This document shows, piece after piece, positions 1 through 64,000 of a stretch of DNA of 64,000 nucleotides. The position numbers and the translations under genes were made by a program. Within the stretch, counting starts at the first letter, position 1; every line of letters starts with the position of its first letter. The stretch spans positions 62,001-126,000 of the forward strand of contig OZ218964.1 of the NCBI GenBank assembly GCA_965112735.1. The letters are read 5' to 3'. The notes below the pieces were generated by a model. It saw only the letters and a list, made by a program, of their open reading frames with translations, did no database searches and was not told the origin of the DNA. The stretch comes from Phaeosaccion multiseriatum. Taxonomy: Eukaryota > Protista > Ochrophyta, other classes.

Positions 1-2551
1 GCTCAGCCCTTCTACAGCTGTGGTCCTCTAGGTAAAGGCGCGCTGATCACGGACGGAGAGGGTTTAGGCAGGGTTGTGAGCTGTGGATTGTCTCGCACTG
101 CGTCACCTCATCACCCCCCGACTCTCCCACTTGCCTCCCCCCCCCCCTCCCACCCATCCTTTTCAGGATTTAGTCTGGCGCACAACGGGCATATCACCAA
201 CGCCGCAGCCTTGCGTGCTGAGGTGTCCGTGAACTGCCATCTCAACACCAACTCCGACACGGAGGTGCTGCTGCAGGTACGTCCTCACATCGCACCGGAA
301 GGAGCCCTTTCGAGGCGGGGCAGGTCTCACCCCCCCAGGCGCTCTCATCCGGGCCTGCCTCTGACCTGTCCACAGGTACTGGCCCAGGAGCTACTGCAGG
401 GGCTGGGGCCTGCTCTCGCCAACACCTCCGAGGCTGCGCGGCCGGACAGGAGAGGGCTCCAGGACATCACGCCCGGTGAGCGTTGTACCCTCCGCCAGTA
501 CCGCCCGCCTGCTCCAGTCCCTGCCCCTGTAGACTCACTCAACCCTTCCTTCCCGCAGCGGAACTCTTCTCTGTAGTGGGCCGCGTCATGGCGCGCTGCC
601 GAGGAGGGTACGCCGTAACGGTCGTGCTCAACGGGGTTGGGCTGCTCGCCTTCAGGGACACGCACGGCATCCGACCGCTCTGCTTCGGCAGCAGGCCGAG
701 CCAGGGACACACAGGTAAGCTACCGCACGTTGGGGAATGGGGGGGTAACCAATCCTAAGGGCCAAGTGTTGTCGGCCCTGCGCTCACTTCGATTTTTGCA
801 ATCACCTCGTCAGACAAGCTGGACTGGGCCGCAGCAAGCGAGAGCGTCGGAATCACGGGCCTGGGCTTTTCGTTGAGGTACGTCCTTGGCGTGGGAGAGT
901 GTGAGGTCTGGGAGGCCATGATTGAGAGCCCCTGCCCTATGCCCTCTTCCCCCCCCCCCCCCGCTGCCTGCCCCTGTCCTCTGTGGCGCAGTCGCGACGT
1001 GTGCGCCGGAGAGGCCGTCTTCGTGGACACCCACGGAGCCCTCCATAGCGCGGTGTGTGCAAAGGGGCCTCTGCCCACATTCACGCCCTGCATATTCGAG
1101 TACGTGTACATGGTGCGTGCCTGTCCAGTCGGTACATAGGTGGGGTACTTCTGTGAGTGTACATGGAGGGGTTGTGCTTTTTCAGTCAACCCTGCGGCCG
1201 TTCCCCTCCAACCAGTGCCCCCCCCCCCTTGGGCCTTCCCGTGCCATGATATGCGTCAGGCGCGCCCCGACGCAGTACTGGACGGCGTGTCCGTGTACAA
1301 GGCGCGTGTGTCCATGGGCACGCGCCTCGCAGCCAAAGTGCAGCGCACCTTCTCTATGAAGAACAAGGAGGCGGCCCTCGGCTTCGGAGGCGTTGTGCCA
1401 GCGGTGGATGTGGTGGTGCCCGTGCCGGAGACGAGCCGCATCGCCGCGCAGCACTGTGCGAGGGCTCTAGGCGTGCCCTACGAGGAGGGCCTGACGAAGA
1501 ACAGATACATCGGCAGGACGTTCCTTCTCACGGTACGATCGTCAGGCGAAGAGCTTAGAGTTAGTTGGGGTAGGCCTTCGTAGTTAGTGCCCTTATAGTC
1601 TCCTCCGCTCTGCCGCTCCCCCAGGGCCAGAAGCTGCGGCAGGACAGCGTCAAGAAGAAGCTCTCCCCGGTGACCGCCGTGCTGGAGGGCAGGCACGTGC
1701 TGCTGGTCGACGACAGCATCGTGCGAGGCACCACGAGCAGGCAGATCGTGGCTATGGTCCGGCGAGCAGGTAAGGCCAGGGAAGGGACGGGAAGGGACGG
1801 GCGGGTTAGGTACGAGATGCAGCGGCGCTCAAGAGAGCCCCTCAAGAGAGCCCTCCCTTTGATGCGATGGCGCTCTTGTCCCACGAGGAAGCAGAAATGA
1901 CACCTCTTGTCTTGTCTGCGGACCTCACACACACCGCCCCTGCTGCTGCCCCTGCCCTCCGCCCCTGCCCTCCAGGTGCGACTCGCGTGACGTTCTGTAG
2001 CGCGTCTCCCGCCGTGCTGTACCCCAACGTGTACGGGGTGGACCTGCCCAGCCAGGAGGAGCTCATCGCACACGGCCGAGACATGGAGCAGCTCGCAAGG
2101 GCCATAGGAGCAGACGACGTCATTTATCAGGTAAAAGAGGGTAGGGTAGCTTTGTGCGCTGTGCTCTTTAGGGTAGGTGCATCAGAGGAGGTGAGGTCTG
2201 TAAGGTGTATCAGGCACCACCATTGCAGGCCTACCTGCTTGCCTTGTCCTTACCACACGCCACACACACACTGTCCGCTCTGTCTGCTCTCTGTAGGACA
2301 TGGCCTGCCTCCGAGAAAGCGTGACGGAGCACAACCCTGCTCTGCTGCGCTTCGAAGACTCAATCTTCACGGGCGAGTACGTCAGCCATGCCCCCCCGCC
2401 CTGCGCATTCGGCGGTCTCGAGGCGGCGCCAGCTGAGGACGCGACCCGGCCAGCGATGGAGGGGGGGGGCACCGAAGGTGCTGTTGTGGCAGCCACCCTG
2501 CCTCTGGAGGACCCCGCGGCAAAGGCGCCTCAGGCGGTGGACATTATCTGA
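1..2551 (+). CDS. purF: Amidophosphoribosyltransferase (glutamine PRPP amidotransferase), 5' end outside window, about 10 exons
   Basis: Spliced exons give AQPFYS..G (1-31), [19 protein letters not shown] (167-276), [42 protein letters not shown]|[25 protein letters not shown]-binding [31 protein letters not shown] and [11 protein letters not shown]. All introns are GT-AG. Stop TGA at 2549-2551. Confidence 0.97.
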
Positions 2552-3138
2552 AGGGGAGGGTCGGGTAGCTGAGGCATTGCCACACCTACGAGGCCACTAG
2601 CTGGGCTCCTTTCCAAGTAGAGCTTCATGCCGTGGAGTGAGTGCATGAGGAAAATGGATAGGCTGGCCGTTCTCCCCTCAGACTACAAGTAGTCCCGGAG
2701 ACTCGTCCTCGCCCCCCTCCTCGGGCAAGACAGGACGCGTGTGCCCAGGCCCTCCCTCGTGCTCTCCTCTGCGGCTCCTGTGCAGCTCCTGTGCAACTCC
2801 GAGCTGGTCCTGGCGGGAACTACAGGAATATCGGGGCCTATGGTACCTTCACGCCTTGACTGGAAGGGCCTTCGCTGAAGGAGCCTTTATTCCCCCCCCT
2901 TCCCTCTGTCTGCGCTGCGATGGTGCGATAACCCGCTTGAGCGTTCGTAGAACATTTATGCTTCAGTGGCGTAAAATTCATGAGAGACAGAAGAAAAATC
3001 TCTGTTTCCTCTATTTTCTATTTTTCGAGTTGGCTTCTTCCACGACTGGTTATCCAAATGATCGTCGCCATTTTGTTTTGTTTTGTTCAAACTCAAATCA
3101 CTCCTCTCTCCCCCAAGTTTTCCCCCCTGATCCAGAGG

Positions 3139-3450
3139 ATGGCTGCACAGGGAGGCACAGTGCCCGCCGCAATGCTGCTGAAGGAAGGGGATCTTGTGGA
3201 CGTGGCGGCCCGCACGGGGAGAGGCACGAACAAGCCGGGGGGGCGAGCTCGGATCCTGCGCGTCGCGTGGAGCCCCCCAGCCGGGCAGCCACAGCAGGTG
3301 AGCGCAGCAGCTGCGCCCCCTCTCCATTTACTGTGCCTCTTGCCCTCTGCTCTTGCTGATGCTGCTCTTCCTTTCCCTCTCGCTGTCCTGTAATTCCTTG
3401 CCCCGCCTCTTCTGCTTCACCTCCCGTCCCTCCCTTCTCTCTGCTTCGGC

Positions 3451-3501
<51 letters not shown>

Positions 3502-4544
3502 TCCACCTTTTTATCCGCTCCCAGTCTCCTTCGTGGGCGGCTGGTCTCGGTCTCTACGACGTAAAGTACGTGCTCGGCGGGAGGGAGGAGCATGGCCTCT
3601 CAAGCCACTTTCTCACGCCATACCGAGAGGACGAAGGAAGGGGGGCGGGCAAGGGTAGCAGCAGGAAGCGCACGAGAGAGACCAGGGTCTCCCAGCTGTC
3701 TGCAGACGGACAGGACAGCAACCACGCGCAAAGCGCCGGCACTGATGGCAGACGGCAAGAATCCAGTCCGTCTCAGGTGAGCGCAGCTGTGAGCAGTGTA
3801 TGGTCTATAGCCTGTTGCGGGCTCCATCGGCAGCTGATCCCCCCCCCCCCCTCCCGTGTAGGACCTGCCCAAGTTCCTGGACAAGCAGGTCAAGGAGCTC
3901 GACAAGCTGCTGGAGAGGCTCGAGAGGAGTGACCAATACGAGTTCATGAGCAGAGGTGAGGAGAGAGAACAGGAAGAGCGCGATAGAAAGAGAGGCAGAG
4001 ACAACTGGGGGAGTGAGAGAAAGAGGGAGAGGGAACAGAGCTAGAGAGGGAGAGAGAGACAAGAGAGAACAGAGAGAACAGACAGAGCGAGAGAGAGTGT
4101 GAGAGAGCGAGAGAGGGAGAGAGAGAGAGAAGGGAGAGCGACCAGTACGAGTCCACAGTCAATAAGCGTGATAGGGGCATGTGCGCAATAAGCGGGGCAT
4201 GTGCGGACAGTAGTCACTGTCTAGGGACGCACGAGCAGAAGCAGCGAAAGATCTCCACGCCTTGTGTGCCCCTCACCCTCCCCCCGTCCCATCCCGCCGA
4301 TGCTCCTGGTGCTGTGCAGGGGACCCCCTCGAGGCCCTGGATGGCGAGTCCTCCTCCAAGGCGAACAAGACCACAGACGAGGGGGGCGGAGGAGTGGCAG
4401 GGTCGACAGGGGCAGCGGCGGATACGAGCACGGTGGGGGTGGCATGTCGCGGCCTGCCCGTCCCTCTCAATCTGCGGGAGATGAGATTTCGTGCGTCCGC
4501 TCTGGTGTACGTCCGCCCAGGGGCACTTCCGACGCCTCCCTCGC

Positions 4545-4575
<31 letters not shown>

Positions 4576-7500
4576 TGCCGTGCCAGCTGAGGCCAGCGCA
4601 GAGGAAGGGACGGAGGTGGCAGGGCGGCTCATGCAGCTGGACTGGGCCTCAGTAATTGGAGACTTTTCCACCATGTGCAAACGACCCATCGACGCCACGG
4701 AGCCCACAGAAGAGGTGAGTACGGCGAGCAGTGGTTAGGGGAGCGCTCGGGTGAGGGTTCGAACGGCGCCTTAGCTCAGCCCTCTCTTCCGGCCTCTCCC
4801 TTCCTCTTGCCATTCCTCCATCCCCCCTTCCCCAGGTGGGCACGCTGGGGAGGGAGTGCCGCCGGGTGCTGGAGGTAGGACTGGAGGGCCTGCACAAGCT
4901 GCAAGAAAGGTTCGAGAAGGAGCACGAGAAGCTTGAGAAGGACCAAGAGGAATACTCCCTGGAGCACCGCCTCCACATGCTGCTCAGCACCAACAAGGAG
5001 CCGTGCGTGCAGGGCAAGTGGCGCAGAGAGGCCTTTCCGCGCCGCAAGTACAGGCGCTACCTCACATCCTACACGGCCGGAGACCTGTCCCAGCAAGACG
5101 CGGACGAGGTCTTCAAGGAGCTGCAGACGAGCTTGCCCACGGGTTACCAGGGGGAGGCCTTCAGCTACGACGACAACGGCATCAGCGAGGAGTGGATGGC
5201 CGCGCTGTCGGAGGGTGAAGGGGGCGCGGCGGGTAGGGCGGGGGAGGGGGAGGGCCTCAACTACCAGAGGATGAATCCCTGCGCCATCCGGGCTCAGGTC
5301 AACGCCTGCCTGGACTCGCTCATCCAGAAGGTCACCGACACCTCCGCCAACGAGAGGGGCGCGCTGGACCAGCCTGTGCTGGAGCTGGGGTATGGGCTCG
5401 AGGAGGTGTCTGTGTGGGGCCTGGACTGCTACGCGCGTACCAACGTGGAGCTCGTGCTGCGGGACTCTCTGCAGTGGGATGCGGCTCGCAGGGCCGTGTT
5501 CGTGGAGGAGCTGCTGCTGCCCGTTATCAACGTGCAGACCGGCGAGGACGCCTGGAATATCGGGTGAGAAATGATGGGTCAGGCGAGGCGAGGTGGGCCC
5601 CCAGGCAGGCACATCCAGGCAGGCACATGGGCTGGCAGAGTGTGCTGGGGGCTATCCCGCCTCCTCTCTCTCCTCTCTCGCGTTGGCACATTTGTTTTCA
5701 TCATGCCTGCCTCTTTTTCTGAGCGCCTGCCTGCCCATACGCCTGTCTGCCTATACAACCACCTGCCTGCCTTCCTGCCCATATGCCTGTCCCCCCCGTG
5801 CAGCGGCGCCCTCGGCCAGCTCCTCGCGGCCCACGCCAGCGGCACGCGGATCATGTTCGACGGCGACAAGGCGGCTGTCGATGCCCTCACCCAGGCCCTT
5901 CGAGTGGTGGGCCCATCCTTCTTCCACTGCCATCCCAAGGTGAGGCCAGCACACACGAAGCGCCGCTGTGGCAATCCCCGTCGCCGTCACCGTCCTCAGT
6001 TCTCAGTCCTGACACTTTCTCTCTGTCCGTCCCTCTCTCTCTCTGCAGGGGACGAGCGTGCTGTGCACACACCCCTCGGGCATCCCTGCGCACACCTTCG
6101 TCAGCGAGTACCTGGGCGAGCTGTACCCGGCGTGGCGCTGGATGGAGAAGCAGGAGGCCGTGGTGGATGCGCAGCGCAAGGCGGGCCTCAAGCCGAGCCT
6201 GCCGGAGTTCTACAACATGCTGCTCGAGAGGCCGAGGTAGGCAGGCAGGCTGACTTGTGAGAAAAGGGGGCTGAAGAAACTGAAGGGGGTGGGCGTATTG
6301 CGTGTAGTATTTGTGGGGGCGGCCACGTTTGTCATGTGGCGGTGGCGGTGACTCTCCGACCCCTTGTGTCCTCTTTGCGGCATATGTTCTTAGGACCGAT
6401 CCCCGCGGATACAGCCTCTTATTCGTCGAGGCCGGCGGTTACCAGGCCAACCTGAGCAGCAGCCTCAGCCACAGCTGCGACCCAAACTGCACCACCGCAG
6501 TGGTGGTAAAGAACGGGAGGCTATTGATTGCGCTGACCACCACCAGAGACGTCCGGCCCGGGGAGGAGCTCACCATCGACTACAATAGGTATGTATGTAT
6601 ATATGTACATGTATGTAGGTATACAGACTGTGGGCTGGGCACTGGGCACTGGGCACTGGGCACTGGGCACTGGGCAGGGGTCGTGAGGGGTCTAGTGATA
6701 CAACCTTCCTCCTGCTTTGTGCGGCGCGTGCTGCCTTCTGACTCCCCCCCCCCCCCCTTCCCACCCTCTCTCCTCAGCGTGACGACGAGCGAGCACGAGT
6801 ACAGGGACGCCATCTGCCTATGCGGCAAGACGCAGTGCAGGGGCTCGTTCCTGCACTACAGCGGACAGCACATCTTCCAAGTCATTCGAGAGAAGTACGG
6901 CAGCCTCAACATGTTCAAGAGCCTCGTCAAGGTAAGAGGAATAAGCTCACAAAGAGGGCTAAGGCGTTCCCTCTCCTCACGCAATGCGCTACCCTCCTCT
7001 CTCTTTCTCTATGTGTGTCTCCAGACCGGCATGGCCCCCTCCCTTGAGGACGGGCACCGCAGCACGCTCGCCAAGCACGGGCTCCACACGGCGGCCCTTG
7101 GGGACGAGTGCCCGGACTGGCTGCTGGGCTTCGTGGCGGAGCAGCTGCGCTACATCGAGTTCGAGCGGAGGAAGCTGCCCATCGAGCTCATGCGCCTCAG
7201 CAAGGAAGACCTTGACGGCTACGAGTATACGCACCACGTAAGTTAGTGAGTACGTAAGTACTAGGCTTGTCGTCGATTGGAGTGAGTGGGGCGCGAGGTG
7301 GGGCGGAAGCTCTCGCTCCCTCACCGGCAGGACGATGCGCGTGTGGAAAGAGTCTCTGTTGGCTGTCGCTTCTTGGCGAGGGCATGTTTGTGACTCTCTT
7401 GCACTGCCTGTTGGTGCTATGTAATCACAGGTGGCGGACGCGGAGGCCCGCTGCGTGATGGAGCAGCGCGTGCAGAGCCTGGTGACGTGCGTGTCCTCCG

Positions 7501-10500
7501 TGTACCAAATCGTGAAGAAGCAGGGCATGTACCATGCGGACCCGTGCGAGACGGACCCAAGGCTGCAGTCGGGCGTGAGGAACGTTCCGCCCCCGTTCCG
7601 GCTGCTCTCGGACGACGAAGTGGTGCAGCTTCTGTGGACAGGCCAACGCAGCGTAGCGAGGCGACTCTTCGCGATGATCTCTCAGCTCGTGGAGCAGGGG
7701 AGGGTGGAGGTGTACACTAAAGAGGGAGGGGCGGTGGCCGAGGGAGGGGAGCGCGCCGAGAAGAGGAAGAAGGAGAAGGCGGAAAAGAAGAAGCGAAGGA
7801 AGGCCGAAAAAGCGGCCGCAGCAGCAGCAGCAGCGGCAGCAGCAGTCAGGGAGGCGAAGGCAGCGAAGGCCGCGAAGCCGCCTGCCGACAAGACAGTCGA
7901 GGCCACAGCAGTCGAGGCAACTATGGGCGCAGCCGCAGGAGTGGCAGGGGCGAAAGAAAGTACAGGAGCACCAGCAGCCTCTCCTCCCTCAAGCACGACT
8001 GAGACGGCTGCGCCAACGGGGGAGAGGGGCCACAAAGGGGCGGGCAGGGGTAGCCAGGGCGTCGACATGGAGGCAACAGACGACGAAGCAGAACCGACGG
8101 GGCACGCCGAACAGAAGGAGAGACGGGCATTGGCGGTCATCGTCGCGGAGACCCAAGGGGGCAGGGGGGGCGAGCTGGAGCGGAATGGGCGCAAGCGAGC
8201 GAATGAGACCGGGGAAGGGGGAGGGGGGGGGGGGAGGAGTCCCAAGATGCGCCGACGGATGAAGATTGCGGAGGAGAAGCAGGGAGAAGTCGACGCCATC
8301 GGACAGAGCCGCGCAGAGGCGGGGGAGGAGGAGGAGGAGGAGGAGGAGGAGGAGGAGGAGGAGGAGGAGGAGGAGGAGGAGGAGAAGGAGGAGGAGGATG
8401 GGGAGGAGGAGGATGAGGAGGAGGAGGAGGACGACGACGACGACGAGGACGAGAGTCCGAAGGGGAGGGCGGCTCACAAGCGGCAGAGCGCGCGCGACGT
8501 GCGGCGCGTGATGAACAAAGGTGAGAGAGATGGGAGAGAGGCAGCCCCCCCCCTCGGGTGAGAGAGACAGGGCTCCCTCCAAAGTCGCTGCTCAACGCAA
8601 TGCTTAAGAGGGGCTCATGGAAGCGAAGCACCAACAGTCATCGTCCTGAAACTGTGTGGCCGACCCCCGAACCTGTGTTGCTGACCCCTGAAACTCTGTG
8701 AACGTCCAACAGGCAACCCTCATGACCGAGTGCCCGTGTGGGACCCTGTCCGCCTCCGGAAGCAAGCCGGCCGCAGCGCCCCCGTGCGGCACAAGCTCGA
8801 CGAGTACCTGCAGCAGAGGCCGCACATGGAGCTCTACATCGGGCAGAGCGAGGAGTGTATGCACTACACAGACGTCAGGGATGTCTTGAAGGGGGCGACG
8901 GAGGCGGGGGGGGCGGGCGGCGCGGAGGCGATGGACGTGGACTCGGGGGAAGAGTCGGAAGAGAAGGACGGGGAGGTGAAGGTTCTGGGGGTGAAGGAAA
9001 GTAAGGCAGAGGGGGTCCGCGAAGAAGAAGCGGAGAAGGCGGAGAAGGGGGTTGGTGACGAGAAGGAAGGCGGGGGGGGGACAGAGGGGGGGGAGCAGGC
9101 GGGGAGGCGACCGGAGAGAAGCAGGCGGGCCAAACAACAGACCAGGAAAGCCGCCCTTGAGGAGGAGGAGGAGGAGGAGGAAGAGGAGGAGGAGGAGGAG
9201 GAGGAGGAGGAGGAGGAGGAGGAGGGGGAGGAGGAGGAGGGGGAGGAGGAGGAGGAGGAGGAGGAGGGGGGGGGGGCGGGGGGGAGGGGACAGGAATCCG
9301 TAGAGGAGGACTTGAAGGGCGGACTAAGCTTCAGGATCACGCCACGCAGGCTGGACCAGATCGAGAAGGTGGGGACACCCACCGACAGGTCAGTCAGTCA
9401 CTCAGTCAGTCACTCAGTCAGTCACTCAGTCACGCAGACACTCCGACACTCAGTCAGTCAGCACGTTGTTCAAGCACATCAGAGACGTGATGCCAACCAT
9501 ACCCCATCCCCACCCATGCTCGACGCCGCTGTCGCTGCTGTGGCCGTTGTCTGGTGTTCGTGTGATGTATCACTAACTGGTGTGTGTCTGTGTGCAGGAT
9601 GAGTCTGTACGACCCCACCACGGGCCGCAAACTCACTGGCAACTGTGCCCCCATGCGCTGCAAGCTAAGAGAGTACAACAACCGCAAGCCGTGGTGCAAG
9701 CTCTTCATGAACAGCAAGGAAGTCCAGGACGCAGAGGAGGTGAAGCGCGCCACGGCCAAGAAGGGCAAGGCTCCTTCTGCTTCGTCTGCCAGCAAAAAGA
9801 ATAAGGAAGCAAAGGGGGGGCAAGGAGTGTCGACACGGGGGGGAGACAGGGGCAAGGGCAAGAGGAAGGGGCAGAAGCCTGCGGAGAGGCTGGGGGGAGA
9901 GGGCAAAGGCCCGGCGAAGGGCTCTGCTGGCCAGAAGAGGGCGGGAGGAGCCCAACCGCTCAACCACAAGGCCAAGGGGAAAGAGAAGAACGGTTCAATG
10001 TCACCCACGGACACGAAGGAATTGCCCTTTGACTCCGCCACTGGGCTGTATACGGTACGTGTGTGGGGGTTGTAAGATGAGGAGTAGGCGACAAGAAGAA
10101 GAAGCTGGAGGAGGGGGGGGGGGGGGGAAGGCATATGGGGCCCATCATGGATAGCCTCTCCACAGGGCCGCTCGGGAGATGCTGTCTTCGCTTGCTTGAC
10201 GCCCCCCCCCCGTCCATTGCCATCCCCCCAGCCGGAGCAGCTGCTGGCGGACATGCAGGCCCTGCTGCGCACAAAGAACGCGGCCGTGCTGCACCGAGGG
10301 CACCTCCGCCAGGCCCTTCTCGAGCTGCGAGCGCTGCTGCTGCGCATCAAGAGCGTGGCGCACTCGAGACACGAGGCAGCGGCAGACGTGCTGCTCATGC
10401 TCGCTCACACGCGCACATTCCTGGTGGGGAGAGAATACAGGCCGCACATGTCCTACCCGGTCACGGTGCAGGTGAGAGCTCTGCAGTCTTCCCTCCAGGC

Positions 10501-13500
10501 CTTTGCTCGCTTCTTGTCAGTGTTCAGTCGAGGCGGGAGCTAAGCTGAAGCTAAGCTAACCCAAGCTTCTCCCTCCCACCCCTCCCCATACGCCTCTGCC
10601 CAGTCCCGAGAGCTCGGCACGCGTGTGCCCGCCTCTGTGCTGCACATGTACCTACGGGAGCAGCGCGCGCTCGAGGACCAAGAGAGAGAGAGGGAGCCCC
10701 AGCGGCAGCACCTCATGCGCATCAGCCAGGAGGAGGCCGCGCGGGCGGAGGTGGCCTGCGTGGAGCACAAGCAGCTCGTGACGCACCAGGAGGAGGAGGC
10801 GGGCAGGTACGCCAAGGACATTGACTTGCACATGGAGCGCCTCAACCGGCACCACCGCAAGGTCACGCAGCAAGAGGCCGCCAAGATGGCGGAGAAGGGC
10901 ATCGCGCTGCCCGTGCAGCAAAAGAGCCTGGAGATGATCCAGCAGAAGCACTACCGATACGCGCAGAGGGTGTACACCGAGATGCAGGGCGAGCTTGAGC
11001 GCGCAAGGGCCGTGGTGGAGGAGACCAAGGGACACCTGCGCAAGTTCGATGCCGCGCGCATCAAGGCCAGAGAGCAGCTGCAGCACCTCGCCTGCCAGGC
11101 CTGGGGCTCGGGCCAGCGCCTCTTCTACGACGGGCCGGTGGCCCGAGCGGGGGGCAGCGCGTCGGCTCCGTACCCGGGGAGGGGTGCGGACGAGGTCATG
11201 CTCAGCCCCGAGGGAGGGCGCACGGAGGAGGCGGCGAGCCGCGGTGGAATCGTGAGTGAGAGCACCGTCGGCCTTCCTCGGCCTAACCCTGCCGGTGCGG
11301 CTCCTCTGGCTGATGCTCCTTTGGCGGCTGCTCCTTTGGCTGATGCTCCTTTGGCGGCTGCTCCTTTGGCGGCTGCTCCTTTGGCTGATGCTCCTTTGGC
11401 TGATGCTCCTTTGGCGGCTGCTCCTTTGGCGGCTGCTCCTTTGGCTGATGCTCCTTTGGCTGATGCTCCTTTGGCGGCTCCTCCTTTGGCAGCTGCTCCT
11501 TTGGCTGCTGCTCCTTTGGCTGCTCCTCCTGTGGCTGCTGCTCCTGTGGCTGCTGCTCCCTTGGCTGCTGCTCCTTTGGGTGCTGCTCTCTTGGCTGCTG
11601 CTCCTTTGGCTGCTCCTCCTCCTGTGGCTGCTCCTCCTGTGGCTGCTCCTGTGGCTGCTCCTCCTGTGGCTGCTCCTCTGGCTGCCACTCCTGTTGCTGC
11701 TGCTCCTACCGTTGCCATGGCTGTTGCTCCTACCGCCCCAGCGGTGGCTGCTGCTCCTGCCATGGCTGCTCCTGCTCCTGCCGTTGCTGTTGCTGCTGCT
11801 CCTGGCACTGCTGCAGCAGCGGCCCCGGCGGTGACTCCTGGTGCTGCTGCTACCGCTCCTGCTGCGATGGCTCCTGCTGGTGGCGGTGGCGGGGCCGATG
11901 GAGGGGAAGAGAGGAAGTACTTGAACGGGGACGAGGTCATCTACGCCTTCCGCAGGGAGTACGGAGAGAGCTTCATCCGCGAGAAGCTGCTGCAGTGGTA
12001 CAGCGACGGGCTTGACGCCTCCTCCTCCACATCCTCCAAGGAGCGCACGCCTCTGTCGGGCATCAAGCCGCGCCTTGCGGAGCTGACAGGCTGTGTGCTG
12101 CTACCCGACCCGCTGCAGGCCTACACGGGCATCGCCGCTTACAAATGGCAGCAGAAGGCCGACTTACTCCTGGTGAGTGAGTGAGTGAGAGAAAGAATGA
12201 GTGAGTTGCTTCGTTGCTGCCCATGCTCTTTCTTCTCCATTCATTGCTTATGCTCTTTGTCCGCCTTGTTTCACCCCTCACATCCACTGCCATCCCTCTG
12301 TCGCCCCAGCAACTCGAGGACCCACAGCGGCGGCGGCTTGCGTGGTGTCCCTCGGTGTCGGAGGCCTTCCAGCTGCCCCCCCTGGGTCTGCAGCCCACCA
12401 CGCAGGTGTTCGGCAGCCCCATGCTCGACGCGTCCCTCGGGGAGACGGAGGGGCTCAAGCAGGCCGTTGCCACCCTCAGGGCAGAGTGCACGGCGGGGGG
12501 GAGGAAGGTCGGGGGGGCGGGCGGTATCGGCACCAGCAGTAGCGGCAAGAACAGCGGGACAAGCGTAGCCGACGAGCGACGCGGAGGGGCAGGGGAGGGG
12601 GGTGCGGCAGATGGGGGAGGGGGGGGGGGCAGGGAAGGCGGGTCTGCCAAGGGCAGCACGAGCAAGAGCAAGAGCAAGAGCAAGGGCAAAGGCAAGGGCA
12701 AAGGCGGCGAGGAGAAGAGTGGGGCGCTGCAGCAAGAGGAGGAAGACCTGCCGGAGGGCGCGTCTGCCCCAGCCTGCCACTGGGTGCAGGTGCGTGTGTG
12801 GAGGCCACCCGGGTGCTGCTGTGCTGGAACTGTCCGAAACCCATTCTGCGTGACCAAAATGAAGGATGGGGTCGTCTCACCCCTTCCCCCGCCCCTCCTC
12901 ACCTCTTCTCACCTCTCACCGCTCGTCAACGCATCCCCTGCCCCTCCGTCTCCCCCAGTGCGAGGCGACGGACTGCTTCAAGTGGCGCAAGCTCCCGTGG
13001 CACGTCGACGTGGCTGCAGAGCTGGGGGACGAGTTCTTTTGCTCAGACAACCGCTGGAACCTTGAGCAGGCCAGGTCAGTCGGGGGAGCCACCCACCTGC
13101 CTACCTGCTCCATCACCTCCCGCCCCCCCTGCGTTGGGACGGGCCTGACCCTAAACGCTTGAGACTCTTTGGGACTGTGTGGGCGTTGTTCTCCCCCAAT
13201 GGCAATGGTTTGGCGGCCTGAAGCAGGCAGGCTCGCTCCGCCCCTTCCTTCGCCTTGTCTTACCTCACCGGTCTCTCTTGTCTTGCCCTTGCTTGTGTCT
13301 GCCTGCCTGCCTGCCTGCCTGCCTGCCTTCAGCTGCTCTGCCCCCGAGGACGAGTGGCGGGACGACGAGTGTGAGGACGAGACAGTCGAGTGGAACGTGG
13401 AGCGCATCGGTGGCTTCAGAGAAGGCGACTGGATGGACGGCTTCTGCGTCAAGACCAACACCTGGTACCCAGCCAAGGTCAGTCACGAATGCTCCAGGGG

Positions 13501-14759
13501 GGGCATGGAATGAGGCGGGGGAGGGTAGGGAGGCGGTGTTGATAGGGTTAGGGTTAGGGTTATAACCCTGAGGTGCTAGGCTTGGTGTCACTGTGGATAC
13601 GGGGTTGGGTGCGGCTTTCCCCTGACTGTCATCCGCTGCGCCCCTCTCGATGTGCCCCTTTTGCCTCAGGTGGTGAAGATGGACAGTGAAAAGAAGCGCG
13701 TGCGTGTGCACTTCTACCGCTGGAAGGCCAAGTTCGACGAGTGGCTGCCCTTCGACTCCACGCGCCTCGCCGCCCTGCACTCGCACACCGCCCCCGTCAA
13801 GGAGACACAGACGTGGATCAAGTCCATGCGCAGGCTGCACGTGAGTGGCAGGGCAGAGGACAGAGGGCAGAGGACAGAGGGCAGAGGACAGAGGACAGAG
13901 GACAGAGGACAGAGGGCAGAGGACAGAGGACAGAGGACAGAGGGCAGAGAACAACCAAGACAGAGGGTAGATCAAAGCGGAGAATGGCCCTCCCTCCCTG
14001 TCGGTCTGTCTGTCTGTCTGTCGATGGACTTTAGGCCGGGAGAAGTTTGATGCTGGCTCAAGATGCAAGACGCATACCTCCTCCTGGCGAGGGAAGGGAA
14101 GGCCCATCCTGTCGGTGCTCATTCTTGCGTTGTTTTGCCGCTTCCACCCTATCTCTCTCTCTCTCTCTCAGGGCGAGGACTTGTCGAGCGACGAGGAAGA
14201 GCGGAGCTCCTCTTGCTCGGCTGACCGCTCGGAGGGGCCGGAGGGATTCGCCAACGCCTTCCCGGGGGAGGTGAGTGAAGGGGAGCTGCTGCGCGCATCT
14301 GTTTAGTGACCACGGCAGGGCACCCGGGGGGTCGCTAACAGGCAGGGGTGTTGGCCCATACACCTCGCAGACAGAGTCGCTGTCTGACAGAGTCCGTCCC
14401 AACCCTTTGCTCTCTCTCTTTTGTCTCTCTCTCTATATATATATCCCCCCGGCGGACAGGGGCCTTACAAGTACGCCTTCTACGACGTGTACTCGAGTCA
14501 CAAGCCCAACAGCAACCCGCTCTACACGGAGGAACACACCTCACACATCGGCACGGGCCCGTGGGACGCCCACCGCCCGCCCACCAAGCCCAACCTCATG
14601 GGCACCAGCAGCGCCAATAGCGCCGATAGGATCGAAAAGACTGGCGGTCTGACTGGGGGGGGGGGAGGGAAGCGCGCCGACCACGACCACGATGTCAAGT
14701 GCGGGCCTGAAGAAGAGGACGGCGCCGCCGATGATGGACAACCCCACAGACTTTGTTAA
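3139..14759 (+). CDS. Multi-exon ATXR3/SDG2-like histone-lysine N-methyltransferase (SET + post-SET) with extra chromatin-reader domains
   Basis: Core: VWGLDCY; HPKG..EYLGELYPAWRWMEKQ..PEFYNMLLERPRTDPRGY; SHSCDPNC..GEELTIDYNSVTTSEHEY..CLCGKTQCRGSFL. C-terminal blocks: AADVLLMLAHTRTF, YGESFIREKLLQWY, GCVLLPD, GSPMLDASL. These parallel plant ATXR3/SDG2 motifs as I recall them (GEVYPVWKWFEKQ, PEFYNIYLERPKGD, DYNSVTES, CLCGSQVCRGSYL, GSPMLDA). The start ATG (3139) and last exon (14461-14759) are inferred. Confidence 0.9.
11300..11880 (+). repeat. Coding 15-bp minisatellite (GCTCCTTTGGCKGMT) encoding APLAA/APLAD pentapeptides, decaying into Ala/Pro-rich sequence
   Basis: About 20 tandem 15-nt units are visible, in frame within ORF 10625-12184. 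Confidence 0.95.
13853..13950 (+). repeat. Intronic 7-bp minisatellite (CAGAGGR)n
   Basis: Tandem cagagga/cagaggg units just after the donor at about 13841. Confidence 0.9.
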
Positions 14760-14889
14760 CTCTGGTGTTAACTCTGGCGGGGACCGGGACGGAGACGTGC
14801 CCATGTAGCGACAGCGAAGGAAGAGAGGGGAGGGGCCTCAGGGTGCAAGTGCGCGGGGGGAGCGTTATAATACAGAACAGATCCTTCTT

Positions 14890-17314
14890 CTATGAGGAGC
14901 CTCTCCGCCGGGCTCTGTGGCCCTGTGCGGCAGGGGCGGGCAGGCGGGGATGGAACTGCTGCTGTGACTGCTGTAACTGTTGTGACTGCTGCTGTAACTG
15001 CCGCTGCTGCAGCCTGTGCTCCTTGGGCCGCTGCTGCTGCTGCTTGCCGTTGCTGTGGCTGCGGAGGTTGTCTCTATCTCTGTCTCTGTCTCTGTCTCTG
15101 TCTCTGTCTCTGTCTCTGTCTCTGTCTCTGTCTCTGCCTCTACCTAGGGCGCTGCCGGAGGAGGGGGCCGCCCCTGCACCCCGCTGCTCGGACCCGCCAA
15201 CCGAGTGGGACCTGCGGAGCTGCCACTGTTGGTTGTGCCCCTGTTGGTTGTGCCCCCCGTCGCCAACGCTGCCGGAGACGCCTCTCCTGCCCTTCTTGGC
15301 GCCTGAGTGAGAGCGGCGAGGGAGGGCAGGAAGCACACACGCGAGGAGGGGGGCATGAGGGTATCAGAGGAGGAGCAAGCAAGCTGAGAGGACGACGGGC
15401 GGTGCGCGTACCTGTTCCCCCCGCCAGGTTGAGGAACATTCTCTGGCCTTGCTTAGAGGCGCTGCCGTTCTCCCTAGGGCTGTACGGGCCTATGTGCTCC
15501 TGCTCTTGCTCCTGTTGTTGCTCCTGCTGCTGCTGCAGCTGCTGCTGCCTGCCTGTGAGCCCCACCTCCTCTCTCAACCTGCTCGGGTATAGGCCGGGAC
15601 CCTCTGCGGATTGGGCCGAGCAAAGCCAAGCAGAAGGGACAAGCAAGGAGCAGCGTGAGAGGGTACCAGCAAAGGAGAGGCCATCCTGAGCATGCGAGTC
15701 TCCAACGAAGTGTCCTAGGCATCCACTCGCTATCCACTCGCCGCGGTCGCCGCTGGCAGCCAGGGGGCAGCGTCCTTGACCCTTGCCTTGGGCTGCTTGC
15801 TCTACCTACTCTTACCTGCTTCCCCTCGCTGCTGTATCACCAACTGCTGCTGCTGCTGCTGATCCGCAGCGGCCGCTACCCGGGCGTAGCCCAGCGGCCC
15901 ATAGCCCTTGCCGATCTCTGTGCTGTCCCCCAGGGAGAACATGCTGTCTTCCAGGCTCGGGTGCTGCTCGTGTTGGTGATGCTGGGTCGCCAGTTGGAGG
16001 GCGTGGTCGGGGCACGAGGAAGGGGCCGGTGCCGTACTGCCTCCGATGAGCTTGGAGGCCCTGCCAGTGCCCAGTGCCAGTGGGGAGGAAGGAGGATGGA
16101 GGACGGAGGGCCAAGAACACAGGCAGGCAGACAGGCAGACAGGCAGACCGGCAGATGGACAGATAGACGGACAGGCGGGCAGGCAGACAGGTAGACAGGT
16201 GGACAGGGAGACAGGCAGACAGGCAGGCAGGCGGACAGGCGGACAGGCGGACAGACAAAGTGAGAGATAGCGCGCTGCTGCCTCGCTGACTTCGACCCCG
16301 CCGGAGCTCTGAGTCTCGTAGCAGCTAGCTGACCCCCTCTCTTTGGCGCCCCTCACCTCTTGCGCAGAGCGTCGCCGATCGTCTGCCGCATGCGCTCGCC
16401 CTCGGCAAGGGCATGAGGATGAGGATGAGGGGTCTCGTGAGGAGGATGTTTAGAGTGGAGGGCGTCCTCTGACTCGGAGCCGAAGTCCCACTCGTCCAGC
16501 GACCCGGGGGCTCTGTGGGCAGGACGACAGGAGACGACGGGTAGTCCCCGCGGGAGGGGAGGCAGCAAGTGGAACGAGGAGGTGGCAATTATGGGGGGGG
16601 CTGGCAAGGGCACGTAGGGGCTTGTGGATAGCCGCAGATACAAGTGGCGACGATGCCTGTACTGCACCATTGTAGGTACCTGGCCAGGAGGCCGCTGTCG
16701 CTGCTCCGCCTGGCCACGGCTCCGAGAGAGAGCGCCGCCATCATGCCGTCAGAGCTGTCGATAAGACAACAGAGAGGAGGGCAGAGAGCAGAGAGGACAA
16801 AGGACAAACCACAGACCACAGAGAAGGGGAGGTGGACAGTCAGCAGGAGTGAGGAGATGAGACTGGGGACAGAGGATAGCTAGAGGACAGAGAAGAGAGG
16901 ACAAGAGACGGGAGAGGCAGGCAGAAGCCTCGCCTCCCGCCTTACCCCCTCCTCCCTTTCCTCCCTCCTGTCCCTCCCCTCCCCTCCCCTCCCCTCCCAG
17001 CCCCCCCCCGCCATGGCTCACCTCCCGTCCTTCCTGTCCCCCGCGAGGCCCTCATCCGTGTCTCGGAGGGCCTCCGTCGCCGCCTTCACCGCTGCTTGTG
17101 CCGCCATGTTGGAATGCCCTCCATTGCCTCCATTACGGCGCTGGTGAGGAGGGCAGGGGGGCTGGAACCCCGCCGCAGCGCCCCCCTCGGGGAGGGTGCC
17201 CCCCTGCGTTGTCCTGGTGCCGCTGGCAACACTCAGCTTCGTCAAAATTTGGACTCGCGCTTCTTCGAGCTCCGTGTCACCGTCGGACCCGTCTTTGTGG
17301 CGCACATCGCCGTG

Positions 17315-17353
<39 letters not shown>

Positions 17354-20300
17354 CCATGCCTTCGCCTCCGCCTCCACCTCCGCCTCTCCGCCCATCACCT
17401 TTGCGCTCGCAATGGCCTCATCAACGCCCCTGCTGCTGCCTGGATGACTGCCTGTAAGACTAGTATCGGCACCACCGCTGCCGCTGCTGCTGCTGCTGGT
17501 GGTGGTGGTGGTGGTGGTGGCAGTTGCGGCAGCGGCCGTGGGGAGAGGTCTCCTCTCTTCAGGAGCACGTGGTGCCTGCTCCGCCTCCGCCTCTGCGCCC
17601 CCTCCCATCAGGCGAGACAGCGTCTCGCTCAGCACCTGCGCACACACGCATAACACGTGTCAGGACACAGCCACACAGCACAGGTGTCAGGACATAGCCA
17701 CGCACGCACGCACGCACGCACCTGGTTCCTCTTGTTGGCCCTCTCGAGCTCTCCTCCCCTCTGTTGCAGCAGCAACGACAGACTCTCTTCCTGCTGGCGC
17801 AGACGGAGCTCGGCAGTCGCCTAAAGCGCACATTATGCACACGAGACGAGGGAAGCCCAAGCAAGGCCAGAGAAGCCCAAGCAAGGCCAGACATTGAGCA
17901 AGGCGAGACATTGCGTCTGATGAGACAAACGCTCGCTCCACCGCGGCCTCCACCCCCAACTGCCCATTGCCCCCTGCCCACCCACGCACGCACGCGCCCA
18001 CGCACGCCCCCACGCACGCCCTAACGTTCTACTGACCTGTTCCTGCATGGCCTTGTCGAGCTTCTCCAGGGCTCTGAGCAGCTCCGCCTCCTTGCTCGTG
18101 AGCTCTCCCTCCAGCCCGCTCCTCGCCTTCTCGCTCTCCTTCAGCCTGCGAGTGGCGTCCCTGAGGTTCCCCTCTGCGCTGTCCTTGGCTGCCCCTGCTG
18201 CCGCGAGTTTGCGGCGGAGGGAGGAAGTCTCTGCATCGGCCGCGGCGCTGCTGCGCGCACTCCCGAACCTGCGTGTGCATGTGCGTGTGCGTGTTTGTGT
18301 CGGGGGGCAGAGGCATAGGAGCAGAGCAGGGCAGAGCAGAGCAGAGCAGAGTAGAGCAGGGAAGGACAGTGCAGAGCAGGGCAGGACAGTCGGTTGAGAG
18401 ACGGCAGGTAGTCGTGCCTCCTTCCCTCCCTCCCCTCCTCCTTCCCGCCTCCTCCCCCCCTCCTCTCCCCCCCTCCTTCCCGCCTGACAGTCCGAGCGTA
18501 CCTTCCCGAGGCTGAGCCTGCTGCTGCTCCTGCCGCGTCCACCCCTGGGGCGAAGCCTGCCCCCTCCCCATATGCCTCCACCTTGTTCTTCAGCAGGGCG
18601 GCCTCTCCCTCAAGGCTGCGGTTGCGCTCCTCGGCTGAACCCCCCCCCCCCCGGGGTAGAGGGATAGAGAAGACGGCGAGCGGCGCAGACAGTGAGCAAT
18701 CAAATTCGTACGTGAGTGCGTGCGTGAGGGTGGGAGAGAGTCGTGAGGTGGCGAGGAGGTGGCAAGCAAGTCTGCAAGCCAAGGTGGATGGCCCCCCTCG
18801 CCCCCCCCCCATCCACTGCCATCCCGAGCCAGAAGCATGTCTCCGACTGCCTGCTCTGCTTACCCTCTCGGAGCTCCGTCTGCAGGGCCTGCAGCGCCTG
18901 TGCGAGGGCCTGTGTCTTGTGCTGCTGCCCAAGTGCCTCCTTGCGCCTCTGCGCCGCGTCCACCTCCGCCTGCCGCAGAGAAGCCTCTTGCGCGACCTTC
19001 AGCAAAGCAAAGCAAAAAAGGGAGAGAAGTGGGGGGCGTAGAGTCAGGCCAGAGAGCAAGGAGAGCAAGAAATTGCGTCAGTGACGCCCTTTCCTCTCTC
19101 CGTTGACGACCACAGACCTCGAGTGTCCTCCGGTGGCTTTGCTGGTCCGCTGCCCTCTGCTCCTTGACCTCCTCGAGTCTCCTTTGCCAGTCCGTCGCCA
19201 GCTGTTGGCGGAAGTCTGCCATTTCTTGCCGCTGCCCATCCTCCATCTCCTGAGGAGTCAGGCAGTAAGTAGTTGCCCCAAACGAGGCACACAGGTCCAC
19301 ACATCCGTATGCAACGGTCAGTCAGTCAGTCAGTCAGTCAGTCAGTCAGTCAGTCAGTCAGTCAGTCAGTCATTCAGTCAGTCAGTCAGTCAGTCAGTCA
19401 GTCAGTCAGTCAGTCAGTCAGTCAGTCAGTCAGTCAGTCAGTCAGTCAGTCAGTCAGTCAGTCAGTCAGTCAGTCAGTCAGGGGGCGATATATGTGCGTA
19501 AGGGAGCACTGAACGAAATACACCCCACACACAGAGCAATGCACGATGCACACACACCCTTCCTCCACGCCGTCCCCCCCCCCATTGAATACCATCGCCA
19601 TTAAATGCCATCCCCCTTGCGGCCGCCCACCTTGAGCACCCTCCGTGTGTCGTCGTTAAGATCCCTCTCCCTCTGCTCCGCCTCCGCCTGGGCCCTCACA
19701 GCGGCGTCGAGCTGTCCCCCCTGGGCCTCAAGCTTGGCGCGAGACTCTTCCAGGGCCTCCTCTAGCGTCTGTACCTTGCTCCTTTGCTGCAGCACAGAGG
19801 CGGAGGCCGCAGCAAGCTCGGACTGGGCACAGGCAGGGGGGGGGGGGGGTAAGGGCAGTCGCCAGTCACTCGCCACGCCCACCGCTCCTCTCCCCTCCCC
19901 TCTCCCTCTCCCTCCTCTCTCCCCTCCGCTGTCTCCCCTCTCCCCCTTCACCTCCCCCTTCTCCGCCTCTCCCCTCTCCCCCTTCTCCCGCCTCTCCCCT
20001 CTCCCCCTTGCCGCGCCTCTGCCCTCCCGCCCCCTCACCTGGGCGCTCTCCAGCTCCGTCTCTTGCTCGGCGTGCGTGCCCTCCAGTGTGGCAAGCCTGG
20101 CCTTTGCGTCCGCCGCCTCCGCCCCGAGCTTGGCGTTGAGCTTACTCAGCTCCACGATGCGCAAGGCTCCATCCTTGTCCCTCGCCTTGTTGCTCCTATC
20201 CTGCGCTTCCAGAGTCCTCCTGAGCTCCTCCCCCTCCCCCCTGAGCTGCTGTACCCTCTCGTCGGCGGCCTCGAGTGAGCTCTGCGCCTCGTTGAGCTTC

Positions 20301-23038
20301 TCCTTTGCTTCCTCCCTCTCGGTCCTGACCTTGGCAATCGCGGCCTGCCCGTCCCTGGCCTGCTGTTCGGCCGCTGCCCTTCCCTGCACCTCCTGCTCAA
20401 CCTTCTTCTGCAGCTTCTCGTGCTCCTCCCCCCTCCTCTGCGCGTCGAACACGAGGTCTCTCTTCTCTGCGTCGAGCCTCTCCGCCCTCTGCCGGGCCCG
20501 CTTGCCTGTCTCCTCCTGGGCCGCAAGACTCTGTCTTGTGAGGGTGAGGCTGCTCTCTAAGAGCTGCAACTTGTCTCCCTTTGTCTTCGCCTCCTCCTTC
20601 ACCTTCCCGAGCTCCTCCCTCAGAGTGCCAAGCGCCTGCAAGTCTGCGCTGCCCTTCGCCCTCGCCTCCTTCTCGGCCTCCTCTAGCGCCTCGCATCGCG
20701 CCTGCTGCTCCTTCAGGCCCGCCTGCATTTGCACAAGGAGGGTGTTGAGCTCTGCGTTGGTCTCCTCCGCCCTCCGCTGTCCCTCCCTGGCCTTGTCTCT
20801 CTCCATCCCCACGCAGGCCCCCTCCTCCTTGAGCCTCTGCAGCTCCTCTGCTGATGCCTTTCTGAGCTGCTCCAGCTCTGAAGACACCTCCTCTGCAGAC
20901 TCTCCTAGCTTGCGCAGCTCGAGTTTGGCCTCCGCGGACCTGCAGGCAGTGGGGGGGGGGGGGGGGGGCAGTTGATGAACGGAGGGGGAGGGGGAGAGGG
21001 AGGGAAGTGTGCGGTTGGCAGGCCCGCTGGAGGCCTAATGGACACCCACCCACTCGCCCGACTGCCCCTCTTCGGACCAAAAGAATCTGTCCCGCTCCTA
21101 ACCCAACCAACGTGCTGCTCCCCAATAGCCCATCCCCGCCCCATCCCTGCCCCCCCCCGCTCCGCTGCATTACCTGCTGTCGGCCTTGTTCCTCGCGGCA
21201 ATAGCCTGCTTCTCTCTAGCCTCGGCCTTGGCAAGGTCTCTAAGCAGCTTGTCCCTGTGTGCCTGCCCCTGCTCGAGCTCCCTCTGCACGGCCCCGAGCT
21301 CCCCGTGTAGCCCCGCCATGGCGTCGTGCAGCAGAGAAGCCTCTGCCAAAGCGCTCTCCGCTCTTGCCGCCTCACTCTCTGCCCGCCTCTGTTCGGCACT
21401 CTGCTCCTTGCTCGCTGCCTTGAGCTTGCTTTGCAGCTGCGCCACCTCCTCCTGCTGCCTGTGGGCCTCCCCCGCGCTCCCCCTGCGGGCGTTCTCGAGC
21501 TCCTCCCTTCGCTGCTGGACCTCCGCCCTCAGCTGTCGTGCCTCCCCCTCCGCCGCCTCCTGCGCCGCCCTCGCTCTTTGCTCTCGCTCTCGCCCGCCAG
21601 TCCGCTCTGTGGCGAGCAGCTGCAAGCTATGCTCGAGTTCCTCCCGCAGCCTCGCGGAGTCTTGCAGGCGCTCCAGCACCCCGTCCAGCGAGGGGCTGCC
21701 GCTCAGAGAGGACTCCAGAGACGTGACAAAGCTGTGGCACAGCAAGAGGGCGCAGACACAGGACAACATGTGTCGCGAGAGAGGGGGGGTCGTGAGAAGG
21801 CCGTAGAGTATCCAATACCACAAGTACCTGACAAGGCCGTAGAAGGCTCAATACCCCCAGTACCTGCCGCTGCATCAAGAGTACAAAAGTCCCCTCCTTC
21901 CCACGCAACGCGCAAGGCAGTCACTTGCTTGTACGACTCACCCTTTCAGCAGCGCCGCTATATCCTTGCGTCCCTGTATGACCTCGGTAACGGCCTTGAT
22001 GCTGTCCCTGTCCATCAGGCTGTCCACGTCCGCCGCCTCCTCAGCCTTCCCGAGGGGGATGAGGCTCACGCTCCGCCCCCCCTCCCCCTGTGCCTGCTCC
22101 TCCTCGTGCGTTGTCGTCGTCGGAGCTTCCTGGTTGCCCCCCCCCACCGCTCCCTGGGCCTTGTCTTGCACATCACTCGTAGTGTCGGAGGCCTTGGCGC
22201 ATCCATGCTTGTCCCGACCCCCTGCCTTCAGCGAGGCAGCGAGGGCGGCAGCAGCAGCAGTAGCAGCCGCAGCAGAGGATTTCTCGCTGCTGCCACCGGG
22301 TGCTGCAGAGGCCTTGGGCCGCACGGCATGGGGAGGGGGGATGCCTGGGGGAGGAGCCTTCCGACCAGCAGAGGCAGGGCCAGGGCCAGGCCCGCGGGGG
22401 AAGGGGGGGGATGGGGTAGTCTCGCTAGGAACGGTGGGCCGGTGGGCTTGACACTCCAGGCTAAGGGCATCGTCATCTAGCTCGAGCGCCTGCTCGATTC
22501 CTCCCTGCGAAACAGCAGGTAGGGCATTGGAATGGAGGAGAAAGGAGTTGGGAATAGATGTTATAGGCTCAACACTTGGAGGAGCAAGAGACCTAAGTTG
22601 CCTCTGCTATTTATAAAACTTTGAGGAGCAAGCAGAAAAGGCGAAAATGGATACTATAAATTGGGGTCCGAGTCCACGCTCAGCAAGCAGTTCCCACACG
22701 TTCGTCGTGCCCCCCTCTGCGCCTACCTGCGTGAGACCGAGACTCGCTAGCTCCTTCTGCAGCTGGCTTTCCCTCTCCCGTGCCTTTGCGTTGTCTCTGG
22801 CCTTGAGGTCTTTGCGTTGCATCTCGGCCACAGCAGCAGCGTTTCCCGCCATTCTGCCCTCGGCTGGAGGCAATGACGCTACCACTGATGCCTTGGCACT
22901 TCCGCTCTTCGCATCGCTGCGCGGTCTCCGCTTGCTCTCCCGCTGAGGAGTAAAAGGAGAAGAGGAGGGAGGAGCAGTCGCCAGCGGATACGCTGAAGAA
23001 TTGCGCTCTGGCAAGGCCGGTCTCATCGTCCGAGCCAT
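14890..23038 (-). CDS. Large multi-exon coiled-coil protein of unknown function
   Basis: Long E/K/Q/R/A/L heptad-rich exons (e.g. ORF 19601-20887 and 21170-21730) flanked by GT-AG sites, with a low-complexity RD/Q-rich C-terminus. ATG at 23038 (MARTMRPAL) and stop TAG at 14890 are inferred. Exact exon structure is uncertain. Confidence 0.7.
19317..19480. repeat. (CAGT)n tetranucleotide microsatellite, intronic; reads (CTGA)n on the gene's sense strand
   Basis: About 40 near-perfect copies. Confidence 0.98.
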
Positions 23039-23420
23039 TCTCCAAGAGGGAAGCAGTATCAGTAAGCCATATAGATGTGTGGGGACGCGAAGAAGAAGGC
23101 TCGTCCACCCACAGAGCGCGAGAGAGGATGGGTGTGGTATCAACAAAATCGGGTGTGTGGCGCCCTCAACCGTTGCAGTTTCAGTTTCGGGACAGCTCAG
23201 GATTCACTGACATAATATCTTCCGCGTCTCTCTCACAAATCTCAAAAAAGAGAGAAGGGACAAAAGGACAGAAATGCAAGGAGGATAGCGCATATCGCTC
23301 ACCGAAGTGAACCAGGGACCTAGGACCAGGTCACTGTGTCTGGTATCATCTGTAGCGGCTGCTGGGGCCTGCGAACTGGCTTGCCGTGTGCAATTGCCGT
23401 TTGGTTTCCACACAGCACCA
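23039..23420. promoter_or_regulatory. Putative bidirectional promoter (coiled-coil gene / anoctamin gene)
   Basis: About 380 bp, relatively AT-rich gap between inferred divergent start codons at 23038 (-) and 23421 (+). Confidence 0.5.
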
Positions 23421-26389
23421 ATGGAGGAGGAGGAGGAGCAGCAGCAGCAGCAGCTACCGGGAAAGAGGACCGTCCTCGGAAGTATCTCCTCACAGAACAG
23501 CACCATTGGTGACCGGAAGTCCTGCATCGAAGACGAAGGTATTGTCCTCTCCGTCACCCTCCGGCGCCTGCTTCACTCCAAGTTATGCTCTCGCCCCACC
23601 CAACTCTTTCGCCTCCTGGCACACCTATTTTCAGCTTCATTTTGTGTGCCATTCCTGGCCTGCTCTCACCCCCCCCCCTCCTCTCAAAACGCAGTCCCTT
23701 TCCCTTCACTCTCTCTGCCCTCTCCACGTATGTACTTTGGCCGCCATGCCCTCGTGTGTCTTTCATCGGAATCGCCGCATCCGTCCAGCCGCGCGCAGGT
23801 AAAGAGAGACCTTTATGATGTTGTTACGGCTTGCCGCTCTCGCTTCCCAACCCCCTACCACTCACAGGCTTTCGTCTAGGTGCTGTGCGCCCCGCCCCAA
23901 GTGGCCTGTGAACGATGCTCTCACCTCTTTCCCCACTGACACGCCACTAACACAGCCTGCTGCGCCCTCCCCTCCCCCGCTGTACAGCTTGAGGCACGAC
24001 ATGGTGTCGGGTCCCTCGCGCAAAGGGCCACGAGGAGGGGCTTCCCCACAGTGTGGTGAGCTGGAGGGTAGGGGGAAGAGGCAGGGGGCGAGGGATGCGC
24101 TGCAGTGCGCACAAGGCACAAGGCCACCAACCTGCTGGTCTCGTCCGCTTTCTACATCTTAGGCCTAAATCTTACCCTAACCCTTACCCTTACCCCCTTG
24201 CTCCCTCGCTTGTGCCGCGTAGCCAAATCTTCCCGGAGAGGGGTGGCCGACATGGAAAACCGTCAGGGCGGAGGGGGCGCCCCTTCCCCGAGCGGCTCCT
24301 CGGGCCCGTCCTGGCCGCTTCCCGCTGGAGGCTCCCTCCACTCCCTGCATAGCGGGGGGGACGACGACGGAGAAGAGGAGGCGAACGAGCAGGGGAGGGG
24401 CAGGACCACAAGTAGGCTCAGCCTGGGCATGGGCATGCGGCCGTCCTTTGGCAGCGTCAAGAGAAGTGAGTCGCGCCCTTGTCGTCACTCTGTTCCTGTC
24501 CATCACCCATCCCTGCTGCTCACACTTGGTACACAATGCTGCTCCTGCATCACGAACTGCCCAACCGCTGCCGCTCGTCCCCTTTAGTGGCTGCGCGTTG
24601 GCCGGTGTCCCCTGCCCGCAGAGGCGTGGAGGCGGTGGACGGGCCCGTGAGGAACTCCTCTCGCTCGAGTATCTGCTCTCCCTCGGGGAGCGCCCGCCTC
24701 AGCGTGGGGCCGAGAAGTGCGCCTTTCGCGTCATCAGGAGGGCAAGGAGGGGTGGGAGCGATCGGCTCCGCGACAGCAGAGTTCGACGCAGCCATCCGCG
24801 CTTCCGCTGCTGCCTCCCCTCCTTCCCCCCCTCCCCGTGCCACAGATTCAGCAGGAGGGGGGCTTCGCCAGGGAGGAAGCAGCGACAGCCTGGAGGGATT
24901 GAGCTTGACTGCCTCGTCGTCTGAGGCGGATGAAGAGGCCGACCTCGCCGATGAAGAGGACGGCTCTGGGCCCGTTGACACCGTGCCTCTCCGGAGAGAG
25001 GCCTTCGCGAACAGCCGCAGCAAGGGGGCGGAGGGCGAGCTTGGAGGGGGAGGGGGAGAGGGCGGAGAGGGCGGCGCGCTGGTCCTGAGCGACTTGTTCT
25101 CTGCGAGTGGGGTCAACAGTAACAGTGGGGGCAACGAGGGGGCGGAGAGGCCCAGCACGGAGAGCGGGGGGAGCTCGAGTCTGGCGAGCACCGCGCACAC
25201 AGACGCAGAGGGGGCGGTGGAGGTGGAGGCTGAGACGGGAGAAGGACTGCCAAGGGGGGCTGACCCTCACCCTCACCCTCCTCTGCCGCTGCGGAACCCT
25301 CACCCCCCTCTTCCGCCCCCTCCTGTCCCTCAGCGGCAGAGGAGGGCAGCATCCACCGCAGCGCGCTTCCCTCCGAGCCCTCTTGCCCCCCCCAGCCCTC
25401 TCGGCCCGCTCAAACCTCGCACCCCTCGCAGCCCCGGGACAGGCAAGCGGCAGACGTACGGAGGGGGCGACGGAGGCGGCACGACGGACATCGACAGAGA
25501 CATCTTGGCCGACCTCAACCTCTACCGCCTCAACAAACAGGCCAGGGAGGCCCGGGAGGGGGCGGAGGAGGGCTTCGAGTTCGCCCTCGTGCTCAAGAAG
25601 GACAGCGAGTACAGAGAGGCGGTGGACCAACTGCTCAAGGCCATCGAGGTGCGCTGTGCTTAGCGGCAGAGAGGCAGAGAGAGAGTCTGTAGTGTAGTGT
25701 ATTAGCATAGTGTAGTGTAGTGTGCTCTAGTTCCAGTGCTTCTGATGCTGCTGCTGCTCTCTCTCTCTCTCCCTCTCTGTTTGCTTTAGGTGCGCGAGTA
25801 CGGGGCGGAGGTGGTGCAGGGGCTTGAGCAGGGGCAGCGGGAAGACATTCTCAAGCTCAGGGACAGCTTCGGGGGGGGGGACGCGCCAGGCAGGCCTCTC
25901 GCCCTGCCGCACGTGCCTAACATGTTCGACAGCGGCTGTCCCGGGGGAGCCGGGCCGGGGGCGGCCGTGGGAGGAGGCAGGGGAAGAGGTAGGCGCAGCA
26001 GCAGCACCGGCAGCAGCAGAAGCGGAAAGGCACGGATCCCTCGCTCCCCGGGGGGGCGGCCCGTGCTGCAGAGGCGCATGAGCATCATTGAGGACTTGGC
26101 GGAGGGGCAAAACACGCGCATCTCCGATAGGCGCAGGCTAGAGCTACAGCACCGCAACGCACAGCGCTTCGAGCGCTTCAAAGAGCGGCTCAAGGAGGGC
26201 GTCAAGGTGCTGCTACACAGGGCACACCACACCAGCAAGGAGTGCTTCTTGCAGAGCAGGAACGACTGCAGAGAGAGCGTGCAGTGGGCCCCGCTGGACG
26301 CGAGGGACGCCAGGAAGGGCGTTAACATCATGAAGGGCTTCCTCAACATCTTCAAAAAGGTGGGTGCCTTAGAGAGACGTAACTCTCCT

Positions 26390-26424
<35 letters not shown>

Positions 26425-29400
26425 CTCTGCTGCTTCTGACTGTCCTCTGCAACCCCCCCCCCCCTCTGCCCGTCCGCTGCCATCCCTCCCTGCAGGACTC
26501 GGGTGTGCTGCCCACCGGGGACATCATGGAGGTGCTGCACGCCGTGGAGGCGGACCCCTCCCACCCCGGCTTCTACGGCACGCGCAACCTGCGCCTTTCA
26601 TTGGACTACTACGACGCCGCCAGGACGCTGAGCGTGCTCGTGAGGGGCAGGGGCGGTTACGTGGACCTCACGCTCGACCTCGAGTGCTCCAGCGATATCG
26701 ACTATGCCACGCTCTTCCAGGTGTGTGACAGGGGCGGCTTTGAGGAGAGAGGGGGCTTGCTGTCCACGCTCTGTCCTCCCGCTTCTCATGCTGTTTCGTC
26801 GCTCCCACGGTCGTGGTGCCCCCCTCAGGAGGAGGAGGAGGATGATGATGGTGATGATGATGATGATGATGATTATTATTATTATTATTATAATCATTGC
26901 CGGTCCTTGCCTGTCTCCCTCGCTTCTCTTCAGGGCTTTCTCTTGCTCAAGATGAGGCGGGTACAGGCAGAGGAGGAGCAACAGCGACAACAAGAGGAAG
27001 AGGAAGAGCGCCTCCTCGCCGCGCAGGCCGAGCCCACGCCCCGTGTGACCCCCCCCCTCGACGGCAGCTTGGGCTTGGGTCTGTCTGCTTCAGGAACAAG
27101 TGCCCCCAGTGGGGGGGGAGGAGCGCGCTCCAGGCGGGGGGGGGAAGAGACTGCAGCCCCGGCAGACAGGCTGCGGCCTCGCTCTGTGAAGAGGGTCAAG
27201 AGGACGGACGCAACCCCCGCGAAGGTCAAAAGGACGGAAGCAACCCCCGCGAAGGCTGCAGCCAAGACCACAGCCAAGGCCTCTGCTGATGCCGCGGCCG
27301 GCGCAGGCCCTTCATCCTTGAAGAAGAGACTGGCGGAAAGTCTGGCAAGGCCCAAGAGCATGCTGCGTCGAGAGTCCCTCGGCAGCGAATACGACGCCGT
27401 CGCGGTAAGTAAGGAGGAACGGGACCGTGGGACGGGAGGGGGTGTTGAGGGATAGAGTGGGATGTGAAAGAGAAGGAGTGCGGGTGCATCGGCAACAACG
27501 CCCAACAGCACGGCTCTGTGCGCTGCTCACTGTCCGCTATCCACTGTCGAACTTGCTTGCTTGCTTGCTGCGTGGCAATGGCGCTGCTGCAGATGCTGAG
27601 CCCTCCGCGTGGCAATAGAAGCCCCTGTGCGGGAAGCCCTCGCTTGGGCGGAGAGAGGCACCGTATGCCTAAGACCTTCGGTGTGGTGCGTCCGGATAGC
27701 CCGAGCAAAGTCGTGTCTGACGTACTGAAGAGAGCCTCGACGGCGGCGGCCAACGCGAGCGGGGGATGGGGCTGCGGCCTCGAGGAGATGGAGGAGGGCA
27801 TGCGGAGAGCGGCGCCGGGGGGGGGGAAGGAGGGAAGGGGGGAGCTCTCTCGGGCGCGAGAGGCGCGTGAGACGAAGCGACTGCGTGACATGCTGGACGC
27901 GTATGGGGAGGGGGAGGACGACGAGGACGAGGAGGACGGCATCGAGGGAAGCGACAGCCTGGACGCCTTCGGAGCTCAGTGCCAAGTCGAGAGCACACGG
28001 CAGGCTGCGGCGGCCAAGAAGCTCCTCCGAGAGACCCTCGGCGGCGACGAAGGAGAAGAGACGGAGACAGAGGACGAAGAGGAAGAGACGGAAGACGAAG
28101 AGGACAGCAGCGATGATGATGATGGCGAAGACGACTGTGAAGGGGCGCGGTCCATGCTCCGGAGCGGGCTGGAGGGCCTGCACAAGCTCGGCAAGCTCGG
28201 CAAGGACAAAGCCAAGGAGAAGGCGGGACACGTGCGCTTAAGGATGGGACGTATGCCAAACTCGGGCTCCATGTAAGTCACAGTGACGACAGCCCCCCCT
28301 GATCGCGTCCGCCCGCAGCCCGGTAATCGCTCTCTCTCTCTCTCTCTCTCTCTTTGCACCGCACCGCAGGAGGCCCAAGAGTGGCACCGCGACCGCCGTG
28401 ATGGAAAGGGGCGTGGGCCCCCCTCCGCTGTACTTCCTGGGCTGGAACAGTGCCGGAACCAAGATCTGGAGCCGCCTACGCATGGCCTCTCTGCAGGTTG
28501 AGAAGCTCCACAGCCTGCATAGAGACGAGGTCATGCTCAAGATACGCCTCACCAAGGAGAGGCAGGAGCAAGTGGCGGAGGAGATCGGAGTGAAGCTGCG
28601 CAAGAGAGACGGCACCATGGGCAAGTACAAGGCCTCGAGAGAGAGGGCTTTCACGGGGGTGGGGCCGGGCCGCCAATCGGTGTTCCGCACCAGCGAGAGT
28701 CAGGCCTTCATTGACTACGCCGTGCGCAGGTGAGCTCTTGGGCTCGTCATCGATGAAGTGATGACAGGGAGGCTGTTCGGTTCAAACAGCAGCTCCGTTA
28801 GTTGTTTGCTCTCACCCCTCGTGCGGCGCACCGCCCCGTTCCTTCTCCCTGCCTGCCTGACTGCCTACCTGCTGCCTGCTGCCTCCTCTCCCCTCCCCTC
28901 CCACCCACGGAGCAGTAAGGTGCAGGCCGGAGGGGCCATGCTGGACGAGGGAGACGAGCTTGGCAAAGCTGTGGCCAAGCGCCTCCCTCTGCACAACAGG
29001 CAGAAGCTCGACGAGCTGTACCGCGAGTGGGTGACGTATTGGCGGCCCAGTCATCCCCGCCCACGGCCCAGCTTCAAGTCCGCCCTGCCGCGCTTCGTCA
29101 ACGACGTACGCGAGATGCTGGACAATTCGGGTGCCATCCTACGCGGGGCAGGCGAGCAGCCCCTGGAGGAGGTGGCAGACTACTTCGGAGAGGCCATCGC
29201 CTTTTACTTCGCGTGGATGCAGTTCTACACGCGCTGGCTCGTGGTGCCGTCCTTCTTCGGGGTCATCCTCTTCGCTTGCCAGGTGCGTGGGTGAAATGGA
29301 TCGTGTCTTTCCTCCTCCTCCTCCCCTCACTCACGTGTGTGTGTGTGTGTGTTTACCGCAGGTGCGTGCCCGCAACCTGGACCACCCCCTGGGCCCTCTG

Positions 29401-30778
29401 TACAGCGCCCTCATGCTGCTGTGGTCCACGGCCTTCCTGGTGAAGTGGCGGCAGCAGTGCTCTCGCATGGCCTATCGAAGGGGCGTGCTTGACTTTGAGG
29501 TACGTGCGTGGTGTGTATTGGAGGGATAGGGTATGCACAAAGGAGACAGTCGGCAGGCGAGTCTCCCTGTCTCACATATGCCCTCCCTCTGTGCCCCTTG
29601 TCCGACGGCGGCAGGTGGAGGAGCGGCAACGACCCCAGTTCAGGGGAGCGCAGCAGGCGGCGGCAAGGCAAAAGGCCAAGAGGCAGAGGGCGGCCGCGGC
29701 GGGCAAGGGCGCGAAGGGGGCGGCAGCAGCAGCCGACCAGCAGCAGCAGGCGTCCCAAGGGGGCGGGCTTAAGGGGCGGTTGGGAAGGCTGCTCGGCAAG
29801 GCAGCGGCGGCAGCGCCATCAAGCACTCCCAAGGACGAGGGGAAGCTCGAGCAGGGGGAGGCTTCCCACCCCACGGCCGGGGCACGAGTGCGAGTGCCCG
29901 CACCGGCAGCGACGGTAGCGACGGGAGGCACACCCTCCTCACCCCTCGCTGCGAGGGCGGCGGAGTTCGAGGGCAAGGAGGACTTTCTGCTGTACCCGGA
30001 CTGGAAGCGCTGGCTGACGTACTGCTTCACTGTGCCCGCCTCGTTCAGCTTCACCGCCTGCGTCTTGTGGGGCATGGTCAAGAGTGAGTCGTCGGAGGGA
30101 GGGAGGGAGAAGGCTAAAAAACCCTTCATGTGAATGCCGATAGACGCTGACGCTTTCCCGCCCCGTGGCTGCCTGTGTTCCTCCGCTCTCCCCTCTCTAC
30201 TCTCTACTCCCTTGTTCTCTGCTGCCGATAGTCTTCCAGATAAGAGATGTGGAGCCTCCCACAAGCCTTCAGGACATGCAGAGCCTGGGCTTTTGGGGCC
30301 ACCTGCTGCTCTTCCCCTGTCTGTACGGCATCGCAATCCCCATGCTGTACCAGGCGAGTCCATGGGCGAGTCAAAAGTCTGAGCTCTGGTCAGCTCTGGG
30401 GGTGGGAAGAGGGGTGGCGCACGCACACACAGAGTAAAGCCTCACTTCCCTCCCCTCTCAGACAGTAAAGCCTCACTTCCCTCCCCTCTCTCTCTTTCGC
30501 CCCTCCCCCAGGCCTGCAAGGTGATCGGAGAGAAGCTCTGCAACATGGAGAATCACGAGTTTGAGTCTCAGTACCGCAACAGCCTCATCGTTAAGGTGTT
30601 CTCCTTCCGCTTCGTCACCGTGTTCGCGTCCCTGTACTACTTCGCCTTCTGGAGCGATCAGGGCAGCTCCAACTGGAGGATGCTGCGCCTGGCCGCCTCA
30701 CTGCTGACCTTCATGACGGTGGGGCAGTGGTGGTACATGACGTGGATGACGTACATCCCCTACAAGGTTAGCGCGCAC

Positions 30779-30829
<51 letters not shown>

Positions 30830-31466
30830 CGTCTGTTCATTACTTAGTCCCTGCGCAGCTCCTGTGCCGCCCACTCCACTCACTTCGCTGAATGCGCCTC
30901 TCATGTGTGGCAGCTCCAATCTCGCAAGATCACGAAGCTGCGAGAGGCCGTGGCGCAGGAGCACGAGAAGATCGAGCAGCTCATGGAGGGAGGGGGCGGC
31001 GCAGACGGCACAGACGCGGCGGACGAGGCCACAGTGCTCAAAAGAGAGTTCCGCAGAACGCTCCTCAAACAGGCCCGTAGCTCGCTGTGGGAGGAGGCCG
31101 AGCTCAAGGTAAGCACATCAGTATCAACGCGTCCTGCAAGCGCAACTTGGCTCACTTGGCTGCCCCTCCGCCCCCCCCCTGCAGGAGTACGACCTGTTCG
31201 ACGACTACACCATGTCTCTGATCCAATTCGGATACGTGACGCTCTTCTCCATGGCCTTTCCGCTCGCGCCGCTCATCGCCCTCGTCAACAACCTCGTGCA
31301 GGTACACATCACAGGATGGCGACAGGGTGGGAGTGAATCACCAATAGTCTCGGAGCGTGCCCGACCACCATTCCTGTTCCCTCCCCGCCCACTTTCCGCC
31401 CCCCCACCCAGGCTCTCCGCTGTTCCCCCTTCTCCCCTCTCCTAACCCCTCCTCCTTGCGCCGCTC

Positions 31467-31504
<38 letters not shown>

Positions 31505-32884
31505 CTTTCTTTCTCCCTCTCTCCTGTCACTCCTGTCAGATCCGAGTTGACGCGTACAAGCTGTGTCGCACGCGTCGGCGGCCCGTGGCGGTGAAGACGT
31601 CGGGCATCGGCGTGTGGGACAACGTGCTCGAGGTCATGACCTTCGTGGCTGTCATCACCTCGTGCGGCATCGTGGGGAGGACGAGTCAGCAGCTGTGGTC
31701 GTGGCTGCCAGCCCTGGACGACACCTGGAAGGTTGGTTAGGAATGGGAGACGGGAGGGAGGCTTGGCTGGGGCCCTCCGTGGTACCTACCTCCTGCCTGT
31801 CTCGGAGCTGCTGGACTGAGGGCGCCTCCCTGCCTGTCTGGCCGCTGCTGAGCGCCGCTTGGGCTGCACTCCACGAACACGATGGCACTGGCCGATGGCA
31901 GTGGCCGCCTCCCCCCTTCCCCCCCTCCCTCCCTCCCTCCCTCCCTTCCCGTTCATCCTCTGCCCTCTCTATCCTCTCACCCCCCCTCCCTCCCCCCCTG
32001 GACACGTCTGTTGCAGTTTTTCGTGATGGTGATCATCGAGCACGCTATTCTGTTCCTCAAGTACTGGCTCGAGTCCACCGTGCCCAGGGTGCCCCAGAGC
32101 GTGAGTGCATGCCTGTATGCCTGCATGGGGCTCATGAACAAGTGCAAGCGCAAATTACTCCACCAACGTGTTTGTGTTGCTCACCAAGTGCCGCCCCTGT
32201 CTGTTGCCTATATTGCCTATTGTTGACCGCATGACATTCGAGCAGGTGGTGAGGCGCCAAATGCGCGCACGCAAGGAGAGGGAGGCCGAGGCGAAGGGGA
32301 GGAGAAAGTTTTTCGGCGCTGCAGGGGGGGGCGGCAGGAGCAGCCTGGAGGGCAAGAGGAGCAGCGTCAGCGGAGGGGGAGGGCCGGGTATGACGGGGGG
32401 ACGGCGAGGCATGAGGGCCATGGGGCGCAGCCACTCCATGCAGAAGGGCCTCAGCACGCCGCCCAAGGACAAGACGCCAGGACCTGCTGATGCGCTCGAG
32501 CAAGAGGTGGAGCAAGAGGCGGCGGCAGCGGGAGGAGGAGCCGTCCCGTCTATCCCGTCTACGTCTTTGTTCGCCCCCGCTCCCTCTGCAGACGGGCTAC
32601 GCAGAAGGCGCTGCAGCAGCCACAGCCACAGCCACCAGGGCAGCGGTGATGGCGTCGTCGGCGCTGGTGATGGGGGGGGCAGCGAGGATGGAGATGCTGC
32701 TGCTCCCTTGTGGGGGGGGACCAGTCAAAGCATCATAGAAGCGGACTTCGCCGCGGATGACGAAGACAGCGAAGACAGCAGCGGCAGCGGCAGCGAGGTG
32801 GAGGGCAGCGGCAGCGAGGGGGAGGGCAGCAGCGGGCAGCGGCGGCTCGACCCCATCGAGGAAAGCAGCTCAGACTCGGACTGA
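23421..32884 (+). CDS. Anoctamin/TMEM16 family protein with long N-terminus and inserted PH-like domain
   Basis: Motifs QPLEEVADYFGEAIAFYFAWMQFYTRWL, ENHEFESQYRNSLIVKVFSFRF, DDYTMSLIQFGYVTLFSMAFPLAPLIALVNNLVQ|IRVDAYKL..RRP..GIGVW, IEHAILFLK..P..P. Stop TGA at 32882-32884. The 5' exons (23421-, ~23880-, 23988-) are tentative; the alternative start is ATG 24252. Confidence 0.92.
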
Positions 32885-33023
32885 GTCCTCGAGAGCAGGT
32901 CACACTCGGACTAAATAAACTCTACATACATGTACATTTAATCCTGCAACCAGCACCAGCGATGAAGCACTATTGGAAGAGGGGGGAAGGAATGAATTTA
33001 TTGACTTATTTCTCTTCTCCCCC

Positions 33024-33112
33024 ATCTTCCCTCAGATGGCACTTAAGGGTGTAATATATCAATAATCTTCCCTCTGGCACTTAAGGGTGTAATATATCAA
33101 CCATCTTCCCTC
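33024..33112. repeat. Tandem direct repeat (period about 38 bp) in intergenic/promoter DNA
   Basis: tggcacttaagggtgtaatatatcaa occurs at 33037-33062 and 33075-33100, with atcttccctc occurring three times around the copies. Confidence 0.9.
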
Positions 33113-33176
33113 TTTTAACCCATCACACCTTCCGCGACGTGTGAGACAGTTGCGGCAGTGGCACAGTAGCGGTGAG

Positions 33177-33866
33177 ATGTCGAAGGCAGGGTCCTTTGTG
33201 GTGGGGGTGGCAGCGAGCTGGGGGGCCTACTATTACACGTCAACGACAGCTCACGAAGGCAGGAACAAGTGCATCAAGGTTATGGGGGGGGAGGCTTTTT
33301 CACCAGCGCACAAGTACTTTAAGGAGGAGGTATGTATGTGGCACAGAGAAGAGGAGCGCTCTCTGGCGTAGAAAGAAAGGACGCTTCGAGAGAGGGCGGA
33401 GAAGGGAACCATGGAACTAACTGTCTAGCGCTCTGGACTTTTGTCGTGCACCCCCATCCCCCCATGTCCTGTGCTGGTACCGACCGTGGCGGCGAGATAG
33501 GTGGACTGTGCCAGAGCGGGGCTGAAGAACTTCATTCCGTCCTCGTTCTCCTCCTCGTTCACCCCGGCGGTGTCCTCCAAGGCTCCAGGAGGGCAGGCAC
33601 CACAGAAGCTCCAGACGGGCTCACAACACGTCGGTGACGCAGGCCGTGACCTAAGGGGGGCCTCCGGGAGCGGCGGGGGGGCCAGCGCGTCTGGCACTGA
33701 CGACGACGACGCGCAGCATTGGTTCATGGCCACCACCACCGACAAGTGGAACTCTGCCGTCTTGAAGCTGCGTGACGGCCTCGCCAAGCCCGCCCCGCTC
33801 GTGGACAGCGTGGTGCGCAAGGCAGAGGATGTCTGGGTGCGGTTCGGTGGGCGCCCTTTTAATTAA
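33177..33866 (+). CDS. Small 2-exon protein with N-terminal hydrophobic segment; possible MICOS Mic12/MIC13(QIL1)-like subunit
   Basis: Exon 33177-33329 (MSKAGSFVVGVAASWGAYYY..), GT-AG intron, exon 33501-33866 containing DKWNSAV. An N-terminal TM plus a 'WN..V' motif recalls Mic12/QIL1. The gene is likely real; the family call is weak. Confidence 0.55.
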
Positions 33867-33939
33867 AATAGACTATAGTGAAAGCGGGGGATGCCCCAAA
33901 AGGCTGCGATGGCAGTGCCCAAGAGCCTCGCGAGGAGCT

Positions 33940-36594
33940 CTATATGCCCCCGCCACCGTGGTTCTCAAAGAAGTTCAAGTCGATCAGGAAAAGCGTTCCA
34001 ATCAAGTTGCCCTTGGTGGCGCTGTCGACGTTTGGCGGGAATCTTACAGCGAACTTGTCCGCGTCTGTGAAGAGCTCGGTGCCAAGGCCGCCCCAGACCT
34101 ATAGAGCAGGCCAGAGAACACAAGAGAGGAGAATCGGGGGGTTAGAAAGAGAACAGAGAGAAGGGGAAGAGTGTGGACGACTGACCTTCTCGATGACTCC
34201 CAAGTTGTTCTGTTCCGTCCCTGTGAGAGAGCACGGGAGGGGGGAGACAAAGTCAAACAGGCGCGGCACAGGATATGCAGTGTGGCGGGTACGGCGTAGG
34301 CAAGCAAGCAACAAGCAAGCCTCACCCGTCTGGCCAGGGGGCATAATGTAAAAGGGTAGACTGCACACGCAGCATCCCTTGTGGCAGCAATGAACGCAGC
34401 AGCCTCCGCAGCACGTGGGAGGGCTGACGTCGTAGGTGTGCACGTTGTGAGCGTCATAAACCTTGAAGAAGGGGACACACCAGTAGAATGGCAGCTTGGT
34501 CTTGCCGATCATTCCGTTTGTGCCTGAGAGAGGGGGGAGAGCGGAGAGTGGAGAGGAGCTCACGCGCTAAGTGCTTAGGCAGGCTGGGGGGCGTCGGACG
34601 AAATACAAGTAGAGCGAGCAGGGAGCTCGAGGCCCCTTGTTCCTACTCCACCCCTTCCTCCCCGCCTCTTAACCACTCACCGGCGTCGAACACCGTGATA
34701 GCTTGTCTCCAGCAGCATTGGCAGGGCGCGGCGGGGCATCTCAGGGGCCTCTTCATGCTCAGAATCTGCTCCCCCCCGGCGCCCCCACCCGCAGTGACGG
34801 ACATGGTGAAGGGGCGCATGGGCCCGCAGCATATTCGAATGCAGCAACCCGAGTCCTCATTGGCGTGCATCACGTCGAAGCTTTTGTTGGCGAGGGTGGC
34901 GATCTTGTACCTGGGAGAGAGGAGGCCACACACACAGAGACAAGACATGCACAGATCAGGGGGGGGGGCGTTGGACGCACGAGAGCGAAAGACAGATCGG
35001 CGCCTGACGCCACACGGTGGGCGTAGGAAGTCAACGTTGGGGTGTACCGGAGATCCAAGGGCTTCGCTCATATAGACGCAAGGGTTTCTCTCATACTCAC
35101 TCTTGCTTGGCTGAAGAGACGACGAAGCGGTGCGGGCGAGGAAGGGACATGGCCAGGGCAAGGGGTTGGGTTCAGGGGGGAGGGGGGGGGGGAATACAAG
35201 TGCAAGGGAGTACTGTAGAGCAGGCTTGGAACAAAGATGTATGATCGAAACATTGAACACGGACCAAAGCAGGGGAGAGGGTCATGATGCAGATGCTTCT
35301 CTCTCTGTGTGGCACCCAGATGGTGGACAGGACAAGTCAACACGCAAGTCAGTGCCCACCTTCACAGCCAAGGCACTCCTGCAGCCATCCTTTGCGGCTT
35401 TGCTTCACGAACAAGTCCGACTGATGTGCAAGGTTCCTGTCCATGACGTTGCCAGATGGAGCAGCCTGTGGAGAGAACAAGTGCTCAAATGTAAGATGTT
35501 GCGTTCTCCACAAACACCTTTCCGGGGCACGCAATGTGCGCGGTCTCAGGAAACCACCGCTACTCCATCTCTCGCCAATCTCTTTCGCCCTCTCTCCTCC
35601 TCACCTGCTGGCCCTGCACTAATACGGCGCCAGGCACGGGCTGGGCGTACTGTACTAATACGGGCTGTGGCTGTCCGTACACCACCTACCATTCGAGCAA
35701 TTCGACGAGAGAGGATCGAGAGGGAGGGTAGGCGGGAAAATATGCAGAAGACAAGAGGAAATACACAAGAGGCAGGCAGTAGTAGCAGCAGCAGCAGCAG
35801 CAGTTGGGGATTCAGCAGCAGGGCGGGGGGGCGTCGGGAATACAACATATATTTTCTCCAAGAACTTTCCGGTGCAAGCAGTGTCTCCTATGTGGGCGTC
35901 TCACGAGCTACCCGTAGACAAGTAAGATGTTCGCAAAGGGACCAATCTCTCTCTCTCTCTCGTGTGTGTGCGTGTGTTCCTCACCTGCTGGCCCTGCACG
36001 GGCTGTTGGCCATAGGGCTGTTGGCCATAGGGCTGTTGACCATACTGTAGGAGTTGTCCGTGAAAACAAATGAGAGAAGAGAAAACGGGAGCAGAGGGGA
36101 GAGCAGGAGGGTGGGCCGAGAGGAAGGTGTGTCAGATGATGTGTTCTCCGCAGAACGTTCCGCGGCACGCGTTTCTTAAGTGTTGTTGTGAGCTCTTCAT
36201 GTCTGTTTCACTCTCTCTTCCTCACCTGCTGGCCCTGCACAGCGGCGGCACCAGGCACGGGCTGGCCATACTGGTTATTAGACTGCAGCTCGAGACAAGA
36301 AGAGGAAGAGGGGAGAGGGGGGGAGAAGGGGAGAGGGAAAGAAAGTCGGAAGATGAGAGAGGAAAGATAAAAGAGGAGCAAGCAAAAGCAACAACAGCAG
36401 CAGAGCCACCAACAGAAACGTATGAAGTAGCGGCTGCAAAGCAGCAGAAGCAGCAGCAGTAGCGTAGCGCGGCGGCGGGGAGGGGGGGAGGGGAGGAGAG
36501 AAAAAAAAGAAAGTAACAGCTGGAAAATGACCCCGAAAAGTCTCAGACGGCCTGTTCAAAGCATGTTCTCTTCTTCTACTCCCGCACGCACCAT
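33940..36594 (-). CDS. Phospholipid scramblase (PLSCR/Scramblase family), about 10 exons
   Basis: Spliced: LFVKQSRKGWLQECLGCE|AKQE|YKI..ANEDSGCCIRICCGPMRPFTM..KRPLRC..CCW..GVIEK|VWGGLGTELFTDADKFAVRFP..KGNLIGTLFLIDLNFFE, stop TAG at 33940. P/Q/Y/G-rich N-terminal exons are typical of PLSCRs. The first coding exon is inferred to be ATG alone (36592-36594). Confidence 0.92.
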
Positions 36595-36843
36595 GCTTCT
36601 CTCTCCTCTCTTCTTGGTTTGCGCGCTGTGCGCGTTTCCCTTTGTGTTTGTTCAAGTCTTTTTTTCACCCCTTGGATGGAAAGCCACTGTCCAGTTTCAG
36701 TTTCAGTTTCAAATCCCCCAACGGCGAGATCGCGAGTGACTTGACGCAATAAAAGACAAAAGAAAAGTGGAGGCGGAGGAGGAGGAGGGAGGAGGAAGCA
36801 CAGAGGGAGGAGGAGAGGGAAGGGGGGAGCGGGAGGGAGGAGG
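36595..36843. promoter_or_regulatory. Putative bidirectional promoter (scramblase / coiled-coil gene)
   Basis: About 250 bp between inferred divergent ATGs; contains T-rich and (GTTTCA)3 tracts. Confidence 0.5.
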
Positions 36844-36866
36844 ATGATGGCTGCTAAGCAGCATCC

Positions 36867-36897
<31 letters not shown>

Positions 36898-39800
36898 ATG
36901 GAACAGAGGCAGCAGGCTCAGCTTGGCCCCTCCTCTGCTGAGCGCCCTTCGGAGCTGGAGAGGCTCCGAGCCAAGGTCAAGGCGCAGGCCGAGGAGCTCG
37001 CCGAGCTGTGGGAAGAGAAGCAGGCCGAAGCTGCATACGTCTCGCTCTGTGAGACAAGGCTGTTGGAGCTATGCCCCTCTCACCCATTGCCTGTCACCTC
37101 CCAACACCTCGGTCACGGCTTTTCCTTTCGAAGAGGAGAGGGCAATGATGCAGCAGCTACTACGGTGGAGAGGGGGAAGGCGAAAGCCCCTCGAGCTGAA
37201 CAGGCAGCACCCACAGAGGGTGGAAAGCCAGGAGCAGCAGGAGGACGACAGAGAGGATCAGCAGGATCAGCAGCGCCACCACCGCCCGCCCCCTTTCCGC
37301 GCCCATCTCACCCGAAAGGTGTCACCAGTGGGCAGCGGTCAAAGGACCTGGCAAAAGCGTACGCTGCGGCCCAGGTAAGCAGAAGAAGAGCAGCACTTTC
37401 ACCAAAGTGTTGCGCGACTCACCCCCCCCAAACCTCCACACGCGGGACTCCTTCATGCGTACAATGTACTCGTACCAGCACGCCTCTCCTGGAATTGACG
37501 ATACGTCCCCGCATCTCCCATTGGCCTAAGAAAGGAAGGCCGCCACCTGCCCATTCCTTACTTACCCTTTGGATCACTTGCACGCTCCACACCACCACAG
37601 ATCAAGCTGCGAGATGCAGCCAAACACGTCCGCTTCTTGACGACAAGCTTGGAGGGGAAGGACAAGGAGTCTCGCTCCATGGAGAGGAGGGCACAAACCC
37701 TAGCGGCGGAGTTACAGGACCTCCGCAAGCACCACAGGAGCTGCGCGCTAACGGCGGCGGCCGGGAGGAGGGGGGGGCGGGAGGGAAGTGGGAAGCGCAG
37801 ACGCCCAATCTCCGAAGGGGCAAAAGCGGCGACCCTGGCGGCTGTTCCAGGAGAAGGAGAAGGGGTAGCGGAAGACACCGTCGGAGGAGGGAGCGAGGGA
37901 GGGGGGAGGGAGTACGCGCAGCTCAAATGGACCATGGAGGCCCTGAAGGACGAGTTGTTGGCGGAGCAGGTGAGACCAAGTCGTGCGTTATCAGACGCAG
38001 GCGGGCAGGCGTATGGGCAGGAAGGCAGGAGGGCAGGAGGGACCAGGGGGTCCATAGACGGGAAAGTGCATGGGAGGATAGCGGACTGTATGTGTTTAGT
38101 GTTACATTGGGAAAAAGGAGAGCTCCTACTTGTGTGTGTGGATCTTCTGTGGCTCTCGAGGCAAAGAAAGAGTCAGGAAGGGTGGCGGGCTGCATGTGTA
38201 TACTATACCCTCCTACTCCCCGCCGACCCTTCCGTCCCCACCTTGCTTGCCTTGTTGACGCTACCAACTACCAACCTATCCACCTATACCGACCTACCGT
38301 CGAACAGGCTACACGGGCGGAGATGGAAGAGAAGGCCAACGCGGCGGAGGCTGCCCTCGAGATTGACCTTCACGACCTCGGACTGGAGGGCAGCGCAGGA
38401 GTCATGACAGAGCTTTCGCATGCCCGGAGGCAGGTGGACGAGCTGAGGGCAGACCTGGAGCGGAGGAGGAGGCTGCAACTGAGGTTGGAGGAGGAGCTTT
38501 CTCTAATGAGGGGAGCAGTGGAGAACCTTAAGAGGAGGTGCGACGAGGGAGCTATGGACCGAGCCGAGCGGAAGAGGTGAGAAGAGGGAGAGGAGAGAGA
38601 GAGAGAGAGAGAGAGAGGGGAAGGACCGGACCGGTTGGGCTGGGTGGGTGGGTAGATGGGCAGATGGCAGTGGATCCTCACTGGCATGACGGCAAGAGAA
38701 GCGGCAATAGTAGAGGAAGAAGTCGCACCGGGGCCATCTTTCGCATGCGAGAGAGGGGTTTGCGTTCATGCTTCCTTTGTCGTTATTCTTGTCTTTCTGT
38801 CTGCAGTGCTGCTGTTCCCTCTGGCCAAAGTAAGTATGTGGGTATGTTTGAGTGTTTATCCTGTCTTTCTTTGACGCCTTGTTTGTGTGCCTTGTGCCTT
38901 TTGCCTCTTGCTGTGCTTTCTTTGGCGTCGATTGATTGATTAATGGGTGTGATGGTGACACACACGCGCCCACACGCAGCGAGAATTCCTCGACGGGGCA
39001 CATGCACCACAAGCTCAAGCGGATGGCGGACAAGGTTTCCGAGCTTGAGGAGGAGAAGGAGGCGCTGCTGGACCATGTTAGAGATCTCATGGACAGGGGC
39101 GCGGCAGCGGAGGGGGAGGAGCAGCAGTTGGTGATACGGGGGCAGCCGCAGCAGCAGCAGCAGCAGCAGAAGCTGAAACAGAAGGAGCCTATGCAGCACA
39201 AGCAAAAGCAGCAGCAGCTGGGGGGAGAGGGTGAGGAGCAGAAAGGCTCCTCGGCGTCTGCTTCGTCAACGGAAGACGAGGGAGAACTAGGAGGGGAGAG
39301 GGGGAGGAGGAGTCGCGAGGGAAGGAGGCGGGAAGAGAGCGAGGAGCAGGAAGGCTCCTTGGAGTTTGCTTCATTAGCGGAAGACGAGAGAGGAGGGGAG
39401 GAGAGGAGAAGGAGCCGCGAGGGAGGGAGGAGAAGAAGGCGGGAAGAGGGCGAGAAAGATCTGCTGAGAAACGACGACAGAGAAGAGAGGCTGGAGGCTC
39501 TGGAGACAGGGCGCCGTAGGCTGGAAGAGGAGAAGGAGCAGCGGCAGAAGGAAGCAGCGGAGGCCAGGAGCGCGTTGCGCCGAGAGCAGGAGGAGCGAGA
39601 GAAAGAGATGAGAGAGATGGACAGGATGCATCGGGAGCTTCTCACACGGCTCCAGCAAGGTGAGGGAGGGGCGCATGGGCGCATGATGACGGTGTGGACA
39701 TGTGTTTTCGTTGGTGTCAGGACGGTGTGGGAAATGTCTTCATTGGTATGAGGGAGGGGAAATCGGGGGGCATGGCTCTATCTACCGCTTTCCTTCCTAC

Positions 39801-40991
39801 TCTAACCACTACGGTACTGTTCTGTACTGCGCCATTTGATACAATGTAACACTGGTGACGACTGTCCGCCCAGCGGGCCTGGATGAGAAGAGGGCCGCGG
39901 AGGGGCTTACCCGAGCAGAAGGTGAGAGAGAGCGAGAGAGAGAGAGAGAGGGAGGGAGGGAGGGAGAGACAGAGCGGCTCAAGCTTCCACGGGGATGCGG
40001 AGCGGAGAGCGTGTCACGGGTGCCTCCCTCCCGCCTGTGCTGGCGGAGGGGAGCAGGGGAGGAGGGGCGGGGCTGCTTGGCTTGTCGAAGAGAGGGGCCT
40101 GAGTAGAGGGGGGAGCTAAGCGATATGCGATACGGATACCGAGTGCCTGCACAGGAGGGTTGGGGTGAAAAAGGGACACTTGTGGAGGGAAGAAGAGGGG
40201 GAGAGGGACAAGGGGCGGTGTAGTGGGAGAGCTTCATGCCTCTTGGCCCGAACAAGGCTCACTCACTCCACTTTCTGCTGCTTCTCCTCCTTTCGGCGTA
40301 ATGGGATCATGGCGCGTATTTTCCCCGCCGTATCGTGCTCCGTGCTCTGCCCCATCGTATCTATCCATGTATGTATATCTCCCTGTCTATCTGTCTATGT
40401 ATCTCTCCATCTATGCATGTATCTATGAATTCTATCCATCTACCTATCTACCAATCTATCCGACTATGGTACTGCGATGAGGCAGCGGGTATCCAAGAGC
40501 TCAAGGCGCAACTTGCGGCGGAGACGAGTCGAGGAGCACTGTTGGAGGACGCAATCGATCAGATGACGGAGGTGGTGCTCGGAGGAGAGGAGGAAGAAGA
40601 AGGACAACAACAACAGCAGGAGGCACAGGAACAAGAGGATGGGGAGGGAGTAGTAGGAGGAAGAGCTAGCGGCGAAGGAGGACAGGAGCCGCAGCAGGGC
40701 GGGGCGTCGCCAGCGGAAGTACCGCTCCTGAAGGAGAGGGTGAGAGTGCCCCTCCTACAGGGGAGAGTGCTGCGGCTCCAGCGGAAGGTGAGGACTCACC
40801 GACCGACCGACCGACCGACCGACCGACATTGCGAATGGCTGGATGGACAGTACTGCTCTGTTGGCTCCTTTGACATGACGCTCGGGAGGGGCTCTCACAT
40901 CCTTGACTGCTTACCCTTGCCCACTTGCTTGCCGCGTTCGCCTTTCGAGTCCTGACTTGCCTCTGAGCGGGGCGATCTCCACTCTCCCCCA

Positions 40992-41040
<49 letters not shown>

Positions 41041-41930
41041 AACTCACTTCCCACACGCCTCCGTCCTGTTGCAAAGGTGGTGGCACTGGCAGGAGGGCAA
41101 GAGATATCCACACTGCAAGACAAACTCCGGGAAGCGGTGCGTGTGTATGTATCCTCCTCTCCGCCTCTAGGCTACTCTCTGTTTCTAGGTGGAGTGGGAG
41201 GTGTCGTATTGGAGGGAGGCGGAGGGGGCGCTTGCGGGAGGGGGGGTTGGTGGGTTGTGGGCGGACACTTCTGTGAATATGTCCTGCAAGACGTGAGAGT
41301 ATCAGAGTACTAGAGAGAGAGAGAAGTACACACAGTAGTTGGTTGGAGTTGTTGAGTTGAGTTGACTTGTGCGTGTGCCTGCAAGGCTAAGGAGGCTACT
41401 CTCCGTCTTGGAATCTCCTCCTCCTCCTCATCGTCATCGTCATCACGATCATCATCATCGTCTTCTCTACCTTTCCTTCATTCATCCATCCAGGAGGCCG
41501 TGGTGGCTCAGCAGCGGCACCACATCAGCCGGACCGATGTTCTCGCCTCTTCCCTGCAAGAATCGGTGAGCTCGTACGAAACAAAGGTGCATGAGCTCAC
41601 TCAGGAGGGGAGGGACCTCTCTCTCGAGGCGCAGCAGAGCAAGGCGGAGCTCCTGTCGGCGCTCACGGCCGTGGCTCGAGATGTGGCAGGTGGGTGGGTG
41701 GATGGGTGGGGTGTGGGCGAGTGTATGTATAGGCGGGTGGGTGTGTCAGGGCGAGGGTGGGCGGCAAAGGTACCTTCCTAGGATCGGCGTGCTGCGATGC
41801 GGGAATACGTGGGTTTGTTGTATTATCGGCTGTCTCTGTGCAGCCTTCTAATCTGGCTTCCCAGCGCGCGCTTTATTCCAACGCATACTCCCTCCCCTGC
41901 TTTGTTGTCGACCGGCCTGCGTATTTTTCC

Positions 41931-41986
<56 letters not shown>

Positions 41987-43296
41987 GCGCCTGCCTTCCG
42001 TGTTGCGGTGCGCAGCTCTTGGAGACGGACTGGACTTCATCATCCAGCCCCCAAGCATGGACTTCTCGTGCTCGCTCAAGACTGTGGCGTCTGCAACCGC
42101 GGACACTGTGCGGTGAGTGAGCAGCCGGGAGGAGCAAGGGCGGTGCAGGCTTTGGGATACATGCATAGTGTGGAATGGAATGGAAACCAAAAGGGGGAAA
42201 GAGAATACCGTGAGCCTTCCTTCAACTTTGCTCTTCTGACCTCTTGCGGGAGGAAGAGGGAGAGAGACGGACGGACAGACTTACAGACAAAGGGAGACAA
42301 ACACAGATAGACAGACAGACAGAGAGAGAGAGAGCGCTTCCAGTGGGAGTGCTTGAATAGGTGAATCAACATTCTCATTTTGTGGCAGCGTTTTTATGAA
42401 GCTTATCCCGTCTTCGTCTCCGTTTTTTCCTCTTCTCCCCCTCCCCCCTTCTCCTGCGCTGCCTCCTCCCTCCTCCTCCCTAAAGCGTGCTGACCGAAAA
42501 GGCCGTTGCGCTTTGGAAAGGCGTGGCTGTGGCCGAGCAGGCGGTGCGAGCTGTGGAGGACTACCGACACATGGTCGGGGAAGCGGGGTTGACGGAGGCG
42601 GGGGCTGGGCAGGAAGGCAGAGGAGGAGGAGGAGGAGGAGGAGGAGGAGGAGGAGGAGGAGGAGGAGGAGGAGGAGGAGAAGGAGGAGGAGGAGGAGAAG
42701 GAGGAGGAGGAGGAGGAGGAGGAGGAGGAGGAGGAGGAGGAGGAGGAGGAGGAGGAGGAGGGGGAGGAGGGGCAAGAGGCTCGAGTTGCCGAGACGGCCT
42801 CAACTACAGGCACAGCAGTCATGGGGGCGGCGGTGGGGCCACGGGCCGGGTTGTACATGTGCATCGCACGGGTTCGTTCGACTTGAGCACCGTCATGAGT
42901 CAGAGTCAGAGGCCGTGTCAGGGGGGGTGTGCCTGGCATAGCGAGGGGCACCGGCAGAGGCGTGGGCAGGGGCAGGCATATGGGCAGGGGCACGGGTGGT
43001 GCTGCGAGTGTCTGGGGGGAGGAAGGGGCTGCGAGCTGGAGAGGAGAGAGCACATCAGAAGGGGAGGAGGATTGGGAGGGGGGGGAGGGGGGGGGCATGT
43101 GCTCACAGAGTGCGTCGTCCACAGGTTGCAGAGCAAGCTAAAGCAGACTCTGGGGCCCGGGGGGGGCGGGGCTGAGAGAGGCTCCAGACAGGAGTGTCAC
43201 TCTCGCTACTTGGCGAGTCACTCTGGAAGGGCGCTCAAGGGCAGGTTGAGAAGGGCACAGGAGGAGCTGGCAGCCCTCAGAGTGGGCAACGTGTAG
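36844..43296 (+). CDS. Multi-exon coiled-coil protein of unknown function
   Basis: Coiled-coil exons (ELERLRAKVKAQAEEL..YVSLCETRLLELCPSHPLPVT; KLKRMADKVSELEEEK; LKGRLRRAQEELAALR) joined by GT-AG introns. Stop TAG at 43294-43296. Confidence 0.7.
42621..42771 (+). repeat. (GGA)n tract in last exon, read as polyglycine
   Basis: The phase of the upstream exon (..GTG CG|gt..ag|C GTG CTG) fixes the frame of ORF 42487-43296, in which the repeat encodes a Gly run of about 50 codons with two Glu interruptions. Confidence 0.8.
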
Positions 43297-43646
43297 ATAA
43301 GAGAGAGAGATTGAGTTTATAAGTATATCCAATGGCGTTGGCGTTATTTATTTGTTGAAGAATGAAGTTCCATCTAAGTCTTGTCCCCCCCCTTCTCGGG
43401 CGGTTTAAATATAGTGCGGGACGGCTTCTCTCCACCCCGTCTAGTCCTTGGAAAGACATTTTTGCTTTGTGCTTCACCTTCTCTCTCCCTCTCTTGTTCG
43501 ACACCCCCCTCTGTGCTTCCTTTTTTCTCCCCTGCAGGATCTCTCCCGTCTTAATATACACTGTCACGTAATACACATACCCCACCGCCTCCTCCTCCCT
43601 CCTCCCTAGCCCTGATTACTCTAGTGGGTGCCGGCGTCACCAAGCG

Positions 43647-44996
43647 TCACCGCTGCTGACACCGCTGCTGCTGCTGCTGCTGCTGCTGCTTCATTTGGTA
43701 GTACTCCCTGGCCGCGTCCATCCCAAAGGATTGGAGCTCTTTCGGTGTCCACCACACGTGCGCTGCCGCTCCGCCCGGGTACCTCTCGCCAAAGGCAGGT
43801 AAGAAGCACACGTCGTCGGTCTGTCGGAAGGTGACCCTCCTCCTCCGTTGCCTCCTCCTGCTGCCCCCTCGCTCCTCGTCGGTCTCGTCGGAGGTGAAGA
43901 AGGGCGAGCCAAACGTGGTCGGAGCGGTGCCGTCGCTGAACGGGCTCTTGCAAGGGGTGTGCGGCGAATTGTTCTGCTGCTGCTGCTGCTGCTTCGAAGG
44001 GCTGCTGCTGCCGTTGCCGCTGCGGGCAATGGTGACGAGCTGCTCTTGGTCCCTGGCGAAGGAGTCTGATGCGCCCCTGCCCCACGCGTCCGACCGGTCG
44101 CACAGGGCCTCCTCCTGCCACCTCAGCCAACGGGCCTCCTCTTCTCGCTGCTGCCAGAGGTCACCTTCTTCCTCGTCGTCCTCGTCCTCCGTGGTGCTAT
44201 CATCGTCGTCAAGTCTGCTGTCGCCGTCACTGCCCTCTGCCCACCCTTCGTCGTGGGTCCCCTCCGCCATCTCCTCCTCCTCCTCCTCCTCCTCCTCCTC
44301 CTCCTCCTCCCCGTCCTCCTCCTCCTGCTTCTCTTGCGCCTCCTCCTCCTCATCGCTGCCGCGGCACGTGCTTATCGGCGCGACCCTACCACCAGCGCGG
44401 CAGTGCTTGTCGCCCTCCTTCCCCGCCGCAGCGGCCCTCTGCGTCTTTCGCCGTCGGCGCCTCCTCTTTGCAATCTTCTCCCCCTCGGCTTCATCGTAGG
44501 TGCAGTCGTCGTCATCATCATCATGCAATGCGCTGCGGAGCAGCGTGACCCTGCGCTGAACGAGGAGCAACCTACCGCCATCGACGCTACCACTGCTGCT
44601 GCTGCTGCTGCTGCTGCTGCCACTGCTGGTGTCGAGAGAGTCAAGGTAGTCATCACCTTCTCGTCTGAACAGGGGTAAGAACTCCGGTGGGAAGTCGTCC
44701 TCGCTCTCGCTCGCGCTGTCCATGATCTCGTAAATGCTGGCCCTCCTCTCCAGCCACTCGTCACGCTCTCTGCTCGCCGATTCATCGAACTCCTCCTCCT
44801 CTTGCTCATCGTCTCCCTCGCTCTCTTCGCTGACCCATGTCTCCCGCTCCCCTGCTGGCCTCTGCTCCTGCGGCTTATCTAACGGAAGCTGGAGCAGCGG
44901 GGGTCGCCGCCTTCTGTCCGATCCCCCCCCGATCCGTCCCCGCCCAATGTGCTGCAGAGAGAGGCGGGGAGCCATGAAAGAGGTGGATCGACCCAT
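43647..44996 (-). CDS. Intronless acidic low-complexity protein (449 aa) with C-terminal RVxF motif
   Basis: Single ORF with D/E/S/Q runs ending in RRRRVTFRQTDDVCFL..VWWTPKELQSF. Confidence 0.7.
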   Translation of the reverse strand: MGRSTSFMAPRLSLQHIGRGRIGGGSDRRRRPPLLQLPLDKPQEQRPAGERETWVSEESEGDDEQEEEEFDESASRERDEWLERRASIYEIMDSASESEDDFPPEFLPLFRREGDDYLDSLDTSSGSSSSSSSSSGSVDGGRLLLVQRRVTLLRSALHDDDDDDCTYDEAEGEKIAKRRRRRRKTQRAAAAGKEGDKHCRAGGRVAPISTCRGSDEEEEAQEKQEEEDGEEEEEEEEEEEEEMAEGTHDEGWAEGSDGDSRLDDDDSTTEDEDDEEEGDLWQQREEEARWLRWQEEALCDRSDAWGRGASDSFARDQEQLVTIARSGNGSSSPSKQQQQQQNNSPHTPCKSPFSDGTAPTTFGSPFFTSDETDEERGGSRRRQRRRRVTFRQTDDVCFLPAFGERYPGGAAAHVWWTPKELQSFGMDAAREYYQMKQQQQQQQQRCQQR

Positions 44997-45662
44997 GCGG
45001 GCAGTACAGGAGCCTTGGCTCCTTCTCTCTGCCGCGCCTCGTGTCTTTCACCCCAACAATCACGTTCTAGCTGGCCGTCTCTCCAAAGCTCGTTCTTACT
45101 CCCCCAACGTTGCTGCTCTGGTATGGTGCCCCTTGGCAATGCCGCTGCGTCCGCCGTGTTGTTGCAGGGAGGTCTCTTCACTCTATCGTCTGTTCTCACC
45201 AGTAGGTAGGTATGTGGGTGGGCTTCTTGCTGGAGTGCACTAGAGGCGTTGGAGAGATGCGTGCCGAGCAGCCTGTCCTTCCTAATGAGATATGAGCAAC
45301 TCTCACTCGTTCGGCGTTCTTCCGATTTTTCCTTGCCCAACTCTGCTTGTGGGGTGGCCTGTCTCTTCCTTGGATGCAGAGCGCACTCGACGCCGTAGAG
45401 ATGGGCGACACAGGGCGGCGCAAAGTCTTGCTCTTGGATCTGTGTATGTGTATCTCCCCGCTCCGCTCCACTTGAACAAGCTCGTTTTTGTTTTGTCGTG
45501 ATGATGAAAATGAAATTATACCCCCACCCAACCCCCAACGCCCAACCCCCTTTGAGTTGTATTCGAGCCCGAAACAAATTCGCGCTGCTCGTTCATGGAA
45601 AGGTCGAATGCATAAGGAAGGAATGAGAGAACAGAGTATAATAATAACAAGGAGGGCGAACG

Positions 45663-45893
45663 AAGGGCTGTTAACAAGTAAACGAAACTTTAACTTTTAC
45701 TTTACGGAATTGGGGCAGAGGGGAGGTGGGGAGGCGTCAGGGGGAGTGGCTCAGTGGCTTTGCTTCTTCGACGTGGCGGGGTGGTGTTGTTTCGAGTTGT
45801 TCAAGGGCTGTTAAAAAGTAAACGAAACGTTGCTTAGGGCAGAGGGGAGCTTAGGATGCGCAAGGGGGAGTGGCTTTACTTCGACGTTGCGTT
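45663..45893. repeat. Degenerate tandem duplication (period about 140 bp) upstream of the RVxF gene
   Basis: aagggctgttaa(c/a)aagtaaacgaaac at 45663-45688 and 45803-45828, each followed by gggcagagggga and ggggagtggct..cttcgacgt. Confidence 0.8.
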
Positions 45894-46458
45894 CGTTGGC
45901 CCCCTCGTTAAGGAATGAGAACGGCGAGCGAAGAGAAGGGTGAAGATGAAGAGGAGGGGGGCGGGAGATGGAGAGGGGGCAGTTGGCTGGGGTTGCCTTG
46001 GGGAGAGGCAGGGGGGTGCCGTTCGCTTGCGCCCACGTTGCGGATACTGAGGCGTCCAGGGGGGTGGTGTGTTGCTAGAGCAGGGTAGTTGCTTGGGGAA
46101 GAGGGAACGTCGGCCGGGAGTTCAGGCAGCTGCAGCCAGCTGCTGCCTTTGGTGGACGGTTGCTTGCGAAATGCGATTGATATACAGCTTTTATTACATA
46201 CAGATTTGCAAGGATTAGTGATGGAATGATGCTCCAAGTCAAAGCGGCAGGCTGTTGTGATAGATATCGACGACATTTGTGACCGAGCACTATATCGACG
46301 TACAATAGCGCAGCGAGGTCAATATCGATGTACATGATGTATGGCCACGGCCATCATTTCCTTGGACGCATCTCTCAAAAGGTATAAACAATACAAGACT
46401 GTCCCTGTGAAGGGGGAGGAGAGAAAAAGAAAGGCACCCCCTCCCCCCGCCTCCTTGC

Positions 46459-47563
46459 TCACTTTGGGCCATTCGCAGCCCACTCGTCAACGACCTGTAA
46501 GACTGCGCTGTACGCTCGTTGTACGCTTTCACACAGCGGTACACAGTCTTCTGGCGGCACCCCGTCCTGCAGCAGCAGCAAGAGGGAGAGGGGGAGGGAA
46601 GGGAGGTGTGGGCAGGGGTGGTGGGGGAGGAGGGGAGGGGAAGGAAGAATGGGGAGAGAAGGACGAAGAGGGAGAGGAGGAGGAGGAGGAGGACGAGGTG
46701 GTGGGGGGGGGTGGGGGGGAGGAGAGGAGGAGAGCAGATTGTGGTGGAGGAGAGAGGAGAGGAGGAGGAGGAGGAGGAGGAGGAGGAGGAGGAGGAAGAA
46801 GGTAATAGACAGGGAGGAATAGGAGGACGAGGAGAAGGAGCAGCGGCAGCAGCGACATTAGTCGGACAGAGCGAGCGATGGAAGGGAAGACGGAGCAGAT
46901 CATGAACGTGAAGATGCACGAGCCCCCACCCATCAACCCCCTCCGTAGCTCAGCCTTGCAATGCACCCGGGTCCGGGTCAGACAGACTACAAAAAGCAAG
47001 ACACTCAGCCAGTGGAAGGAGGCCGGCCCAAGCAAGACTCGTCCCCCCGTCAGCCTCCTTCAAACTTCTGTCTCGCTTGTGGTGCGTCCTTACCTTGGCG
47101 GCCCTCTCCAGCTGCTTGGAAACGTGGAACAGTGGGTCGCAGCAGAAGCTCAGTGCCTGCCCCTTGAGCGTGTGCGCTGCGATGACGAGCTGCAGAGCCC
47201 CCTCTGGACTCGTGTCTAGTCTGTACTGTGTCATGCCTTGGTGCATTTGAACCACTGTCCGGCTGCTCATCTCCCGAAACTTGCTTGGGTAGATGGCGTG
47301 GAGGCTCTGCAAGAGGGAGCGAGTGGAGAGGGGCGGCCGCGTCTCTCTGAGCAAAATTTCCTCAAGCAAGAGCGGGGCAACAACAAGACGCACCGCACCT
47401 TTGGAATCATTCTCTCAAACCGCTCTCGATCTATGGGGTCCGAGCACTGCCGCTCCTCCCTGCTGCTGCTGCTACTACTATTACTACTGCTCCTGCTTCT
47501 GGCACTCATTCCTCTGCTGGTGTTGTTGGTCGCGCCCCCTGCCTCGTTTTCTCTCTTGTCCAT
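46459..47563 (-). CDS. Histidine-containing phosphotransfer (HPt) protein, Ypd1/AHP-like, 3 exons (about 161 aa)
   Basis: Exons 47399-47563, 47094-47306 and 46459-46566, all phase 0 and GT-AG, give ..DPIDRERFERMIPK|SLHAIYPSKFREM..LVIAAHTLKGQALSFCCDPLFHVSKQLERAAK|DGVPPEDCVPLCESVQRAYSAVLQVVDEW..*. This matches the HPt signature AHxLKG..L..LE. The start codon is inferred. Confidence 0.85.
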
Positions 47564-48206
47564 CCTCCTGCGTTCTTGCACGCAGTAGGCCTAGCATCTG
47601 CGACTGCGCCCACTCCAGCGTTACCTTACTTAACAGAAGGGAGTCCTCTTCGTATAAAAGGAGGAAGAAGGGATAGAATGAAAAGAAGGAATGCGGAAAA
47701 TAGAGGCATATAGGGACCCATGTCAAGTCTGGCGCGTCCGTGTCACGGTCTGTGCAGAGGGAAGGATCGAGAAGGAGATGGCAGGCATGGACACCTCTTC
47801 CGTACACATCAATGGCTGAAACCATTCGTCCGGTGGTGAGAAGAATGACTTCGCCAGACTGTTGGTGCCTTTCCTCTCCACCACGAGTGCAGCAAGCGAA
47901 AGGCAAGACGAAGACGACACTCACAGTGTCAAAGTAGATCAGGCAAGACGAAGGCTAAAGTCACAGTAAACAGCGACGGTTCATGACGCTACAGTAAGCT
48001 AGACGTGGCGACTCGAGTCAAGTGCATGTAGCAATCATTCTTTGGGGGGGGGGGGGCACATGCTCGAATATGCGTACAGTGCGTGGGTAGGCGTGACGGC
48101 TAGCGACGGGTCAGAGCCAAAGAGCTAGTGAGCCACTTGTAGTGAGTTCATACAGTGGAACAACGCCTCTCCTCAAGCTCCTCTCCTGGGAGAAGAAACA
48201 AGAAAG

Positions 48207-48230
48207 AAAAAAAAAATGAAAAAAAAAAAA
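48207..48230 (-). terminator. Pol III oligo-dT terminator of the tRNA gene
   Basis: Two long T runs on the minus strand (A runs on +) starting about 10 nt after the discriminator. Confidence 0.75.
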
Positions 48231-48239
48231 CAAGAATGG

Positions 48240-48310
48240 CGACGAAGCCCAGAATCGAACTGAGTATGTCTGCGCCACAAGCAGAAGTAATACCGTTTTA
48301 CTACTTCATC
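48240..48310 (-). tRNA. tRNA-His (anticodon GTG)
   Basis: The reverse complement folds as a complete cloverleaf: acceptor GATGAAG/CTTCGTC, D arm GTAA-AACGGTA-TTAC, anticodon arm TCTGC-TTGTGGC-GCAGA, T arm CTCAG-TTCGATT-CTGGG. An oligo-T tract follows. Confidence 0.88.
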
Positions 48311-48811
48311 TTTGATCCATTCATAAACGCGGCCTAGAAAATACGGTATCTGAACAGCACCTGGAAATCTTGGCTGTGGAGAAGCTTTCATAAACCAGCC
48401 CTTTCCTTCACAAAATTGCGTCGCGGGCAAGGCGAGAGGGTGTGGTGGTGGTAGGGGGGAGTGGCGGGGTGTGATCAGCAGGGTGGAAGCAAATGTTCAG
48501 TGATTAAGGCAGCAATTCGTCAAACACACCAGCCAGTGGGCGCACAGCGGAACAACGCAACGTTCTACTAAAGGAGCTCCCGGTCCTCGCCCGATCAGGG
48601 ACCCCGGGGGGGGGGGGGGTGCTCTGAGTTCAAGCTCTAAGAAACCCCTTCCTCTTCTTATTACACCATTCACTACTGAATTATTGCTCCGGGGTTAGTG
48701 GTTATGGTCGGAGTTGGTGAGGAGAGCCTGCCTCAGGAGGATGAGGAAAAGGGAGAAGACCATCCAGCCATGAGGAGGAGACGGCACCACCCCCTAGCTA
48801 TACGTACGTCC

Positions 48812-51800
48812 TCAGACCGAGTCCCCTTCAGCTGCTGCTGCTGCTACTGCTGCTGTATCAACAACTGTATCAACAACCTCTGCTGCTGTATCACCAACTG
48901 CTGCTGCTGCGATGCCATTGGTGCCGGAGTCGCGGAAGAGCCTCGCCGCCGGTGACGCTCGTCGCTCCCCTGGGGACGTGGGGGCGGAGATGGACTGTGA
49001 GGTGGTCTCCTCCTCTGGCTCGCTGGAGAGGAGGAGGGAGGGTCGGGATAGGGGTAGGGATGGTGTCGGGGAGCGAGGCAGGAGGGAAGCAAGGGGGGCA
49101 GGCAGTGAAGGCAGTCAAGACTGGAGTGCGGATGTGCAAGCAAGGAATGGTGAGGCGAGTCGCGTGACTTGTTCCCGCGCCGATATGAAGTTACACACAC
49201 ACTACCACTACAGTGAGAGGAAGGTGTCGTCCATGGCTCGTCCTATCTGCTGCTGCCGCTCAGCCGCCTCTCTCCGCCTGGGGATGCGTCCATTCGACTG
49301 TCTTGCTTGGTCCGAGCCTGCCCCTGGCTGCTGCCCTCCCCCCGGACCGCCCCACTGCCCCACCCACTGCCCCTCTCACTCACTCACGTACTCACTCTCT
49401 CACTCAATTCATTCATTCACTCATTCATTCACTCGCTCACTCACTCACACACGCAATCACTCACTCACTCACTCGCTCACTCACTCACTCACTCACTCAC
49501 TCACTCACTCACTCACTCACTCACTCACTCACTCACTCACTCACTCACTCACTCACTCACTCACTCACTCTCTCACTCACTCACGTACTCACTCACTCAC
49601 TCAATTCATTCATTCATTCATTCATTCACTCGCTCACTCACTCACACACGCAATCACTCACTCACTCACTCACTCACTCACTCACTCACTCACTCACTCA
49701 CTCACTCACTCACTCACTCACTCACTCACTCACTCACTCACTCACTCACTCACTCACTCACTCACTCACTCACTCACTCACTCACTCACTCACTCACTCA
49801 CTCACCCACCCACTCACTAGCTCACCCACCCACTCACTCACTCACTCACTCACTCACTCACTCACTCACTCACTCACTCACTCACTCACTCACTCACTCA
49901 CTCACTCACTCACTCACTCACTCACTCACTCACTCACCCACCCACTCACTCACTCACTCACCAATTAACAAAGACGTAGACGCTGTCTCCCTCGCTCACC
50001 GCTACTCCCCTCTCGCCCACCCCCCTTGATCGCTGCGTTTGTCGAAGGACGGTTTCCGAATCTGGATTGATGAAGGCATAAGGGAACTTGCTGGCGCTGG
50101 AGCTCTCGTGCACACGATACAACCCTGCAATGGGGTACGGAGTGTGTCGGAGGAGCAGGAGTCCGGATTAGAGTCAGGGCCAGGTGTGAGGTGTCAGGGT
50201 AAGGGTGGGGGTGAGGGTGACGGTGAGAGTGAGGGTGAGGGTGGTGTGAGGGTGAGTGTGAGAGGTGAGAGTGAGGGGCAGAAGCGGGCAGGAAGAGGGT
50301 CAGCAGAGGCGGAGGCAGAGGGTCCAGCGAGGCAGTACTAAACCGTTAAGACCACACTCACCGATGGCGACTGCTCCAATGTCCAACAGGTACAGGGAGA
50401 GCTCCTTGTATCTGTAGTGCAGACGCGGCCATGGCAGGGATGTCAGGACCGGCAGAGGGGGGGGGGGGGGGCTGAGAGGCGCGGTCATTAGACGCACTCA
50501 TTCACGCCCACGGGTACATTGAGGCAAGTTGTATGGTATCCTGAGCAAGGAGGGAAGGGGGAGACTAAGGGAGGGCAGCCCATCCCCGTATCCACAGAGA
50601 GAAAGAGACAAAGAGTAGTCCGCTGAAGGACGAATCCTTACGTTGGCTCAACGTTGGCCTTCGCGCAGTCCGCAAAGAAGCTCTTGGGAATGCTGACAAG
50701 CTCCAGGACGCCCTGCTAGTTGGTGTGAGGTGTGGGGTGTGAGGTGTCCGGTATGAGGGGGAAGGAAAAGGTGTGAGTGAGGTGTGGCTGGCTGAGGTGT
50801 GAGGTATGAGGTGTGAGGTGCCAGGTGTGAGGGCCAGGTGTTAGGTGTCAGGTGCGAGGTGCCAGGCGTCATGGGGGCCGTCATTGGTTCGTGAGAGAGA
50901 GGGTCGAGGGGGCTGCGAGAGGGTAAGCCCGACCAGGTCGACACACAGGCACTACAGGGCATGTGGTACTCTATAACCCACCTATTCACCCACCATCTAC
51001 CCACCCACCTGTCTCCGGTGCCCGACCTGCCCCTTTGAGTATCGTCCAATGCGTAGGAGAGCCTCCCAGAAGCCTGCAGAAGAGCGAGAGACAAGGATCG
51101 AGGCGCAGGGAGCAAGGCGTGAAACAATTATCGGTCATGACACTTTGTGAGGCGAGAGGCGAGAGGCAAGAGGGTAGAGGCTGCACACATACTTCTCGAC
51201 CGGCCGACCGGTGTGCGGTACTTAGATTAATCAACGAACAGACAGAGCAGACAGAGCAGGCAGCTCTCTCTCTTGTCTCTCTCTCTCTCTCTGTCTCTGT
51301 CTCTCTCCATCTGTCTGTCTCTCTCTCTCTGACTCACGTAGCTCAGAGGCGTTGAAGAGCGTCTGAATAGCGAACACATCCATCGTGCTGTGCGTCATGA
51401 CCCGCCCCGCCGCGTACAAGGGCTGCCAATCGGCCGGTCGGTTGGTCGGTTGGTCGGTCGGTCGGTAGGGTGCCATCGGAGGGTGTGTCGAAGCGGCAGA
51501 GTACAGCGAGCAGGGGCCGGGGGGGGGGGAGGAGCGAAGCCAGTCAACAAGCGGAGTACGTGTCTACCGCAGATAAAGCGTGTCCCTCCCTCCTTCCCTC
51601 CCTCCTCCCCAGGCCCCTCGCTCTATCCCCTCTACGTACCCATCGATACAGCTCGGCTCCTCCGGCACCCCCCCCGCTACTGCTGCCCACATCCCCAAGT
51701 CCGTCGTTGTCATTCTCGTCCCCCCCCTGTCGGAGGAAGTGGATGTTGGCTTCGTCTCTCAGCTCCACCACCTGACGAATCAAATGGTGGCGGGGTACAC

Positions 51801-52857
51801 GAAGGTTGAGTTTTCAGTGTACTAGAAGAATAGGGGGGTTCATGATCCATATGCAGCCACCTTCCTGTCATCAATTACGTGTCAGTCAAGCCAGCAAGCA
51901 AGCAAGCTAGCTGGCTCGCTTCCCCTCACTTCACCTGGTGGACATCCCTGAAGCACTCCCTCTGGTCCATTACGCTCTCTGTGCGCAAGGCAGAAAGCAG
52001 CACGGTCTTGTCTCCAGCAACCTTTTCATCCTCCAAATGCGAGCCTGAGGCTGAGCCTGAACCGGAGTCCGACTCGGAGTCGTCTCCACCGCCACTCTGC
52101 GTTGCGTTTGTGCGTTTTCGTTTGTGACGTATTGTGATGTTACGTGGTGTGTGTGTGTGTAGGCAGACAGGTAGGTAGACGTGGGTGTGCGGGTGTGCGC
52201 GCGTGTTACGTGCCCGTGAGTGGTCAGAGAGGTGTGAGGGTGAGGATGAGGGTGAGGGTGAGCGGAGGGGTAGGCCGGGGGGGGTTGGGCAGCGGGCAGG
52301 AGGAAGCGAAGGGTGTAGACTATGGAGCTAAGCAATCAATGACCGGTGACCGGCTAGAACCCCCCTGGAGCTGAGAAGGCTCCAACGCTTCCAAACATGT
52401 CCATCGACTGCCATCCATCCATCAAGGACCCGGCCATTCCACCCCCAGCTCCTCCCCCCTCCTCACCTGTCGCTGCATGTACAGCACACAGTAGGCCCTG
52501 CCAAGGCCACACCTCTGCAGAATGGTCATGCTCGTGGCGCTGCCCTCCTGCAGCCAGATGTCGCGTGTGTACTTGGCTCTGTGCGGTCGGTGAGACACGA
52601 GCGACTGAAGTCGGCCCATCACCGCCGAGAAGCGCTCTCTGCGAGGAGAAGGACCCGGGGGGGAGGAAGGGGTCCAGGGGGGGCGACAGGGAGGAGGTAG
52701 TACGGAGTCAGGACCACGTGAGTGTGTGTGAGAGAGTACGTTGCGTGCGTGCGTGCGTGCCGCACAGGAGGGTAGGGGACGGGGGAGGTAGAGACTCATT
52801 CCAGCAGAGGAGGAAGGCACACGCACATACACACACGCACACGCACACACACAATCA

Positions 52858-52905
<48 letters not shown>

Positions 52906-55544
52906 GGTCCTTGTCCACGACGATAATGGGCCTCGTGCAAGCGCTGCGGAGAGGGGCGAGGAAGTACTCGGCGTTCTCTGCAAGGCCACAGAGCACGATA
53001 TGGCCCGACATGTCTCCGGGGGGGGAGCTGTTGAACCAGCCCTCGTCCAGCACCGCGCTCAGCGTGAGACGACCCGTACGTGTGGCCTGAATGGGATTTA
53101 ATGAAATGTGGAGGGGCAGGCAGGGGGGAGGGGAGGAAGGGGAGGGGGAGGGGGAGCGGTTGAGGCAAGTAGGGGAGGGGGTTGGGCATGGGGTGGGGGT
53201 GGATGGGGACGGAGGGGGAGAGAGAGGCGGGGGGGTGGCGGAGAGAGAGAGAGGGAGAGGAAGAGAGGGGCACACCCAAAGAGAGAGAGAGAGAGAGAGG
53301 TGGAGGTGGAGGGGAGGGCCGAGGCCGAGCGGCGCAAAAAGGAGCGGCTTCGGCTCTGGGGGAGGAGGGTCACCATAGTCACAGTCACCGACATCCTGTA
53401 GCGGAAACTCTCGCCCACCTGCAGCGACTCCTCGTCGGGGCTCTCCGCGCTGGTGTCAGGATCTTCCCTGCCGTCTGTGGACCGCTGGCGGGAAGAGGTG
53501 GGCCTACTTCCCCGGTGGGCGGTGACGGAGGAGAGAGGACGGCGCATGAGTGGAGAGGAGGGGGGGGGGGAGGGGAGAGAGACAACGCGTGAAAGGGAAG
53601 ACAGCGGGAGAAGGCACTGTATGTGGATTGATGCAGAGGATGGATGGCAGTGGATGGATTGAAGTACAAGGGCGGCTGAGGCTCTGTGTTGGGTGGCTCA
53701 ACGCGTGCCTGTAACGGTCTGTTACGGTGGGTGGCTGCTGTTCTTACTCACCTGGGGCTGGGGCCGGGGCTGTTGCTCAGGCTTGGGCTGGAGAATGACT
53801 TTGCTGAGGAAGAGGCCAACAGGGCTTGCCTGGGCATGATAGGTACAGGTAGGGGAGGAGGAAGGGACGGGCAACCACCGCAAGACGATGGACATTGAAG
53901 AGGGAGGAGGAGAGTGGGGGATGGGGAAAAGGACTGAGGACGGCGACCGCGGCGGCGCGCATGTGTGTGCGCAGTGTCATGGGCGGCACTATTCCATCCA
54001 CTGCCATCCACTGGCGTTCGTTTCAGCCGAGCCTTACCTCGCATCTCTTCTGCTCTGCTCGTTGCTCATGCTTGCCCCCTCCTGCAGAGAGGAAGCGCGA
54101 TTCAGGTGCATGGGTGTGTGTGGGTGCGTGTGCGTGTGTGTGGGCGTTTGGGTGCGTGTGTGGGTGCGTGTGTGCGGGCGTGGATGCGTGGGTGATGATG
54201 CAACGTAAGAGACAGAGAAGGACTCGTCCAAAGGCGGCATTGCGTGGGGCAACGCCAGAGAGCGCTCCTGTCTCCTTTCCCTTTACTTGCACCCCGTCAC
54301 CCGCGCTCGCTCGTACGCGTACTACTATGACTACGGTTGCGCACTCCCCCACTCACCTCCAAGGAGCGCGAGGGGGACAGAGCAGAGCACTGAGCGCCGT
54401 AGCTGGCCGGGAGGAACGTAGTGGGCTGACCCATCCAGGAGGAGGGGGGGGCGCTGGTGGTGGAAATGAGGTCGTCCTCTCCCAGCCCCTGCTGCTGTAT
54501 CACCAACTCGTCTGCCTCCATACCGTGACCATTCCCATTGCTACTGCCGAAGTAGCGCAGACCGATGGCAGCCAATGTCTTGAGCACTTGCATCTTATCC
54601 CTGGCGACTACATAGAGCCCCACACAGTCCGCATCGAAGCGGAAGCTGTCGTCTGGACAGATGAGCGTCTCGAACGTCCTCGCGAGCCCCGGGGCGGGGC
54701 AGCGGCCTTCCTTGCTCCTGCCCTCCTTCTCGTTCTCATTCTGATTAGGAACGTTCTTGGCCGCCCCCTCTCCTCCTGTTAATACTGTTGGTGATCCACT
54801 CGTCGTCGCCACCTGAACACCGACGAGCACGCAGCCGCCCTCGCTCTCTCTCGACACCACCTCCACAGCGGTGGAGAAATCAAGCTTGGTGTCGTTGTTG
54901 CCGGGGCTTAGATTGATGGTGGCGGCCATGCCCTCCGCGGTCGAGTCGCCCGAGCCAAAGGGGGCTCTACGGTGCCTCTGGCGCAGCCTCTGCAACACGT
55001 TAGTGTGGTCCTTGACGTTGTAGAGCTCAAAGTCGGCACCGGAGACAAACTCCTTGAGCCAGGTAGGGCCCTCTGAGACGGCGGGGTCGGCCTTAGGAGG
55101 GAAGGAGGGAGGGAGGGAGGGAGGGAGACGGCAGCCAGTCATTTAGGCATTTAGTCATTCAGTCATCTCGTCATTCATCAAGGCGGCTGTGTGCTTGAGC
55201 TATGTGTGTGTATGTGTGCATGCATGCACGTGCACCCCCCTACCCCTCCCTCCTCACCTCCACACCCTGACTGTTGCTTCTCAGGAGCGTGGTGGCGAGG
55301 CTGAGGAACCCTTTGCAGTGCGTGCCGTACGCCATCATGCCAAGCTTCATCTCCTCCACACACATCACATGATTGATGTCCGACTCGTGCAGCAGGGAGG
55401 CCGGCCAGCCAAAGCCGCTGCCAGGGCCGTTGGAGTGGCCGGTGCCTACGAGCATGAGTTGGGCGGTGTTCTTGCGCTCTCCAAGAGGCTGCAAGTGGCT
55501 GGCGCTGCCCATCAGGCCCTAAGTAGTGATGCAGTCAGTCAGTC

Positions 55545-55576
<32 letters not shown>

Positions 55577-58500
55577 AGTCAGTCAGTCAGTCAGTCAGTC
55601 AGTCAGTCAGTCAGTCAGTCAGTCAGCCAGTCAGTCTGTCACTGTCAGTCAGTCGGAACGAACGGGAGGTCACCCAAGAGCGAGCAGCAGCAAGGACAAG
55701 AGCACAAAGATACGAAGGCATGAAGGACCGCGGAGCTGATGCGGAGGGGAGGGGAAGAGAGTGAAGCGCCCCTCTGGCCGTGAAGGATTGTGCCGTTGAA
55801 AACGAGACTAAATACCTTCCTTGCTGACTTACCTTCGCCACGAAGCGACCGCTGCCGAAGGTCGTGGCATCTGCCAGGGCCTTGCGAGAGGGACATGGAG
55901 AAGCAGAGGGCGAGGCGGGAGGCGTCTTCATTGACATGGCGGCCATCACCAAGGCAGCGTCACCAGTTGTTGCTCCTGCGGCCTCGGCAGGCAGGATCAT
56001 GGACTGCGTGTATTGCTGCATCCCGCCTGTTTGGAGGGAGGTTTGCGGGGTGGTATGTGTGTGTGTGTGTGTGAGAGGGAGAGAGAGAGAGAGAGAAGAA
56101 AGCGATAGACAGAGAAAAAGAAACAAGAGAGAGACAGCAGAAACAGAGGGAGGAGAAGCACCATCCCATCGACTGTCCTTCCTCTCCTTTCTCACCGTTC
56201 GCACGCACACACACACAGACACGCACACACGCACATACATACTCCCTCCCCCCCCTCCCTTACCGACAGAGCGCTGCACCCTCCTCAAGAGGCTCTCCAC
56301 TTGCACCTTGCTCTGCAGCGTCTGAGTTGCCACCACCATGCGCCCGGGTAGCCCCTGGGGAGTTGGAGTTATGGGCTTCGAGGCTGAGTTTCAGTTTCAG
56401 CTTATTGGAAATCACCAACGCTTGTGCAACGCACTCACCTCGCTGATAGTGGTCACGTGCGCCCACGCCACGGGGTCCCTCTCAGCTCGCTCGATGAACC
56501 GCTTAACGCTGCAGGCAGTCAGATACACCTGGGGGAAGGTGTATGGATCAGGAGTTCGAGTGTTTGTGTGTCGAGACGTTCGGCACTGACATTTATCGAC
56601 AACTTTTACCAACACTTTCAGTTTGGGGCCTCTGAAGTCCTCATCCAAAGCAATGCCACACCCTCTTGATTGCCGTACCATTAGATAAGGTTTCCGACTA
56701 AAACTGAAACGGAAACTGAAACTGGAACTGGAACTCAAACGGAACACACACACCACACACCTCGTCGGCGCTCATGCGTTGGTCGGGGTCCAGCACGAAG
56801 GTACAGTTGGCGTACTGGGTCTTGACCGCCGCAAGGTCCTGGGAGGGGGAGGGGGAGGGGGTGAATCACCAACATGTGAGGGCGGGCTGGGTGGGTGGAT
56901 CGGTGGGCGAGTGGGTGAGGGTGAGTGGGATGTGGGGTAAAGGTGAAAGGGGTGAAGAGGAGTAAAGGGGGGACCAGAAGGAACCATGAGCGAATCGACA
57001 GCGCGAGGCTTATCCTCCTCGGTGGTGCGACACCCCTCCTCCTCCTCCTCCTCCTCCTCCTCCTCCTCCTCCTCCTCCTCCTCCTCCTCCTCCTCCTCCT
57101 CCTCCTCCTCCTCCTCCTCCTCCTCCTCCTCCTCCTCCTCCTCCTCCTCCTCCTCCTCCTCCTCCTCCTCCTCCTCCTCCTCCTCCTCCTCCTCCTCCTC
57201 CTCCTCCTCCTCCTCCTCCTCCTCCTCCTCCTCCTCCTCCTCCTCCTCACCTGAGTGCTCCAAGGGTTTCCTACATAGTACTGCACCACCCCTCGGTACT
57301 CCGCCCCGCTCAGCAGTAGCTTCACGTCTTCGCTCTGCGCCTCGGGAGAGAGCACCACGGCCCTCAAGAGGCTCTGAGAGGTCCTTGTGGAGTGGTTCTC
57401 ATGGAACAGCTCGGTGAGGATACGGGAGAGGGAGGCGGCACGGAAGTAGCCCACGAGAACCACATGGTACGTGTTGAAGCGCTGATAGGGAGCAGGTGGT
57501 TGTGCACAGCAGTTGTCAGTTGTTGTCAGCTATCAGCAGAGAGAGAGAGAGTCAGGCCTACACACACCCCCCTGTCCTGACAGCCCGCCCTGACAGCCCC
57601 TGTCTTGACACTCACAAGGTCGTAGGGCTGCTTGTTGGGCGGGCGGGCAAGGGCGGCTTCCACGACCCCCGAGATCTGAAACGGGAATACCGTCAGAGCC
57701 ACCACGATGATGGCCACGATCAACACCTGGGGTCAGGACAAGGGGTCAGGGGTGTCGGGACAAGGGGAAATGGGGCCAAGGATGTCAGGACAGCAGATGG
57801 TCTGCAGCACTGGCACTGGGCACTGCCCCTTGGCACTGCTCCTCTTGTGCTCTTTCGTTGAGGTGTGACCCTTCCTCTATGCTTCTCACCTTGGATACCA
57901 CGATAGAGGGGGACACATCTCCATAGCCCACCGTACTCAGCGTTACAACCTGGGGTGGGGCATACACGGCATATAGGCAGGAGGGTGAAGATTCAATCTA
58001 CAAACAGTCTACAATTACGGTCGAGTAGGTCTACAAGAACTGTCGAGTATGGGAAGGGAAGAAAGAAGCGGGAAAGTGCGGCAACAAGGGAGGGAGGGAA
58101 CCACACGTACGCACGCACATACGCACGCACGCACGGACGCCCACACACACACACACGCACATGCACACACGCACATCCGTTCACCACTGCCTTACCACAA
58201 AGTAGAAGGAGTCGAACCACGTCATCTCGTCCACAGTGAAGGCGCTGGGGAACTCCACCCACACCGCGTACACCACCCCTGTGGCCATGAAGATTAGGAA
58301 CAGCAGGGAGAGCCCGAGCTGGATGATCCTGGAAGAGGAAGGATCATAGAGAGAGAGGAGAGGAGGGGGGAAATGCAGTATACGGGTGACCTCCCCACTG
58401 CGGACGGATGGAGCCAGCCGAAGGTAGCAGCAATAGCACCGATCACTACACTACTTTGCAACCTACTGAAGCTTAATCCATTCAAGCCTCAAAATATCAA

Positions 58501-60229
58501 AGCGTCACATCGTCAAGCGTCAAGAGGTTATGTCATATCCCGTCAAGTCACCTGAGCTTGAGTAGCTGGTCGGTGGCGCTGTTATCGAACACACCCACGA
58601 GCTGAATGGCCTTGTACAGACGGAAGATGCGAGCGGCTTTTAACAGCCGCAGCAGACGCAGTGACTTGAGCAGGGACTCTGCCGGTGAGTTGTTGAGGCT
58701 GTCGGGTGCCATCTGATTGATGAGGACGGGGAGGACAGGGGAGATGGAGAGGAGGTCGACGAGCCCCTCTCGGCTGAGCATGTACTCTATGGCGGAGGGG
58801 GCCACGCTCACAGTCATGAGGTACTCCAGCAGGAACACGCCTGAGGGGGGGAGGAGAACGCGGGAGGGGAGGAGGATAGGGGGAGGGGTGGGAGCAAGGG
58901 GCATGAAATGGCGTGAGTACGAAGCGTGTGCGTAGGGGGGGGTGTGCACGTGGGTGTTTGTGTGTGTGCGTGTGTGTGCATGTGTTTATGAATGTGTGTG
59001 TTTGTGTGTGTGTGTGCATGTATATACGTGTGACCAACAGCAGCATGAAGCATGGTCCGTCCCAACTGGCCACGCAACCAACCAACCAAGCGAAGCACCA
59101 ACCTGCGAAGACGTACTCAAGGATGGCAAATGTCTTGGCCTCTGAGCTGTAATCGCCGGTATAGTACGTCTCCACCACGTAAGACACGCAGCTCAGCACC
59201 GTGAAGAGAACGAGCAGCATCTGTAACGTATTGTTTTGGAACCACGCGCGGCCGAATTGACGCATCAAATCCACGAAGCCGCCCACGAAGCGCCTGCGAA
59301 AGAACCACCGGTGCTATGGAGGGAGAACAAGGCGAGGAGGGATTGACCAAGTCAGTTCGACTTCACATGCAGAGATCTTTCTTGCGCTACCCCCCCAGTT
59401 CCCTTCCCTTCCCTTCTCTGTCACACAGTTCAGAATAATATAAAAAATAATTATCGTGATCCGATGTCGTGCCCGGAGCGAAGATCCTCTCCTATGCCCG
59501 CTGCCACTTGCTCTCACCATTCTGCTCTGCATCTTGTAGGTGATGGTGGTGGGGGGCGCCACCATGCTGCTCCGGCGTCGTCCTTGCTGGTGCTGCAGTA
59601 CCTGTACCCACCACGCAAGAGGTAACAGCACACACAGCACGACGCGACAGGACGAGGGGTGGATGAGAGCCGTGCGGCCGCATATGGACGCTATCGCTGG
59701 TCGGAGGGCTGGGTAGTCTAGTAGTAGCAGTGCTCACTAGCGAGCGGTTCTCATGCAACGCAACGAGTGAACTCACTCACCTTCTCCTCCGCAGCGACTG
59801 ACACGTTTCTCTCGATTCTCCGAGCTTCCCTCTCCTCTCTGTTGCCCACAATTTCCGTGAGTATGTGCCTCCTGCTCGTTCAAAGTCAGACATAATTCCG
59901 TTCAGCGGTGCTCAGTCAGTCAGTGTTCAATTCCGGCGGCAAGGACTGCATGAGACAAACCATGTCCCAGACCCACACTTCACCGACCTTCCGAGCCCAC
60001 TGCTCTTTCTCCTGTTAGTGGCGGCCAGTGCTTCGCCAAAGCTTGACCGGGCTGCGGTAGCAGCGGTAGCCTCGCCACCAGCCGCCTCAGAGGAGGCAAG
60101 CAGGGGGGAATGCGGGTCCCTCGGAGGAGAGGGCGGGCTCTCTCCAGCAGCACCGGACGTGCTGTGGTGGTGCTGGCCCACGTATCCGAGCCGGCCCTCC
60201 GCATCTTCTGTAGAAGGATGGAAAGACAT
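48812..60229 (-). CDS. Slo/BK-family potassium channel (6TM voltage-sensor/pore + two RCK domains), more than 20 exons
   Basis: S1-S3 (LLVLFTVLSCVSYVVETY..FLLEY..VDLLSI), S4 LKSLRLLRLLKAARIFRLYK, pore WFDSFYFV|VVTLSTVGYGDVSP, RCK1 HVVLVG..ELFHE..YYVGNP..DL, VMCVEEMKLGMMA..WLKEFVSG..E, RCK2 GHIVLCG..FLAPLRS, Ca-bowl-like VELRDEANIHFL, and PLYAAGRV. Both termini are inferred. Confidence 0.93.
49375..49960. repeat. About 580-bp (CACT)n microsatellite in a BK intron; reads (GTGA)n on the sense strand; contains an internal higher-order duplication
   Basis: Directly visible. The interruption block 'cacgtactc..caattcattc..cgctc..acacgcaat' occurs twice (about 49385-49458 and 49582-49655). Confidence 0.98.
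55532..55653. repeat. (CAGT)n microsatellite ending next to a BK splice acceptor
   Basis: Directly visible; on the minus strand (CTGA)n stops about 11 nt before the AG at 55519-55520. Confidence 0.97.
57034..57248. repeat. Perfect (CCT)n/(GAG)n trinucleotide tract of about 70 copies, intronic
   Basis: Begins immediately at the donor GTGAG (57250, minus strand) of a BK intron. Confidence 0.98.
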
Positions 60230-60793
60230 AGCTAGCTGGCGTGGAAGTAGTCACGAGGTCTCTTTTCTCCCCCCTCCCCTGGATCTTCTTTGTCCCTCAG
60301 TCCTCTCCAACTCCCGTGACGTTCCTCTGACCACCCTGCAAGCACATGGGAAAGCCTACCCCACAACGGGATGGGCGCCGATAGAAGGTAAGTCCTACCC
60401 CACCAGGTGGGTTTGTTCGCGGCTCACGCTCTAACTGGGAAGGAGAGAGAAGCGGAGGGCAACACACAACGCGGTTTTTTTGTACGTGTGAGTCGATATT
60501 TTTTCGCGTGACAAATGTAACTGCCATTTTGCTGACTTACCAGGGATTGGCGGGAGATGATTTCGGGAGAAGGCCCATGGATTTTTCATCTTTCACGATG
60601 CTCCAAGAACACCACCAAGAACTCGGTGGAAGGAGAGGGCTCACAGGAGAACAGCCGAGAACATAAGCAACTTCAAGCCACTTCCCCCTCAAGCAGTAGC
60701 CTCCCTTCACAACACAACACACCTTCTCCTTTTTAAAAAGCAACAACAAGCATCAACAAAGAAAAGAGGGGGAGAAAAAATCAGACAGACAGC

Positions 60794-61753
60794 ATGGCCA
60801 ACAACACCATGCTCGTGAAGCTGGAGCTCGACGGCGAGCTGCGCCTGGTGGAAGGAACCGACTTGGAGCTCATCGACAACTTGTACGTCCGCATCGAGAA
60901 GGCATTCCCCCATCTCCACGGCGGAGGAGGAGAGGAAGAGGCCACCGTCCCGCCCACCCTCACCTTCGTCGATAGCGACGGAGACGTAGTTACTATCCGG
61001 ACTTCTGCTGAGCTGGCAGCTGCCTTCAGGTACTTGAGCCTACATAGTATCCCAAGTCATGTCAAGCTCCGCTGCTGCTGTCGGTGGTCCGCTCCTCCGC
61101 TCCTCCGACAGCTGACTGTGCCGACCTGCTGTGCTCTTCCCCTCATCCTCCCCCCTCGCTTCTCCATCTCCTCTCTACTGAACTCCACAGAGACGCCGGC
61201 AAGAAGACCCTCAAGCTCAAGATCAACCCTTCGCCCTATCCTCGGACGACCACACCCGTCACCCCCGCCACCCCCACTGCTCCTACCGCCTCCAAGCAGC
61301 CCCCCTCCAGTAGCAGCGAGCCCGCCACATGCACCGGCGCCGCCCCCATAGGGCACCAGCAGGCCGCCCAGTCCACGGGCGCCGAGGCTGACACTCCTCC
61401 TTCTCCTCCTCCTCCTCCTCCTCGTGCTGCCTCTGCCAGTGGGGGTCTCGGGGGCTTTGCCGACATCTTCCAGGCCCTCATGGGAGGAGGAGGAGGGGGG
61501 GGGGGGCGGGCAAGGGGGAGATACCCTTCTTCCCGACCTTATGGCTTCCTTCACGGCGGCGGCTACGGCTGCGGCTACTGCGGCGGCCGACGCTGCTCCC
61601 GATGCCTCCAAGCAGCAGCAGCAGCAGCAGCCGCCCTCTACTGGTGCAGGAGCAGGAGGAGCAGGAGGGGCCCGTGGAGCCTGCTCCTTCCCCGACATGA
61701 TGGAGCACATCGCCGCCGTCATGGCCGCCACTTGCGACCCCAACCAGCCCAAC

Positions 61754-61799
<46 letters not shown>

Positions 61800-62614
61800 C
61801 GGCCTTCCCAGGAAGAGGAGGAGGAGGAGGAGGAGGAGGGGGAGCCGGAGCGGGCTGCGGGGGAAGGCGTCGCCATTTCCGGGGAGGACCGCGGAGGGGA
61901 CGCAGGGGCTGCGGCGGCTTGGGCAACAAGATGTTCCACGCACACGCCCACGCCCTCGGCCTCGACTTGTCCCCGGAGGTACAGGCCCTCGTGGAGGCCA
62001 CGGCCGCTGAGGTGATGTACGACATCAGCAGGCAGCAGCAGAGGGACAAGGAGGACAGCAGCAACGAGAAGGAGGACAAGGAGGACAAGGATAGCACATC
62101 CACACGTTCGACGACCCCAGCAACTGGCAGCAGCAGCAGCAACGGCAGCAGCACTGTCCTACCCCATACTGACGAGCCGACAAAGTCCGAGGAGGCGGCG
62201 CCCGTGTTGCAGGAGGTCCAGTCCCAGGCCGGGGCGGAGGAGACCAAGGACAGCGACAACGACAACGACGACGATGACGACTACGAGAAGGTCGACCGCA
62301 AGGACGGAGGAGGAGGCAGCAGCAAGGGAGAGACCGAGGTCGAGCAGACCTTCCTGGAGACGACCCTCGATGGGCCCGAGGGGATGCTTCGGGATGGCGC
62401 CCGAGTGGTCATGTACACCGAGAGCATGGACCAAGTGCTGGGGTCAGTGCTGCGCATCAAGGAGGACGGGACGTGCGACATCCAGCTCGACCGTAAGCAG
62501 TTGGTGGTACAGCAGGAGGGCAACGACACCGACGGCAACGGGGAGTCTTCTTCATCTTCTTCTATCGAGAGGGCACGAGGGGTACACCCCTTCATGCTCA
62601 GGGTTCTGGGTTGA
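60794..62614 (+). CDS. PB1-domain protein with acidic LIR/AIM-like motif and C-terminal SH3/Tudor-like barrel; frame broken at a G12 run
   Basis: Exon 1 (60794-61029): MLVKLELDGELRL..TFVDSDGDVVTIRTSAELAAAF, a PB1 OPCA motif. Exon 2 from 61191: DAGKKTLKLKI. A sensible continuation switches frame at G 61495-61506 into ORF 61424-62614. Confidence 0.8.
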
Positions 62615-63324
62615 AGAGGAGAGAGGAATGAGAAGCGGAAGGGTGGGGGGTGGTTGTTGATTAGGCACAAGGGGGAAGGGGGGCGAAACGAGTCGGTGTA
62701 GCATAGAAGCGAGAGGAGGGGGGGGGGGCATTTGTATCATGTGGGTAGCAAGTATGATTAGACACATGTAATTCAGCAGCAGTTGTAGCTCAGCACTCAC
62801 TGAGACACGCACATGATAAAATAAAAGGAAAATTAGCACAGGAGTAGCAATGTTGTCCTCAACATGCTTGCACAGCACAGGGTGTGTGATTTGGTGTCCA
62901 TTTGAATCAGTTCTTGTACTGGGACAGTTATGTGAAAAGGAGGACATCTCAGGGGTGTTCTCTCGAGGTCATCTGTCGGAGGCCTTGGTCGGAGGACTCC
63001 TTCCCCCCCCCCTCCCTCTCCCTCTAACCTTCCCCAGTACGCCTAATGAAGTCGCTGGAGCATGCCTTGTGTGTGCTAACTGCACACACACGAGATCGGT
63101 CCATAGGCCTGTCAGTCGATTGAATTGGTGAGTGGGCCGGAGTGGGCCGCTCAACGAATGAATCGCCTTCAAAGAGACAAGGAGGAAAGGGAAGCTCGCC
63201 CATACAGCCCATTCACATACACACACACTCAATCACAAACTCGCTCATTCACTCATTCGTTCACTCGTTGGTGTATTGAGCCCCTCCTCCCCGCCACACT
63301 GCGCCACAAGATCATCATCATACG

Positions 63325-63843
63325 CTACGGAGCTGCTGCAAGGCACTGTGCGAGGCGGCCAAAGGCCATGTCCAGGACTTCGTCAGTCGCCAGTACGAAG
63401 GGAAGCAGGGACAGGCCCTCCTCGTCCACTCGGGCTGTCGTTGCCTGTCCTCGGCGGGGGGCAGGCAGGCAGGCAGACAGGCAGACAGGCAGACAGGCAG
63501 ACAGGCAGACAGGCAGGCAGACAGATAGGGGGCGGCAGGCGGTAGGTTGGTATGGTGAGAGTGAACCCCTCAAACCCCCCCTCCCTCCCTCCCTCCCTCC
63601 CTCCCACCCACCTTGAGTGCGGGCCATGCCTCCTGCGCGTGCTTCACCATCCCATGCAGAACAACATCCCCAAGGGCCTGTTGTTGTCCGACGGTCGCCT
63701 GTGGGCTCTCCCCGGGGGCCCTTCCCCCGGGGCCCGTCCCCCCCGGAGCGGGGAGGTGCAGCTCCACGTGGCGCAGTAGGTTGTTTGCCAGCTCGGAAAC
63801 CTCTGACAAACGCCGCCGATCCAGGGGAGCGGGCCGAGTGTTC
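63325..63843 (-). CDS. 3' exons of an unidentified gene continuing beyond the window
   Basis: Phase-0 exons NTRPAPLDRRRLSEVSELANNLLRHVEL..WPALK| and ATTARVDEEGLSLLPFVLATDEVLDMAFGRLAQCLAAAP* with GT-AG flanks. Confidence 0.55.
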   Translation of the reverse strand, partial: EHSARSPGSAAFVRGFRAGKQPTAPRGAAPPRSGGDGPRGKGPRGEPTGDRRTTTGPWGCCSAWDGEARAGGMARTQGGWEGGREGGRGGLRGSLSPYQPTACRPLSVCLPVCLSACLPVCLSACLPAPRRGQATTARVDEEGLSLLPFVLATDEVLDMAFGRLAQCLAAAP

Positions 63844-64000
63844 TACAGAGGGGTGGGGGGGATGGCAGTGGATGCGGGCGGGGGGGGGGGTACGTGAGTA
63901 AGAGTTTCAGTTTCAGTAGGGGTTTGAGGCTTCTGAGGTCTCCTCCTCCCTGCCTGTCCATCCCCCCCACACCACACCACACCACACCACACCACACCAC

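Follow-up and report, generated by a model that had tools for sequence, protein, structure and literature searches.

Positions 3139 to 14759 on the + strand of the 64-kb window (the whole stretch of DNA analysed here) very probably form one gene, a stramenopile (ochrophyte) ortholog of the ATXR3/SDG2 H3K4 methyltransferases in which the catalytic core is flanked by chromatin modules. Its predicted product, obtained by hand splicing and hereafter called the window protein, is 2618 aa long with no internal stop. The window protein is an ordinary member of the known, little-studied ATXR3 family and not a new system.

Domain layout in the ATXR3 family

The preliminary description had put this architecture forward as an undescribed system, a claim that fails at the database level, since the architecture is found in orthologs. 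Using local HMMs to survey the family, we found a zf-CW after SDG2_C in 117 of 188 homologs and a barrel following it in 84 of the 188. SET, SDG2_C and zf-CW together are a common layout outside land plants, and precomputed Pfam strings of the type 'zf-CW, SET, SDG2_C' are abundant among the homologs, including those from diatoms and Chrysoparadoxa. That ATXR3 relatives outside land plants commonly share this layout indicates that the window protein is not a new system. P0151 (1465 aa) contains all of the window protein's modules, namely the N-terminal barrel, a bromodomain-like module, SET, an SDG2_C into which a BRK-like stretch is inserted, zf-CW and barrel, and the same module order is seen in a partial protein from Phaeothamnion confervicola (P0153) and in P0001 (Chrysoparadoxa australica, 1504 aa), which has two BRK-like repeats and is without the N-terminal part. 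An MMETSP transcript marked complete (P0206) is a collinear ortholog that, like P0151, extends from the N-terminal to the C-terminal barrel. The ochrophyte orthologs P0151, P0001 and P0153 are 51% identical to the window protein over the pre-SET/SET/SDG2_C core, and its additional length of about 1100 aa is due to poly-Glu, poly-Ala and APLAA expansions. The protist protein P0137 (1695 aa, on several ENA and JGI contigs) shares the order Bromodomain-SET-SDG2_C-zf-CW-Tudor-knot, with every one of its domains above the Pfam cutoff; unlike the window protein, it keeps a canonical bromodomain (NA..YN), has no N-terminal Tudor-like barrel, and carries two HMG boxes as the DNA-binding insert inside SDG2_C, at the place taken by the BRK repeats in the window protein.

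A self-contained read-write H3K4 machine that replaces COMPASS-type partners, and would then be an undescribed system, is an unlikely reading of this chain. It would fit the union of a writer and a likely reader of its product, the pattern search of the window protein that found no SET1/MLL-type WIN motif beside the SET domain, and the literature, in which we found no paper on reader modules in ATXR3 homologs. However, many public proteins show this architecture with Pfam annotation, two of the modules taken for readers are without the residues for histone-mark binding, and partner independence cannot be read from a sequence. Furthermore, Arabidopsis SDG2 works with S2Lb and COMPASS-like proteins; among the proteins that co-purified with S2Lb, SDG2 was the most abundant, and pull-down linked S2Lb to WDR5 (PMC6528313), which argues against COMPASS independence.

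Gene model and its limits

The model, on the + strand, starts with the ATG at 3139, ends with the TAA at 14757-14759 and was built from splice sites, phases and translation. It comprises exons 1-7 (3139-3297, 3525-3776, 3862-3955, 4320-4714, 4836-5563, 5804-5939, 6049-6236), exons 8-14 (6394-6588, 6778-6931, 7025-7237, 7431-8520, 8713-9388, 9598-10054, 10232-10471) and exons 15-21 (10604-12172, 12310-12789, 12959-13074, 13333-13477, 13670-13840, 14172-14270, 14460-14759). All 20 introns are GT-AG and in phase, and the majority have GTGAG as donor. When six homologs were compared with the 64-kb window by tblastn, all matches fell within model exons, collinear and on the + strand only, and their ends agree with those of exons (6046-6237 for exon 7 at 6049-6236; 12956-13072 for exon 17 at 12959-13074). 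Upstream of the ATG lies an unrelated gene of the glutamine-amidotransferase type, and the gap before the ATG is poorer in G+C.

The last 132 aa (exons 20-21, 14172..14759, +) form a tentative C-terminal tail with good splice sites, for which neither profile and homolog searches with the tail nor tblastn of the six homologs found homologs; the 3' end of the model is therefore uncertain. Low-complexity sequence accounts for 671 of the 2618 aa, about one quarter, and additional introns may lie inside exons 11, 12 and 15, which are long and of low complexity.

That at least two neighbouring genes, for example Tudor/bromodomain, SET and CW/Tudor, were artefactually joined is very unlikely. Long open frames come easily in DNA of about 63% G+C and are frequent here in all six frames, and homology by itself backs none of exons 11, 12, 15 and 20-21, yet each of the 20 junctions is canonical and in phase, and the conserved blocks that flank each low-complexity stretch belong to a single Pfam domain (SDG2_C profile positions 121-197, then 198-275). 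Single orthologous proteins cover the same module order, and one of them, P0151, lies on a contig of 5166 nt, only about 770 nt beyond its coding sequence, which leaves no space for introns or a second gene. The unrelated upstream neighbour and the G+C-poorer gap also speak against joining. The preliminary description's single chain with ATXR3-type SET/post-SET and SDG2_C is upheld by the 21-exon frame, the Pfam hits and the homolog-matched exons, and all the modules that it listed were recovered in its order by the spliced translation, per-segment profile searches and ortholog-level folds.

Catalytic core, insertions and flanking modules

The core of this one gene begins with a family-specific pre-SET region (aa 346-560, 4971..5855, +), located by blastp, tblastn and a local HMM, the last of which shows it to be conserved in 203 of 271 homologs. 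SET and post-SET follow (aa 561-745, exons 6-9, 5856..6865, +; Pfam SET 2e-11, 44.7 bits against a cutoff of 22.4), and alignment shows the motifs YLGELYP, EFYNMLLERP, SHSCDPNC, GEELTIDYN and CLCGKTQCRGSF, the catalytic and post-SET motifs being common to the window protein, its orthologs and the ATXR3 proteins of Acorus and Drosera. SDG2_C (PF19633) was matched above cutoff in three Pfam pieces (profile positions 48-104, 121-197 and 198-275). Block 1 (aa 746-935, 6866..7721, +, profile about 48-197) scores 1.8e-15 and 8.8e-5 in two window pieces, block 2 (aa 1580-1690, 10232..10696, +, profile 198-275) scores 2.5e-9 and is matched by a local HMM, and block 3 (aa 2095-2245, 11909..12498, +) was found by blastp and tblastn to many homologs and by a local HMM that matched 191 proteins.

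By analogy with Arabidopsis SDG2, rice SDG701 and a Nannochloropsis knockout, the SET domain would methylate H3K4. PMC12744764 cites H3K4 methyltransferase activity in vitro for SDG2 and SDG701. In the same paper, knockout of NO24G02310 in Nannochloropsis oceanica shifted H3K4me2 peaks and lowered H3K4me1. By family assignment NO24G02310 is a stramenopile ATXR3 protein (PTHR46655), like the window protein, and accessory domains are not discussed in that paper (PMC12744764); the knockout phenotype supports the H3K4 assignment in the stramenopile lineage.

Two insertions, both expanded in this lineage, separate the SDG2_C blocks. The first (7722..10054, +), about 640 aa of Glu/Lys/Ala-rich low complexity with two BRK-like repeats, is longer than in every homolog examined (median 71 aa; land plants about 24 aa). 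The second (aa about 1690-2090, about 390 aa) holds a charged helical stretch and the APLAA repeat, a coding tandem repeat of 15 nt in 27.7 copies (11296..11707, +; TRF score 517) that translates into (A/D)APLA pentapeptides. Both BRK-like repeats of the window protein lie in the first insertion, whereas P0001 has one in each. Repeat 1 (aa 1203-1245, 8715..8843, +; Pfam BRK E=0.064) can be aligned to repeat 2, to the repeats of the orthologs and to the Pfam-BRK of Chlorokybus. Repeat 2 (aa 1428-1466, 9599..9715, +) reaches 4.3e-4 and 20.3 bits, below the cutoff of 23. An HMM made from the matches to repeat 2 in three orthologs finds the Pfam-positive BRK of Chlorokybus P0268 (E 1.7e-5, 271-protein set), and the top six PDB matches to the AlphaFold model of repeat 2 (pLDDT 75) are all BRK domains, from CHD8, CHD7 and BRG1 (TMq 0.54-0.59). 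Both repeats score under the Pfam cutoff and their Foldseek E-values are weak; the case depends on which structures rank at the top. Protein or nucleic acid, rather than a histone mark, would be the likelier binding partner of the repeats.

At the N-terminus, a Tudor/SH3-like beta-barrel (aa about 12-90, 3172..3635, +, split by intron 1) carries the conserved motif G..V.V..R...G.NK.GG..RI ... Y.VKYVL and was found by local HMM at the N-terminus of 16 homologs; it has no Pfam match and no PDB sequence-profile match, and the alignment reveals no obvious aromatic cage. Its fold and that of the next module were modelled on a full-length ortholog, P0151, whose identity to the window exons is 21-45%. 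In the AlphaFold model of P0151:15-262 (pLDDT 83.7), five strands match Tudor 2 of PHF20 and the Tudor of TDRD3 (TMt 0.82-0.83). The degenerate four-helix module that follows (aa 138-345, exons 3-5, 3862..4970, +) is bromodomain-like by alignment and by ortholog fold, the P0151 model resembling the bromodomains of BRPF1, SMARCA2, BRD9 and PB1 (TMt 0.60-0.70). It is interrupted by low-complexity inserts, including poly-Q, and has no Pfam match on window pieces. It matches the Pfam-positive bromodomains of P0110 and P0137 in a position-by-position alignment; phmmer places aa 255-345 on P0137 279-340, which overlaps the P0137 bromodomain in part, PDB profiles give weak PB1 and BRD9 matches (E about 0.2), and hhalign against a Creolimax bromodomain gives E 0.0016 but a probability of only 16%. 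Foldseek E-values are weak for all three fold matches (N-terminal barrel, bromodomain-like module and BRK), at 0.01 to 0.9. The acetyl-lysine-binding Asn of the 'YN' motif is replaced by Thr, and this loss, together with the cage-less barrel, suggests that not all of the 'reader' modules are likely to read histone marks; for these two, a structural, protein- or nucleic-acid-binding role would be more likely.

The zf-CW (aa 2338-2388, exons 16-18, 12775..13354, +) is recognised by Pfam from exon 17 alone (1.1e-9, 38.6 bits against a cutoff of 27.5), and its profile finds the CW structures of ZCWPW1, ZCWPW2, MORC3 and ASHH2 (1e-9 to 1e-7). In the alignment it retains the two Trp (WVQC, KWR) and the four Cys that characterise H3K4me-binding CW domains. 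As a predicted H3K4me binder, it would hold the enzyme on chromatin already bearing its product, in a read-write manner. The C-terminal Royal-family barrel (Tudor-knot/MBT/PHF20L1-like; aa 2408-2470, exons 18-19, 13412..13792, +) has the motif WYPAKV ... VHFYRWKAKFDEW. By itself the window piece stays under the cutoff (Pfam MBT E=0.025), and the equivalent position is above the Tudor-knot cutoff in P0016, P0152, P0196 and P0137 and above the MBT cutoff in P0197. A barrel profile that includes the window exons finds PHF20L1 Tudor 1 (1e-9), the MBT repeats of L3MBTL3/1 and MRG15/EAF3. With low-methylation readers as its nearest relatives (PHF20L1 Tudor 1, MBT, MRG chromo-barrel), it would give a second methyl-lysine contact.

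The lost bromodomain Asn and the large share of low complexity could suggest that the accessory modules are decaying relics on a plain SET enzyme, or even that this is a pseudogene, but such a reading is extremely unlikely given that the open frame is intact through 21 exons, that the CW Cys/Trp and the barrel aromatic residues are retained, and that the N-terminal barrel, BRK, CW and C-terminal barrel are conserved in distant orthologs, which points to purifying selection.

Comparison with known methyltransferases

The ATXR3 ortholog of the window shares with land-plant ATXR3 (Acorus P0134 and Drosera P0147; compare Arabidopsis ATXR3/SDG2 and rice SDG701) the motifs EFYN..LERP, HSC.PNC, DYN and CLCG..CRGS, an SDG2_C directly after SET, and a large, mostly disordered chain. 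The land-plant proteins differ in having two GYF_ATXR3 domains N-terminally and an uninterrupted SDG2_C at the C-terminal end, whereas the two insertions break up the SDG2_C of the window protein, and reader modules stand on either side of its core. The preliminary description's statement that plant ATXR3 lacks such modules holds for Acorus P0134 and Drosera P0147, which consist of the two GYF_ATXR3, SET and SDG2_C and in which a domain search found no zf-CW, Tudor, BRK or bromodomain.

A SET writer and a methyl-lysine reader are combined in one chain in ASHH2/SDG8 (SET and zf-CW), MLL1 (PHD3, bromodomain and SET) and Clr4/SUV39H (chromodomain and SET). These belong to SET subfamilies different from that of the window protein, in which the AWS, N-SET and WIN elements are absent. 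MLL1 has an atypical bromodomain that is probably no acetyl-lysine binder, and the same would probably apply to the atypical bromodomain here, judging from its residues. ASHH2 writes H3K36 and reads H3K4me1; unlike ASHH2, the window protein is predicted to carry a reader that would recognise its own product class.

The gene and its surroundings

The region from 3139 to 14759 is G+C-rich (~60-66%) and holds no long continuous ORF; its forward strand is instead open in a series of segments between which the frame changes at canonical splice sites. A search among database proteins did not find an annotated protein of the locus itself, the best match being 51-62% identical, and the gene was therefore spliced by hand. 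Reading the DNA for splice sites gave a modelled coding region of 21 exons on the forward strand, with its start codon (ATG) at 3139 and its stop codon (TAA) at 14757-14759. Each of the 20 introns is of the GT-AG type, with donors that are mostly GTGAG and acceptors that are mostly a pyrimidine-rich run followed by CAG. The exon phases agree throughout, and splicing yields a product of 2618 amino acids with no internal stops.

Using the piece that holds the SET, post-SET and SDG2_C regions (6308-7243) as a query against 1.84 billion representative proteins, we obtained 768 hits, the top one being a 1504-aa protein of Chrysoparadoxa australica (P0001). Comparison of the spliced protein with these hits by blastp revealed collinear matches within many single proteins, covering a pre-SET block, SET, three SDG2_C blocks and then residues 2340-2470, where a zf-CW domain and a barrel are found. 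When six homologs were compared with the 64-kb window by tblastn, all matches fell within the modelled exons, on the forward strand and in order, and the ends of the matches were the ends of exons. Direct homology supports exons 1, 5-13 and 15-19, profile alignments and Pfam support exons 2-4 and 14, and for exons 20-21 homology support was sought and none was found. P0151, a 1465-aa ortholog encoded on a 5166-nt contig, has all modules of the window protein, which indicates that the whole module plan is one uninterrupted coding sequence in that ortholog. The preliminary description of many modules in a single chain is confirmed by the one 2618-aa frame, by the homolog-supported exons and by the Pfam and fold evidence presented below. 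A pseudogene reading of the locus was considered and rejected, as was the mis-joining of neighbouring genes as the source of the long frame.

Upstream, ORF pieces at 1-573 and 1810-2433 on the forward strand match Pfam GATase_6 (2.7e-7), a class-II glutamine amidotransferase, and carry motifs that read like those of amidophosphoribosyltransferase (PurF), pointing to an unrelated metabolic neighbour. This unrelated gene, together with a G+C-poorer local stretch immediately before the ATG, bounds the 5' end of the locus. On the other side, the stretch from 14760 to ~19600 yielded no recognisable gene. An open frame of 477 amino acids at 19604-21034 on the reverse strand, rich in Glu, Lys, Ala and Leu and coiled-coil-like in appearance, gave no Pfam match and may be an exon of an opposite-strand neighbouring gene. 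Microsatellites are present in nearly all long introns of the locus, including (CTG)16 at 3452-3499, a GA-rich tract at 4011-4138, (CTGGGCA)6 at 6635-6676, (GTCA)18 at 9389-9461, which starts directly at the intron 12 donor, (CTGC)7.5 at 13299-13328 and (AGGACAG)15 at 13850-13953. Just 3' of the stop codon, at ~14950-15260, a (TGTCTC)12 array (15069-15141) is accompanied by CTG-rich repeats.

The catalytic core and the inserts within SDG2_C

On the piece 6308-7243 the SET domain (PF00856) scores 44.7 bits, above the Pfam gathering cutoff of 22.4. SDG2_C (PF19633) follows directly after the post-SET and scores 57.3 and 37.1 bits on two pieces and 22.1 bits on a third, against a cutoff of 27, the three pieces covering profile positions 48-275 in order; its C-terminal part is matched in homologs by both blastp and HMM. 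An alignment with the land-plant ATXR3 proteins of Acorus (P0134) and Drosera (P0147) shows that the motifs YxGExYP, EFYN..LERP, HSC.PNC, GEE.T.DYN and CLCG..CRGS are common to all three. In homolog searches the SET domain groups with ATXR3 and not with SET1/MLL, and the domains of the SET1/MLL context (N-SET, RRM, PHD and FYRN/FYRC) had no Pfam match on the window pieces. A pattern search for a WIN-like motif found none apart from an unrelated ARAE at residue 1705.

Two gaps break up SDG2_C. The match to its profile stops at position ~197 (residue 935) and restarts at residue 1580, leaving a first gap of ~640 residues that is the largest seen, compared with a family median of 71 and with ~24 in land plants; it contains poly-Glu, Lys and Ala low complexity and two BRK-like repeats. 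The second gap spans residues ~1690-2090 and includes a charged helical stretch and an APLAA repeat (15-nt x 27.7).

Of the BRK-like repeats, the second scores 20.3 bits with the Pfam BRK profile (PF07533; E 4.3e-4), which is under the cutoff of 23, and the first has an E-value of 0.064. The same element was seen in only three orthologs besides the locus, twice in P0001 and once each in P0151 and in P0153, a partial protein of Phaeothamnion confervicola, and an HMM of the repeats matches the Pfam-positive BRK of an ATXR3-family protein from Chlorokybus (P0268). Against PDB sequences the repeat profile found no BRK, the only matches being spurious ones to WD40 'vklWD' repeats, which we discarded. 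An AlphaFold model of repeat 2 (pLDDT 75) had BRK domains as all of its best six PDB matches (CHD8, CHD7, BRG1; TMq 0.54-0.59), three of the six with an rmsd of 1.8-2.0 A over 38 columns; owing to the small size of the domain, these fold matches have weak E-values (0.2-3.9). On the strength of this model, we accept the repeats as BRK domains at the level of predicted fold. Coding GAG arrays at 8316-8453 (46 copies) and 9159-9267 (36 copies) give the poly-Glu that flanks repeat 1, and each BRK core is immediately preceded by an intron (intron 11 in one case and 12 in the other, which differ in phase).

Inserts in the SDG2_C loops of other homologs include HMG boxes (P0137), Homeobox_KN (P0020 and P0021) and, in the second loop, Myb (P0205), P0001 has a BRK-like insert in each of the two loops, and in P0110 a truncated SDG2_C is followed by an HMG box. 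These sequences suggest that different lineages have repeatedly, though occasionally, put DNA- or chromatin-binding inserts into the SDG2_C loops. We considered whether DNA-binding modules are the general content of this insertion hot spot and rejected the idea: Pfam recognised a domain, Homeobox_KN, in only two of ten of the largest SDG2_C insertions tested in other homologs and none in the other eight.

Barrels, bromodomain-like helices and zf-CW

No Pfam match to the N-terminal barrel or the bromodomain-like region was obtained on the window pieces. Because introns split these domains in the window, their folds were modelled on residues 15-262 of P0151, and the window exon pieces entered through alignments, in which exons 1-2 align with the P0151 barrel. 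In the AlphaFold model, which was built with the alignment of the region (pLDDT 83.7), five strands form a barrel and four helices after it form a bundle (helices 116-135, 157-165, 179-196 and 206-247). Foldseek against the PDB returned almost only bromodomains (BRPF1, SMARCA2/4, BRD9, BRD7 and PB1; TMt up to 0.70, and 0.60-0.70 for BRPF1, SMARCA2, BRD9 and PB1), plus Tudor, PWWP and SH3 barrels, with PHF20 Tudor 2 and TDRD3 Tudor matching the barrel at TMt 0.82-0.83. A profile of the N-terminal barrel found nothing among PDB sequences. Its assignment as Tudor derives from the fold; as modelled, it is predicted to be a five-stranded SH3-like domain of Tudor-like fold. The alignment contains no aromatic cage in this barrel, the conserved positions being Arg, Asn-Lys, Gly-Gly and Arg-Ile. 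With local HMMs, 16 homologs were seen to have the barrel motif N-terminally, and 43 the helical region's first helix.

For the helical region as a bromodomain (PF00439), sequence-profile searches gave only weak matches, to PB1 and BRD9 (E ~0.2), and hhalign against the Creolimax bromodomain gave an E-value of 0.0016 with a probability of only 16%, which is weak support. At the same columns, P0110 and P0137 have a textbook bromodomain sequence (Pfam 55.9 and 49.2 bits, respectively). The region is degenerate as a bromodomain in the diatom proteins and in the window's clade: where P0110 and P0137 read ..NAM.YNP the locus reads ..KRPIDATEP, replacing the acetyl-lysine-binding Asn of the BC loop with Thr. 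Taken with the model, the region is predicted to be a bromodomain-like four-helix bundle at the homologous bromodomain position.

At the other end of the protein, zf-CW (PF07496) scores 38.6 bits on exon 17 alone, against a cutoff of 27.5, and retains the four Cys and two cage Trp (WVQC ... C.KWR ... C ... C). In a sequence-profile search of the PDB, the CW half of the profile matches ZCWPW1, ZCWPW2, MORC3 and ASHH2; solved complexes of CW domains with methylated H3K4 come from work on ZCWPW1, MORC3 and ASHH2. The CW-barrel region was assessed by alignments that include the window exon pieces. Alone, the window piece of the C-terminal barrel matches only MBT (E=0.025), as an intron splits the domain. 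At the orthologous position, four homologs (P0016, P0152, P0196 and P0137) score above the cutoff for Tudor-knot and one (P0197) above that for MBT, and a profile that includes the window exons (A5) matches PHF20L1 Tudor 1 (1e-9), MBT repeats of L3MBTL3/1 and the chromo-barrels of MRG15/EAF3. The aromatics typical of such cages are present in the alignment (WY...HFYRW...FDEW). Judged by its sequence, the domain after zf-CW is a Royal-family barrel (Tudor-knot / MBT / chromo-barrel).

Function and relation to known ATXR3 proteins

In Arabidopsis, the principal enzyme writing H3K4me3 is SDG2/ATXR3. PMC12744764 refers to earlier demonstrations that SDG2 and SDG701 methylate H3K4 in vitro, and reports that knockout of the Nannochloropsis ATXR3-family gene NO24G02310 shifted H3K4me2 peaks and lowered H3K4me1. 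The best-supported reading is that the locus would encode an ATXR3-family H3K4 methyltransferase, and from SDG2, SDG701 and the Nannochloropsis knockout we infer mono-, di- and tri-methylation of H3K4. Most plausibly, zf-CW binds methylated H3K4 and would thereby tether the writer to its own class of product, and the C-terminal barrel may be a reader of a low methylation state. Protein-binding, nucleic-acid-binding or structural roles are more likely for the degenerate bromodomain, for the BRK repeats and for the N-terminal barrel, which lacks a cage. It had been proposed that the enzyme may act independently of COMPASS. In Arabidopsis, SDG2 is the most abundant protein co-purifying with S2Lb, a Swd2 homolog, and S2Lb pulls down with WDR5 (PMC6528313); the absence of a WIN-like motif is not proof of COMPASS independence.

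Considered jointly, the observations invite a proposal that we regard as rather unlikely, namely that the family originally had a multi-reader ATXR3 with bromodomain, SET, SDG2_C, zf-CW and methyl-lysine barrel, that land plants swapped the readers for GYF, and that the SDG2_C loops are docking sites for inserted modules. If true, in algae like this one H3K4 methylation would reinforce itself through binding of the enzyme's own product by zf-CW and the barrel, with COMPASS subunits less needed or not needed, and docked BRK (here) or HMG boxes, homeobox and Myb (elsewhere) would direct the writer of H3K4 methylation straight to DNA.

One family member (P0076, EukProt CFRG5212T1), which we take to be from the holozoan protist Creolimax fragrantissima, combines a PHD-like domain, bromodomain, SET and a near-complete SDG2_C (231 bits). 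A 54-aa family fragment in the cluster of P0005 (P0162), filed under a Bradyrhizobium metagenome-assembled genome as a hypothetical protein, is probably eukaryotic contamination of that bin. SDG2 has been described as 'plant-specific' (PMC6528313), which is untrue at the family level since SET and SDG2_C occur together in the holozoan protein, in diatoms and in many protists. Literature searches turned up no description of zf-CW or Tudor in homologs of ATXR3, and the hits pairing these domains with ATXR3 terms were plant gene-family surveys only. It may be worth noting that the literature keeps SDG2 plant-specific and is silent on the reader modules, as may the repeated uptake of inserts by the SDG2_C loops.

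The preliminary description was correct that land-plant ATXR3 lacks the reader modules: P0134 and P0147 carry two GYF_ATXR3 domains, SET and an uninterrupted C-terminal SDG2_C, with no other domains. No window piece matched a GYF domain in Pfam. Outside land plants, the majority precomputed Pfam string in the homolog tables is 'zf-CW, SET, SDG2_C', whose carriers include Chrysoparadoxa and the diatoms Attheya, a Bacillariaceae MAG and Pseudo-nitzschia. Among the 188 homologs in which local HMMs detect SET and the last SDG2_C block, 117 have zf-CW and 84 have a barrel after it. Bromodomains occur in the Creolimax protein and in P0058, P0110 and P0137, and further accessory modules in homologs are PHD, Myb, HMG boxes, Homeobox_KN, GATA and BRK; the N-terminal barrel and the BRK insert are lineage-restricted. 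The locus and its relatives show an ATXR3/SDG2 family that is widespread in protists; its members outside land plants usually have zf-CW together with a methyl-lysine barrel, to which a bromodomain, BRK, HMG box or homeobox is sometimes added. This offers a concrete idea, open to testing, on the placement of H3K4 methylation in these algae, in which both its own mark and DNA would hold the writer in place, and it bears on how the plant enzyme acquired its dependence on GYF domains and COMPASS-like partners. The earlier interpretation stands as far as an ATXR3-type enzyme with real modules is concerned, but its view of the gene as an undescribed system does not, as the architecture is widespread in relatives, and the value for the window is careful annotation rather than discovery. 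All modules recur in P0151, and P0137 has a similar plan, with bromodomain, SET, SDG2_C (two HMG boxes inserted), zf-CW and Tudor-knot in that order, each above cutoff. Compared with these proteins, the gene is a member, expanded to an unusual degree, of an architecture that is known and widely distributed.

Follow-up and report, generated by a model that had tools for sequence, protein, structure and literature searches.

Can a TMEM16 protein (anoctamin) that has lost most of its acidic Ca2+ ligands still be a functional protein, and would Ca2+ still govern it? This question is raised by an intron-rich gene predicted on the plus strand of the analysed window (about 24252-32884), i.e., the 64,000-nucleotide stretch of contig OZ218964.1 of Phaeosaccion multiseriatum to which all positions given here refer.

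The gene comprises ~2000 codons in ~17 exons. Its 5' part (24252-28272) is a prediction from reading frames and splice signals, whereas the exons from 28370 onward are confirmed by a spliced transcript contig (2803 nt, intron-less, run X5; from another sample and another study of the same organism). All ten junctions compared (28729|28916 to 32100|32246) match this contig, and the reading frame is open through every exon up to the stop codon (32882-32884). The second half of the cytosolic N-terminal domain (28370-28729; X5 contig, 48-52 % identity to relatives) is followed by the pre-TM1 region with TM1 (28916-29282), TM2 (29362-29499, placed by alignment to TMEM16K), both with X5 junctions, and the TM2-TM3 loop with TM3 (29615-30083; reading frame, X5 contig and relatives), the loop containing an Ala/Gln/Gly-rich insert of ~100 residues. 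The TM4 exon (30232-30353; X5 contig, and TMEM16K homology across its downstream junction) precedes a GC-AG intron (30354-30511), where the X5 contig skips 158 bases and its joint agrees with 30353|30512 within the stated slack. TM5-TM6 (30512-30766; PF04547 and alignment to TMEM16K) are followed by the helical extension of alpha-6 with a cytosolic loop (30914-31108; X5 junctions), a region through which one helix of 56 residues runs in a structure model of an ortholog. TM7 with the first half of TM8 (31185-31301), the second half of TM8 with TM9 (31540-31731) and TM10 (32017-32100) are each placed by PF04547, alignments and X5 junctions. The last exon (32246-32884; X5 junction) encodes a low-complexity C-terminal tail of 212 residues, which begins basic, ends rich in Ser, Asp and Glu, and has no Pfam match.

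Membership in the family follows from several lines. Matches to the Pfam Anoctamin family PF04547 score 49.8, 27.0, 60.1, 53.5, 60.9 and 16.2 bits exon by exon and, of the 460 profile positions, cover 1-81 and 183-451; the cut-off of 28 bits is exceeded singly by four exons, namely the pre-TM1/TM1 exon (positions 1-35, 49.8 bits) and the three exons at the presumed Ca2+ site, 30512-30766, 31185-31301 and 31540-31731 (60.1, 53.5 and 60.9 bits, respectively). For the TM3 and TM4 exons, BLASTP gave matches to relatives. An AF2 model of the transmembrane domain of the ortholog P0003 (residues 37-520; not the window's own chain) reached a pLDDT of 95, and its top PDB matches are TMEM16K, afTMEM16, nhTMEM16, TMEM16F and TMEM16A (E down to 5e-25), the best being TMEM16K with a query TM-score of 0.82 at 30 % identity. 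The gene belongs to the TMEM16K/H-like intracellular branch of the TMEM16/anoctamin proteins.

The register of helices TM6-TM8 was fixed by phmmer alignments, exon by exon, to the solved chains of TMEM16K, TMEM16F, TMEM16A and nhTMEM16. The TM6 motif GQWWYMTWMTYIPYK closes exon 30512-30766; DDYTMSLIQFG (TM7) and NNLVQ (TM8) both lie in exon 31185-31301, and IRVD (TM8) begins exon 31540-31731. In TM6, where a first-pass annotation of this DNA had seen neither Asn nor Glu, the alignment indeed places Tyr at TMEM16K N444 (codon 30734-30736) and Met at E448 (30746-30748); a second Asn/Gln is also replaced by Met (30737-30739), and the register is gap-free on both sides (GQ/SQ upstream, (L/I)PY downstream). 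TM7 retains Asp at D497 (31203-31205), and the Met read in place of its second Glu aligns with E500 (31212-31214). The Gln proposed to replace the TM8 Glu corresponds to E529 and is the final codon of its exon (31299-31301), exactly at the splice junction, and the resulting Q|I junction is seen in the X5 transcript at 31301|31540; Asp is retained at D533 (31549-31551), as is the Asn-Asn pair. A splice site that would restore Glu at this junction was also sought, and the sequence contains no usable donor or acceptor for it. Two of the five orthosteric acidic ligands are left (the D497 and D533 equivalents), the number given by the first-pass annotation, and the TM6 Asn is gone too. The flanking motifs, described there as intact, are the same as in TMEM16K (ENH, QFGYV, PLAPL, NN..x.R.DA.K). 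The alignment with TMEM16A, TMEM16F, TMEM16K and nhTMEM16 upheld the losses and offered no alternative acidic ligands in TM6-TM8; compensating acidic residues in these helices were not found beyond those also present in oomycete relatives with an intact main site.

A third site, formed by TM2 and TM10 residues with a role in Ca2+ binding (PMC7786149), lies beyond what the first reading looked at. Its TM2 Glu (TMEM16K E259, TMEM16A E425) is Val (codon 29440-29442) and its TM10 Asp (TMEM16K D615, TMEM16A D884) is Arg (32086-32088). EF-hand, C2 or other Ca2+ sensor domains were not found by Pfam in any exon or in the N-terminal relatives. These observations bear on the idea of a weakened Ca2+ regulation, in which the remaining Asp of TM7 and the Asp, Asn and Gln of TM8, together with backbone or lipid head groups, would bind one Ca2+ at low affinity, or in which a sensor would act in trans. 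Two acidic and two amide ligands are indeed left, and partners might be recruited by the long disordered regions at both termini. However, the losses comprise the TM6 Asn together with three of the five carboxylates (two of these three now being Met), the third site has gone too, a Ca2+-binding domain in cis was not found, and single neutralisations already cripple activation of TMEM16A (PMC7786149); we regard such residual control by Ca2+ as unlikely.

Site loss might have been a peculiarity of this single gene; instead, it proved to be the common state of a large protist clade. The substituted Ca2+ site is carried by at least six related proteins of other algae (62-85 % identity over 37-85 aligned residues of the site-bearing exons, the TM7 exon reaching up to 85 % across algal classes), and the pattern, which related brown and yellow-green algae have in common, recurs nearly residue for residue in Discosporangium, Laminaria, Tribonema and Phaeothamnion as well as two metagenome proteins. 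The Met at the TM6 Glu position is Ile in Discosporangium. In the phylogenetic tree (without Ist2), the algal clade has an SH-aLRT support of 100 % and is nested in an equally supported clade of 35 rows (100 %), 34 of which retain at most three of the five acidic ligands and 33 at most two. Sister subclades contain other neutral residues, e.g., Phe, Ile, Ser, His, Leu and Gln. Among relatives that retain the main site, those of oomycetes are closest, and animal ANO8/ANO10 lie across the main split of the tree from the algal clade. The proteins with a degenerate site make up a TMEM16K/H-like group of photosynthetic stramenopiles and other protists that is separate, old and diverse; within the algal clade, the pattern of the Ca2+ site is conserved rather than decayed.

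Two further explanations can be assessed at this point. The unusual residues, taken alone, would fit a pseudogene or an artefact of assembly or splice modelling. This has virtually no probability left, being ruled out by the intact frame, the ten transcript-confirmed junctions, the agreement of the DNA contig sets (four DNA-type sets, with zero base differences from the window across the Ca2+-site exons) and the orthologs sharing the pattern. Alternatively, the former Ca2+ site may have been re-purposed as a Met/Trp/Tyr-rich pocket that binds another ligand, e.g., a soft metal such as Cu(I), or senses reversible Met oxidation, resulting in a novel mode of gating. Met-x-x-Met motifs of other proteins are Cu(I) ligands; here, a Y-M-x-x-M sequence lies in a Trp-rich stretch of TM6, Met occupies the former Glu position of TM7, and Gln is present on TM8. 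The Ile of Discosporangium at the TM6 Glu position speaks against such a role, and the varied neutral residues of the sister subclades fit packing better than ligation, rendering a new ligand very improbable.

The cytosolic N-terminus of ~1000 residues contains a PH-like insert (26192-26720, plus strand), which is split over an exon ending at 26359, the exon 26496-26720 and a few codons of the exon starting at 26934. The insert is conserved in the NCBI relatives P0235-P0244 and in P0022, P0039 and P0044, but it has no Pfam match, and no PH family of Pfam matches the N-terminal relatives. The AF2 model of the corresponding region of P0238 is of low confidence (pLDDT 57, exceeding 70 in the C-terminal half only). 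The top ~20 PDB matches of this model all contain PH domains, as do nearly all of the top 50; with the PH domains of PLC-gamma/delta, ROCK and BTK, E values are 5e-4 and query TM-scores only 0.40-0.44. These fold matches are taken as a hint, and lipid gating via the PH-like domain, which the first-pass annotation considered possible, is speculative.

Very large cytosolic extensions with a PH-like module would also suit a protein that uses the TMEM16 fold only as membrane anchor, tether or regulatory subunit, its transport activity being lost and its neutral site having arisen as a side effect once the constraint on gating was relaxed. A tethering role is also ascribed to animal ANO8. However, the substituted residues and TM6-TM8 as a whole show strong conservation across algal classes, which does not fit relaxed constraint, and yeast Ist2 is tether and active scramblase alike (PMC12618243). 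A role as anchor, tether or regulatory subunit alone appears to have a small chance.

The explanation we favour, with a confidence slightly above even, is that of a functional, expressed ochrophyte TMEM16 protein which is independent of Ca2+ and most likely acts as a constitutive or otherwise regulated endomembrane lipid scramblase. The two-ion regulatory site is neutralised by the residues on helices 6 (Tyr, Met, Met), 7 (Asp, Met) and 8 (Asn, Gln, Asp), and the third TM2-TM10 site is abolished by Val and Arg. Since the neutral substitutes are conserved across algal classes, their probable role is the ion-free packing of helix 6 against helices 7 and 8, while the long cytosolic N-terminus with its PH-like module may serve targeting or tethering. 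Because the ligand loss is real and conserved, no compensating acidic residue is present and the third site is lost, Ca2+ independence is the most reasonable inference, by analogy with Ist2; in TMEM16A, neutralisation of orthosteric ligands severely reduces activation by Ca2+ (PMC7786149). The same analogy makes a Ca2+-independent endomembrane lipid scramblase or tether the best reading of the protein. Counting against it, the two Asp, one Asn and one Gln that are left could weakly bind a cation, and neutralising mutations of TMEM16A lower Ca2+ sensitivity without by themselves giving constitutive activity. Moreover, the Lys by which Ist2 mimics Ca2+ is not reproduced, so that an open groove is not guaranteed in the algal protein.

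TMEM16 proteins are usually called Ca2+-activated, and a 2018 survey of the superfamily reported good conservation of the Ca2+ site in its ANO family. The group to which the present gene belongs gave up this site, and here the third site as well. Ist2 is the only characterised TMEM16 protein lacking the Ca2+ site in the literature searched, in which no report on stramenopile or algal anoctamins without the site was found. If the algal proteins are indeed constitutive scramblases, they would represent a second natural way to hold helix 6 without Ca2+ and inform the understanding of TMEM16 gating. Orthologs in culturable algae, e.g., Tribonema and Laminaria, make this a clear and testable candidate.

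Of the solved structures, that of human TMEM16K (anoctamin-10; PDB 5oc9, 6r7x), a Ca2+-activated lipid scramblase of the ER, matches the TM5-6, TM8-9, TM2 and TM10 exons best. In TMEM16K, the N/E, D/E, E/D site is complete and the third site (E259/D615) is present, whereas the algal protein has other residues in place of three of the five orthosteric carboxylates, of the TM6 Asn and of both carboxylates of the third site; it also differs by its ~1000-residue cytosolic N-terminus with the PH-like insert. The closest named relatives are the anoctamins of oomycetes (Phytophthora, Pythium, Plasmopara; 36-40 % identity to the ortholog P0003). These likewise lack the third site (Ile/Leu and Ser/Ala), but most of them keep the full orthosteric site (K-N-E / D-E / N-E-D), parts of which were lost independently in a few, e.g., in Albugo and Lagenidium. 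Paralog subclades of protists with degenerate sites, e.g., many metagenome proteins and the diatom MMETSP/Corethron cluster P0157, fall into the 35-row clade together with the algal proteins. They have the GQWW/AHWW signature of TM6 and the loss of the TM8 and TM7 Glu in common with them, and some have the PH-like N-terminal segment (P0022, P0039, P0044); they differ in their neutral residues, of which every subclade has a different set, and in the TM8 Asp, which several have lost as well.

The functional precedent is Ist2 of yeast (PDB 9hhe, 9qja), a constitutively active ER scramblase and ER-PM tether in which three acidic ligands are substituted (PMC12618243; PMC13286939). Both proteins have a TMEM16K/H-like transmembrane domain, a degenerate Ca2+ site with three acidic ligands substituted and large non-membrane extensions. 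For the TM7 exon, however, Ist2 chains match more weakly than those of TMEM16F, nhTMEM16, TMEM16A, afTMEM16 and TMEM16K, and since the closest named relatives of the algal protein are oomycete proteins with an intact site, the site losses in fungi (Ist2) and stramenopiles were probably independent. Tethering by Ist2 involves a long disordered C-terminal linker with a membrane-binding polybasic cluster at its end, whereas the tail of the algal protein has an acidic end and its candidate targeting module lies at the N-terminus. Finally, the TM6 Glu is retained in Ist2, where the TM7 Glu position is occupied by a Lys that forms salt bridges with this TM6 Glu and the TM8 Asp, thereby mimicking Ca2+; with Met at the TM6 and TM7 Glu positions and Gln at that of TM8, no such mimic is possible in the algal protein, where the solution of the group consists of hydrophobic or neutral residues rather than a lysine salt bridge.

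The TMEM16/anoctamin domain is encoded by the 3' two-thirds of one long gene on the plus strand (approximately 24252-32884), in GC-rich eukaryotic DNA (57-65 %) with short introns containing many CT and TCTG repeats. According to the exon model, for which splice signals and homology were combined with the reading frames, the plus-strand exons from 28370 onward comprise: (i) the second half of the N-terminal cytosolic domain (28370-28729), (ii) TM1 (28916-29282), TM2 (29362-29499), a loop with a ~100-residue low-complexity insert followed by TM3 (29615-30083), and TM4 (30232-30353), (iii) TM5-TM6 (30512-30766), an exon preceding that of TM7 (30914-31108), TM7 with the first half of TM8 (31185-31301), and the remainder of TM8 with TM9 (31540-31731), as well as (iv) TM10 (32017-32100) and a 212-residue tail with the stop codon (32246-32884). 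Matches of single exons to the Pfam Anoctamin profile (PF04547) follow the correct profile order, four exons individually exceeding the family cut-off.

Six public sequencing runs contain this stretch, four of which were compared with the window: X1-X3 from one sample, and X5 from a different sample and study of the same organism. Contigs of X1-X3 are genomic and colinear with the window, with zero base differences in the site-bearing exons; all these short-read contigs break at the intronic (TCTG)n microsatellite (30780-30830) and (CT)n run (31470-31505). X5 contains a 2803-nt contig lacking all introns predicted across the compared stretch, with ten junctions (28729/28916, 29282/29362, 29499/29615, 30083/30232, 30353/30512, 30766/30914, 31108/31185, 31301/31540, 31731/32017 and 32100/32246, plus strand). 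Since this contig skips every predicted intron, transcription of the gene and the modelled splicing are both confirmed. In X5, the Gln codon closing exon 31185-31301 is immediately followed by Ile-Arg-Val-Asp of the following exon, and a pseudogene or artefact as source of the residue losses described below is extremely improbable. In the contig alignment, the ends of intron 30354-30511 read CC..CC with a slack of six bases; a shift of +4 yields GC..AG and an exact skip of 158 bases, and the X5 contig confirms this GC-AG intron (donor cag/gcgagt), within which a ~30-bp direct duplication (agtaaagcctcacttccctcccctct, two copies, ~30434-30490) is found. At position 29757, in the low-complexity insert of the TM2-TM3 loop, the A of the window is a C in the X5 contig (Gln, caa, to Pro, cca), probably reflecting a strain or allele difference between the two samples.

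A fold of the TM domain was predicted (AF2, 83-row alignment) for residues 37-520 of the metagenome ortholog P0003, standing in for the chain encoded in the window. The model (pLDDT 95, pTM 0.91), whose conformation is not readable as open or closed, displays TM6 and its cytosolic extension as one unbroken helix of 56 residues. TMEM16K structures rank first in Foldseek (E 5e-25, query TM-score 0.82, 30 % identity); afTMEM16, TMEM16F, nhTMEM16 and TMEM16A come next. The sequence identifies the protein as a TMEM16, as does, via the modelled ortholog, the fold.

The first-pass annotation had described the loss of most Ca2+ ligands in TM6-TM8, and exon-wise phmmer alignment to solved TMEM16 structures bears this out in every detail. 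In human TMEM16K numbering (plus-strand codons), N444 and E448 of TM6 are replaced by Tyr (30734-36) and Met (30746-48), E500 of TM7 by Met (31212-14) and E529 of TM8 by Gln (31299-31301), while D497 of TM7 (31203-05) and D533 of TM8 (31549-51) are kept. The position following the TM6 Asn (Gln in TMEM16K, a second Asn in TMEM16A) is Met, and the Asn-Asn of TM8 is retained. The TM6 alignment is free of gaps, with anchors upstream (GQ/SQ) and downstream ((L/I)PY). The third Ca2+ site, formed between TM2 and TM10, is likewise lost: TMEM16K E259 in TM2 (TMEM16A E425) is Val (29440-42) and D615 in TM10 (TMEM16A D884) is Arg (32086-88), positions with a third-site role in TMEM16A (PMC7786149). The TM10 exon alone matches the PDB weakly (E 0.7), and Pfam and ortholog alignments give the identical register. 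Judged from its sequence, the protein fails the best-known functional hallmark of TMEM16, the Ca2+ site. Residual low-affinity or trans-acting Ca2+ control, for which the two kept Asp residues might be invoked, appears rather unlikely; the alignment revealed no new acidic residues in TM6-TM8 relative to intact-site relatives, and in none of the exons did Pfam detect an EF-hand, a C2 or any other domain besides Anoctamin.

Relatives were collected by exhaustive phmmer with the TM5-TM6 exon and by word-based search with P0003, the best full-domain match. The closest named family members are from ochrophyte algae. Phaeothamnion confervicola (P0002, P0216), Tribonema gayanum (P0009, P0152), Laminaria digitata (P0217) and the metagenome proteins P0003 and P0007 share the pattern Y-M-M / D-M / N-Q-D, with Y-M-I in place of Y-M-M in Discosporangium mesarthrocarpum (P0174). 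In all of them, the third-site position of TM2 is Val, Ile or Leu and that of TM10 is Arg. Since this pattern and a high identity to the window exons (TM5-6 57-71 %, TM7 74-85 %, TM8-9 61-71 %) are common to these algal relatives, the substituted residues are constrained rather than drifting. Re-purposing of the Met-rich site for another ligand or redox function is regarded as very improbable. Among the related proteins, P0001 (2374 aa) contains three TM7-TM8 motif pairs (at ~275, 1393 and 2178), to be explained either by tandem genes fused during prediction or by a protein that truly has three domains.

A tree of 102 domain sequences was inferred by a quick maximum-likelihood search (root arbitrary); in it, the algal pattern-sharing clade (SH-aLRT 100 %) is nested in a 35-row clade of mostly metagenome sequences (SH-aLRT 100 %). 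At most two of the five acidic ligands are present in 33 rows of the latter and at most three in 34, compared to four or five in 52 of 63 scorable rows outside; since sequences were chosen for their resemblance to this gene, with no more than two kept per pattern, these counts describe the tree and not natural frequencies. Other subclades, one including a diatom cluster (MMETSP/Corethron) and the others environmental eukaryotes, use different neutral residues. The nearest named relatives with an intact orthosteric site are oomycete proteins (K-N-E / D-E / N-E-D), already without the third site. Independent site losses are scattered elsewhere in the tree. The site is independently altered in the oomycete anoctamins P0212, P0084 (Albugo) and P0035 (Lagenidium); in those of Albugo, the Glu positions of TM8 and TM6 hold Lys and Leu, respectively, recalling the lysine solution of Ist2. 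Rather than being a unique oddity, the gene belongs to a sizeable TMEM16 radiation that is devoid of the Ca2+ site and uncharacterised.

Upstream of 28370, where support by the spliced contig stops, exons are predictions only. TM1 is preceded by ~1000 mainly low-complexity residues. A conserved segment (26192-26359 and 26496-26720, continuing into the 26934 exon) interrupts the TMEM16 cytosolic domain and recurs in NCBI proteins P0235-P0244 and in P0022, P0039 and P0044 of a sister degenerate-site subclade, and is therefore older than the split of these paralogs. Its AF2 model (on P0238:392-548) has a pLDDT of 57, the C-terminal half alone exceeding 70. PH domains are present in each of the top ~20 PDB matches and in nearly all of the top 50 (PLC-gamma, PLC-delta, ROCK, BTK; E 5e-4, query TM-score 0.40-0.44), rendering a PH-like nature plausible, though not established. 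The first strand pair is basic and His/Arg-rich (e.g., V-R-R-H-R-A-H-H-R in NCBI relatives). A (GAT)n then (TAT)n run (26840-26900), lying outside the gene model in the intron that separates the exon ending at 26720 from that starting at 26934, looks in-frame and would read as poly-Asp followed by poly-Tyr.

Characterised relatives in or near the branch, i.e., TMEM16K, nhTMEM16, afTMEM16 (fungal), Ist2 and Dictyostelium TMEM16, are scramblases, so a Ca2+-independent lipid scramblase is the default reading. We modestly favour such a scramblase of endomembranes, possibly with an ion leak, with targeting or tethering as the presumed task of its N-terminal region. A transport-dead tether or regulator is rather unlikely. 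In canonical TMEM16 proteins, Ca2+ is held by five carboxylates; once bound, it makes the inner half of helix 6 rigid against helices 7/8, thereby opening the groove (PMC12618243, PMC13286939), and neutralisation of orthosteric ligands strongly lowers Ca2+ activation (PMC7786149). With three carboxylates and the Asn exchanged for Met, Met, Gln and Tyr, the electrostatic repulsion normally relieved by Ca2+ is largely gone, and the conserved hydrophobic side chains probably mediate packing between helix 6 and helices 7/8.

Ca2+-site residues were reported to be well conserved across the ANO family in a 2018 survey of the superfamily (PMC5868767), and we found no literature on stramenopile-algal TMEM16 proteins or their missing Ca2+ site. 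A TMEM16 without this site has a precedent in Ist2, a constitutive scramblase with three substituted ligands and a Lys in place of the ion (PMC12618243). Probable independent origin, different chemistry and breadth of the clade merit experiment. The degenerate site resembles that of Ist2 in a broad sense only: its loss probably arose independently, and the algal protein has neither the Lys salt bridge nor the C-terminal polybasic tether of Ist2.
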